A stretch of DNA of 62,882 bases, filler included, from Rhabdomonas costata (Eukaryota): the NCBI GenBank assembly GCA_019059605.1. It is 37 parts of 37 records of this genome, joined end to end, with 100 filler letters (N's around TTAATTAATTAA, not from the genome) between each part and the next. Parts side by side here need not be neighbours in the genome. Positions count along the whole stretch, not along the records: positions 13,626 to 15,228 come from JAHMHO010012194.1; 36 more parts are not named here. One strand, written 5' to 3'. This document shows, piece by piece, positions 1 through 62,882 of this stretch (position 1 is the stretch's first letter; every line of letters starts with the position of its first letter). A program made the position numbers and the translations under genes. The notes beneath the pieces are model-generated. The model did not search any database, had not been told where the DNA came from, and worked only from the letters and a program-made list of their open reading frames with translations.

Positions 1-3
1 GGG

Positions 4-209
4 TTTGTGTAGCTCTCCGTTTGAAGTCATGGGGGTCTACTGAAGCCCAAACGCATAATCCGGGTGTGTCCTGGTGACCGTATACGAGAGAAGGAAAGCG
101 AAGACAGGGATGTGGTGATTTCTACCCACCGCATCTTCTGCGCATTTGGATGGCTGCAGGCTTGGACTTTCGGCAGACCCCCATGACTTCAAACGGAGAG
201 CTACACAAA
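4..209. repeat. Contig-terminal inverted repeat (fold-back, probable amplification chimera)
   Basis: 4-38 is the exact reverse complement of 175-209. Confidence 0.85.
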
Positions 210-482
210 AAGAGTTTCGTACAACAAAGAGAGTGGTGCTATTGTTTTTTCAATTTTGTGGAAGTGGGGGTACATTTAGCATTACTAAAGTTCAGAGTGC
301 CCCAAAGCAAAAGTCTGCCTGCCATCACCTTTTCGGAGTTAACACCAAAGTAAGCAATGCAAGGGGGAGGCAATGCGGACGAAATGCGAGTTACCATAAG
401 AAGCACAGTCAGATGCATTTACAAATCGTTTCCACAATAGCAAAATGCTCCCCCCAAGTCACACGCAAGGGTGCGAGCTGAC

Positions 483-766
483 CTGACGCGGCTGCCAGAC
501 GCGCTCCTGCCGCTGCCGCTGCTTCCACTTTCTACGGTGAGCGGGGAGCCTGCCGCGCGGTCACTGGACGCTTCCTGTGAACGCTCCTGGGTCGCGGAGG
601 CCGAGGCTAAGGCTGAGGCCGCCCCACTCGCAGGGGGCACCACGATGTTGTTCTCCCGGACCACCTCGGAGATGACGTGCAGCAGGCCCAGCAGAGTGGG
701 CTGACCCAGCACCCGGGCCTCACTCTGGAACAGCACGAACTCCTGCAGCACGGCGACGATGTGAAC
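483..766 (-). CDS. Internal exon of an unidentified protein
   Basis: GC-rich open frame VHIVAVLQEFVLFQSEARVLGQPTLLGLLHVISEVVRENN..., bounded by a CACAG acceptor and a GTCAGC donor. Confidence 0.4.
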
Positions 767-1604
767 CTGTGAGCACCGCCGCCGCAATGGTCGGGTGTGG
801 TGTGAGAGTGCAAGACGCGTGTACTCTGCGTACGTCCGCGCAACGGAACAACTCTAAGCATGTTACAATTCCCAAACCAAACAAATGACCTGGATATGTC
901 GTTTTAAATGGTGCAAGAACGCAGAAAAAAACAAAGCTGGCGGGAAGCAACAAAATTACCCTACACCTTCACCAAAAACAAAAACATCCCGCACGCACGC
1001 ACGCACACACACAGAAATGCCGACCTCTGCAAATTACCTCAAAAGGCACATCAAATATATTCCAAACAAAATGGAGTGCAACACCCACCTCCAGCAGCCA
1101 CAATTACGACACAAGGAAAAACCTCGAAAGTTTTGACTAAAAATTATCTTTTTAGCATTTTAACATTTTAACTGGGACACCCTGTAGAAGAACCAACATA
1201 TGCAATTTGAAACTTGCAGAGGGCGGCAAGGGGGAATTTTGTCGAACTGCGCAGTTCAGGTCAAAAAACCTTTTCAGGGTCTGACTGAGCCCCACTTTGT
1301 TTCATCTGTGCCATCGCACCAAAAAAGGCTGATTTGAGGCTGGTAAGGGACATCACGTCAACGTAAACACATGAAACGGATCAAAGTGTTGAATGCGGAG
1401 GCGGAGCAGTGAATGCCGCGGATACCATTGGATTCCCAGCATTGGGATCGTCCGAAGTAGGGCATATGTCCCGCTCCTCCTCTTCCGCAAAGTACCGCCG
1501 CAGCTCCGCTTTCACAGAGAAGCGGTTGCGCTCGTGACCGATGGTGAGGCAGCCCAGCAGAAGGCCAATGTAAGCCGCTGTACCGCAAAGCATAACACCA
1601 AAAA

Positions 1605-1704
1605 NNNNNNNNNNNNNNNNNNNNNNNNNNNNNNNNNNNNNNNNNNNNTTAATTAATTAANNNNNNNNNNNNNNNNNNNNNNNNNNNNNNNNNNNNNNNN
1701 NNNN
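1605..1704. other. Artificial contig-joining spacer (first of 36)
   Basis: 44 N + TTAATTAATTAA (stops in all six frames) + 44 N, recurring about every 1.7 kb up to 61185-61284. Confidence 0.99.
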
Positions 1705-1711
1705 GGTTTTG

Positions 1712-2259
1712 TGGTTATTGGACAAGCTGAAAGTATCCATCAACTCTCAGCTTGTCCAATAACCACAAAATGGTGTACTCAAAAGTGTCGGAACAGAACC
1801 CTTGTCTTCACGTAAGCTACAAATGCGTCCCACGTCTCAAACGTCCGAGCGTCCCCCACTGTGACTCTGGCGTGCGGTACCATCGCAAAGGTGATTGCAA
1901 ACTGGTCAGGAAGACGCCGGTTCATCTTTTTCTCCTCCACCGCTATTATCCAAGGCAGGAAATTTTCTGGGTTACCATCGTATGTAGGGAACTCTGTGTC
2001 CAGTTCCTGCAATTTACTTAGTTCTGCTGTCTCTAGCCATGCACCCTCTGGGTTCGTACTCTCTGTCAACTTGTCAAGTGCTCTTGTCATCACTTGAGTT
2101 TTCGCCTTCTGATTCTGATTCATCCATCTCAAGGCCTCTGCCAACTGCATCAGCAATTCTCCAGTCACAATTGGCTCTCTTGGCGCTGGACCTACCGGTG
2201 GAACCGTTTGTGCTGGACTGGTGCCCCCTCTGTGGCTATCTCGGTCACGGCTCAGTCAT
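1712..2259 (-). mobile_element. Degenerate LTR-retrotransposon (Ty3/gypsy-type) gag relic
   Basis: ORF 1779-2168 contains FPTYDGNPENFLPWI...VE...TWDAFVAYVKTR, the usual retrotransposon capsid pattern. It appears frameshifted at both ends and has no introns. Confidence 0.6.
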
Positions 2260-2866
2260 TCTTTTATCAAACAAACAAAATCAAACTTTTCCATTCGACC
2301 ACGTGTCACAACAAACTGTCCCACTTCCAATTGAAACCTCTGTCACCAACTGTCACGAAGTGCCAAATGACACCTCTTCTCAAGTATGCCCTCTTTATGC
2401 CGCACAAGTTGTTGATTTTTTCCTCTGCTACAACGTGTCGGTGGTGGCCCTAAACTCACCACAACTGAATTTAAATCCTCTGCAACCATCTGTCACAAGC
2501 GCAGGTGGTACTTCGCTGCGTTCGTCCTGGTGAAGGAAACATCCATATGCTACCACTTGTCAGAACGGCACGGCGGGCCCCCCGGACCAATTACGTGGCT
2601 CTTGCGACTTCCCCTCGTAGCCCACTCGATCCGCTACCATCCTTGGTCCATCCCGACAAAGCTTTCGCTTTGTGAGCGCTGCCAACTCACCTAGGTGAGG
2701 AGACTTTTTTCCCACGGGTTAGGTTGGCCTCGCTTTTGCCGCGGGCCTTGTAGAGCCTGGCAGCAACCACTCACCGCAGTTGCCCAAGCCTGTGGACTCT
2801 ATGTCGTCGACTCTCGGTCGCAACATTCCACTCCGTCACACCCTCTACGTCTCTTCTCAATCTGCT

Positions 2867-3011
2867 CCGAAGGTGACTTAACCACCTTCGCTACGCAACT
2901 CGTCTAAATTCGCCAAACCCCACGACCTTGCGCCTCGCCTCACCTCCGAAGGGGACTTGACCGCATTCGCTTCGACACGATACACTCGGAAGGGGACTAA
3001 ACCGCCTTCCC
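2867..3011. repeat. Three degenerate ~24-nt palindromic repeats upstream of the gag relic
   Basis: CCGAAGGTGACTTAACCACCTTCG (2867), CCGAAGGGGACTTGACCGCATTCG (2946), CGGAAGGGGACTAAACCGCCTTCC (2987). Confidence 0.6.
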
Positions 3012-6000
3012 TTTACAACCTCTCTTGCTCGCGCAACTGCGCTTCACACTTCTCCTGCGGACTCCGCCGCTTCGACTAATTCGTAGTGGGGGTCTTATTC
3101 TGCCTCACCGCCTTGCTTTGCCAAACTCGGATGGGGGGGACCTGGGGTGAAATGGGCCGCCTGTGGGCCAGTAGCAGTTTCAATGCTACTTTACCTCCAA
3201 AATGTCCTCTTACCTCCTTCCTCTTTGGCCGCTTTGTCTTTCAAAGGGAGCGGCTGCACAAACACAGTATCAACCCCACTAGTCCACACATATTGTCCCC
3301 AAAAACCCNNNNNNNNNNNNNNNNNNNNNNNNNNNNNNNNNNNNNNNNNNNNTTAATTAATTAANNNNNNNNNNNNNNNNNNNNNNNNNNNNNNNNNNNN
3401 NNNNNNNNGTGGTTTTGGTGATCGCAAAAAAAAAACCTGAACTGCTGGGGTCCCAAAAAGCGTAAAAAGTAAAAAACCAATAATAAAAGGAACGTTAAAC
3501 ATAAAGTAGGTTAGGACGTAACAGATGGAGTAGAAATCCACCTTCGACCTCTGTTGGGGTGGGTGTGACCCCTCGGGTGTAGGAAAGAACCATTCGTTGC
3601 GGCATTAGAAGAAGTGCACAACCTGCTCTAAAGGGGGAAATCCGAAGCACACTTTCCCACTCGGAAAGCAAGACACTGCACTCATCTGAAGCGCCGTATG
3701 ACATGGTAAGGCAGCATCCAAGCACAAGCTACAGGTAATGCGTCATTTTTAAGCTATGTTAGGCAGCCAATGATTTTCATTTTGCTCGCAAGTAGGCCAA
3801 TGCATTTCCGGAGTCCCTTTATGATGTTTTCCGGAACACTGCGATGTTGAGCATTCATGATATACCCTTCCAGCTGAAGCTTCTCTTTGTTTGGGGGACG
3901 TTTCTTTTTCTTTCTTTTTTGAAAAGCCAGCAGAGCACACAGTGTGCACATCTCTTGGCCAATGAAAAAGCTTTTTCTGAAGAAAAAGAAAGCAGCACCG
4001 ATGGGTGAAGACAGGAGCCAGCACCATGTTAATCATCGCAAGTACCCGATGCGCCCGTGTTTTGTGTACGCTTCGCGGTTCCAGGTGGTACGCGCATGGG
4101 TAGGGAAACCGCAGGTTCAGTGACAAGCACGTCCTCGTTCATGCTGGCCGGTCGGTCGGGCTATCCTCGACGTTGTATGGATGATGGATGGATGGACATC
4201 GTCCTTCAATCGGACGACGGTATCAGTTGGCTAGACATGTGCGCTGTCGACCAGCATCGTGTTGCCCATGGTAAGGACGAGTTCATTGCGTGGATCAAAG
4301 ATGTGGTGTAGTGCCTGCCGTCCGTGCCCACATCGAAGAACACCGGGCTCACGGCCCGAGACCCGGTACAAGGGAGCACGCATTGCGGATCCAGGAGCCT
4401 GTGAAATTGCTTTGTCTCTGCTGCAATTTGAGCCCACTAGCCGTGAAGTCGGAGTTGGAAAATTCCAGCGCGAGGAACGCGGTGGTGGGAAATATTGTTT
4501 TCGTAGCGCTCCTATGGGCTTGCAACCGAGAGAGACAATTATTTTCGTGTTTGTGGAGGAGTGCCTGGTCGTGAAAAGGTGGGTCTACTTGTCACTGGTG
4601 GAACGGGGAACGATTCCAGAAATAGCGCACAATTTTGCACTTGAGTTCGGGTTGGCGGGTGAAGTAATAGACTCCGGCAGGTGCGGGTTGTAGAGGCCGC
4701 TTGATCCAAGTGTCCCACGTCACATCGCCATCCCCATTTTCACAGTGTGATTGCCCACTAAGTAAGCAAAATGGCCTCTGAAGAGGAGCAGCTCGCGCTG
4801 AAGGAGAAGAGGTTGCAAAACTCAATGAGGTATGCGTCGTTTCGTGGCTCCTTCTGCCGTTTTATCTCCCTGCATCACCGACACGTTTACAACCTTGCAC
4901 TCGTGCACTGACGGATACCCATCCCTTCCGCAAAAATCCTCTCCATTAACCCTTCAGGACAACACCTTCCGAACTTCCCTTCCCCTCGTCGTAATGCGCC
5001 ATTACACCAANNNNNNNNNNNNNNNNNNNNNNNNNNNNNNNNNNNNNNNNNNNNTTAATTAATTAANNNNNNNNNNNNNNNNNNNNNNNNNNNNNNNNNN
5101 NNNNNNNNNNGGGTTTGGTGTTGGATTTTTGGCTCATGAAAGCAAGCGTATTGTGTTTGCACTGAAGGCCCGAGTAACGCCCCGAGCCATGAAATCTCAG
5201 TTGTGAGAATCAGGCAACGGCATGCTCGTTTTCTAATATTATATTATTATCATTGTGCCAGCCTGTCGGGATACAGTACGCTGCGTTCAATATGGTAGTT
5301 CTGGCTGTGCCGTGAGGCTGTGTGGAATATGGAAGACCCTGCAACTGCTTCCGGGAGCTCAGAAGAGGGTCTAGGTGGGCGCTCTCTTCCGACATGCACA
5401 GATGGTGTTCCGCAGAGGTCTGATGCCCCGCCAGTGGTGGACGTGCATGAAGCCGCTGAGGCGCGTTTTTTTGCGCGGAGCAGGGGAAAGGCACCCGATG
5501 TGAGCCACAGTGCGGAGAGGATGCTTGCTGGCCACAGCTTGGCCTACCGTCAGGCTGTGCTCTCCGCACACCGAGTTAAGCCCCTTTCCTGCGACGAAAT
5601 GCAGGCCATTGTGCAGCAGAAGGCCGCTCGAGCAGCCTCGATGCCCTCTGTTTCAGAACGTCAGCCTCCATAGCCTTCTCTTGTCTGTTGATTGCCGTCA
5701 GCCCGGAGCTCAGTCTCTTTCTCACCAGCTGCCATTGGTACGGTTGAAACGTCTTTGAGATTGGGCGTTTCAGCTGTCCTGTTTTTGCACCTGAAGTACA
5801 TTTGTACCATTGTTAGCACTGTGCTGTTTGGGTTTCTGAATAAATTTAGCACGAGCTTGTACCTTTCGATTCAGTATTGAGTCGCAGGTAGAGGCTTGGA
5901 TCGGGATGAATACGAGCAGTCGGACCAGACGGCCTCTGGGAGGAGCTCACACCCTTAAGAAAGCGAAAAGGAAACAATAAAAGTTAACGAGTTGAAGCTC

Positions 6001-6556
6001 GTTGACAGATATACCCCAATTCCTGGCCCTGACCGTGCACCAACCTGATCAGCCGATTATCGTTTAACCGTTATTGTGAAGCAGTACACATATTGTGGCA
6101 TCGAAACTTCCGGGCAACGGTTAATTATCCGTGCTTGCATTATAATAGCGCACAAGAGACCAAAAGTTGGTAGTCGCACCAGCTCCAATGCCCGAAAAAC
6201 GTGATAGAAGGTGGCAGTTGGAGATACGTCGCAGCATTTTTTTTGGACGCCCCATGGCCGAACGTGATTGAATATAAGAATGTAATAGCTATGCCACTGT
6301 AATTGCGATTGCTATGGAGTGCTATTTTTGTAGCCTTTAGGCAATCCCTCCCCACACTCATTATATATGTCCTTTTCACCGCTCGAACCGAACCCCCTTT
6401 CTGCGACAACAATGGCGAGAATTTGCGTGAAAGAAAAAGGTGGGGACTTCTTTTTAATTGTATATTCATCCAGCACATACATAAGCATCAAGTTTTTTCG
6501 CCGGTCACCGAACTCATAAAAATCAATTTTGAAATTAAAGATACGTATTTGTTGTT

Positions 6557-6710
6557 TGGGGGTAAAAAGAAGCTGGTTCTTTCTCCTAAGAATCCCTTTC
6601 CTCTTGCAGCTGTCTTTGCTTGTTTTCTGTGATGTCAAAGAAAACAAGCAAAGACAGCTGCAAGAGGAAAGGGATTCTTAGGAGAAAGAACCAGCTTCTT
6701 TTTACCCCCA
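6557..6710. repeat. Contig-terminal perfect inverted repeat (72-bp arms, 10-nt loop)
   Basis: 6557-6628 is the reverse complement of 6639-6710 and abuts the contig end. Confidence 0.9.
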
Positions 6711-8021
6711 CCCCNNNNNNNNNNNNNNNNNNNNNNNNNNNNNNNNNNNNNNNNNNNNTTAATTAATTAANNNNNNNNNNNNNNNNNNNNNNNNNNNNNN
6801 NNNNNNNNNNNNNNAGCGTCCAGGTTCTGGACCGCAGACTGAGGGGCTGACAGATAACCCTCAAACACGTTCTAATCTCTCCAATGCAGGGTACGGCTCC
6901 CCTCGCAGCATTTCCCAATCGGTAGACACAACCCTAACAATCCGGAAGAGATATGCTCACTATGCAAAAGGTATCCATTCGGTGTGCCAGCGCGGGAAAA
7001 GGACAGACCTACCAACACCACCATCACGCCACATAAAATCTGTTAACCTCACACTGACACCGACTGCTGTGTAATGAGTACTGATATGTTTCCGCCTGGG
7101 CGCGGGGCTTTTGAGGCGAACAGGATATTAAAAATACGAAAGGGGAAAACTGACCCTTCAAAAAACACCAATGTGAAGGGCAGCAAAAAAAAGAGCTTCA
7201 CACGAGGCGGCTACCAACGAGAACTACGAATATATCACAATGGAGTCACACCGAACACTGCGAGCAGGCTATACACCAAAACGATGCATCACCGAACCCT
7301 TCCTTTCTCTGCGCGGATGTATCCGTCTGAGACATGTGAGAAAAATACAGTGAGAGAAAGAAAGCGGGAAAAAAGGTAGGGAAGCGTTAGCTCCCGGCTT
7401 CCTCACCGGAATGAGGCGGCCCGCCATCGGCCATTCTGACATCTGCTTGCTCGGTCTCCTCCTGGGCACACACATATACGCAGACAAGAGACACTGCTGT
7501 TGCACAAGTATTCTGCCTTCCTGGCCACGCACGCATGCACGAACACAACTCGACCTCACATACAGACGAGGAACAGAGCTAGCGAAATCCAGAACTACGT
7601 CATATACACACAAAACGCGAGGGCCCTTCGTCAACAGGGCAAATTCATTTCTCGGTTCTGAGTTCGTCCTGAATCGCATTCGGTTTTGGGTTCGGAATGT
7701 TGTTGGGCTGCGATGTTGGAGTTGGGGTTGCGGGTGTTCGGATTTCGGGTCGTGAACACTCACCCACTCACCGTCAGCGCAGGAATTAAGTGGAGGGAGA
7801 AGGGCCCATCCTCAAGCTGAAGTCTCTGCCTTATATGCCGGAGCCAGACCGGAGGATCTGGCACAGGTATTATAACTCGGTAGTATGGCGGGGTCGGGGC
7901 CCATACTTGGTGGGACGGGGACTTCTGAGTTGAGTTTACGGCAGGTTCCTGTCTTCTGATTTCAGACGCACGAGTACGGCATGATAAGTGGTGGAGTGGT
8001 GGGGCTGGGCTGATGGGGTAC

Positions 8022-8147
8022 CTGCAGAAAGGCGTAGGAGAAGTCGATGAAGTCGACCTGCAACGTGACCTGGCGCACGCCCTGCAGCCGGGCCAGGGCG
8101 AGGAACTTGTTCCACCCCCACCCATCGTGCAGGTCATGGAAGACATT
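8022..8147 (-). CDS. Exon resembling the C-terminal part of a MATH/TRAF domain
   Basis: 126-nt exon between CAG and GTACCC encoding NVFHDLHDGWGWNKFLALARLQGVRQVTLQVDFIDFSYAFLQ; the F-x(5)-GWGWxKF...LxV pattern is MATH-like. Confidence 0.45.
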
Positions 8148-8917
8148 CTGCGAGGGGGAGAAGCAGCCCCACCTACCCACTCATCCATTTCTCCCACCTA
8201 TGCTAACGGGGGAGCACAGTACTTCTCTGCAGTGTGCTGGCCTTCGCTTTCCCTTCCGTCCCAAGGCAAAGCAAAAACAAAAAACATCTCATCTCGTCTC
8301 ATCTCTCATCTTCACCCCAAAGCGAAGAACGTTGTGTTCCGGCCCAGGTTCTAGAAAAAGAAGGATTTGGCAGCCTGCGGAATGGCGAACCCCCCCCCCC
8401 CAACCACACCCACCACNNNNNNNNNNNNNNNNNNNNNNNNNNNNNNNNNNNNNNNNNNNNTTAATTAATTAANNNNNNNNNNNNNNNNNNNNNNNNNNNN
8501 NNNNNNNNNNNNNNNNGGTTGGTGTTCACCCGTGTCTCTCGGTCTGTCTGCGGGGCTGCAAGAGAAAAACCAGGACACAAAGGTGAACAGCAACGAGTCC
8601 TTGACCATCTTGGGAAGGAGGCATGAGATAGATGGAGAACTTTCCATAACACTAACAAGAAGTCTGAGCGATCGCTCCTCCAAAATGAACTAGATCAATT
8701 AGGGTGCTGTTGACTGCGAAGAGTTTCCTCGGGATTGTTCGTCTTGAGGGCAGACCCCGATATTGGTTGCTGGGCTGTCTTTCGGAACCATAACAGTCCA
8801 GTGAATCAGGCCAAACTTAGCAAGATTGCAATGTGAATAGAAGAAAGAAAGATTGCAATAGAAGCGGAGAATCCCGCAAAAAAAAAAGCCCCAAAGAGTG
8901 CAACCGGGAATACCTTG

Positions 8918-9333
8918 GCAGTCCCTCGTAGAGTGCGTCCGTGCAAGGCAGCTGTAGCACATGGCTTCTGAAGGCGCGGAAAAAGATCCGACCAGACTTC
9001 AAAGCAGCAAGGGTCGGGCAAGTGATGAGGAAAGGGGTGAGCGTGGGTTCGTTGGTGGTGAGGGAAAATCTGAAAATCTGAAACCACTGCCCAAACACTC
9101 TGTCTGCGAACTGGTGCGCTGTCTGGATACCCTACTCGCAGTGGCCGCCATGGAGTCATTTGCACCTCACAGCTGCAGCGAAAGAGGAATTCCAAGTTTC
9201 GGCTCCACCACCGAACTTTAGGCTTTGCCCTCAAGGTGGTAAAGGGCGAATGGGTAAGCGAAGGAGGAGGGGGGTTGTTCCGCGAACCTGGGCACACAGC
9301 CTGGTGGTGGCCGACTCTCTCGCAATACACGCA
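8918..9333 (-). mobile_element. Decayed retroelement gag/ORF1-like region with two CCHC zinc knuckles
   Basis: CVYCERVGHHQAVC (9292-9333) and CYSCLARTHSTRDC (8918-8959) both fit CX2CX4HX4C and lie in different frames. Confidence 0.5.
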
Positions 9334-11599
9334 GGCTTCCCCTGACAGCACAGGAGAACTCAGGCCCACACCAACACTACATACAGACGGAAAAGACGGG
9401 AGAGTCGGGGGAATGGAAGAATCGAAAGAAAAAAAGTAAGTTGTTGCAGGTTGCGACTCTCCATTGCAGCCTGGGACCCTTCAGCGCTCGGCAAAAAAGG
9501 CGCAGTTTTTGCACATTCACGAGGGGGGGATCACAGAAACGCGCTCGTGCATCGGGCACCGCCCTTGACTTTCTTTGAGAAGTTGGAGCACAATGTGACC
9601 CAGCTCTCAACCTCACTATTGATTAGCTGTCAACCCTACCGCTTTCTGCTGCAATATCACTAATCTCCGAACCGAACTGTTCTCACACATTCCACCATAT
9701 TCTATTGTTTGCGACGCTTTTTTTTTTTTGCGAAGCAATGAAGAAATATAGCAAGAAATCTAGCCTGGGCCACCCCTCGCCCACGAAGACGCACTTGAAA
9801 CATGGGATGGGTGCAGAACTGCCCCGTGAACGTCTCCGATGGGCGCCTTCTGGTGCTCGGAACCGCGATGTGTCACCTCCGCGGGGGGCACCGCCGGAGG
9901 CGCAGGCGCGACCCCTGTGCTGCGCTCCGCTTTTCTGGGCCGCTTTTCGGGCGGCAAAGCGGAGGAGGAGGGGGCCCTCTCCGTGGCAGAGGAGGGTTTC
10001 ACGGGAGCCTTGCGGGAGGTAGAGGGCTCGGGCCCTGCGGAATACCATAGAGACTCTACCGTTCTGCTCTACGCATCTCCTAAAACCTATCTGGCACCAT
10101 CTGGCACTCCCAAAAACANNNNNNNNNNNNNNNNNNNNNNNNNNNNNNNNNNNNNNNNNNNNTTAATTAATTAANNNNNNNNNNNNNNNNNNNNNNNNNN
10201 NNNNNNNNNNNNNNNNNNGGTGGGGGTGGGGACGCACCCTCGAGGAGGTCTGAAGAGCCTCACGGAAACCTTGGGAGATGGTGGGCATCACTTTTGGCAT
10301 CTTGACTGGAGAGTGCGCCCGGTGGGCCTCAATAAAGAAAAGAAACAGCCCTGGGTCAACTAATCCGTGTACAAAAAGGAATGATGCCCAAGCCGAGGCG
10401 CTCATCGCTCACTCATCGCTTGAATACTTTCAGGCAATTTGTTTGACACACAGCGGCAACTTTGCATGGCTCAACTCCATTACCGTACCCCATGCATAAG
10501 GGCTGTCCCCATTATCTCGCAGTCGAGCCGCCCCGCAGCGGCTGCTCGTTCTGCGAGGTGAAATGAGGTTTTGGGAGTTAGGGGAGTGAGTTAGGGGGTT
10601 AGAGGGCGATGCACGTGTCCCCTGGGATTCTATTAGAAGATTTGTAGTGGGTTAGAGGGCGATGCTCGCTTACAGGGCGATGTCTTCTGGGTGTTTTTTG
10701 TTTTCTCAACAATGCCTCGACAATGGACTGTTGCTGAGATTATCAGACTTGGCAGTTCAGCAAGTTCTTCCCTGGTAGGCTTACTTGCTTGGTTACCTCA
10801 TTGGGAAAAGTGCACACAAACACAACTGATGGACACTGGGGGTCTCCGTTCTCCGCTCTCCGTTTGGACGACTGACATGTATCTTGTCGTGATCTTTGGA
10901 TTACTCTTTCGGGTGTACTGTGGGGTACCATAATGGACTTGTGCGTTTTGCATAACTGAGACGTTATAATGGATGAGCTCTGTGATAAGAAGCGAGCACC
11001 CTGACGTTTGTGTCCCTGTCGTGGTCCTTTGACTGCATACTTCGTGAACTAAAGTTCTGAAGATCCCTTGGTAATATTCCTCCCCCTCTTTCCTTCTCGA
11101 GTTCTCCCTGCAGTGTACTGAAACTAACGTTTTGCCCGTCCCCGAAGCGTTTCGGGTGCCTCCCACAGCCGTTTTATATCTTCACATTCTCAAACAATGC
11201 ATACCCCCCCCCTCCCGCTCTCCCCAAGTAATGTTCCTGATCGAAACCCTGTCAGCACTGCCCCCATCGGCTGTGCGCTGCACATTCGTGCCAGTGGTTG
11301 CTCATTCTTTGTCCTCGGGCAAAACGGAAGTTTTCGGAGAAAACTACCAGTCGCACTGGAGGATTCGCCTTTGGGGCTGAATAAGCAAACACATACTCTT
11401 ACAATTACTGCTATCTAGTGAATCAACACAAACTGCAAACATCTGCCACCCGGAAAAATAGCAATCGAAAAATGACTCACAATGTGTCCGTCAAGGACCC
11501 TCAAACCCTTTTCAAAGATTATAATATCAACGAACCCCATTTTTTTTGCACCCAGCTCCCTTTCTCTGCGGGACCACACACACACACACACACACACAC

Positions 11600-11763
11600 C
11601 GAAGGACATCTAGGTCTGGGGCACGGCACCCCGCAGTGGCAGCGAGGGAGCACAGCTCCGCGAGGAAGGGCCCCAGGGCCACCCCGGGGAGGCCCCCAGC
11701 GCGGGCCCAGAAGCGCTGGTCCTGGCACAGCCCTCGCAGCACCCGCACCTCCGTCTCCAGCAC
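11600..11763 (-). CDS. Internal exon of an unidentified protein
   Basis: CAG|VLETEVRVLRGLCQDQRFWARAGG...DLDVLR|GTGTGT; high-GC codons; followed by a (GT)n intron start. Confidence 0.4.
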
Positions 11764-13256
11764 CTGGGAACACCCGTGAACCCCTCCAATGTTCATCTTT
11801 GCATCCTCCCACCCACCCACAANNNNNNNNNNNNNNNNNNNNNNNNNNNNNNNNNNNNNNNNNNNNTTAATTAATTAANNNNNNNNNNNNNNNNNNNNNN
11901 NNNNNNNNNNNNNNNNNNNNNNTTTTTTCATTGCTTCTCAAGCGGGCTAAGCCGAATCAGGCGTGGGGTCTTTTGTATATACAGTCACATAAACTCCAAA
12001 CCCCTGAACCCGATACCCACAAAGGAACCCAACGCCCGAAGGCCTCCCGAAACGGTGCGTGGCCGGTCCTTGGGGTCAGGAGATTCCCGACCTTTCACCC
12101 TCAGCCGGTTGTAGTGCCCCTTGGCGGCTCTTCGGAACCCTTTTGCGCCGCTTCTTGCTCCACGGAGCGGAGGGTTTACGACAGCACTCACAACGTACTT
12201 TACAACGAACCACCCACGCCGAAGGGCTGGCAAAGGGCTCGTGGCCGCCTGCAGCCCACAAAAACCCTAATTTAATTTAATTTGAACACATTTTTTTCAC
12301 GCTTTTTTTTTTCCAAAATGGCGAACCCATCATTTAAACACATCGAACCAACAGTCAAATCTCACACTCCAGCTCCCAAGTGCTTCCAACGTTATTCAGA
12401 CAGACACCAACTGCCAACCAAACACTACGACACCACAACCCCTCCGTCACCAAGCAAGCACTCCAACTTCGGGGGAAAGGACAATGCTCTCCTCCCGAAC
12501 TTCTCGTGCTAAAACCGCCCGCCTCTTTTTCTTGGGCCGCGGAGCGCAGCTGGGTAGAGGTGTTAAAACAGGGGCTCAAATGCCTGCCTTCCCGCAAACA
12601 AAAACGCCCTCAGTGGAGACGCGGCAAAGTTAACCTAACCCCTTCTTTCTAAGCGAACCCCAGCTGGGGGACTTGGTCAAATACCCCTCACCACTCGATA
12701 TTTTGTGCCCATTTCAAACAGGAAGCCATGGAAAATTTTCCGCCAAATGTCAGCTCGATGGCCGATTTGGCATTTTGGATGCTCGAATATCGATTAAAAA
12801 TAACCGAAATTTTCGTACATCATGCTCGTTTTCCGATTTGTGATCCAGAGGCGTCGATGGCCGACTTCGGCACTCGAAACTGACGGATTCCACTTCGAAC
12901 GAAGAGTGGTTTTCTTTTTAGGCTTGCATAAGACTTACACCTAAACTTTTTGGCTTTCCTTAAGGAACTTTACGCGGACAAGTGGGTCCTGGTGGCAATT
13001 GATTTGCTAAACTCATCAGCCAGCAAGTGATTTTTCCTCTACTGTTAACCGCACTCAATTTAAAAGTCTAAAAGCGCAAACACCCTGCACCGTCCTCTGA
13101 TTCCTTCGAAATTTTTGAATGCGTATATCTTTCCTTTTTATTGGAGTGAGGGATTCAGCTTTCTTGGAACCCCTTGTTCTTTTTTTCCAGTACTCATCTT
13201 GTCAATCGTTTTCTACTTTGACAGCTCACCGCATAGTTTTCAGAATACCACTCCGA

Positions 13257-13525
13257 ATGCGGATCCCTGTTTGGGTTCTCCTGGTACTGTTGTCGGTGCT
13301 TTCGCTTGCGGCAGTGGGGGTTCTCACATTCCTGCTAACGCGGTCCAACGCTGAGGCAGCTCTGGCTCGGGTAAGTCACAGCTATCGTGAGTTGGCTTGC
13401 TCCCTTGTGGAGGTGGAGGTTGTCAGTTATCTGGGAACCATGACTTCATCGACGAAACAGTTGGCTGCGTATATTGCTGAGTCTACATTGAGCCCGGGTG
13501 CTGCTCTCCCGCCCCCCAACACCCC
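13257..13525 (+). CDS. 5' part of a membrane protein, possibly a receptor-type cyclase N-terminus
   Basis: MRIPVWVLLVLLSVLSLAAVGVLTFLL (hydrophobic helix) followed by an amphipathic helix. The ATG follows TTTTCAG and the frame runs off the contig end. Confidence 0.4.
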
Positions 13526-13968
13526 NNNNNNNNNNNNNNNNNNNNNNNNNNNNNNNNNNNNNNNNNNNNTTAATTAATTAANNNNNNNNNNNNNNNNNNN
13601 NNNNNNNNNNNNNNNNNNNNNNNNNGTGGGCGAGAGGGTGACAGATAAGATTCATACGTCTTCATTTCCATATCTCTGTCACCCTCTCGCCCACCAGACA
13701 AACCGCTTTCGGAGCCGAAAGACCTGAGCAGGGAAGCCTCGACCTGAGCATGATAAACACACAACAAGCAGGGGTTTCGGAAGGGGTGGGGGGCAAGTGA
13801 AAAAGGTTTAAGGAGTAGAAACAGAACCATATGAGAGGACGACCGCCAAGAGGACCGAGAACGGTAAAAGTGCAAAGGGTGACATTGAGAGAATCAGACG
13901 CATATCCGTTGTGACAGCAGTGCCAAAAGGAAGGTACAAGAGCTCGCCAGAGGAATGGTGCGGCCTAC

Positions 13969-14592
13969 CTGTCCGGGAAGACTGCAACCCTGATTCGCCA
14001 CTCGAAGCCGCGATGGACCTGTCATAGGGGTTTCAACGAAGACCCCAGCTGCGCCTCCAGCCTCCGCGACAGGGCTGAGGAGAGCCCACGACCGGGTCAG
14101 CCTGGCGTTGACAAAGATACCGGTGGGCCTCACCTCGATCTCGGCTCGGGGACACGTGGTGCCCTCGCCGCAGTGCCCGTGCCGGCCCCACGCCGGGAAT
14201 TCCTCCTCCTTGATCCTTCCCTCGGCTCGGACGTGCCCGAAGAAGAACGTGGTGCCCCAGAAGTTGGGCTTGAAGTCCAGCGCAAGGTGGCCCCCGTCCT
14301 CGGTCAAGATACGGTAGGACATCTGCACGTCCCCGCTTTGCAGCCTGGCCTCCACAGGGAAGGGGCACCTGTGGAGAAGAAAGCGAACATAGGTTGGGCA
14401 GCCCACCCCGCGTCACGTTCTCCGCACGGTACGCAGGAAAGCACTAACACACACGCACATACACACACGCACACACCGGTTGACTATCACCACCACGACC
14501 TTGTCCAGGTGGTTCTTCCAGTACTTCTTCAGCTCTTCGAAACCCTTCCACGGAGGGTTACCCGCCGCCATCGCTTGAGATGCGGCATCCAT
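13969..14592 (-). CDS. Spliced gene with a plant self-incompatibility S1/SPH-like domain (exons 14592-14477 and 14368-13969)
   Basis: A 108-nt GT-AG intron (14476-14369) joins the frames to give ...KVVVVIVNRCPFPVEARLQSGDVQMSYRILTEDGGHLALDFKPNFWGTTFFFGHV...HCGEGTTCPRAEIEVRPTGIFVNARLTRSW, which follows SPH motif order. Confidence 0.6.
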
Positions 14593-15393
14593 CTTCGTGT
14601 GCGTGTGTTCAAGGGAAGGCTACCAATAAGAAAAAACCAGTGAAAACCCAGACTCACGCACACGACATGCCGAGGCTGGCTGGCGGCCACTGCTGCTGGT
14701 GGTTGCTGATGGTGGTGAAATCGAGGGCATCCCTGTTGCTTGTGTCCTCTGAAGTGGCTTGCCACAGCTTTGGACACGTTCAAAGGTTGCCTTACGGGGC
14801 CACTGCTGCTGGTGGTGAAATCGAGGGCATCTCTAGGTTTTCAATGAAGCGCTGCACGTCGCTAATCCAGACTACATTATCCTGATTGGGACAGTTGGGT
14901 GAGTTAGGACTGCGTTGGAAACTGACGGTGCTCTCGAAGTGCATGATACCCGTGTTTAATTGTTTCTCACATTCACCGGGCCCTTTTTCAAACCGAGTGC
15001 ATGATGTGGCGATTCTTGCCGAACACCGTACCCTCGGGCCGGGGGGCACATGAAAGGCGACAGAGCCAGCCTGATTGGTTGTGTTGAACGTTCCCGCCCT
15101 TCCACAGACCACCTAACTGAGCAGGCTCGGTTTTCGCGTCCTTTCTAACGGTCCGAAATACTCTGTTGCAACTCCGTCCACTCCGTCCAAATCGACACAC
15201 GGTTTCAACGGATGCTAACCCACCAAAANNNNNNNNNNNNNNNNNNNNNNNNNNNNNNNNNNNNNNNNNNNNTTAATTAATTAANNNNNNNNNNNNNNNN
15301 NNNNNNNNNNNNNNNNNNNNNNNNNNNNTTTGTTTTTTGTGTACTTTATTTGTGTTTTGGACTCTGTGGTTCGCGAATGCGTGGGGGGTTCAG

Positions 15394-15909
15394 GCACGTA
15401 CTGGTGCACATGCAGTCCGAGGCAGCGCAGTGCTGCCTTGTAGAGCTTCGGATGAGCTGCTTCGGGATGCCCGCTCTGGCCCGCAAGCACGAGCTCCGGG
15501 AGCTCCAGAAGATGGTCTGTGGTGATGGCGAGGGTAGAACCCACATGGCCGCAAATTAGAGCAGGCCAGTCCATCAGAAAAAGTTAGCTTTGCCTTAGTG
15601 CGTGGGTGGTTGAGCTTCGGCAACCTGTAACTGATACGCTGACATCCGACGAAGTATTCGTTTCGTGAATTTTTATGCTCTGTGCTGACAAGCTTAAGTT
15701 TTCTGCATTACCACGATGCGTCTCACTTTTGGATTTTTAGGTGGACCAGCTGACCCACAAGTCTCGTGCCGGTCCTGTGCAGCTGCGGCGTGTGCGTGGC
15801 CTGCTGCCGGCAGTGGTGCGGGCTCTGGCTGAGGCCTCTGGGGAGGACAGCCCCCCGCTGGAGGACTCCTCGGATGATTTCCCCTGCCTCACCTCGCAGC
15901 TCTGCTCAG
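15394..15909 (+). CDS. Two exons (15394-15514, 15741-15909) of an unidentified protein
   Basis: In-frame join across a GT-AG intron: ...KHELRELQKM|VDQLTHKSRAGPVQLRRVRGLLPAVVRALAEA... Confidence 0.45.
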
Positions 15910-18740
15910 GTGAAGGGTTCCCCGCCCTCGCGGCAGTGTGGGGTCGTGTGCTGTGTTTTGTTTTGGGATCGCGTCACATCGGAAATGAAGTTGCAAAACG
16001 CTGCGTGCACGAGGTCAGGTGCAGGCGATTTTCTCCAAAAAGTCAGTCCTGGTTGCCTGTCATGCCCAGGAACTCGGAGGTATGCACCACCACATCATGT
16101 CAAAATTATGAACGTAAGCAAATCAGTGTTGGCAGTGGCACTCTTTTGAGATGTCATTCCGCGAAAGACTGTCGTTTTTATACGACTTTTTCGCTTATAT
16201 CTTATATATTATTATAGGTTACTGGGCCAATATGGAGACCAAAGCAAGGGAAGAGAAGATCCAACAGACAGTGTCTGGCGAGCTTCGCAAAACTCGACTC
16301 TGCGCCGACGCAGTGAGGGGCAAAGGGGGGAGCTTGGGTAAATTATGAGGAGAAACCCGCCGGTGTTGAAGCAGCAGCCGCTGCAACGTGTTTAGCAAAG
16401 GCCGGGGACCCGCACAAGTACTCCGGGTAGGTGTCAAAAGGTGCGAGGGTTGCGGTGGTGGGACCACCGTGACGCCTTGTCTGAAAGGTCCGCACACACA
16501 AGACACATACATTAGCAGGCGACAAAATGGAAGCAGGGACACGGAGGGACAGTAGACTGGGCAGAAGGTGATAAATGACAGACTTTTAGTAAAAAACAAC
16601 AACATGCAAACAGGCGAGAAAAATCACTCCGCCTTGGAATGCTGGGTGGCTTTGTTAGGGGACGAAATGGGGCGGGGAAAGAAAGGGAGATACCCTCCCA
16701 GTGCTCGCCCACACGCCCGAGTAGGACTGGTTGTAGGAAGTCAGTGTTGCCGGGAATGAGGTTTTGGCATGAAAGTCATGTGCGCTGCAGCTCCTCAGAA
16801 AGCCGCTCTGTGAATCAGTGGATACGCAATTGTCCCAATTGTCTCCCCCCCCCCTCCGCATGTGCAAATTGGGCTGCAACCTTCCAGACGCCCGAAAACC
16901 GCTCACAAACTGCAACTCCGAGGTGCAAACANNNNNNNNNNNNNNNNNNNNNNNNNNNNNNNNNNNNNNNNNNNNTTAATTAATTAANNNNNNNNNNNNN
17001 NNNNNNNNNNNNNNNNNNNNNNNNNNNNNNNTGTGTTGGGGGAGATTGGTTGGTTGGTGCTTCTTATTTTCTCCGGACCTGATAGTGCGACCCAAACCAA
17101 CCCGAAGGGACTGAGCGCTCCGCCGGCTTCCGGGACAACGCTAGGGGTGCTTCTTTCGAAGGGAATTGGTTTGAGTGACTGGGACAGTGTGTATGTTCGG
17201 CGCTTTGGAAATCAGATGCTTTCAAGGAACCCTCTGTCAAGCACTAATGGGGTTCTGTCCCCATTTTTTGTGTGGCTTGTTGTGGGATGTTGCCGAATGT
17301 GCATCCTCTGCTGGATGCACGACCACGACAGACGACAGCCGATGTGTGGTGTGTGCATCACCTCGAGGGTCAGAGGGCCGCTGCTTTGTAGCTGGGAGGG
17401 TGGCTGGGACCACAAGTGGAGCAGCAGCTGGCACTGCAGGAAGGCTGTGCTAGGACTGAAGGCCCCCCACGAGGACGACCCCAGCATCGAGCCCAGCGTG
17501 GGATACGCCATCACACACTCCTCGTCCACCTTATTTTGAGCAAACAAAAAATACGCAACAATGGTAATGAAGAGGGGGGGGGGCGTTAAACCTTCAGGTC
17601 AGAACGCAAGGGCGACGAACGGTTCCCAGGAGAGAGCAATACAAAAGGGATTTTGATTAGTATCGGTGGGAAGGCCAGCGCCGCGGAGACCAGTCCACGG
17701 CGCGGCCGGAACGGGCGGTTGGGGTAGGACGTTCCGTGGGTTGGCGGTACTCCTATTAGCACTGCTCGTCCGAATCAGGCAGATTTTTTTGGGGATGTTA
17801 TTTTTAGGACTTGGGGAAATTGGAAATTTGGGACCGTTTGCGGTGCTAAACGTTCAACGCCCCCCCCCCAATACAAGAGACCCCAAAATACCGTATTTCC
17901 ATGCCCCGATCCATGCTCCACCAACTCACCCCATGTACCTATCTTGAAGCAGTTGGTTTGGTTGACTGCGACAGTGTGTGAGTTTGTTTATGTTTGTAAA
18001 TGTTTGTTCGCGAAAGAAAAAGAGGAAAGAAAAAGAGGGGGAAGTCCGTGCTGCTAAAAAGCATTTCGTCTGCCCCTGAGGGGGAGGGCATGCGGGCTGG
18101 ACCATAGTATACCCAGGTACCCGTATACCCGGAACCCCTCAAGGTCCCATGGGCTGGGTATGGGTGGGACCCCCCCCCCCACAAGTGGGGGCGGGGTGCA
18201 CGATGATGCGGGTGTGGAGCTGTGCGAGCTAGGCGAGATAGGGCCACCTGAAGTGGAGAATACCGACTGACTGGAGTCGCATCTTGCAAGAGGAGCACTG
18301 AAGGGGCGGACCATCCGCCACCTGCCTAACCACCACCACTTGCCCCGCTCCCCGCAACACTCCTCGAGCAACCTGTCGTGATCACCCAAAATGGTTTAGA
18401 CCTTCTGCTTTGCGCTTTCACCGCTTTTGGGACATTCACCCATCAAAACCGAGGCCTTCAAGCCCGGACGAGAGCATATTCGTATCCAGCGCACCAACAT
18501 AACCTGGAGGAACCCACCCTCCAACTGCTCAACGACAGCTGAAGTGCCCACACCCACACAACCCTCGAAACCATACCTCGGCCGTGGCGTTCTTGGCTCG
18601 GCATACGAACCTCGGACCCAAGTCCACCAAAAAANNNNNNNNNNNNNNNNNNNNNNNNNNNNNNNNNNNNNNNNNNNNTTAATTAATTAANNNNNNNNNN
18701 NNNNNNNNNNNNNNNNNNNNNNNNNNNNNNNNNNGTTGGT

Positions 18741-18873
18741 TTTGACTTTTCCAGCACATTACCAGTGCTTTGCTATGAATTTCTCTTGCCGCACTCAGTC
18801 GATAAGTAACGAAAGAATTGAAGAGAAAGAGAAATTCATAGCAAAGCACTGGTAATGTGCTGGAAAAGTCAAA
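18741..18873. repeat. Contig-terminal inverted repeat (47-bp arms)
   Basis: 18741-18787 is the reverse complement of 18827-18873. Confidence 0.85.
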
Positions 18874-18958
18874 TCCTCTTGCCACGCCCAATCAATGCAT
18901 AACGGCGAACCGAAGAGAAATTCCTATGGTCTGCTAGCTCTGCCTTCAAAGTCTCGCG

Positions 18959-18986
18959 TTGAAGTTTGGATGTAAAAAAATATAAT
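18959..18986 (+). promoter_or_regulatory. Sigma70-like promoter upstream of infC
   Basis: TTGAAG (18959-18964), 16-nt spacer, perfect TATAAT (18981-18986), about 50 nt before the probable start. Confidence 0.5.
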
Positions 18987-19035
18987 CACCCGATCCTTTG
19001 GGACTTGGAACGCCTTCAACAGGCTTAGGTGCAAT

Positions 19036-19566
19036 ATTCCTGATTCGCATAACAATTTTTTTAGAATCACCGATAAGATTACGGCACAAACCGTAAGGCT
19101 GGTGGATGATGAAGGAAAATTCGTAGGGATCGTAGGTATATCTGAGGCCCTAAGGCTGGCAGGGGAAGCGGGGATTGACCTTATTGAAGTTTCTCCGAAA
19201 GCTGTTCCACCTGTCTGCAAAATGGGAGATGCAGCTCGGCTGAGATACGAGCAGAAGAAGCGACTCCAGGCTGGCAAGAAGAAGCAAACAAAAATACAGC
19301 TGAAAGAGGTCCGGTTGAGGCCGGCCATAGAACAGCACGATTTTGATGTAAAACTCAAAGGTATCTTGAGGTTTCTCGCCGATGGCTGTCATGTAAAGAT
19401 TTTGGTCAGGTTTAGGGGACGTGAGGTATTGCACAATCAAGATGGTCGAGATCTGCTTGCAAAGATTTTAGAGCAGGTCGGTGCTCTTGCCGTCGCCGAG
19501 GCGCCCGTAAAGTTAGATGGAAAGCAGATGATCTTAAAGATTATTCCGAGGAAGACACCAGCCTAG
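19036..19566 (+). CDS. infC: Bacterial translation initiation factor IF-3, probable ATT start
   Basis: Intronless. Contains RITDKITAQTVRLVDDEG, DLIEVSPKAVPPVCK, KEVRLRPAIEQHDFDVKL and VKILVRFRGRE. The frame is open upstream of the called GTG (19102) to an ATT at 19036 preceded by AGGTG. Confidence 0.95.
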   Translation: MPDSHNNFFRITDKITAQTVRLVDDEGKFVGIVGISEALRLAGEAGIDLIEVSPKAVPPVCKMGDAARLRYEQKKRLQAGKKKQTKIQLKEVRLRPAIEQHDFDVKLKGILRFLADGCHVKILVRFRGREVLHNQDGRDLLAKILEQVGALAVAEAPVKLDGKQMILKIIPRKTPA

Positions 19567-22365
19567 CCCCCGCGGGCCAGGATTAAACAGAGTATCTCGA
19601 TCGATTGTCCATCGCAGAAGTCCCCCTATTTCGCCCAACCCTTCAAATAGCACGCGCTGTTAGCAGGACCTTGTCGGATCTGCTGAAAACCGGAGAATGG
19701 GTATATCATCGTTACTAAGGTATATGCAGCACTGGGGTTCCTTCGGGCTAGATGGGAACTCTCTCACCTCTCCTTAATTACTGCGGCTGTTAAAACAAGC
19801 AACCCTTCTGAATGGACTTTGCCAACTGAAATCACGTGCTTTCAAGCCAACATCGGTGCCTGGTTGCCCAATGAATTGCGTTGGCGCCGCACGCGATGCA
19901 GCCATATGTTCTCTTGTGCAAGTATTTTACTCATTCTCCTTAGTTAACAAAAATGATCTGCAGTCGGGTGCCGGTTTTTGGTTGAATGAATAGATCCTGT
20001 GCTCTAGATTAATGCTCGGTTGCTCGGCGGCCACATCGGTTGGTAGTTGGGCTCCACTCACTTCATGCGCAACTGAACTGGTTGTGCCAGGATACAGTTC
20101 TCTGATTTTCTGCAACCGGTGAGTGGCATCCGGCTCCAGTTTGGTTTTCCGTCTTCCGCGACAAGCGATAGCTTCTGATTCGGCGGAGGAGTGGCCAGTC
20201 TTTTCGTTCATATTGATTCCTTCCCCTCCCGTGTCGTCCACCTTTACAGCCCTTCTCAGCTCTTTCCTGCGGAGTCATCGCCCTGAGACAACCCTTTTTG
20301 GCGAGAGGCGAGAGCGTGCGACCCAAAACCACAAAANNNNNNNNNNNNNNNNNNNNNNNNNNNNNNNNNNNNNNNNNNNNTTAATTAATTAANNNNNNNN
20401 NNNNNNNNNNNNNNNNNNNNNNNNNNNNNNNNNNNNGGGTTACCGCTAGGAGAGATGGGGGATAGTGCGGCCGTAGGGGCCAATGGGTACGGGAGCCCTG
20501 CCATCAACCGAGGATAACCTAGGACAAGCAGACACCGAGCACACACATTCACATTGGTACGGGAGTGCTGGAATAGATGTTTATTGAAAAGCAGAGGCAT
20601 CTCCGCTGCGAGAACTCATCTGGAGGGCACTTTTAGCGGGATAAGGAATTAGAAAAGTGCCCAGGCGGACGAAGTGTTGCCAGGGGACGTGGTGGAGCCG
20701 TGTCTTCGGGCCATCACACATGGGCGACGGAACAAACTGACATTCGATTTTTACTCCTCACCATATCACGATGCTTGCTGAGGCGTGCGGGGGGAGCGGG
20801 TGCGTATGTGCTGCTGTGCTCTCGCCTTGCTTTTTTGCATTTGTTTCTCTTTGTGTGTCTGTGAGTTTCCTTCGCCATCATCCCACGCTCCCGAGCGCAC
20901 GTCCGCATGCCCAGTGGCTTAGGGTGCAGAGAGATAAAGGCGGGGCAGTGTCGGGAAACCGGGTGGAACCCCCACCCCCCGGGTTCACCCAGAAAGGGTA
21001 GTAGTGTAAGGTGGCGATACTCTGGCCTGCAATGTCCGCTGCGGACTGTGTCTAATGTGGTGTCCGCGTTTCTGTTGTGTGTAAATAGTGCTGACTTTTC
21101 GGGGTTCATCTTTTTCTCACGTGATATTGTGTTGCGCTGGTTTTCTGTTTCTTTTGTGATGGCTTTTTTGTTCTCTGTTGCTGTGTTGGCATTCTTCGGA
21201 CTGCAGCACGCTGTCGAATGCAGTCCGATTTGATATGTTTGCTTTGAAATTCTTTCTGCATGGTGGCAGATGACTAAGGACCATACGTATTTCCATATTT
21301 CTTGTATTGCTCATATTGTCAGGATCTTTGAATAGAATTCAAGAGATGCAGTTGGGCTTCTCGTCTTGCTGGTCTCGCGCTGCATATCGCCAGTTCTCGT
21401 GTCGCTTAACTTACGACGACAGAACTTTGCCCAGGGAAGGGCACCTCTGACTAACATGCTCTTGTCTCGGCGCGAAATTAGCCAGACAGCCATTCATAGG
21501 TCCCTACACATAAGCCCTAATGTCTTGCATAAGTCTTCGGACTTTTCCAAGGGTCTGTTCGACCATGAAAATTAACAGATCGCTGTAATCGGCAATTTGG
21601 TAAGGCGGAACCTATCCGAAAGAACCTCGGACTCGGAAACGTTTGTGTGCGTTCGGCTTCTGTGTCGGCGTGTGTTCTAGTGATCCGTCAGCTTCCCCGT
21701 TGCGTGTCCCAGGCGGCGCCCGTCGAAGATGTTTCCGCATATCCAAAGCCCGAAGCTCCGGTCCACCACGCCATCCCTCGAAACACAACAAGAGAAGAGA
21801 ATGACGCAACACACGGGTACCCCGCACCCCATGACACACATGAAGAAGAGCAGATCCCAGAAGAATGATTAGAACCTCTTTGGAAACGTGGAACCGTACA
21901 AAGATCAGCACCCTTTACAACTCAAAGCACCGCAGAGGAGGAACAGAGATCTATCACAAACAAGGGAGCAAAAGCACCACCTCAACCATCCACCTCCACA
22001 GAACACAACACGATCACAGCGCTCCGCTAGACCAGACAACNNNNNNNNNNNNNNNNNNNNNNNNNNNNNNNNNNNNNNNNNNNNTTAATTAATTAANNNN
22101 NNNNNNNNNNNNNNNNNNNNNNNNNNNNNNNNNNNNNNNNTGGTGACTTGGGGTCTCGGATCTGGTGGCGTCGATCGGGGAGACTTGTCGGGCCTCCCTT
22201 CTCCGCCGGGTTTCCCCTTTAACGTCCCCAGGGACGGCTTGCGTCGCGGTCGCTTCCTGTGTTGTGGACAACTCGCGCTGTCTCTCCGTGTGCTTGGCCA
22301 TCTCGTCCTCGTCCTCGTTGGTGAACCCTTGGGTTCTTGAACGTTCCCCTTCTGCTCACTCCAGG

Positions 22366-22366
<1 letters not shown>

Positions 22367-22405
<39 letters not shown>
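22367..22405. repeat. (CA)n microsatellite
   Basis: About 19 uninterrupted CA units; a shorter tract lies near 11575-11599. Confidence 0.95.
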
Positions 22406-22406
<1 letters not shown>

Positions 22407-23854
22407 ACCCTTCCTCCAAAACCAAACATAGAAATGAATCCATACCCGCTCCATTAGCGCAGGAGGCCCACAAGCACACGCCAGTCAACCATATCAGAAC
22501 CTCCGCTGCCACCCTCGAAGCCATTTGGGTTTGTTGAGAAAGGTACATATAAATGAACCTCTGTCCCCTAAACAACAATAAACGCTTGAGCCCTTCAGGC
22601 CAAGCAAAATGCCAAAGAAAACCATTGAGCATCAGTGCAAGTGCTCCTAATCGCAATTTACCCTCTCCTGCACGCACACACACGCACGCACACACACACA
22701 AAAGAAGCAGACGGCCTCTTTCGAGCTTTCATCAGCGCCGAAACAGTGGCCACTCTCGACTCTGTTCTGCTGAGCCTTCTATATTCATTAAACAGATTGG
22801 CATCAGTGCAGATCTTAACCAGTGCATGCGTTACGTGACACAACAACAAATGAAAGAGCGGAATAACTTGCCTGCAATTCAAAAGCGGGAAACCGAATGC
22901 GTTTGCCAATCAGCGCCTTTTTCAAACCACTTCACCTGTTCACCAGTGGAAGTTATCCAAAATAGACAAACGTCACAAAATAGTTCGCAAAGTGATAAAA
23001 AACGATACAGCGACAGAGTCACACTGAAATCGAACAATAAATAAATCCAAGTGCAGTAAGGTGCGCCAACAAACTGAGAAGAAAGGCCGCGTAAAGGCGC
23101 TCACGAAACAATGGGGTGGAGAACGAAGGAGAACAGGGCAGTCGCCACAGAGCCTCGAAAAAATGGTATGGAGCTAGTATCGACCTGTAGATGATGCCGA
23201 GATTCTCAATTTTCGAGATACAACTAAACGAATGTATATAATCAATCAAAGAAAGCCGATAGGTTGCATGATTCAAGCGATAATATCGGCAGAAATGAAG
23301 TGGATCGGATCAGAACCGAAAGCTGTGGGAGAACGAACATCCAAGAGAATCGCACTTGAACAGCATCAAGATTACGATATCTTCAGCGACGTGGGCACGG
23401 GAACCCAAAATGGGTTGAGTCAGGGGCCCTGAGAGTAAAAGAGAACACAAAACATTGTACGAGCAACAGCCCGACAACTTCGCACATCGGAGCTTTTGGG
23501 AAGGAGGGGGGAGTGGTTTGCAAAGCTGTTGTGCAATACAGGCTAAATAAATAATAAATAAATAAAGGCGTTGTACGGTCATGGGCTGAGAAATCACTTG
23601 AAATCCTAACAACCGCCGCGTCAGTCCTCTTCGACACAAGGTAAACATTTTACCTTGACCCCTAATATCGACGCGGAGCCACCTCTTAATATATTCAGAA
23701 TTCACAAAAAAAAAATCAGCAATAGAAAAGTCTTACTACCAACAAAANNNNNNNNNNNNNNNNNNNNNNNNNNNNNNNNNNNNNNNNNNNNTTAATTAAT
23801 TAANNNNNNNNNNNNNNNNNNNNNNNNNNNNNNNNNNNNNNNNNNNNCCTGCAG

Positions 23855-25429
23855 AGCATGCTTGCGGAAATTGAGGTGGACCGCGCCGCGGCGGATGAGA
23901 AGCGCACCCTGGCTATCATGGACGAAAGCGAAGCAAGCGAGAAGGCTGACCAGTGCCAGTACGCCTCTTGCCTTGCTCTTTTACTTCGGCAGGGCCGATC
24001 TGCAACCGCTGGCACGTGGACCTGACTTCGGCGTGGTTCTTATCAGAAAAACCCACTCCTCTGGGAGACCAATTACGACAGCAACTTGCTATTTGTGTGT
24101 TTTATGATGAGATCTGCTTCTGCGCCATTGATTATTTCGTGACCTCCCTTAAAGAAAAAAATTGCATTTTCCGAAAACATGGGAACAAACCCGCTCTACC
24201 AAGAGGTTCGGGATACTAGTGAGCAAGCTGTAACGTTGGCTCTGTGCAGGCAAATTCGAGCTGCGGCCCAGGCCGTGCTGGATGAGGCCCTGCCCCTGCT
24301 GGACGCTGCGGTGCGAGTTCTGCGCAACCTCAAGTATGTATTTGCATTGATGTGTGGGAGGTGTGCTGGTCTCGGACAACAGCATGGGTGCCACAATAGT
24401 GGCAATCGTGTGCTGCCCAAACGCTGCGGCCGATGCCTACTTGCCTTCGGTGAGCAGCATTCTGAGAAGCGCTCTTTTCTGGCGATGTTTTTTGCTGGCG
24501 AGGGATGAATACTGAGCGTTGTTTTGTTTGACTCATCATGTGACTGTACTGATGCGATTGAGCGACCGTTTTGCAGGGTGAAGGACATCCAAGAGGTTTC
24601 GAAGTACACCAACCCCCCTGAGGGCGTGAAGTTTGTGATGGAGGTTGTTTGCAAGATGAAGGGCGTGGCTCCGAAGAAGGCGTGCGGCCCGCACGCAGCC
24701 CCCACCCCCACGGCAATACACCCTTACCCCAGCCCTCACTTGAATGACCGTTGTAAACGGCTGCACTCCAGCACATGCATGCAAGTTCCGCAGGTCCACC
24801 ACTCAATTTTTCAATTTTCCTTTCTCTTGCGACGCCTGTTCTCTGCTGTGCAATGCACATCATCGCGAACTGATGTGGTAAAGGTGCGATTCCTGAATTC
24901 AGAAAAACCCTGGGGGTTGGGAGCTCCTCTGCTGGCGCCTTCTTCGTCCCCCGTGCTGTGGGGCTCAGGTTGGTGAGGTAGGCAAGAAGAAGGACGACTG
25001 GTGGGAGCCCTCCCGGCAGCTGCTTGCCAACGCCCAGGAACTGCTGAGCTACATGCTGAACTACGACCGCGACAACATCCCAGGTTTGTGCGCAGCCCCT
25101 GCCTAGGACGCGATAACAAAGTCACCCAAGTCCACCTTGACCTGAGCTGCTCTCTGTGTCTGCAGATTGTTTTCTTCCTGTTTCTTTCGGTCTTTGACTT
25201 AGGGACAGTTGTGTCTGTTTGTTCGTGTTTGTGTATGTTTGTGCGATGTAAAGACAGAAACATTCTTCTTTTCCACTTTTTGTGCACAGAGTCTTTGATC
25301 CTAAAGATCCGCCCCTACATCGAGGATGAGCGCTTCCAGCCTGCCAAGGTGAAGGACGTCTCCGTACCTTGCACGGCGATGTGTCAGTGGGTGCACGCGA
25401 TGTACAAGTACTACCACGTCAACCTGGAG
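23855..25429 (+). CDS. DNAH1: Axonemal inner-arm dynein heavy chain (DNAH1-like), stalk and microtubule-binding domain; 5 exons
   Basis: Exons 23855-23958, 24250-24333, 24577-24679, 24969-25083 and 25290-25429 splice in frame to ...LDEALPLLDAAVRVLRNLKVKDIQEVSKYTNPPEGVKFVMEVVCKMKGVAPKKVGEVGKKKDDWWEPSRQLL...YDRDNIPE...FQPAKVKDVSVPCTAMCQWVHAMYKY. The paralog assignment is by eye. Confidence 0.92.
25191..25260 (+). repeat. 70-bp dispersed repeat, copy 1 (inside a dynein intron)
   Basis: 69/70 identical to 26077-26146 on a different contig. Confidence 0.9.
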
Positions 25430-25551
25430 GTTTGTGAAAGTTTGGGAACAGNNNNNNNNNNNNNNNNNNNNNNNNNNNNNNNNNNNNNNNNNNNNTTAAT
25501 TAATTAANNNNNNNNNNNNNNNNNNNNNNNNNNNNNNNNNNNNNNNNNNNN

Positions 25552-27155
25552 AGAGCGAATCTGTTCAGCTCGGCGCCTCCCCAAGCGGACCAATTTCCGT
25601 CGCATTGCAAACTTAGGTCCGCCCCGCGGGCCTCTGCGGACCTGAGGCAAGGTCACTCCGCACCAGCGACAGGGTTGCCGACCGGCGGTGGGGGTCATCG
25701 ATGGCCCTCGTGTCCAGGGGCATGCTACCACCAGCCCGTCGTCCCCGAACACTCGGTGACCAGTCGGTGACTCTTACCTCGACCTTCACCCAACCATGCA
25801 CACGTGGCTCCCCTCACAACCGTCACCATCCGCTTACTTACCTGACATTAACGCGCCAAGCACCGAATTGCACATGGCCCTCCCGCCCACATCTGCTGTC
25901 CTTTCACACGCGTCTCCTTCGCATCTGTCAGGCTGGTTGTTCTCTTCGCTTGCTGCACCGCTACAGCCTCTCACGTCCCTGGGGGTGTTGGAGACAGGCT
26001 TCTCCGCTGCGGTACACGAAACGCCGCCTTTTTGTTTTCCGGCAGCCTCAACGTCTCCTAGTGCATTAAATTTTGATCTTTGACTTAGGGACAGTTGTGT
26101 CTGTTTGTTCGTTTTTGTGTATGTTTGTGCGATGTAAAGACAGAAAAGGCACACACACACGTGAAGGAGAGCGATGATGGAAAGAAAAGAAAAGCTGCCC
26201 CTAACCTAAGGCTGGATTGGATGTTTAATGGGTTTGTGTTGTGACGCTGCTGTGGCATGGCCACTGGCTGCATCATCGAAGCCGCCGCCCCCAAAAAAGG
26301 TATGCCTTGCCCGCCATCAAGCCCGCAGACGTAGAGTCGGTTTGCGAACTCACTGTCGGTGGCTCTCGGCTGCATGTTCGTGCCCCCCCTTTTCTCTTTT
26401 CTTTGGGGCTGGTATTTTCCATCCTCGCCCACATCATGATTCCCCTCATTTCTTGTTTTTATTTGAGCTTCGTTGCTCACTTGAAGTAGTTCGTCACACG
26501 CATTGCTCGTTGGGGGAAGAGGTAGGAGGCATTTTTTGCTTCCTTCCTTGCCTTTTTTTTAAAGGAAATCTCAGTGCGCTTGCTCTTCCGTTTTGCAAGC
26601 TCTGCATGACGAACTCTTCCTTCCACCTAGTGATTTGGAATGAGCAAAGCTTTTGAGCTGAAGAGATGCCAAGGTGGCGATGGTTGTGTAAGGACAGATT
26701 TTGTTTTCAATTTGCCCATGGACGACTTTCCTTGCCTGGGTGCATTTTTCATGTTTTTTATGTGGTGATTCATGGTGAGCTACTACCCGAAGTTCTTTTC
26801 TTGAAAAGACTATTGTTCCAGCCGGATTGGATGTGAGCACCGAAAATCGTGAATGTGAACACTAGAGGTTCCGTGCGTGTGGCCCCTGCGATGCAGTGCA
26901 GACGAGCGCTTTTTCGGTGGACGAGGTCCCGACCTTGGGGTGCCTGGTTGCCGTGGTCAATTGAAGCCTGGACCTGGACTTCACCCTCTATTCCCGGCTG
27001 TCTGAGGTATGAACCAAGCTTTTCTGAGAGAGCGAATCTGTTCAGCTCGGCGCCTCCCCAAGCGGACCAATTTCCGTCGCATTGCAAACTTAGGTCCGCC
27101 CCGCGGGCCTCTGCGGACCTGAGGCAAGGTCACTCCGCACCAGCGACAGGGTTGC
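25552..27155. repeat. Contig with a perfect 127-nt terminal direct repeat (circle or tandem unit of 1,477 bp)
   Basis: 25552-25678 is identical to 27029-27155; 127 nt matches a common de Bruijn assembler k-mer overlap. Confidence 0.9.
26077..26146 (+). repeat. 70-bp dispersed repeat, copy 2
   Basis: 69/70 identical to 25191-25260. Confidence 0.9.
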
Positions 27156-27303
27156 NNNNNNNNNNNNNNNNNNNNNNNNNNNNNNNNNNNNNNNNNNNNT
27201 TAATTAATTAANNNNNNNNNNNNNNNNNNNNNNNNNNNNNNNNNNNNNNNNNNNNGGTGTTGTGTTGTAAATTGCCAGTGAAGAATGAAAACTTAGAAAA
27301 TGG

Positions 27304-27633
27304 ATGGTAAAGTACAAGATTATTGGTGCAGTGGATAAATGTCCTAGCTGTGGGGCCGTCATAAATCATGCAGAGCACAGATGTAAGCATGGCTCCCAAT
27401 GTACTTCCAATTATTGCCTGAGCAGGGTTTCGGCTGTATCTTCTGGTGTTTTGGAGTGCTCTAAGCTGTCTTCTAATGAGTTCTTTCTTCTCGCTTACTT
27501 ATGGGCGCACAACTGCGGCGGTTTTAGAGCTACCCAGATGCATGAACGATCATCTAGGACTGTATTCGAGTGGTCTTCGAGGTTCCGACAGTGTGTTTTT
27601 AACCAAAAAGACGTAGTTATATTTGAATACTGA
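27304..27633 (+). mobile_element. Truncated Merlin/ISXO2-like (IS1595 family) transposase N-terminus
   Basis: CPSC...C...C zinc ribbon followed by SGVLECSKLSSNEFFLLAYLWAH...SSRTVFEWSSRFRQCV, the helix-turn-helix segment that precedes the DDE domain in this family. No DDE domain is visible. Confidence 0.55.
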
Positions 27634-28711
27634 CCATGTTCTGGTGTACATGAAGGAGTTTCAGTGTGGTATTAGAATGATCAAATCTGCCATTTTTGTG
27701 AAGCGTTGTGAACAAATTCGTGACGGTTATTTCCAATAGACTGACTTTTGATTCGTCTTGCAGGGTTAGAGAGCCATGCCTACCATCCACAGGAGCCTTC
27801 GCGATGCGCTTAATGGGGTTAGCCTTCCAATTGGAGCGCGGGAACCTGCCATTTTATGTGTACACTGAAGAATTAATGCCACAGATATTATACCAGTACA
27901 CGTACGGGTATATAAAATTCGCTTCTCAATCAATGGTATCCGTGTCAACCTATAATGTATATACAGTAGCTTCTCCACATCCAAAACTCTAGTAGACGTG
28001 CATACCTAGAGTAAACGGGTCTTCATTGGTGTGGTTTTTACTAATATATCCGCGCAAGTACTGTTATGAGACAGTCTATGCACCACCACCTATAGACATG
28101 TCTATCTAGCGTATACGCATCCACAAAGAGGAGACGTTTCTGTGGAAAGCCTGGCGGCAAAAAAGGCACTTGTGTTTTGTTTGAGCTTTGTAACTTCCGG
28201 ATTTCTCCGAGGAGCATATTTTGTTGCTTGCGGTAGAGCCAGAAATTGCCTATCCAGTTGCGGAACACTACAAGACGTTTACTACTGTTGCAGCATTATT
28301 GGCAGTTTCACGTATTTATTGGGATGACATGTAAAAGTAAACCTCTTACATGTTGCCCACCAGTGTGAGTATATCATTTCATGGTGCCGCATGTGGATTT
28401 ACAAGCTTTTGATTAGATTCTGTACAATCACAACGTTTCTCTCAGGACGTGCTGATTCAACGCACTGATGTACTAATATTAATGTCAAACTGCACACAGA
28501 CTTTGGATTTAATATTCCAACGTGTAATGTATTGCAGATTAGTAGCATTAGGTCTACACTTTTGCATTAACGTTTATTTCTGGCAACTTCGCAACTGGAG
28601 GTTTGCATTGGTGGTAATATAAATTCTGTTTATAGCAAAGTGGAAAGTAAACTATAAAGAATGGGTGTGCGTTACCACTTCTAGAACGTCTGTAACGAAG
28701 CGTGTGGTGGA

Positions 28712-28854
28712 AGCTATAACAACCACTTATGAAAAAACGGTTCCTCAACAAGCTTGTTGCTTTTAATTTCTCGTTTTCTAGCTACAGGAAAAGGTGATAT
28801 TAAAAGCAACAAGCTTGTTGAGGAACCGTTTTTTCATAAGTGGTTGTTATAGCT
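28712..28854. repeat. Contig-terminal inverted repeat (56-bp arms)
   Basis: 28712-28767 is the reverse complement of 28799-28854. Confidence 0.85.
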
Positions 28855-29109
28855 CCCANNNNNNNNNNNNNNNNNNNNNNNNNNNNNNNNNNNNNNNNNN
28901 NNTTAATTAATTAANNNNNNNNNNNNNNNNNNNNNNNNNNNNNNNNNNNNNNNNNNNNGTTTTGGGGGTGAGTCCTAAGAGAAAGGCCTTGGCTATGGGC
29001 CTTTGAAAGATCTTAACCATATACCTTTTAGGGAACATAACCCCTCCCACCAAAGGCACACAAGGACGCCGGCGAGGCAGCCACAAGAGGTCCTTTCCCT
29101 CCCTTTCTG

Positions 29110-30466
29110 TCACGGTGAGTCCCGCTGTTCGCACCGTGCTCTGGGCGTGGGAGATCTCCTCCACCGTGAAGATGGCCCTGCGGATCTTCTCTTCAGACTG
29201 TGCGTGCGTGCGTGGGTGAGTGTGGCAGTGGAAAATACCGTTACCTTCTCCACAAAAGGGCTTTCCCCAAACACCATGACACTGCTGTTTTTTCCTTTCA
29301 AGGGACTGATTGCGCGCGGGTCGGCCGTCGAACTCCTCGGCCTGCGGGGCGCTTTGAGCAGTGCGCAGCTACCTGAAGTCGGCGCGGGTGTCGTGCGTCT
29401 AGATCAACAAAACACACGACGTACGCAAAGATCCCGGACCTCCTGGAGATCAAGAAGACTACCGCAGCGATCAGCCGCGCAGCAATTTTCCTCCTTTCCC
29501 TCAAAGGATCAGACCTTCTGATAGGACCCACCAGCTGGTCTAAAATATTCAAGGCTAAAGGATCAAGAATAAACCTGCCGCGGAGCGCTAACAAAATTCC
29601 ATTTCTTTGCTTTTTGTTTAGGTTGTTTAGGTTAGTAGGAAAGCACAAACACGCACCTATGCTCTGAAAAGTTACACTTGGAAACAGGTCCAAACCGAGA
29701 CCAAGTAAGATGCCGCCTTAGCTCATCGGCCGAGCACTGCAAACGGGTTGAACCGCATATGAATTTGAGTCAGCAGAGCAAGATGTGGTGGCGGGATGTG
29801 GGGTTGGGGCTGGAGATAGGGGAGGCGAGGGCAGACCGCCAGCAAGGTTTGCTCCACCGTGGGGATTTTCATTGCGTCAGACAGCAGGCCGTTGACAGGG
29901 GCCAGCACATCCGTCCAGGGCTGGCAGTGCAACCGCGCCGACCTCGCCAGGCCGTCACACTGAAGCAGACACGAAAGGAAGAGTTTTATAAGGGGTGACT
30001 TTCTGTTCGGTACACCGCAGTACTCAGCATGATTCGTGATCCGGTCCAAAGCAGAACCTCCCCTCAATGTTTTACAACAAAGTTACTGAAAAGGGAGCAG
30101 GGAGCTCAGCAGCAAGCTTACTGGAAGCATATTGGAGAAGTCTTTCTCACTTATCTACCCTTGTTCTGGTGAAAAACGAGAGGGAGCGTAAAAACACAGG
30201 AAATCCAACACGGAAGCAATGTGGGCAATCAGAACATGGCAGCTTTGCACCGAAAATGGTGCTTTAATGTACGCCTTCTGCTGGGGCGCCACTGATTTGG
30301 CAAGAAGGCGGTGGGATATCAAGAGAGTGGAGTGGAACCCTGACCTTCTTCAGCAGTTCTATGCAGTGGTCCAGGCAAGCCTGGGTGGTTTCGCTCGGGT
30401 CCTGCACCTTGAGCTCACGCAGCCGGGAAAGCAGGCGGTCCAGCTCCACCAGGTTGGGCTTGGCGT
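29110..30466 (-). CDS. Multi-exon fragment of an unidentified helical protein
   Basis: Three GC-rich exons with AG acceptors: (D)AKPNLVELDRLLSRLRELK...ELLKK | CDGLARSARLHCQPW...QTLLA | SEEKIRRAIFTVEEISHAQ. The 3' boundary is approximate. Confidence 0.45.
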
Positions 30467-30661
30467 CTGCGAACACAGAGTCCAGGAACAAACGTCATAA
30501 AAAAACACGGCAGACGAATGAATAAGCCGTACAAAGTCAGATGTGCAAGTGCACACACCCCNNNNNNNNNNNNNNNNNNNNNNNNNNNNNNNNNNNNNNN
30601 NNNNNTTAATTAATTAANNNNNNNNNNNNNNNNNNNNNNNNNNNNNNNNNNNNNNNNNNNN

Positions 30662-32242
30662 GGGGGTTGTTGTCTCGTACCTTGTGACGGCGCCGCTGAT
30701 CCGTCTGTGTGGGCAGATGGAGCAGGTTGCGGAGATGGACCTTGATGTGATCCAGCAGAGCCGCAGCCGGTTCAAGGAGATCGCGGACATCCAGGCCTTC
30801 TTTGGGATGATGGTGGGCAAGCTGACGGTGATGTGCTACCCTTTAGGATTTCTTTTCGCAATGTCTCTCTCGGACCTGATCGATCGCGCTTTGACGTTTG
30901 CCTTCTCCTCCCGAAACGGTGGCCGGTGGTTTTCAGGTTTAGGTATTTGTCTGACTTGGGTTTGGGGTCGTCTGAGGCTGACGGTATGAAGGGTTCTCTT
31001 TTTTGGATTTCCAACTTTTCTACCTGGAAGGTAAAAGCTCTCGTTCTTTAGTATCGCTCCTCGTGAAGTTAACCCGCATTTTGTTTTACCCTAGGATTAC
31101 CGGGCGTATCTTCCTGAAGCGGTTCTGCTCAGCAGTCCGCACGGGTCCACTGCCTTCACCTCCCTGGAGGCAGGGAAGTGCAAGAGACGCCACACCAACC
31201 GCCTTGCCTCCAACAAGTCCCAGGTCGCGCCCATGGAGAGCAACGAGCCGATCACTCAAGTCGCCTCTCAGGCTGCTTCCAACGAGGACCTCATCGAACC
31301 TTTTTCTTCCAAAACAAAAACGCACGACGGGGAGTCTTTGCCCGGGAGGGGCTCCGCCACTGTATCCCCGAGGACCTTTGGGACCGCTCCGATGGGCTCC
31401 CTGGTGAAGTGGCCCGTGGGCGAGCTCACCCACAGGATGGTCTCAGTGCTGCAGATGGATATCGAGGGGTTCCATTACCATCCCGCGGACGACGAGGAGA
31501 TGGTTCGGATCCATTCCTCGGTGACTCAGGCGGCAAGCCAGGTCCGCTCAGAGGGCGGGTCCGCTTTTTCTGTTGTAATGGTCCACTGTCTCAGTCAAGC
31601 GCGCGAAAGAGACGAGAAGAATTTTTTTCCGTGGGTTCGGCCGTTCCCTACCCCGACCGCGGATGGAAGTTTGGTGTGTGGGACTGTGGGATTTGCCGTG
31701 TGGAATTAGGTAGGGCGGTGTCTAGTTTTTGAGATGATGTGGAATGTTTTTTCGCTGTGAGGAGGACTGTACCTCCGAACCTTTTAGACACCGTTCCCTA
31801 TAAGACCGCACGCACTTTAAACAGGCCGTTGTTCACTAATGGGACTCCGCGGGGGAGGTGGCTTGTCCCTTGACCCACCGGAGGTGCGTCGCTCTCCAAC
31901 CGACGACAGGCTTTTGCAGGAGCGCCGTTGACCGTTGCCATTGTGTGACCATGGCAGTCACTCTGGTCAATTACAGTAGGTGGCTCTTTTCACTTTCCCA
32001 CAGCGTATCGCTGCTTTTCCTGCGTGAAGTGGTTGCACATCTTCGTTTGACACCTCTCTCCCTCAGGTGGTCCACTCCAGAGAAGGCCTGCTCAGCCCCT
32101 TCCTGGGGGACAAGGTGCTGGCGTACTGGAACGTCCGCACGATTCGCTCGGACCATGGGCAGCGGTGCGTGGAGGCTGCGCGGGAGCTGCTGAAGGGCAC
32201 GCAGGAGCTGGGGGTTGGGGTGCGGGTGGCATGCACCGGAGG
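30662..32242 (+). CDS. Receptor-type class III adenylate/guanylate cyclase with HAMP-like linker (3 exons, partial)
   Basis: Exons 30662-30827, 31095-31541 and 32067-32242 give VSYLVTAPLIRLCGQMEQVAEMDL...SRFKEIADIQAFFGMMVGKLTDYRAYLPEAVL...VSVLQMDIEGFH...GLLSPFLGDKVLAYWN...HGQRCVEAAREL. Both metal-binding Asp motifs (DIxGF, GD) are present. Confidence 0.85.
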
Positions 32243-34063
32243 GTATGTGATGCGCACCCCNNNNNNNNNNNNNNNNNNNNNNNNNNNNNNNNNNNNNNNN
32301 NNNNTTAATTAATTAANNNNNNNNNNNNNNNNNNNNNNNNNNNNNNNNNNNNNNNNNNNNGGGAACCGGTATTCCAGTAAGAAGCTTAACAACCCTATGC
32401 CAGGCGTTTCCGCTGACAAACGGGGATCAAACGGCATAGGAAAGAAAGTATCCACCATGTGGATACTTAGGTATGGACCCTGTGGACACTCCTGGGAGAC
32501 GAGGGGTAAGTGGAGACACCTGAGGGGCCAATCAAACACACGATCTGCAGAAGTAAGCTTGGCAAAGGGCCCAAAAGAATTCACTGCAACGAAGTAAGGG
32601 CGCAAAAATAGAATTCAAATTACTATTTCCATGGAGAGATAGGAACAGAAAAACAGAAGATGGAACCACCTCCTTCCGCACAACCAGAGTGACCACCGCC
32701 AGCTGGTTCGACGAACGCGAAAAAGGATCCCCGGAAACAGGCAGCCGCCACATGCTCAGCCTTGAGGATGGACTGCCCGGCACTGTGATGGCCGAAGAGC
32801 CCAGCTTTGAATCCAAAGCAACGCCTAAATTGACATTTAAGGGAACAAATCAGGAGCTCTAGGCGTGCGTTGGGCCGAGGGGCGGCCTTATACTACTTAG
32901 CAGCCCCTATGTTGAGGAGTGGCCGAAATGGAGCTAACCTCTTTGGGTGATGGGGGCGAGACGTGATTGGAATGAAACTGATCTTTGGGGGATTGAAGAA
33001 GACGTTGTGGAGGATATCGGTTTTGGGGGCATTGCTGGGGAGACGTGAGAGACGCAGAGAAAATTGACCGGTGGGCGAAAATGATGCGCGCTAAATCAAG
33101 CAAGAGGAAGGCGAACGGAGCAAAATGGCATTTTTCAACTCATCAAAGTGCAAGCTCCGGTGCACATATCGAATATGCTTTGAAAGAAGCGTGGGACTCA
33201 GTAGGTAGCGTTTCGATCGCGCCTATGCTTTACTGAACCCAATTTGACAGTCTTCTGCGAAGCCAATGCATTTTAACAGTAAAACCACACAGTCGGAGTT
33301 GCTCATAAGTCGGCGTCAAGTGATGTAAATGGGGTTGAATGGCTCCAATAAGGAAGTTCAGTCACCCCCTTCCCTCTGCACCCGTACCATTTTCCTGCTC
33401 TCTTAAGTCCGGTTGAGGCAGTAATTCATCCCACCACCAAAAGACTGAAGAAGTTGAAAAGTGCCATGAGGCTGAAATTAGTTCGATCAGCAAACATCAA
33501 GCAACCTGAAAAATGAATGTGATACTTTGGAAAAGGTTTTCTGAAAGAGGAACTCTGCGCAGGTGAAGCAGGTGAAACAGTACCTAAAGTTTCGCTCCCA
33601 AGGAGCCATCCCACGCTGAGGGGAACGGAGGAAGGCTTACACCGAGCAGCAGAAGGACTCCGCCTTAGGATGTTCAACAGGGTAACCACAAAGCCGGATC
33701 GGGCACACTCCCCAGCCGCGGAGGTGACCACAAAAGATTCACTTTTCTTCCAGGCCCACCTCCCAAGGTAAACTAAAATGAGGGTCACAAAAGCAATCAC
33801 GGCCCATGTCCGAGTCATCTTAAAAACGAGTGCCACAAACCCTTCTGAACGGAGGAGAAGAAAAAAGGCCAAAAAAGAATGCCAGGAAAACTGTGTAGGA
33901 AAGTCCTCGGACGCCAGAAGTCAGGGAAACCACGCAAACCAAGGCAAAAACCCACCAAAAAAANNNNNNNNNNNNNNNNNNNNNNNNNNNNNNNNNNNNN
34001 NNNNNNNTTAATTAATTAANNNNNNNNNNNNNNNNNNNNNNNNNNNNNNNNNNNNNNNNNNNN

Positions 34064-34273
34064 TTGCCCTCTCCGTTCACCTGTTTCTTGTTCTCCTTTG
34101 TTCATTATAGTTTTGTCAAGAACTACTTTGTCCATGCTGTATTATTGTGACTAATTTTTATGATTACAATCAGTTTGAAAAATTAGTCACAATAATACAG
34201 CATGGACAAAGTAGTTCTTGACAAAACTATAATGAACAAAGGAGAACAAGAAACAGGTGAACGGAGAGGGCAA
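34064..34273. repeat. Contig-terminal inverted repeat (96-bp arms)
   Basis: 34064-34159 is the reverse complement of 34178-34273 and starts at the first base of the contig. Confidence 0.9.
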
Positions 34274-34390
34274 CCAAAGACCATCAAAGACGCATTCAAT
34301 TATTACACATCAGCGGATCGAATATGACACCAGCACACAATCAGCCGACCAAGGAGAGGAACTTAAAGCTTACATGACAGCGATTGTCAC

Positions 34391-35522
34391 CTGAGTCCGA
34401 GTGAGGCTGAGGATGATGACGTCGTTCTCCTCGCCCTGGAAGCGGTCCACGGTGTGCACGGCCACGGCGCCCTCCAAAGCCCCGAATCTCCGCCGAAGCT
34501 CCACGCACTGCCCTTTGTATGGGGTCAGCACTGTCAGCGAGGATGGAGCCAAGCCACGCGCCAGCAGGTACGCCCCCAACTGGAAGCACACCCGCACCTC
34601 GTAAGGGTTCATCACGCTCAGCCCCACCGTGCTGGGCTGCTCCGGTTGAGTATGGGTGAGAAAAAACAGAGACTGCAGCATCCCAGGGACCTGTGCACAA
34701 CCCCACAATGATCGGACAAAAAAGGAGGAGTTCCCTTCCAAAGGACAAACGATAGCAACCCGATAAGACCTGAAAGCAGATGCAAAACCTCGCACCTTGC
34801 TAATGGTACTTGTGAGTCAGAGGGAAGAGAAAGAGGAAACCCTCAGCTAATGCAGCGCAACACCTTTCATGGCAACCGAATCGAGCAACAGGAGAATCAT
34901 ACTAGACTATCTACAATTTGCCGCAGCCTCTCCGTCTAACTTTGGTGGAGGTCTGCAGATGGCCTGCAGGCACATCCCTATTGCCCTGCAAAACAAACAA
35001 CCTCGCCCGGCTCTCCAAATGACCCCAAATACCCAAATTCACAGCTCCTTCAGTGAAGCATTCACGTGCTAAACCACGGAAAACCCGGCTTTTTGGCGCA
35101 GGAGGGCACGACAGAGGAATCATCGCTGCGCACCTTTCCGACGGTCTCTCCACTGGCCAAAGTCAGGGTCCGAGCCTCCAGCGAGGGCTCATCCCTGAGG
35201 CTAGGGTAGATCGGCTTCACAAACTGGGAGATGAAGGGCATCATCCGCCTCTGCGTGGACAGGACTTGGCAGGGAAGCCCGTTGCCGTTCATCCGCTCAA
35301 ACAGAGAGAGGTCCACCCCACACAGCCTCTCCAGGGCATAGTTGTTGATAATCGGCCGCAGCTGCAGATGATCTCCCAGCAGCACGACCTGCTGCACAGA
35401 GGGGGGCAGACAGCTGATGATCTGCGCCTCCAGAACCTCTGCGGCTTCCTCCACGAATACCGCGGAGGGATGCAGCTCCCGCAACAGCGCTGCGTGGATC
35501 GCCGCTCCAGTGGTCGTCATGC
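34391..35522 (-). CDS. ZNFX1: ZNFX1-like UPF1/SF1 RNA helicase (exons 35522-35134 and 34690-34391)
   Basis: GMTTTGAA, VEEAAEVLEA, GDHLQLRP, SLFERM, QRRM, LTPYKGQ and TVDRFQGEENDVIILSL. MTTTGAA, EEAAEVLE and QGEEND are typical of the ZNFX1 subfamily. Confidence 0.88.
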
Positions 35523-35985
35523 CTTTTCAAGAGCACGTCCGAGACGGAAAGCACGCAATGCGCTGCCCTACTGCTGCAACGACAATATTCTGCCCATGCC
35601 ACTTCAATAGTGACTTGTGCCGCATGTCAACCGTGAGAGCTTCAAACCACAACTTCCCACCACCCNNNNNNNNNNNNNNNNNNNNNNNNNNNNNNNNNNN
35701 NNNNNNNNNTTAATTAATTAANNNNNNNNNNNNNNNNNNNNNNNNNNNNNNNNNNNNNNNNNNNNTTTTTGGGGTAACTTATAGGCAGTCATTTGCAGCA
35801 GTTAAAGAAGGGATTTTGGCAGTATAACACTGGTTGCTGTAATGCTACATTGAACAGGTGAGTGTTTTGAATTTACTGAACAGGCCTAGTTTCAATATCG
35901 CACAGTTTCTGTAAAAATAGTCCTCTCCTAAGTATAAGCTGGATCATAATCAAGACATGCTCAGTGGAAAGCGCGTGTCTTCTTC

Positions 35986-36027
35986 TAGATTATTAGATTA
36001 TTAGATTATTCTAGATTATTAGATTAT
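35986..36027. repeat. Short tandem repeat (TAGATTAT) x5
   Basis: Directly visible, with one 2-nt interruption. Confidence 0.85.
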
Positions 36028-37461
36028 ATTTCTAACCCACACTATTCACTCTGGACTTTTATGTAGTTTAATCTATGCACTTTAACTCAACGTTGATGGA
36101 AGTGACGGACTGGAGCAAAGCTTAGAGCCATGTGAAATCAAAAGCGATGATTTCTTGCATGTGTTTCAAGTGATTGAGTGGGATTTTTTGCACATCGTTT
36201 ATAAGAAAACAAAAGCACGTAGCAGCTTAATGTGCGTAATAGGCCACGCAGATAAGCCTTTGTTTCCACTTCCCTGAACGTCTCTAGATTATTCTCTAGA
36301 TTTCTGGACACTTATGAAGAACAGCTTTTGCTCGGTTGATTGGAGTCTCAACAGAATTTTGTTATTAGCATTTTGTTAAGAAAGGTTATTTGCTCTGTAT
36401 GTGCAAAGAAACGCAAGAGCCTCTGAACTCTAAAACAATTCATGATGTTCAGATGTTGCTGTCAAACGTTTTGGATCCAACACGAATAGAAAGAGGAGAT
36501 ACAAAAACCAAGCACACGACACTGAATACTAACCACAAGCTGTGCAAAAGCTCATACTAGAATAAAAAGAAGAACTGCAACTCACTTAACACTTACTTAA
36601 GCATTTAAAAATATTTAAAAAGGATTTTGTGCATTTAAAAACGAAAACTTTCTGGTTTGGTAACAACTATTTAGGTTGCAAAGTCATACCGTATGCAGCT
36701 GCAAAACATAGATCGATTGATCGGGCAGATTTCCTACCAGACAATTTTCAGAACACGCTAAAATGCACCAATGGTTTGCACCTAGTCCGTTGTGGTAAAC
36801 TAAGGCTTGAGATACTTTAAAACACCACTTTATTCTCACACACAGAATGGTTTCAACTTCCATTATTTTGAAATGTTTATGGATTTGTATCTAAAAACTG
36901 CGCCAAATCCTGGGAAACTCTCCTTTGCAGTAAAAGCGCGTTTTCGAAAAACATCCAGTCCTGTCCTGTGTTTCCGTACGCTTTTTGTTGCCCACCAATT
37001 AAGTACCTGTGGCAAGCCACATACCACATACTTTTACTACATCGCGTTGGCGCGCGCGCAAATACACACGCACAGACAGAGAGCGGTGATTTCGCTGGAT
37101 CACAAATGACAAAAATTCTGGGAGGAAAGGATACAGCTAGGAATGGGAACCGCCGGCAACTCAAATGAAACTTTCCATTCTTGTCGTCCGGTTATCCACA
37201 CCAAGGATTCACACCCACATTTAAAGGGGCGAGCGCGCACTCAACCACACGCAAACGCACACACATGCATGGCTCCTGTGGATGTTTTGGCGCAGCATGT
37301 GCTGCACTACGCGGAATTGGGGTGAGATTGTTCGCTTTGCCCATCCAACCACACACANNNNNNNNNNNNNNNNNNNNNNNNNNNNNNNNNNNNNNNNNNN
37401 NTTAATTAATTAANNNNNNNNNNNNNNNNNNNNNNNNNNNNNNNNNNNNNNNNNNNNGTGG

Positions 37462-37844
37462 GTTTTGCATTCTGAAACTGCACTCCTCCCACTTCCGGTG
37501 TAACGTCTTTCTCCCGCTTTGCTGAGCCACCACAGGATAGTGCGGTAAAGCCGTAGGAGTAGGAGAGATGTTGGATGTTGGGTTGCCGGTTGGGCCACAC
37601 CCGCTGCTGCCGATGCTGCAGCACGACCGCCTCCAGCTCTTGCTGCCTGGCCTCCTGCATCTGCAGGTCGGCGCGCAGTGACTGGCACCGCAACTGCAGC
37701 TCCGCCTCTGCTGAAACTTCAACTGCAACGGAATGTGTGGACATGTAAACGGCTCCAGCATTCTCCTTCCATGGCTTGAATAACAAAAGCGGGAGAAAGA
37801 CGTTACACCGGAAGTGGGAGGAGTGCAGTTTCAGAATGCAAAAC
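37462..37844. repeat. Contig-terminal inverted repeat (59-bp arms, ~265-nt loop)
   Basis: 37462-37520 is the reverse complement of 37786-37844. Confidence 0.85.
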
Positions 37845-38656
37845 ACACCATTCAGTTACGTTACGAGTTTCCATGTAAAATCCTCGGAACACGTTAAATT
37901 GCCGCCATGCTTCTCTCTGAGACGTGGTTTGAGCTTGTGGCAATTATCTGCTTCACAGAACTGTTTAGTAATACCGCCTTTTTCGGACCTGATAGCGAAA
38001 AAATGGAGGAACAAAAATGACAAATTTAACTAGAAAGAGACAGCTTGCCTAGTGTGCTTCCGTGTTTTGCTGTTTCGAATGCTTCCTGACTGGATGCCAA
38101 AGTTCTGGTCTGGTTTGAAGTGAAAGCTGGCCTTATCTAACACGAAGGTGTGCTGCGGCTGAATGGGGCTGTTCCAAGCACTCCATTCCCCGTCTCCAGC
38201 TCCATATCCCCTCCCCTCGTGGTGCTGGTTCGCGTGGAACGAGGTTCATGGATGGGTTGTGCTTCGTTTTATGGGTGTTTCCTGCGATTGTGTGCATAGA
38301 TGTTGGTGGATGGGTGCTTGGAAGGATTTCATAGATAGGTTAAATGCATGGATGGCTTGGGAGTTTGTAGCCAATGTGTGCATGGAGCGTTGGCGTGGGT
38401 GTGTGCATGGAAGGTTCTGTCCCGCAAGAACTTCTCTCCCTACAGATGTGCGTTTTTTCCACGCAGTTTCTACATGTGGCACACGTCATGTCAAAAGTGA
38501 GAGCTAAAGTAGAAGCGATAAGTCAGCAAAAACTGACCATGGAACCTCTAAGGCGAGATATGATGACCCTCATCAGGTCGATTTAATGTCGCCTTTTCAG
38601 GGCACCGGTTCAAAGAAACCTGCAAACAACAACCAAGCTGTTCAAATTCAATACTT

Positions 38657-38807
38657 GGACAGAAATTCCACTGCACATTTTTTTACTCAGTAATATCGCT
38701 TGTAAGGGACAGAAATTCCACTGCACATTTTTTTACTCAGTAATATCGCTTGCAAGGGACAGAAATTCCACTGCACATTTTTTTACTCAGTAATATCGCT
38801 TGTAAGG
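38657..38807. repeat. 50-bp minisatellite, 3 copies
   Basis: The unit beginning GGACAGAAATTCCACTGCAC recurs at 38657, 38707 and 38757 with one substitution and no spacers. Confidence 0.95.
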
Positions 38808-40081
38808 TAAAAATGCCCCTTTTGGAGTGCATCCCTAAAACTCTCACTTTTGCGGTGGCGCAATATCTCTGCATGGTACGCGTGGGCGGACTTGTATAGT
38901 GGGCCGGCAAACCACAGGACCGAGTGAGCACCCGGATATAAGTTAGAAGCCGCTTTTTCTCTTCGACCGTTCTCCCTCTTCTCTTTAAGTTTTATGTTTT
39001 CCCGCATATCACTTGCGCAAAGAGATACAAACACGGACACACAGACACAAAGGTGTCCCCACNNNNNNNNNNNNNNNNNNNNNNNNNNNNNNNNNNNNNN
39101 NNNNNNTTAATTAATTAANNNNNNNNNNNNNNNNNNNNNNNNNNNNNNNNNNNNNNNNNNNNGGGGGGGGGGGGTGAGGGGACGGGTTCGCCGATCATCA
39201 CTTTAAGGCATGCAAGGCATGCAACCCAACACAATCAAGTCATGCAAAGGCGCGACCTTTTCCTCGAGGAAAAGTCCCTCCCAAAAGACCAGCAACGCTG
39301 TGACGCTGCCTGGTGATGGCACGCTAAGACAGGAAGCGTGAAGTGTGCTGAGCGTATTGCAATAAGGTGATAGGGTGAGTATGCTGAGGCACCGGAACCA
39401 GGATTGGCTCGCCCGTTCTGCGTGTTTTTCTTTTCGAGGAGGCAGGGCTGTGACTCTACCCCTTAGTGGCGTGATGAGACAACAAGGGTGGGGGGGAGAG
39501 ATGAAACGTAACATGGCACGTAATATAAGCCGTTTGGACACTAATAAGGCGAAGAAAATAAAAAGAATGGAACGTATTCTGCGATGTAGGACTGAACTGG
39601 GTGAACTGGGAGTGCCAAACAGCTGCTGAGAAAATCCCATAAACCGGTTGTCTATTATTGGTTGGCGAGCGACAGAAGTCAACCTTCTGCCAATGAGGCT
39701 TCCGAGCATCGTTTCTCACGGGGCGAGTGTACAAGCAGTAGGTGTAGCCATGACTGAGGGCGTACAGCAGGTTAATCCAATGCCCCACGGCGAAGCCATG
39801 CAAGCCGTTCTCGCGGCCTTTCCATCTGCCAGGAGGACAAAGCCGTGGAAGTTGCGCTTTCAAAGAAAAGACAGTCTGTCCCAGCAGCACACCTGATGTT
39901 GTCTCTCTGATTAAATTTTTCGTGTGAAGAGCTCTCAGTTGGAAGTTCGTGCAGTTCGCACGACGACTGAAACAAGTTCTTTCCATTGTGTGAGAGCAGC
40001 ATGGGCCTGGAACATTACTTACATGCTGCCGCACACAAATCAAATGGGAAAGAAAACTCCAATACTGCTGACACTGCATAC

Positions 40082-40407
40082 CCGCCATCCTGGATGAAGA
40101 CCTGCACAATGCAGTCGCCAGAGGCTGCTGCGCCGCCCACCCTGCGCCGCCTCAGGGAAGGCACGCACACTCGGTTTGGCTGAGAGTACTCCTCCACTTC
40201 CTCCTCATCCACCCAGGCGTGGGCAGCAGCAGGGGCAGGCTGCCCCGCAACTGGGTCCGCCTGCGTGATATGAATCGCAGCTGGGGAGGCCGAACGGCGT
40301 TCCCCAAACCCCAGAACGGCGACCAGCTTCACATGGGCAGTTCCCAAGAGGTATCCAGCTAGAAAGTATAGCAACCCGACAAATGAGACAGCAAGCGGAA
40401 ATCTCAT
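40082..40407 (-). CDS. First coding exon of a signal-anchored (type II-like) membrane protein
   Basis: MRFPLAVSFVGLLYFLAGYLLG followed by a Pro/Ala-rich stem. The ATG lies 6 nt after TTTGCAG and the exon ends at a GTATGC donor. Confidence 0.5.
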
Positions 40408-41307
40408 ATTTTTCTGCAAACGAAGACAGAGGTCACATGCTTACACGCACACATTCACCATACCCAACATCACCCAATACCAATATTATATGCTCAACAC
40501 CAACATTACAGTAACTCCGAGGTATATCCAAATTTGTCATCGACAAGCCGCAACCCTTCGAAGGACATAGGGTGCAGGCTGGATTCAGAAGTACAACAAG
40601 CAAATATCAAGGCAAAGAATGAGACCTGTAGCCGCATACGGTGCAACCACATTTATACAAATGCCTCGAAAGAAAAACAGGGAACCCGAGCGCTTCTTTG
40701 TGTTATGGGCGGTGGGCCAGGTGGGCCTATAAACACATTTTATTAACGATGCAACCAACCACCCNNNNNNNNNNNNNNNNNNNNNNNNNNNNNNNNNNNN
40801 NNNNNNNNTTAATTAATTAANNNNNNNNNNNNNNNNNNNNNNNNNNNNNNNNNNNNNNNNNNNNGTGTGGGGTTTCTGCTCCGCAGGGCGAATCAAAGAC
40901 CAATGGTTGGGCGTAGCAAAAAAGCTCTCATCCGCTTAGCACCATGTTCGCCACGTGTGGGTCACCACGTTTTGTAGTCGTTTAGCTGACGGGTCCGCTT
41001 CCACATCTCGTTTCCAGACTGCAAACTTGCCTTTTACCTGCCTTTACCTGCCTTCTGTCTTTCGTTTGTGCGTTCGTGTGTTCGTTCGTTCGTTCGTTCG
41101 TCAATTGGGGCGCGTGTGGTACTTGGTAGTGAGGTGTCCCAAAGGGCATGGCGCCAGTGGGAACGTTGTTCTTTGGACAGGTTTTCATTCATAGTGTTTG
41201 TCTCCGATCCTTCGTGCGCTTTGCACTTCCTCTCCTCTGCTCTCGCTCCTCCCTCCATCCCTTTCACTTTTTTACTTGTGTGCATCCTTTTGAGCGTCTC
41301 ATCCACG

Positions 41308-41851
41308 ATGGCGCAGGGTATTTTGGATATCAACAAGCCCATCCGCTACTGTGAGGACTGGGCTGTGGGAATTCCGTTGATCGATTCACAGGCTCGTCAC
41401 GCCCTTTCTGAAGCTCTGATGCTAATTTGTCCTTCTCAGTCTCGAGCCCGTCGTCCAACAACCTCTGAATATCAATATCCTCAACTCAATTCGCAACTGA
41501 ACCTGAAGCTCTGCTTTGCCTGTTTGATGCCGCTTATTTTTGTGGCGTTACACAAGGGAGTCCTGAGAACACCATCATTGTTGCTTTTGTAGCTTTTGAT
41601 CATTGGTCTTTGCATCGCTGCTACGGTTTTGGTCGCTGCGTTACTTTGCTAGCATTTGTTGTCTTTTGTTGCTGTCCTTTCGTGCCCTTGTATGTGGACT
41701 GCTTGCTCTTCGCACACAGCACCTGAGGCTGTTCGAGATGATCGAGGATCTCCGGCTGGCTGTGGTTTCACAGGCAGAGAATGCGATGATTACCAAGGTG
41801 CTGAAGGGGCTGGTGGACTATTGCTTCGACCACTTCGAGTGTGAGCAAATG
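41308..41851 (+). CDS. Hemerythrin-family di-iron protein, first two exons (41308-41391, 41720-41851)
   Basis: Spliced: MAQGILDINKPIRYCEDWAVGIPLIDSQ|HLRLFEMIEDL...VLKGLVDYCFDHFECEQM, which has the VG-x3-ID-x-QH-x2-LF and Y-x3-HF-x2-E ligand motifs. The intron is GC-AG. Confidence 0.85.
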
Positions 41852-42987
41852 GTGCGTCGTCCCCAACCCCAAGGTCCCGGCTTCCCATATCCATCCACCC
41901 TCACTCACACTCAGATGGTATGTCATCTTTGTCTCTCTTGAAGTATCTCTTGACCTTCCCTTCTCTTTGTTCAGCGCAGTTTCTAGCTCGTCTCTCTCTC
42001 CCGCTTTCTGCTTGAGACATGGCGCAGACGAAGTGGTGGTTTTTCGATGAAATTTCCCATTTTTGCTCCCATGATGAATCAAAATCTTTTTCTCTGCGGA
42101 AATGGGTTATATGGGTTTGAACGCCCCAATCGCCCGTATCCCCCATCTCCTTCCCAACAAATGAACTCACATATCCATATTCTCCGCCCTGGGTTAACGT
42201 TCGACTCCTAGCCCTTTTTCCTTCTTTCTTCCTGATTCCTACTTGTCCCTTCGCTCTGAAGTTTCACCGCCCTCTCTCAGGTCACTTTATATCTTTCGCA
42301 TCACCCCTTCTTTTTTCCCTCCTTGCAATGTCTGAACCCCCACCTGCGTGGGCGCAGCAGCTCTTCGGGCCGCTCATGGCCTCTGTCCAACGCTTGCAAG
42401 AGCAGCAGCAACACCTGCAGGAGCGCTTCGAAGCCCTCACCCTTGGGACTCCCACACCCACCCACCCNNNNNNNNNNNNNNNNNNNNNNNNNNNNNNNNN
42501 NNNNNNNNNNNTTAATTAATTAANNNNNNNNNNNNNNNNNNNNNNNNNNNNNNNNNNNNNNNNNNNNTTTGTGTGGGGCGGGGCTGCGCGTCCCCTGCTT
42601 GCCTTGGAGTGAGAATCCTTTGCCCTCGTGTATCCGCTACTGAGTCCTGTACAGACCTGCCATAACAAGACGTCTCCTTTCGAACCAATGAGACTTTCAA
42701 GGGTTTCACTCTTCCGCAAATAATTCCCCCGCCTTCAGGATTCATCAGGTTACGTGGTATGCTGAGGTTGATCGATTGAAAATTCTACCGCAAGAGGCTC
42801 CTCCTGCGAGAGAATCGGAAGCAAGATTGAGCGCCACGGGCGCGCTTGTTAAGAACGGGTGAGCACCTTTTCTGCTGCCTGCTGCTGATGGAAAAGTTCG
42901 CAATCCAAGAAAAAGTTTACGGCATTGCTGGAGGAGTTGTGCTGTCAGACAGCACTCTCCCATTTTTTCTTTCTAAAAACATCACAG

Positions 42988-43773
42988 GGGAGATTCCCAA
43001 CCTTTTTGAGGCCCCCGAGCAGGACGAGATCCTGAACGTGATGAAGCCGATCTGCGTCAGCGAAGGCCTACCCCTGACGAAGGTAACATCACTTGTTTAT
43101 ACACTGTGTATATCGTACTGTTGGTGTGAGGATTGATTTTCACCCTACTCCCCACCCTCCGCACGGTTGCCGAGGCAGTCACCGAGTAACAACGAAGCTG
43201 TCGGTCTTATCCTTCATCCGTTTTCGGCTGACTTGCGCCAACATCCCTTTTCCCCGCCTTAACGTTTAGGCCTTGTCTCTTGGAATGGAGATTTTGTCAC
43301 CGTCCAGTCTTCCAGCCCTGTGCCGTTGACATTCCTTGCATCTTCCATGTCGATGCACAATATCTACACTCTCACGACCTTCATCCTGTTCATCACCCAC
43401 ACAGCTCCTCCCCCTCGCATCCAGCTATTATAATTTCCATATCCCGCCCCAGTCTGTATTTTCAGTTTTTACTGCAGTGCTGTGTCTCAGAAGCTGGGCT
43501 ATTTGTTGCACTGCCTTTTTCCTTTTTAACCACTGAACAACAACACCCTGCGCTTTTCGCCACCGCGCTCAGGTCTCGATGTTCGCGAGGTTTGTGCGGT
43601 TTGTGCGGTTCAACATCCACATCAGTCTCTGCATGAGCCCCCAGGGCGAGGTCTTCCGCAGCCGCCTGCGAATGTTCCCCGCGCTGGTCAACTGCTGCAC
43701 CATCGACTGGTTCAGCGCCTGGCCCGACCAGGCCCTGCACTCCGTTGCGGACAATGCCTTCAACGCAGTCCAG
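42988..43773 (+). CDS. DNAH1: Axonemal dynein heavy chain AAA4 region (exons 42988-43082, 43573-43773), DNAH1-like
   Basis: GEIPNLFEAPEQDEI...LTK|VSMFARFV...NIHISLCMSPQGEVFRSRLRMFPALVNCCTIDWFSAWPDQALHSVA. It may belong to the same gene as 23855-25429. Confidence 0.92.
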
Positions 43774-44569
43774 GTCCGGCCCCCCTCAACCCCCTTTCCG
43801 CTTCTTGTTCTGCTCTTCTACTTTTCGGTTCCAGACCACTCCTACAGACGCGGCGAACGGGTGCCTTGAGAACCACGTCGTATGGTATGCTGTGCTTCGC
43901 ACCGAATCGGAAGCTGTCAGCCGTTATACTGAAGCGGCAGTTGTCACTCTCAGTTGACAAAGTTGCAAAAATTTCTCTTCTCTTCTCTCCAACATGAGCG
44001 ACCCGAGCGAAATTCCTTGCGGTTCCATGCAAGAGATGGGGTGGAGGAAGCAAAGTTTCCCTGAAGGATGTCAATACTGAAATCAGGTTGGCAAGAGGCA
44101 GGAATCAAGTCTCACCCACATCTGCACAGCTTGCGGAGCACCTGCAATGGCTCTGAGAACCCCAAAAANNNNNNNNNNNNNNNNNNNNNNNNNNNNNNNN
44201 NNNNNNNNNNNNTTAATTAATTAANNNNNNNNNNNNNNNNNNNNNNNNNNNNNNNNNNNNNNNNNNNNGTTTTGTTTTTCCAAAACACAGTATGCGGATA
44301 TTTTCGTTGTACGCAGGAGCTCGTGGGCTCTTCTGTGCGGGTCTCCGCGAGTTTTGATCTGCACGGCAACGGCTCCGCACGGGTGGTCTCCGCGCTAGAC
44401 ATCTTGACGGCCTACCGCACAGCCCCCCACATTGACGTCCGTGAGACCCAAATTCGGGCTGTCCGGCTTCTGCTGCGCTGCATCCGGTGCGCCATGCCTC
44501 CCCTTCCTCTCTCATGTACTGTGATCTTTGCCTCCCTCTCATCAGCTCCGACAGCAGACGTTTCCTGTG

Positions 44570-44911
44570 TTATGAAGTGTCATGGTGCAATGCGGGATTC
44601 CAATCCGGTTCTGTGCGCCTGAGGCGCCTGAGAAATTGAAGGTGAAGCTTATTGGGACCGGGACCTACTCCCTTCTTCATAATTCCTGCTTGGTGTGCCT
44701 CGAGGACCGATTGGGGCTTTTTGCCGTGTTTTTTATACTCCTCGGCTAGTCCGAAGCCTTCAAAGAGCTTTTCGACAGTGCCAGTTGCGATTTCTTGCAT
44801 ACCATGCTCAATTGAGTAGAGTGTCTGCGCCGTCCGTCTCGATTCCGCAAGTCTTCCACCCTCAGTCAGCGGCACGCTCACCTTTCTTCCAGGCTCTCTC
44901 TGACCACACAC
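44570..44911 (-). mobile_element. Possible decayed non-LTR retrotransposon fragment (pre-RT region)
   Basis: Only the motif IMKKGVGPGPNKLHLQFLRRL, resembling the K-x-PGPDG motif before LINE RT domains. It lies antisense in a probable intron. Confidence 0.25.
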
Positions 44912-46112
44912 ATCGCCTTCTTACCCATTCCTGTGGCCCTCTCTGGGGAGCAGAGCAGTACTCTTTTCGAGCCCTTCGCCACGCTCTACCGCGGCCTCGC
45001 CGAGGTCGATGGAGTGCCGTGCCCTCAGGTTATATATATATAACCTGCCCTGATGCAGGTCCCCACTTCCTCTTTTAGAAATACGGAATTGGAGCCAGCC
45101 CCTATTGCAGGCTCTCTGCGGCAGCTCCAGCTACACTGCGTCTCAATGCGGCTATGTTTCTGTGACACGGCACGGCTCTATCCTGCCTCTTCGGCCCGAG
45201 TGCTTGTTGTGCGTCTTTTCTCCCTCCAGCTTGGGCAAGAGTTGGGTTCCGTACAGACCACCTGTGCTGCGGAGGGTGTGATGGATGCCTCTCTGCTAGT
45301 GGGGTACATCTGGGCAGATGAGCCCCGGGCTGGGGCCTGGGTTGCCGTCACGGGAACGCGCCCAGGTCTGGGGGACGGGGCGGTTGTGGTGTGGGCGAGG
45401 GGCAGGGATGACCACTGACATATGGAGTAGTTGGGCATACATTTATGGTTGGTCACTTTTCTTGCACACCCCCTCCCACTCAGCATGTGGACTCGCTGAG
45501 TCAAAGCATTGCACAAAGAAAAGTTCTTAGGGGTATTAAAAGTAAAATTGCTATCATCTCACCCGAAGTACTCGCCCGAAGTATTTCCCATGAGCCTGTG
45601 AAGAAGGCAAAGCATACACCACCAAGTGTTTTGAGAAGTTTTCATGAAACAAACAGTGTATTAGTAAACAGTTAGGAAGACCAGAGATTGGTGTCGTCAT
45701 AACTTGAGCTGAAGTGGCCGGTTGGAATCCTGACTCGGTTGCTTGGTTGATGGCAGTGCCTCCTGAGTTGAGTTTGTTTGCAATTTCCATCCAAGGGTCC
45801 ATTTTTTCGCCTTCTCGACCTTGCCGTGGGAGTGGACTCTGAATCCGCTGGTGTAAGGATCCCCACAAAANNNNNNNNNNNNNNNNNNNNNNNNNNNNNN
45901 NNNNNNNNNNNNNNTTAATTAATTAANNNNNNNNNNNNNNNNNNNNNNNNNNNNNNNNNNNNNNNNNNNNGTTGTGTGTGACCACGTTTCTGAAAACGCT
46001 TTTTCTTTCACTGCACGAAGAACGCAGGAAACTTCCCGCTTTTGGGATTAGGGAGCTTCTGGTTTTTGGGTCATCGCTGTGGGTTCATCTTGGCGAACAA
46101 TTTTTTTCGCAG

Positions 46113-47099
46113 GTACTTTTACTCCGTGGTGGTTGCCTTCCTGTACTTGCGCACGCTGAGGAGGCCGCTGATCAAAACCTGGCCTGGGCTGGAGGACAAT
46201 TTCCGCCACCTGTCGTTTGTCGTCTTCTGCCTCTATGTTCTAGGTGTTTTGTTTAATCCTTGGTTGAGTGAGTGGGAGTGGGAATCTGTGTGCAGCAACA
46301 GCAGCTTCCGTCGCTCCGCCTGAATACAGTGTGTGAATATTTGGATGCGTGGTGATTGCTTTAATGCAATTGTCGGGAGCGTGGGTTTAGGTGGGGAGCC
46401 TGAGTAGTGCGCTTGGGGGACCATCGACTTGATTTTAACTGTGGTTTCCGCTGTCATGGCCGTCGTTTTGGTACTGACTTTGAATCTGGGTGACAGCAGG
46501 ATTGTGGTGACGGTGGCATAACTTGTCTCTTCCTGATGAATGCACTGCTAATTTCGTGCAGTCCGGGGGGGGGAGGTGCAATCTCTGAGCTCTGAGCTAA
46601 GGGTTTCTAAGCATTCGTGAAGGATTGTGGTGATGTGTAGTGCTGATCAGCGGCGAAGCGTTCCGATGTTTTCATTACTTGCCCTCGCTTGCGCACTGGA
46701 CTTGTGTTGTGATGTGTGCATCACTGATGAATGCTTTCAGGGGTGGTGGTCCGAGTGCTTGTTTTTGTCTTACATTATACCCCTCATTCTGGTCCGGCTA
46801 TTAGCACCCGCTGGACGAGGATTCTGGTTCACACTTTGTGCCGCTTGTCGAACTAGCGTAGCTGCACTACTTCACACTTTTTCATCGTCAATACAATGCC
46901 CTGAATGCAAATTCACTTTTCACTTTTCTTCCTGTGTTCTTGCTATTACGCACGCAGGGTTTATGCTGTTCGTGTGCTCACTGAAGGCGAAGTTCTACGC
47001 CTACCAGTTTGGCCAGCTGGCGTGGACCCACATGGGGCTGCTATACATCGGGGTGCAGGGCGTGTGCTTCGTGCACAACATGTTCGAGGGGATGCTGTG
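46113..47099 (+). CDS. CDS1: Phosphatidate cytidylyltransferase / CDP-diacylglycerol synthase (exons 46113-46243, 46958-47099)
   Basis: ...HLSFVVFCLYVLGFMLFVCSLKAKFYAYQFGQLAWTHMGLLYIGVQGVCFVHNMFEGMLW follows the eukaryotic CDS pattern GF-x2-FV-x-SL...QF...AWTH...N-x-FEG-x2-W. Confidence 0.88.
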
Positions 47100-47784
47100 G
47101 TGTGCCTGTTCGTTTGGATTTGGGTTTGGATCCTGCTGTGAACCAGAGGTAGGAAATCACCTGCCTGAGTGCTCTTGACTCCGCTCGAGATGAGGGAAAC
47201 GGAAAACCTCACGGAGGGAGGGTAGAGATGTCCGAGTGGGGAGGGTTGGCGCTCCTCAGGGAGAAGAAAATGAAAATGTGCGAGTGCCACATGCGGGAAG
47301 GGCAGGGGTGGTTGCTATTAAGAAATGTGCATATGAATATATGAATGGGGCAGACAGCGCGCACGCGCGTGCGTTTGTATCTTTCTGCATCGGTTCACTC
47401 CCATGTTCATTTTGATTCAACAACCACGACAAATTTGATCAGCTCTAAAGCGCTCAAGCTCCCAGATTTATATTTATAATTCAACGAACCTGCTGACACA
47501 TAGGACTGATTTGTGTTCCACCGTTTTGGTAAGCAAAACGTATTTACATTTTTGTTATTTATAAGGCTAGCTNNNNNNNNNNNNNNNNNNNNNNNNNNNN
47601 NNNNNNNNNNNNNNNNTTAATTAATTAANNNNNNNNNNNNNNNNNNNNNNNNNNNNNNNNNNNNNNNNNNNNGTGCCGGCGCAACTGCTGTCAGGAACAG
47701 AATAAGCCGAAGAAACAGAATAAGACAAGTTTGACAAGGGAAGAATTCACCAATAATGGCACACTGACATATCCAAAAACTCAC

Positions 47785-48662
47785 CTGGGATTTTTCAGGT
47801 TGAGCCAAGATGGGATCTGCCCGTTGGTCACCAGGAAAATGCGCCTGAGCGAAAGAAAAAGAAAGGTAAAGCTGATGCTCCTGAATGGATACTGGCACCC
47901 TGTTTGTGCAGGCATGCCCTGTGATCTGTGAAGTTTTCGTTTCAAAAAAAAGCTGAGGTAGAGTGTGCATCTCTTTGTTTGAAACTCTTGTTGAGCATTG
48001 AAGTAAACGAAAGACAAGTCAGCTAGGTGCGTTCAGATGAAGTGAGGAAAAAGAAGCGAAGAGAAATTCACGACCAGTTTGCACAACGTACGAACCGCTA
48101 CCTGAAAAATTCGAACTGCAGCAGGTGCAAAACCATGCACAGACAGGTCACACCAAACCCATGGAACATATTTTTCCACGGAGCGAAGGGAATAGCGCAG
48201 CTCCTGATTATCCTCGAACCGGCTCTTTCCTGCACGGTCACGGCCAAGCAGATCTGCCTTCGTTTGGTTGAAGGGCTCAAAGGGCACCCCAGAGCTCCCG
48301 TTGCTTCCGTTCGCAGCGCTAAGAAAACTGGCTTCGCGAGACTTATTCTCCTCCAACCTGTGGTAATACTCTAACTGAGCCAGCAGCAGTGGGTCGGAGC
48401 CATTCACATATGTGTAAACAATGTCCACCGGTTCGCCGCATAACAGGGTCTCAAAGGAAGACCCAGCCAGATTATCCTTGAAGTCCAGTCTTGGGCGATG
48501 AGGGCAAACAATGTCCGAGGCAAACCACCAGTCCAACAAATGAAGTGCCGAGTTCAGAGTAAAAACCGACGCTATGAACAGCACTGCCACTCCGGTCCGA
48601 GTGCTCAGCAGACTGTAGCACTGTCTCTGCAAAAGCTTCAGCACATGTTGTTCACGCCGCAT
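47785..48662 (-). CDS. GNPTAB: GlcNAc-1-phosphotransferase alpha/beta-like Stealth protein, 5' part (exons 48662-48154, 47844-47785)
   Basis: KLLQRQCYSLLSTRTG plus a TM helix, DNLAGSSF, Stealth CR1 PVDIVYTYVNGSD, and CR2 SRFEDNQELRYSLRSVEKYVPWV|xRIFLVTNGQIPSWLNLKNPR. Confidence 0.93.
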
Positions 48663-51600
48663 CCTTCTGCACTGCGCACTTTTCGTGCAGAAGACTCAGA
48701 ACCAGGAAGAGCAACTTTGATAAAGGAGATCAAATTGCTGAACTAAATCGGAATGAAAGACTGAGCAAAAACGAAAAGCAGCTGCACGATGCCTTCTTAA
48801 ACAGCACCCTTGACGCTTATTGGGTTCCTTTTTTGTCCCGTCAACTCCTCCTCCGCTTCAGAAACAAAAACGCCGACCATCAACTGTTGTGCAAGCGATG
48901 GCTGGGAGTACCCGTGTTTCCGTCCCTCGAGGCTGCGGCTGCCTTTTGCTCAGCTTGCCCAAGACCCTCCTTCAAAGCCTCAACGGTCACTCTCTGACCA
49001 GAGACTTTGCTGTCGTCATCGTCGTTGTCGTCAGGATGGCCTTCTTCCCTTCTTTCAAGTAGTTGGCAATTCGCTGCACCAACTCCACGGAGGGGCGTTC
49101 GCCTTCACCATCAGCTTTGGACTCTTTGCGAACATTGCGGGGGGCTCGTCTTGTTCACCTTTCGGAGGTTTGACGACACCGGGGCACTTGCTCCCTTATC
49201 CCTTTCGAGGGCAGGTGCTCGTCTGCAACCCTTCTCGTGGCGTGGCGTGGCGTGGCGTATTCGTACAACCACCCNNNNNNNNNNNNNNNNNNNNNNNNNN
49301 NNNNNNNNNNNNNNNNNNTTAATTAATTAANNNNNNNNNNNNNNNNNNNNNNNNNNNNNNNNNNNNNNNNNNNNGACTGAATGAAAACCCATGACCGTGT
49401 TGCACACCCAAGTGCAGCATAATGCAGAAAAAAGAAGCAAGTACGTGGGGAAAAAGCGCCGATTCCCAACGCATACAATCAATGAGCACAGCACGAAGCA
49501 AAAAAGCGACAAACACATTTCCACCTAAATACCCCTTACCCGTGGATGCAAGAGCACCCACCCTTTCTTTTCCCACGTAACCCACACCCCACACCACAAC
49601 CACAACCAAAAATACTGAAAGCTGAGAGCCCACCCACCCCGTCCACAACGGGAATGGCTCGCTGTGTGAAGCACCCGCCCCATTCCCACATTCCAGGACT
49701 GCGTGGTTTCACCTTGTAAACATTGTGATTACGATGCCCACGATGGCATCGGAGTATCCCCCAACCAATTTTCACAATCCATTGTTGCGTTCTCCGAAAG
49801 ATTATTGAACCACAGCCGAAATATCCTGGTCGCTCACCGAAACGGGAACGCCCACTTCTTTCTCGAATTGTCCACGGTAAAACCGTGAGACGTGAAGCAC
49901 ATGCTCGTCTCATTTTGGGAAACTCGACATCTCCACAGGCAGCAAGCATACACGCACAAAGCACAAAGTCCCACAAAGGAGTCAGGGTGCGTTTCGCCAC
50001 TGCCCTCTCCGAAGGACAACTGCGCTGGCGAGACAAAAAAAATAACGGCAAAAAGGTAACAGAGACCACCCAAATCCCAGAGTTAACCGCTACCAGTGGT
50101 GACAACTTCTTTCTTCGATGCACATTTCAAAAAGTCCCGCCAGGTCACCGCCCGCTCCGCCAACTCGCCCCACATTATCCCAGCCAGAGTCCTAAGCCAG
50201 CAGTAGTTATGAGGTCTTAAGCAAACAAAAACGCGTCTTTATCAAAGGCAGCACTGGCACAGTTTGTCCAACCCCCTTACGCTAAAATAAAGATATTTCA
50301 AGTGTACTGGCATATTTTACGTGACTGTTTCCAAGTGAGCAATAGTTTTCAGGTTGTATTCTGTTACCACTCGTGACCACTGTTAACAGTTACCACTCCC
50401 CCCTCGCCAAACTTCCATTGCGCCGAAGAGAGCATCAATGAGGAGCGGGGAGGGGGGGCACACTTGGAGCCCGAAAAAAGAAAAAAAACGCAGAGCAAAA
50501 GCAGTGGCAAAAAAGTGGTGTTTCGCCTGAAGAAAAACGGGCGAAACAAATGGTGCGGAAACACAAAAACAATCAGAGGCACGTAAAAAGGAAACCCAAG
50601 CAGCAACGGGCATCATTTTGGGGGGTCGATAAACGAAGAATTTTTGGCGTTAAACTGTGGCCAGACGTGTAACGCCACAAGCCTTACACCCCACAACCAC
50701 CCCCGACTGTGGATGAAACGTGAAGGACAAAGCAAACAAAAAAACTCCGTCAGTTGGAGGTGTGGGTGAGAGTGCGAGAGAGAGCACAGTAACGTACACC
50801 ACTGCAACGAGAACACGCAGATACAGAGGCAAGCTAGAGAAGCCCCACCGCATGCTGCCTGTCAGACAGCCCGCCATCCTTTATAAACGGGAGCCAGAAC
50901 GACGAAAACGACCCTTACCGTCGGACCCACACAAACTCAGAAATGGGTGCCGTTACACAGTCCCATGGGACGCGTGNNNNNNNNNNNNNNNNNNNNNNNN
51001 NNNNNNNNNNNNNNNNNNNNTTAATTAATTAANNNNNNNNNNNNNNNNNNNNNNNNNNNNNNNNNNNNNNNNNNNNCTTAGTTTTTTTGTGTTGATTTGA
51101 TTTTTTTTGGGGGGGGGGGAGAGGCTTACTACCTCAACGATTTTCTACCTTCTTGTCATTAGTGGAGAATGCTCTTAATTATCACCCTCTCCCCGCTACA
51201 CCGATTCGCATTATAGCCCAATTAATTTCAGACATCTCGTGCAATATGAACGGCTAATTCTCCTGGACTGTCACGGGACCCTTGAGTTGACGTGTGTCTC
51301 TCCACCCTATTTTTCGCTTTGACTTCTGTGCTGTCGTTGTAAACCTCCCGAGTCGAGTTCTGAGGTTCAAGTTCTGAGGACGACTTGCGTTGGGTGCGGT
51401 CTCACAGACGCAGCCGCCTCAGGTCCAGCGCCCGGCGATACAGAAGTGTGTCTCGCATCCGTTCGTGCAGGCCTTCGGGGTTTCCGGGTTCCTTTTGGTC
51501 TTTATGTTTCCCTTGAATTCGATTTTAGGGCAAACTGACTCGTGAACCCGGGTTTTGTTTTGAGTTTTCACAGACACCCTGCTGATCAGAGGTTCTTCGT

Positions 51601-51803
51601 CATTGTTTGGGTCCGCAGACTGCGTAATTGCATGATTCAAGTGCTTGTATTGTGCATCGAATCAAAAGGCTACACGAGCGCAGTGCATCGGAGCCGCAGC
51701 AGCGGGGAATCAGAACCTGTCAGGTTGTGCTGCATTGCCCTGTCTTCTGAAAAAACAGAGCACCAGAATCAGACATGCTTGGTGGACGTGACGTTGTAAT
51801 AAG

Positions 51804-52101
51804 GATCCCAGCGGAACTCCCAATGTCTGAGGCACCTCTAGTAGAGAAGTCGATGGAACTTCCGGCTGACTTAGCTGAAAGGGGCGGAGCAACGGATTCG
51901 GGGAAACGCCGCAGGACCTCTGCGGCGGTTCGGATCCAGTCGGCTTGGCGGGGGTTCCTGGGAAGGCTGGAGCTCCGAGTGCGGAGGATCCGCCGGGCCA
52001 TGGATGGGATGCGGAGGCCCACCCCCAGGGAGTGTGCCACGGTGGTGCAGGCCTTTGCCCGGACCAAGCTGAGCGTCACCGAGGCTCATTTCAAATGGCT
52101 G
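51804..52101 (+). CDS. Exon of an IQ calmodulin-binding-motif protein
   Basis: AAVRIQSAWRGFLGR (canonical IQ) and a degenerate CATVVQAFARTKLS; ends at a GTTTGT donor. Confidence 0.6.
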
Positions 52102-54485
52102 GTTTGTGGCGCGGATGGTTCGATGCACCCGGGATGCTTTTTGTGGATATTCTGATGTTCAGATCTTCTGGCTTGTGGAAAACGTGAAAGAAGCGCCGCT
52201 ACGGTATGTGGCCAGCTGCGGCTCCCAGTCCTGGCAGTGGACCCTTGCTGAAATTTGCGGTTCCAGCAAGCGGAACATGGACTTGTGCTGCTGTTGACAA
52301 TTGTGCCTAATAAGAAAATGAGCAACGTGCTTCCCCTCGTCATGCCCGTGGCTCTAGGTCCGTGTGAAGAATTCCACGGACATCTGGACCAAGGTGGGGT
52401 CAAACACGCCACCCTCTGAGAATGCGGATCCTGCTCACGTATGATGCTGCTCTGATCCCTCGTGCGTAGCTATTCCAAGATTTCTGCTTTTTCAGGAAGA
52501 TACTGAGCTGCGCTGTGCATGCGGGAGGCGGGGACGTTTCAGTTGGAACTGGCGAACGGCGAAGACTGTGATGTGCATGATGGTCTTTGAAAGACTTCGT
52601 CCGAATGCAGAAAATAGCCCATTCGTTCGGCTCGAGCACAGGCCCCCTGAAGCAGCAACCACACGGACACAACCCACANNNNNNNNNNNNNNNNNNNNNN
52701 NNNNNNNNNNNNNNNNNNNNNNTTAATTAATTAANNNNNNNNNNNNNNNNNNNNNNNNNNNNNNNNNNNNNNNNNNNNTGTGGGGTGTTGGATGATGTAT
52801 TCAATCTCGGCTGCGTGTTTCCCAGGGTCCCCTTGTCAAGGACTGCCTAGATGGAATGAACTAGGCACAAAAAAAGGAGCTGAAGGGAACCGCTGAAACG
52901 GAAAAGGTACTCCCCAAATGAAAAATGACTCGCCCGACTATGAGGTGTATACTAAATGAGACACGTAAATGAGGTGCGGATGTTCAGATGTGGGCAGACG
53001 GGGTGGGGAGTGAGCGGAATCCTTCTGGGATGCACACCGTTGCCAGGGAAGGGACAGGTTCGGCGTCCGCAGCGGGGTTGGCGTCGCAGCGAAGAACCCG
53101 ATCCGCGGTGAGAGCATGGGTCACCGCCATTGTCCCAGAGAGCACATCCACAACCTGAGGGGCACACGGCAAGCACGACTTGCGAGGGGTCAGACAGAAA
53201 TTCCCCCCCCCCCGGAGTTCAACATCAGCAGTATCCTGCATATCTGAACGACGGAGAATCATTGCTGCGTGGAGAAAGCAAAAGAGAAAGACGGATATTA
53301 TAGCACGCGATTCGTGAACAGCAGCTTTCAGATGTATGGCAAAAGTTGTAGATGCCTCCTAGGTTCCGCGCCCACTACGCGGCCGAATGGCCTCCCCCCC
53401 ACTATTCTCCAGCCCAGCGACAAGATGGTCATTATCATCATTTGAGGCAGCTAGCACTTGGGTAAAAAAAACTCAGCCTCCCATTTAGTCGAAAGAATTT
53501 CCCAACGAGTTTTAATTTCGGCCTTGCACACATTGCACCATGCACGCAAAGCGGACCCGCGCAAAGCCACACCCGCATCGCGAAGGCTCCCAGGTAGCAT
53601 AGGCTCTGGGTGTTCTGGAACAGCTGCAGCAAGTCAGGGCCGTGGGCCCAGCCCCGGGACTCCGTTACCCCAACCTCCATGATCGCAAACCCGTACACCC
53701 TATATACATCACAACGCCCTACATCACATCGACACAAGGCACGGGTCTGCGCGACCCAACCTCATGGTATCACCCCGTTCACAAAGGTTTGATGTGGCAT
53801 TGTGACTGACGGGTGCACAATTTGTGAGCCCTATGATGACTGATGTCATTCGTCCTGGAGCGGCTCCCACGCATCCACCTTTCGGGATTCTGTTGCTGTC
53901 TTATTTCGTTCGGCCCTCTCTATCCCCCTAATCCCTTCTATAAATGCGGGGGAAAGGTAGACCCTGAAGAGTGACTGCCTTTGACAAGCAACCAAGGAAC
54001 GCCCAGCAGGTATCTTGATCTCTCAGGTATACTACGGGTATACTACTAAGAACTACCAAGGGCATATCCACACAGGGTGCACAAGACATGGTAAATTTGA
54101 AGACTTGAGACCCTCTAGGGGGCTCTGGGGTAGAGGTGCTTGAGAAACCTCATTGGCGTAATAAAATGTTTCGCAGAATTCGAAAATCTGCAATCAGTTA
54201 GAGGCAAGGCCAACGAGCAGCCCAACCCGAGCAGTGGGTAACCGTGGGGTGAAGACACACCGCTCTGGGGGTGTGTGCACCTCAGCCAGCCGAGCCTCAA
54301 AGAGCTGCTTCTGCTGCACCTTGTTCCCGAACACACCTTGCAATAAGGGCGAGCGGGTACGGGGTCACATAATGCCCCACNNNNNNNNNNNNNNNNNNNN
54401 NNNNNNNNNNNNNNNNNNNNNNNNTTAATTAATTAANNNNNNNNNNNNNNNNNNNNNNNNNNNNNNNNNNNNNNNNNNNNGTGGT

Positions 54486-54640
54486 TGGGGCGCAGGTCAG
54501 CTCCGTCACATCCGCTCCAGAGCATGGTCCCAAGCGTTGATCAGAAGACCGCTTTTCCCGACCCCATAAGGGAATAACTCTCCTCTCAACGCTTGGGACC
54601 ATGCTCTGGAGCGGATGTGACGGAGCTGACCTGCGCCCCA
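54486..54640. repeat. Contig-terminal inverted repeat (55-bp arms)
   Basis: 54486-54540 is the reverse complement of 54586-54640. Confidence 0.9.
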
Positions 54641-54858
54641 GCTCGACCCATTCCCAAGTCTCTTAGAGCCTTGCGGTTCGGGCCGGGAGCTGTGAATTTG
54701 GGCAACTCTGCGTAGCGGAAAATCCTTGGTTTCCTTTTGGTGGACGCCGACGAGTGCATCTAACCCTGCTGTAGCAAGGGTTTCATTCACTCGCTCACTC
54801 GCATTCGCTCTGAGCTCAGAAGCCAATCTGTTAACAAGCGTCTCGCGCTGGCGCACAG

Positions 54859-54993
54859 ATGCTGACCGCGGAGGAGCTTCATCAGCACGCAGAGAAGATG
54901 TGCAACCTCTCCATGGAGAACCGGCAGGCCCGCTTGGCGAAGATCGAGGAGGCCTACGTGCCCACCCCAACTCGCAAGGTGGTCTCCCCGCAG
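54859..54993 (+). CDS. Exon of an unidentified helical protein
   Basis: CACAG|MLTAEELHQHAEKMCNLSMENRQARLAKIEEAYVPTPTRKVVSPQ|GTCAGG; 135 nt, in phase. Confidence 0.4.
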
Positions 54994-57900
54994 GTCAGGG
55001 ACGCCGTGTTTGCTCGCCTGGCTGCCGCCACGAAGTAGCATACCCCCGGGCACCCGCGGGCCCCGTACTTCATTCTCTCTCTGCCGTACCCTGGATTGGA
55101 TGAGCTGTGGTTCTGTGCTGCAACGGTTGTGGCAGAGAGGAGCACGCGAATAGGGGGGCTGTATCTCCCAGTGGGGTTCTTTCCGCTCTGATTGTGTGCT
55201 TGTGCGTTGTCGCTCATGTGTATGTTCATGATCCTCTTCTGCTTTTCTCTGAGCTTTGGGCTGTCACTTTTACAGTTGAAGATTTGGTGCGCCAGAAGCC
55301 TTGATGGGTGGATGCAGGTGGGATTGAGAGTTCGCCCAATTGCTGTGGCTGAAAAGTCCGAAACCCAAACACACCGGTCTTCTCTGGAAACAAAACTCCA
55401 ACACAGAATGCATGAGAAATGGGATTCCTTTTTCTACAATTTTAGAAGAAAAGGTTCACAGTTGTAAAAATAAGAAATTCGGAATTTTATTTCGGAAGGA
55501 AAGGTTTCTCCTGTGCGTTGCCATGTCTTCCGGTACGGTCTACTGGGCGGTTGAGTCATCTGATTCGAAGTTGAAGGCAAAAATACGCACTTTTCCCTGC
55601 GGTTGCTGTAGTTCTTCATTCCTTGTTAGTTTTTCAGCGTTTGACCCCAGCAGCAATGACACACGAGGAAGACACGTGCGAGCTGGTCATTATTAGTGTG
55701 AGTCCCCTCCCAGCAAGATGAGCTAGGCAGCCTTCCTTAGGAGCCGGATTACTTTCCTCATTTTTATTCCCTGGAAACCCTACGAATGGAACGGCAGTAC
55801 TGGCAAGAACGGATTAGATTCAGTGGTTTCAGTTTTTCTCAATGTGTGAAGGCGGCGCAGTACGTTCAAGTTGGTCACTCGCAGCCTGGTTTCTTCGTTG
55901 TCTGGTGTTCAGAGATCTTTGGGATCTCGTTTGATCTCTCTTAGTCTGTCCGGACTCGCCAACCTCGACCTTTACCTCCCAGCTCACCTCACCCCACTCT
56001 GAAACTTCACCCCCCACTTCTCGGTTTCCTGAGAGCAGCCCAACCTTCACATCTTCGTCCCCCCACACACACCCAACCCCCNNNNNNNNNNNNNNNNNNN
56101 NNNNNNNNNNNNNNNNNNNNNNNNNTTAATTAATTAANNNNNNNNNNNNNNNNNNNNNNNNNNNNNNNNNNNNNNNNNNNNCATTCCTCTCATTACATCG
56201 GGGGGAGCATTTGGGGAGGCAGCCTTCCCTTTCGTTGCTGTCTTTATGATAGGTTCTGCGGAAGATCTGGCCACACCAAACAATGTACGCTGTCTCTTGC
56301 CATGTGCTTCGTTGGTGATTGTGTTGCTGCTCTGGTGGGATGCAAGTTAGCCCGCACAGCGATGATTCTGGAGAGCTGAAAACTCGTGCACCACAGCGCT
56401 TCCTAGGCGCGGTTTACTCCACAGCATATCTATGATCCCTGTCCATGCGCAGATAAATTCTCATTGTCACTCCATTGCTAAGTCCGCTTTTAGTATTAAA
56501 AATTCACACTTCTAAATTAAAGCGACCAATATAAGCCCCGGAGGTGATCCCTGTTCATGCTTCAGGTGCAAGCAACTCATCCTCATATTACAAGGAATTG
56601 CTCCCCATTTTCTTCGGTGCGTTGTCGTTACGCACGTTTCTAAATGTCAGAAACTTATACTTCTAATGGCCATGTATATTTAGTTGCCAGTGTTGCTTGG
56701 CTGATTTCCACTGCAATGGTGCTTCGCGTCAAGGTTGTGGTTGTTCTCCTGAGATGAGTTGGCAATGCTCGAGGCTGCGAGTAGGGCACCCGAAGGTCAG
56801 CGTATGGGAAGGGGAGAAGAGGTTCCTTAACGGAACCTTGGATCAGCGCGTGGAAGATAGTCGTTCATGAAAGCGTTCTCTTACGATTCGGTTTGACTTT
56901 GCGGGATCTCTGCTCTTCGCTTGATTGGTTTTGCGCACTTCTAAATTGTTACGTTATACCGTAAATCTGTTGTTTCAAAAGCTTTATGGGTCAAAAATTC
57001 GGCAACTCCAGTGTTGTCAGCGCAACCCAGAATATATCATGCATGTTGTATGCTGTTTCGCGAGCGCGGAGGGTTGGACACCCATGAAGAGTACTCCAAA
57101 CGCGCCAGTCGGGGTTCCTGAGGCCCTAGGTACACACCATCGGTCCCGAGGTCCCGAGGGGGACACCAACTATGTGAGGAAGCGAGGCGTAGAAGAGAAG
57201 GGGGTGGGGCCGATGGACCGATGCCCCATCAAGGGGAGCCTTCCCCAGAAAAAGTCACCCAAGTACACATATACTTTGTGTGTGCGCGTGAGATTGAAAT
57301 CGTTGTTTCTTCTGTGCAGGTAACTTTTTGCAAAAAGCTTGTTGAGATGGTTGTGTGCATTGCGCTGCAAAAGGCAGTCTTGCTAGTGCTGCGTGTGTTA
57401 CGCATATTGACACGCATGCGGTCCGATACATTTTATAGCGAAGGCCTTTATTTGTGAATGTGCGCACAGAAATGGCAGGGGGGCGTCACTGGAGCTTACA
57501 GTCAGGAAGACGATGGTAATTTTGTAAGGTCTGGCGACTCCAGGTCAAAATCCTCTGAGTTTCGGTGTGCAATGACCGTCACCTAAGGTTCGACGACGGC
57601 CTTTCCCAGCCTCGGCCAAGCGATGGCTGTTCGGGGTTCTGCGGCAACCTCCGCGATGCGGCTGCTGGGAATGGCTGCTGCGCGCTCCGTCCACTCAGGT
57701 CCCCACGCACTGTAGGAGCTCCAAAATCGGGAAGTCCCGCTGTTCAGCAGAATATGCATCAACCTCAAAATTCCAACCTAACNNNNNNNNNNNNNNNNNN
57801 NNNNNNNNNNNNNNNNNNNNNNNNNNTTAATTAATTAANNNNNNNNNNNNNNNNNNNNNNNNNNNNNNNNNNNNNNNNNNNNTGGGGTTGGGGGGGTAAA

Positions 57901-60900
57901 CGATTCCCTCCCACCGCTGTGCAACCCGTGCGAAGCGATCCCCATGCAAAAGTGTCCAGCGATTGTCACATGGATTTTGAAATGCGCGTTGACGACAGGG
58001 ACGGAATTCCGCAAGCACAAGGCCCCCGGAAAAAATGAGAACACTTGCACTGCTTAATTCCCAGTTTCAGTATCACCACAACATACTTCAGAATGCGTCT
58101 GTTGCAACCAAAGAATTCATTTGGAAAATTACTCTCATGAAATTTTCTCCAAACAGGCATCCCAAGACGGCTTTTTCCAGCATCAGACCACTTTTCGCGG
58201 GGACGTCAGGCTGGGAGCATTTCAATCCAAACCGCGCACCTCGGAAGGGCTGCTGAGTGGTGACATCGGCGGTGGTGACGTCAGTTTCGGTACAGTGGGT
58301 GGTGGAACCTGTCCCCAGAGATCCGAAAGTAGGACAAAAGGGACCGGAAGAAGGCATCCCACACATTTCCAAAGTAGTGCAATAAAGATGGGAAGAAACG
58401 ACCAGTTTTGCTGGGAATGTTCCGCAATCAGCAGAACCCCAGGAGTTTAAAATTTGTTCTTTAGCACCCTTCTGTGGAGATGGATGTGGAAATTTCTCAT
58501 TGATTTTCAGCTATAGCACGCTCACCGTAATTCGAGAGTTTACAACCTTGCGTGTTCACCAAGAGACAGCATACGCTACCCAAGCCTAACGGCATAAAAA
58601 CACGCCAAAAAGACTTCAGTTTGAAACGTTACGGACTAAGTTCTTGATTTTGGGGTTTAACTAGTCTTACATATTTACTTTACTTTACCAATACATTACT
58701 GATTTAGGTAGAAATTTAGTTTTAAATCCTCTCTTTCCAAATCCAAAACAAAAGAGTTGTCAGAAAACAATGCAAATGTGCATGAAAAGAATTGTAAATA
58801 TTTACAAAAATCTTTGAGTAAGTAAAATCCAGTAGTTTTGTTGTGATGGGAGTTTTGGTCTATCAAAAGGGTTTTAAATCTAGTCTAATGCGGTAGCAAA
58901 TTTCAAATCTGTAGGTTTGTGTGACGAAAATGTCCGCGTGAAAGGCGGTACCACAGGAAACCAAAAGCAGGATAAAAGCACGAAAAGAGAAGGGGTACTT
59001 TGCAGGGGAAAATGAGTGTCAGGGTGAATGGCCAGAACGATCATTTGGCTTGTATGAAACGGCATTTGGTTTGGGGTGAAAAACTGTGTGAATGTATGTG
59101 CTATTGGTATGTTTTTCATGGCCAGTGGGTAACCTTGGCCGGGTGGATGACTCTATTTATGACATTTACGAGGACCGTTCTTAGAAACGTGGCCTGTTTG
59201 CTAGTCAGACCGAATGGAATCACCGCTCACTCGAAGGAGCCAACTTCCGTTTGAAAAGCTGTTTTGTGCTAATTTTAAGATCTGGTTGGGATGCAATAAA
59301 ACTCGCTTGATAGGTCAATATTCAAAAGGTACGTAATTTCCAAAGTATCTCTGGCTTTTCATTTATTTGAGGCAACAAATACTATCTTGGAACGTAATCC
59401 TATTCAGACTTAGTATTTTTCCCTGACCTGCTAAGGAAACTTTGCTCCAAATCTTCTAACATATAATTCCAGCCTTCAAAAACNNNNNNNNNNNNNNNNN
59501 NNNNNNNNNNNNNNNNNNNNNNNNNNNTTAATTAATTAANNNNNNNNNNNNNNNNNNNNNNNNNNNNNNNNNNNNNNNNNNNNTGTGTTGTGTGTTTGGG
59601 TTTTTGTGGACACGGATATGTTGAAATCCAGAGCGCCTGCCAAGCTTGTAGAAGCAGCATCTGTCTCCAACTCGATAAGCGTATCGTATATTTGGGGAAG
59701 TGGGTACTTGTACACTATGGTCAGCTTGACAACGGCTCTCATTTTAGAAGAAATAATGGGTGGTTGGGGGGTGGGGGTTACGTGACAATCGCTTTGCCAC
59801 TAAAATACAAGTAAGTGTATTACATTTTCTTGGTTTTGGTTGCATGATAAAATGAATGTGCCAGCACGTTTTTGGAAAACAAACAAGAAGCGAAAACTAA
59901 ATAAATTAAGCGCGGAAACGGTTGGAACGCAAAGTATATGAAGGGTGGGTTTTGATGAAAAACACGTGGGGCGTCTTAAAGGCCGAATGCGCGTTTGATA
60001 TATACCCCGCTGCTAGGAGTCCATTGCGCCGCTTCAATGGCGTGAGCCATGCCCTCCGCGCCACCATGTGCTCGGACAATCCGGTCGCGCACGGAAACGG
60101 CAAAATTTTGGCTTCAGGACCAACCCAGCCTAACACGGAGAAGTTGTCGTGTGCTTTTCATGTGGTGGCTCCAAGCGTCGTAAAATGCCGCAATCACCAA
60201 CCCGGTGATACAGACAGTTCTGCTATGCGATAAACATGTTTGAACAGCGATATCGTGAGGAATGCCTCCGGGCCGGAAAGGACCAGAAAAAAACATTTTC
60301 GGCGCATTTTCGGCGCAAAAATCGTGATGATACCTTCATTAGGTGAAAAACGACAAACGCTGCTGATATAGGGCTCCACGGTTTTTTCAGAATGTTTTTC
60401 AGAAATTTTCAGAAAGTCGGGTCTCAGTTGGGTTCGACTACCACAGTGTGCTTATTGTCGCTCGGGCGCGGTAACAGTGGAAAATCCATACTTCGGGTGC
60501 TTCCCGAACCGACCGTGCAAAAAATCAATAAACGGCTTCAGCAGTGATAACGGTATAACCCGCTTTTTTTGTGACAACTAATCAGTATTAAGGAGCCTGC
60601 AATCATTGCCTTATCAAAAACCCACATGGAAGGAAGAAAAAACCCTAACTGGATAGCAAACGAAGAGTTCAGCTCAGAAGTGACAGCCGTGTTCTGAAGT
60701 TTGGGGGTAACGCCCAAAATCATCGTCAGGGACGCCGGGGCCCACTCACACAGGGATACCACAAAAGCACTTACAAACGCACACCACCACCCAAACCCAC
60801 CTACCCACCCACTCATCTCAGTCTTCATAGTGCAGACAGAGGGACTTCCGCATCGAACAACCACACACGCAGTCACTCCCCCATCCCTACCGCTCATCAT

Positions 60901-61044
60901 GACAACGCAACTTTTGAAGGAAAGCCGTCTTCCTGTAAGCACCGCTCGGTAGCACACAAATGCCTACCACGTCTCCCTGCCTACCACGTCCCCAAACGCA
61001 TTGCTGGAGAGTCCGGCGGTTTCCCGCCTCCCACTCCACCGCAC

Positions 61045-61143
61045 TTACTCCACGGGGCAGATCCACTCCTCCTTCATCTTCAGGACGAGCTTCGAGGGAT
61101 TCATCATCACCGTCTTGTGGCGGTTGGCGCGTGGCAGAAGGTA
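61045..61143 (-). CDS. Probable terminal exon of an unidentified protein
   Basis: CGCAG|YLLPRANRHKTVMMNPSKLVLKMKEEWICPVE-TAA with GC3-rich codons; not in the supplied ORF track. Confidence 0.4.
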   Translation of the reverse strand, partial: YLLPRANRHKTVMMNPSKLVLKMKEEWICPVE

Positions 61144-62882
61144 CTGCGGAACGGGAAAACCAAAAACCAACCACACCCACCACANNNNNNNNNNNNNNNN
61201 NNNNNNNNNNNNNNNNNNNNNNNNNNNNTTAATTAATTAANNNNNNNNNNNNNNNNNNNNNNNNNNNNNNNNNNNNNNNNNNNNGTGGTGGGTGTGTTTG
61301 GGTGTGGGGTGTGTTTGGGGTTTTTGTTTCTTTATCGTTGTCCAGGGGGAGGGAAGTCATTCCGTTTGAAGACACTGCCGCTCCGCCTCCTCCCGCTCGT
61401 CGACCAGAAAGCGCACCCGCGCGGCAACGCGGGGAACGGTTTGCCGAGCGTCCAGGAACTGGCTGGCGCAGCACAGCCCGGTAACACCAAGAACAACTTG
61501 GGCCAGAAGGAACTCCGAGAAGAAGGGCAAGCTCAGAGCGCAGAACACGGTCATGACGGATGAGAAGTAAACTAAGAAAAAATATGCACTCGCACATTGA
61601 CAAAATACCGTTCACCGGTGAATACTTGGGAAAATGAAAAATCCGGAGGAGGTGCGCACAAGCACTGGGACACCCGCTGTCGCCATTCAGATAGTGCACA
61701 CGATCGTCTTTTCCGGCATGCCAAAACCAGCCCTATCTGACCTTGACATTTTCAGAAGAGAGCCTCGCTACGCTCCGCGGCCCAAGACTTCCCGGACCTT
61801 CGAAATAGCAGCTCAGCGACTCGGCTCAATGTCTGCTAAATTCCACCAAGGGACAAGTTGCCAGGGCGAAAATGTGAAACCAATGCAAGGTGTAGTGCTC
61901 GAGAATCAAAACTTGATGGGACTTGATGGGAATTTTTGACAGTGAACCCTAACACTCGCCTTTTTCTGATCGTTTAAATTTAAAGGTGACAATATACTTT
62001 TTTCGTCATTTTTGACCCCCTCAAGGGGGGAACAGACCAAGGCCCTTTAAGGCAGGGAAGAGAAAAATCCACATGTCCAAGGAAGGTGAAGGGCCGGGAA
62101 CACACAAAGAAGCACTACGCACCTCGAGCAGGCAGCTTGCCTGGGTTAAAGTCAGGAGAGGGGGTGTCGTAAACGAGCTCGGGAGACTTTAGCACTGGCT
62201 CTGTATCCGACGGAACAAAAACAAAACAAAACAAAAAATTATGGGCTCCGTTCAATTAGCAGGCAGACAGACAAAGTATCCAGTCTTCAACTTCGACCAC
62301 TCCAACCACCGCGAAAAAGTGTGACAGCTGTGAATGGGCAAAGCAAAACTGTTTTCATAAAATGCTTTACACCGGTAAATGCTGTGCAATGCATTAATAT
62401 CAACAGCAATTTTGCTGTGGGAGGGTTGGGTCGGGTTTTGTTTTCATACTTGTTAATGCGGGGAGGCCAGCTTCGGCTGTGGTGGGAACGAGACTCGTGG
62501 ACAACTTTTTCGCAGAAGGTGGCGAACACATGATGGCGAGAAGTGCAGAGCCTTTTGTCTGTTTCTTGACAGCTGATGTGGGAAAGAGGGGACGCTGACC
62601 ATTTGAAACCTGAATTCATATCCCGTGGGTGAATTAAACTTCCATCCCGAGGGTATTTCTATTTTCGCAGGTTCTCTGCTCGCGTCGCCCATAGGTTTCA
62701 GTTGGCCGTTGCGGCGGACGGGGCCAAGCGTCGCACCTTTTCTGCTCCTGTGTTAAATTGTTGTACATAAGTGCCTTTTTTTTCAGTGGCAGAACAGAGG
62801 TGTGTCTGTGGATACGCCTCGCTCCTCGTTCGGTGTTTCCCCCTTCCCGTTTTATTTCCCGTTTTTGGTGCCTCGATGCTTT

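Follow-up and report, generated by a model that had tools for sequence, protein, structure and literature searches.

Does a 1.6-kb contig from the genome of the flagellate Rhabdomonas costata carry a real spliced gene, and does the product of that gene belong with the plant S-protein homologues (SPH; Pfam family PF05938, Self-incomp_S1)? Both claims were made in an earlier note, from sequence alone, for positions 13969..14592 of a window that comprises the whole stretch of DNA analysed here. This 62,882-base window consists of 37 separate contigs of 1592-1607 bp, linked by N44-TTAATTAATTAA-N44, and the contig of the candidate gene occupies positions 13626-15228 (1603 bp, GC 0.565). Since the contigs are joined artificially, sequence beyond 13626-15228 is unrelated to the candidate gene, and its genomic context amounts to ~640 bp on the upstream side and ~340 bp on the downstream side.

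Anatomy and coding character of the candidate gene

Direct reading of the sequence bore out the coordinates, the minus strand and the 108-nt GT-AG intron that had been proposed. On the minus strand, an ATG at 14592-14590 opens the coding part of exon 1 (14592..14477; 116 nt, comprising Met, 38 codons and 2 nt), which encodes a hydrophilic, helix-prone N-terminus followed by KVVVVIVN, the candidate first strand of an SPH-like domain. The exon-intron junction reads …GTC AAC CG|GTGTGT, and the intron (14476..14369, minus strand; phase 2, in frame) opens with a (GT)n-like run and closes with a pyrimidine tract and CAG, reading TTCGCTTTCTTCTCCACAG. An in-frame TGA lies within the intron at 14415-14413, so that the intron must be spliced out for the frame to be open. 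The remainder of the putative SPH-like domain, up to a W at 14088-14086, is encoded in exon 2 (14368..13969, minus strand; 400 nt with 133 full codons), which ends with a 39-residue tail rich in Ala, Gly and Pro. Joined by their coordinates, the two exons form a coding sequence of 516 nt with a product of 172 aa, M-(30 hydrophilic residues)-KVVVVIVN-R-CPFPVEARLQSGD...FKPNFWGTTFFFGHV...C-x5-C...EVRPTGIFV...LTRSW followed by the Ala/Gly/Pro-rich tail, and the motifs quoted for the spliced protein are all present in it. The candidate SPH-like beta-sandwich domain extends from K31 to the terminal W (14086..14502, minus strand), or ~103 residues with the intron left out. An internal GT..AG pair 59 nt in length (14133..14075) was rejected as an intron, its removal causing a frameshift to an early stop and the loss of two family-aligned strands.

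At the 5' side, a pyrimidine-rich tract ending in TAG (14620..14638, minus strand) reads directly as ggttttttcttattggTAG|ccttcc...gaag ATG. This TAG, 27 nt 5' of the ATG, also delimits the ORF as an in-frame stop, and from its sequence it may represent a 3' splice acceptor or a spliced-leader acceptor; an upstream exon could conceivably be joined at the TAG|CC at 14620. At the 3' side, the further exon that had been envisaged finds a candidate donor in CAG|GTAGGC at the end of exon 2, but the frame is equally open for 24 codons past 13969, as far as a TGA at 13896-13894. The 3' end (13894..13968, minus strand) is accordingly given with two options, a second intron starting GTAGGC... or the 24 codons to the TGA, the visible protein being 172 aa in length, or 196 aa if it is read through to the TGA at 13894. 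The contig itself stops 343 nt beyond the proposed donor, at 13626.

The coding character of the locus was assessed with a codon model trained on seven window ORFs whose Pfam matches exceed the respective thresholds (IF-3, two pieces of helicase, dynein, Stealth, IQ and M81; 1086 codons). Exon 1 and exon 2 scored 0.28 and 0.26 bits/codon in the proposed frame. The proposed frame of exon 2 was the best of six, the other five scoring at most 0.11, and the intron scored -0.02 bits/codon. Third-codon-position GC was 0.76-0.77 in the exons as against 0.57 in the contig and the intron. The 24 codons after the proposed donor scored 0.10 bits/codon, which is not decisive. A helicase gene on another contig contains a 443-nt phase-0 intron (AAG|GTGCGC … GTGCACAG|GTC), and the splice signals of the two introns are alike, with a similar CACAG|G acceptor and G|GTG donor.

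These measurements bear on the possibility that there is no gene at all, and that a chance frame in GC-rich non-coding DNA happens to lie beside a GT...AG pair. Open frames as such carry little weight in this window, in which most of the 142 stop-free stretches of at least 100 codons are non-coding, but the ORF at 13897-14412 (minus strand) ranked first by codon score among the 135 non-training window ORFs of at least 100 aa (mean 0.004, sd 0.095) and fell inside the range of the confirmed training exons when these were scored leave-one-out (-0.08 to 0.33). The score is moreover frame-specific and falls off in the intron, the acceptor of which has a clear pyrimidine tract. The opposite strand holds a longer ORF in the codon-aligned frame (13915-14640, 242 aa, without a Pfam match), which would favour a chance origin were it not that an antisense ORF of this kind is expected opposite a GC3-rich gene. 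That no homologue of the locus was found, and that its product is absent from the protein collections searched, would also fit non-coding DNA. On balance we consider the absence of a gene quite unlikely, and the spliced gene to be very probably real.

Resemblance to the SPH family

In a search of Pfam, exon 2 matched PF05938 with 16.1 bits (E 0.018) over profile positions 20-92 of 104, covering 73 of the 104 positions, and this was the sole family matched at E values up to 10. The whole ORF scored 15.2 bits and a read-through of the intron with X 14.7 bits, all three values lying under the gathering cut-off of 24 bits; reading through the intron in this way did not draw exon 1 into either the Pfam match or the hhalign match described below. 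As a control, all 142 stop-free stretches of at least 100 aa in the window were searched, and 10 of the 141 others had a best Pfam match with E 0.01-0.05, one of these lying antisense to the IF-3 gene (7tm_2, E 0.015). The expected family was thus returned by exon 2, but at the level of the background: taken alone, the Pfam match is what a window-wide screen would yield.

Other blind searches were carried out, the protein, metagenome and viral ones with exon 2. Searching 1.84 billion representative proteins with phmmer yielded no homologue, the two matches obtained being rejected after pairwise BLAST as repeat-protein artefacts in which a short chance match was multiplied (a protein of 946 aa in which a 27-residue match recurs ten times, and a 6605-aa repeat protein). 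A word-indexed protein search at E 0.01 and E 10 gave 50 candidates, none of which scored, and tblastn confirmed none of the 598 pattern matches of a metagenome scan and none of the 44 of a viral scan. A search of the PDB by sequence returned three matches at E 1.4-1.9, none of them SPH-related, and no paralogue of the spliced protein was found in the window by tblastn (next best E 3.5). The two nearest clusters in the ESM Atlas were S-protein homologues, with scores of 0.79 and 0.77 that are weak, lying in a range that shuffled proteins reach about one third of the time by the tool's own calibration, and this signal is probably tied to the core motif; the unnamed Atlas clusters gave no usable match. 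An Rfam scan of the whole window gave no matches, and a scan of the contig for bacterial promoters and terminators, irrelevant for a eukaryote, remained at shuffle level. A background Pfam value, Atlas scores within the reach of shuffled proteins and the lack of intermediate relatives in protein, metagenome and viral searches are all in keeping with a different reading of a real gene, namely that it encodes a lineage-specific all-beta orphan whose likeness to SPH proteins arose by chance or convergence instead of common descent and centres on a single short hydrophobic motif, F-K-P-N-F-W-G-T-T-F-F-F.

A family-specific profile was set against decoys. A degenerate pattern for an SPH motif served as seed and yielded 119 metagenome loci, on which 62 different complete ORFs of 110-170 aa were present, 35 of which were combined as alignment A1. 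All 35 belong to PF05938 (best E 1.7e-33), and a search with the A1 profile returned 841 proteins, the best 120 of which are all annotated as PF05938; the named proteins among the matches listed are land-plant proteins. Our own SPH HMM was built from 146 of these sequences, reduced by a 60% identity filter to 67 non-redundant plant SPH proteins, and has 164 nodes; seeded on one motif, it represents the family in a biased way. Local hmmsearch with this HMM gave 12.3 bits for exon 2 and 12.0 bits for the spliced protein, whereas none of 421 other window ORFs scored above 4.1. Among 5000 composition-matched shuffles, a single one reached 11.8 bits, nearly the same score, and the local alignment was restricted to a 27-residue core, GGHLALDFKPNFWGTTFFFGHVRAEGR, two observations that again speak for the orphan. 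Aligned to the HMM with hmmalign, the spliced protein was likewise matched in the core motif alone.

Profile-profile comparison, in contrast, gave a result that an orphan does not readily accommodate. With hhalign, the spliced domain scored 41.8 against the 67-protein profile (probability 92.3%, with a pairwise E of 5.7e-7 that holds for a single comparison and corresponds to ~0.01 per query when multiplied by ~25,000 families), and exon 2 alone scored 37.0 (87.6%). Against A1 the respective scores were 36.6 (84.0%) and 31.6 (66.7%), so that exon 1 adds signal of about 5 units. In a separate run against A1, exon 2 reached 60.5% over 58 columns and the read-through 51.7%. The exon-1 peptide DKVVVVIVN was placed by hhalign on the first strand of the family, and with a low mact setting 105 columns align. 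The highest decoy scores were 17.4 (2.2%) among 135 other window ORFs and 23.9 (17.7%) among 216 shuffles of the domain, the decoy mean being 11.5 with an sd of 2.1-2.4.

The signal also extended beyond the core motif. A forced alignment of the full domain to nodes 41-145, by our own glocal Viterbi procedure, scored +8.7 bits, a value that no full shuffle out of 600 attained (mean -41, sd 6) and that a single one attained among 600 shuffles in which the flanks were permuted around a fixed core motif. Taken separately, the score of the N flank was attained in 14 of 2000 shuffles and that of the C flank in 43 of 2000. The position of the Pfam match (20-92) predicts a V-x-I-x-N strand ~12 residues upstream, and the predicted strand was found at the end of a separate, ATG-initiated and codon-biased exon, correctly spaced after in-frame splicing. 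The last nine residues wholly coded by exon 1 scored 10.7 bits, ungapped, on the first-strand nodes, and were equalled or beaten by 8 of the 87,987 9-mers in a six-frame translation of the window. Given ~860 possible positions upstream and the requirement of a suitable donor, we infer that such a strand would be met with by chance about 1 time in 100.

Conserved residues were examined in a MAFFT alignment of the candidate with 58 SPH proteins, to which it is 11-25% identical. Both invariant columns are kept (S11 and T40), as are the near-invariant columns D13, F32, C72, G83 and W94. The family order against which the candidate was tested is V-x-I-x-N; C-x-S-x-D; F-x-P-x-F-x-x-T-L-F-x-C; C-x2-C-x-W; G; and a terminal W, and that found in the candidate is V-I-V-N, S-G-D, F-K-P-N-F-W-G-T-T-F-F, one Cys, G-I-F and a terminal W. 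The conserved cysteines of SPH proteins pair in disulphides, and one of the four conserved columns holds Cys in the candidate: Cys1 is L9, Cys2 is G44, Cys3 is C72 and Cys4, as read from the printed alignment, is Ala. The replacement of the first cysteine pair by Leu and Gly is thus as it had been described. The C-x5-C motif, also part of the original description, is present but out of register with the C-x2-C-x-W of the family, the candidate's second Cys lying 6 residues upstream of the aligned Cys, and the near-invariant Trp is Ile. The loss of three cysteine columns and of this Trp would be natural in an orphan; the length of the domain and its terminal W, on the other hand, fit the SPH family. 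Inspection of the sequence showed no hydrophobic signal-like stretch after the Met, the next 30 residues being hydrophilic and modelled as a helix, in agreement with the earlier statement that no signal peptide is evident. Even if related, the protein is not a canonical SPH member.

Structure prediction did not supply an independent match to the SPH15 beta-sandwich. Without an alignment, AF2 gave a model of low confidence (mean pLDDT 32.5) in which the secondary structure of the domain is all-beta. When an alignment of 58 SPH proteins (A3) was borrowed, a model of the exon-2 part, 100 residues without the first strand, reached pLDDT 64.5 and pTM 0.47, and its strands lie at positions similar to those of the single-sequence model. 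This model is the sole one that resembles SPH15 (PDB 6G7G), and as an SPH alignment imposes the fold of its family, it shows compatibility only; its origin in that alignment is a further point on the side of the orphan. A Foldseek search of the PDB with the A3-based model gave no match with an E of 0.001 or lower, Hsp70 substrate-binding domains heading the list at E about 0.4. A further alignment, A2, made from the read-through with X, was rejected and left out of folding, having misplaced an intron-encoded peptide on the first strand.

The SPH resemblance exceeds chance when PF05938 is treated as the single family tested, and is not significant as a blind Pfam match. On statistics alone, the exon-2 match could still have arisen by chance once the all-against-all screen implicit in the earlier reading is counted. 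The predicted strand that was then found, the signal in both flanks, the length of the domain and the terminal Trp nonetheless lead us to judge true SPH homology to be fairly probable, and the orphan with an accidental or convergent likeness to be somewhat unlikely. The assignment to PF05938 put forward at the outset accordingly holds in so far as this is the sole Pfam family matched, hhalign scores lie beyond all decoys and exon 1 supplies the first strand, and is weakened by a score under the cut-off, by one Cys in four columns and by the lack of relatives in the collections searched.

Source of the contig

If the candidate gene is an SPH relative, its contig might in principle derive from a plant, nematode or fungal contaminant with ordinary SPH-family genes. 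The excerpted text of PMC5297725 describes the PF05938 domain as known only from plants and some nematodes, and membership of a genome is not demonstrable by linkage for unlinked contigs of ~1.6 kb. A contaminant of this sort should, however, carry a recognisable family member, and the candidate is without the signal peptide and cysteines of SPH proteins, has 11-25% identity to the 58 SPH rows, and drew no SPH protein among its sequence-search matches; the lack of a close plant SPH match in particular argues against a plant contaminant. Its codon usage also follows that of other contigs best among all ORFs tested, and both its splice signals and its (GT)n-rich intron are in the style of the window, which together argue that the contig belongs with the others. 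We regard contamination as very improbable indeed.

As to the organism, a dynein heavy-chain fragment on another contig was closest to PDB 9e5c (E 1.1e-30), which we take to be a trypanosome structure, and to 9y6s (E 2.1e-28), the human and Chlamydomonas chains being weaker (human chain, E 4.8e-21). The latter entry is given as a Leishmania tarentolae doublet microtubule in the excerpt of its source (bioRxiv 10.1101/2025.11.06.687033). On the basis of these other contigs, the combination of a kinetoplastid-like axonemal dynein and spliceosomal introns points to a flagellate of euglenid-like type, and the proposal that the gene resides in a flagellate genome agrees with such a euglenozoan-like source.

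Proposed role and comparison with SPH proteins

The reading that we prefer, with a probability of roughly 0.6, is that of a divergent, cysteine-poor SPH-like domain in a real spliced nuclear gene of a euglenozoan-like flagellate. The contig would carry the 5' part, and possibly all, of this protein-coding gene. With the 108-nt intron removed, the product would begin with 30 hydrophilic residues and continue with an all-beta domain of ~103 residues, which is presumably related, though very distantly, to the SPH / Self-incomp_S1 beta-sandwich of plants. The lack of a signal peptide and of three of the four cysteines points to folding in the cytosol, probably as a small beta-sandwich, and the protein might then serve as a small module that binds a protein or a membrane, like the structural neighbours of SPH15, either alone or as the N-terminal part of a longer protein. 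It would not be a secreted self/non-self ligand, and nothing here points to a role in self/non-self recognition. A more speculative and rather doubtful extension is that SPH proteins, which have so far been regarded as secreted, cysteine-stapled ligands from land plants, with some nematode domains, possess an unrecognised branch in euglenozoan flagellates that is intracellular and cysteine-poor, and that the ligand fold came from, or was exchanged with, an older eukaryotic cytosolic binding domain.

If the homology is real, the range of the SPH fold would widen to a protist, in a form without signal peptide or disulphides, and this would bear on the origin of the plant self-incompatibility ligands and on the role of the fold outside cell-cell signalling. 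At present the case, a single orphan gene that may be incomplete, on a contig of 1.6 kb and with a similarity under the threshold, is a lead and not a result.

The literature found on PF05938 and SPH proteins concerned plants, nematodes and structural neighbours, and a full-text search found no paper pairing 'S-protein homolog' with 'Euglena'. A prokaryote genome scan with the SPH alignment, from which one usable pattern was derived, gave six matches, none of them confirmed, and did not turn up the Bacteroidetes members mentioned in the earlier note. An occurrence outside plants would not be unprecedented, as the excerpted text of PMC5297725 reports a PF05938-like domain from 16 nematode sequences, in proteins of the hevein, GH18 or LysM type. 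As they are described there, these multidomain proteins resemble the candidate in being non-plant and in placing the domain in a context other than that of a small free ligand. They differ in having extracellular chitin-binding or chitinase architectures, whereas the ~170 visible residues of the candidate hold no such partner domains.

The structural neighbours of SPH15, in the excerpts that describe them, are transthyretin-like beta-sandwiches, namely the membrane-binding domain 4 of pneumolysin and perfringolysin, the luminal domain of HGSNAT, and AlgF. Their likeness is one of fold, with no sequence relation, and the model that yielded these matches, being built on an SPH alignment, cannot discriminate among them.

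The SPH family proper, with Papaver PrsS and Arabidopsis SPH15 (PDB 6G7G) as examples, consists of proteins that are small, carry disulphide bonds and are secreted (PMC6439154). Those fetched here are single-domain proteins of about 110-170 aa, compared with the 172 or 196 aa visible in the candidate. They come from land plants and the candidate from a flagellate, and in contrast to them the candidate is without a signal peptide, three of the cysteines and the acidic turn of the K-S-K-D-D-D-L-G type, has Ile in place of Trp, and contains an intron inside the domain. What the two have in common is a domain of similar length, roughly 105 residues, all-beta in the models of the candidate, and the order of its elements, V-x-I-x-N, S-x-D, F-x-P-N-F-x-G-T-T-x-F, a Cys loop, G-I-F/Y and a terminal W.

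Antisense frame, possible alternative splice sites and repeats at the candidate SPH-like gene

An open reading frame of 242 aa was found antisense to the candidate SPH-like (PF05938-like) spliced gene, in the codon-aligned frame (window 13915-14640, +). Its composition was rich in Arg, Pro and Gly, a Pfam search with it returned no match, and we interpreted it as a mirror ORF opposite a GC3-rich gene. The interior of exon 2 also contained a consensus-like donor, GAG/GTGAGG, with a pyrimidine-rich acceptor (CTCTCCTCAG/) 59 nt downstream (14075-14133, -). Splicing at this pair, a possible alternative or cryptic splice, would shift the frame into an early stop.

Repeats were also observed on the contig of this gene. 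A perfect inverted repeat of 20 nt with a 29-nt loop (window 13626-13694) lay exactly at the end of the contig; it may be a genuine hairpin or may have arisen during assembly. The region at window 14685-14834, approximately 100-240 nt upstream of the ATG, contained a direct repeat of 31 nt (94% identity) and a repeat of 19 nt, with a spacing of 100 nt in both cases.

Make-up of the window and its other genes

The window (1-62882) consisted of 37 contigs of 1592-1607 bp each, apparently ordered by size and joined end to end through N44-TTAATTAATTAA-N44 linkers; as these are separate contigs, adjacency across the linkers carries no meaning as context. An intron-free gene for a bacterial-type translation initiation factor IF-3 was identified at 18976-19563 (+; IF3_N, E 4e-23; IF3_C, E 3e-27), the product of which is presumably organelle-targeted. 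A 7tm_2 match (E 0.015) in an ORF antisense to it was rejected as spurious.

Separate contigs carried an M81/DUF1485 peptidase piece (45044-45415, +), a Stealth CR1/CR2 fragment, GlcNAc-1-phosphotransferase-like (48036-48695, -), and an IQ calmodulin-binding motif (51751-52152, +).

Helicase and dynein sequences

Two exons of a gene for a ZNFX1/UPF1-like helicase, with AAA_11 and AAA_12 domains, were identified at 34373-35526 (-); with an E of 4e-17, NFX1-type zinc finger-containing protein 1 was the top PDB match. The exons were separated by a 443-nt, phase 0, GT-AG intron (35133..34691, -) bordered by AAG/GTGCGC and GTGCACAG/GTC.

An axonemal inner-arm dynein heavy-chain fragment was located at 43537-43866 (+; AAA_8, E 4e-25). 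Its top PDB matches were chains of 9e5c, which we take to be a kinetoplastid doublet-microtubule structure, and of 9y6s, with human and Chlamydomonas chains ranking lower. This ranking hints at a euglenozoan flagellate as the source of the assembly. The 9y6s structure is the doublet microtubule of the kinetoplastid Leishmania tarentolae (bioRxiv 10.1101/2025.11.06.687033).
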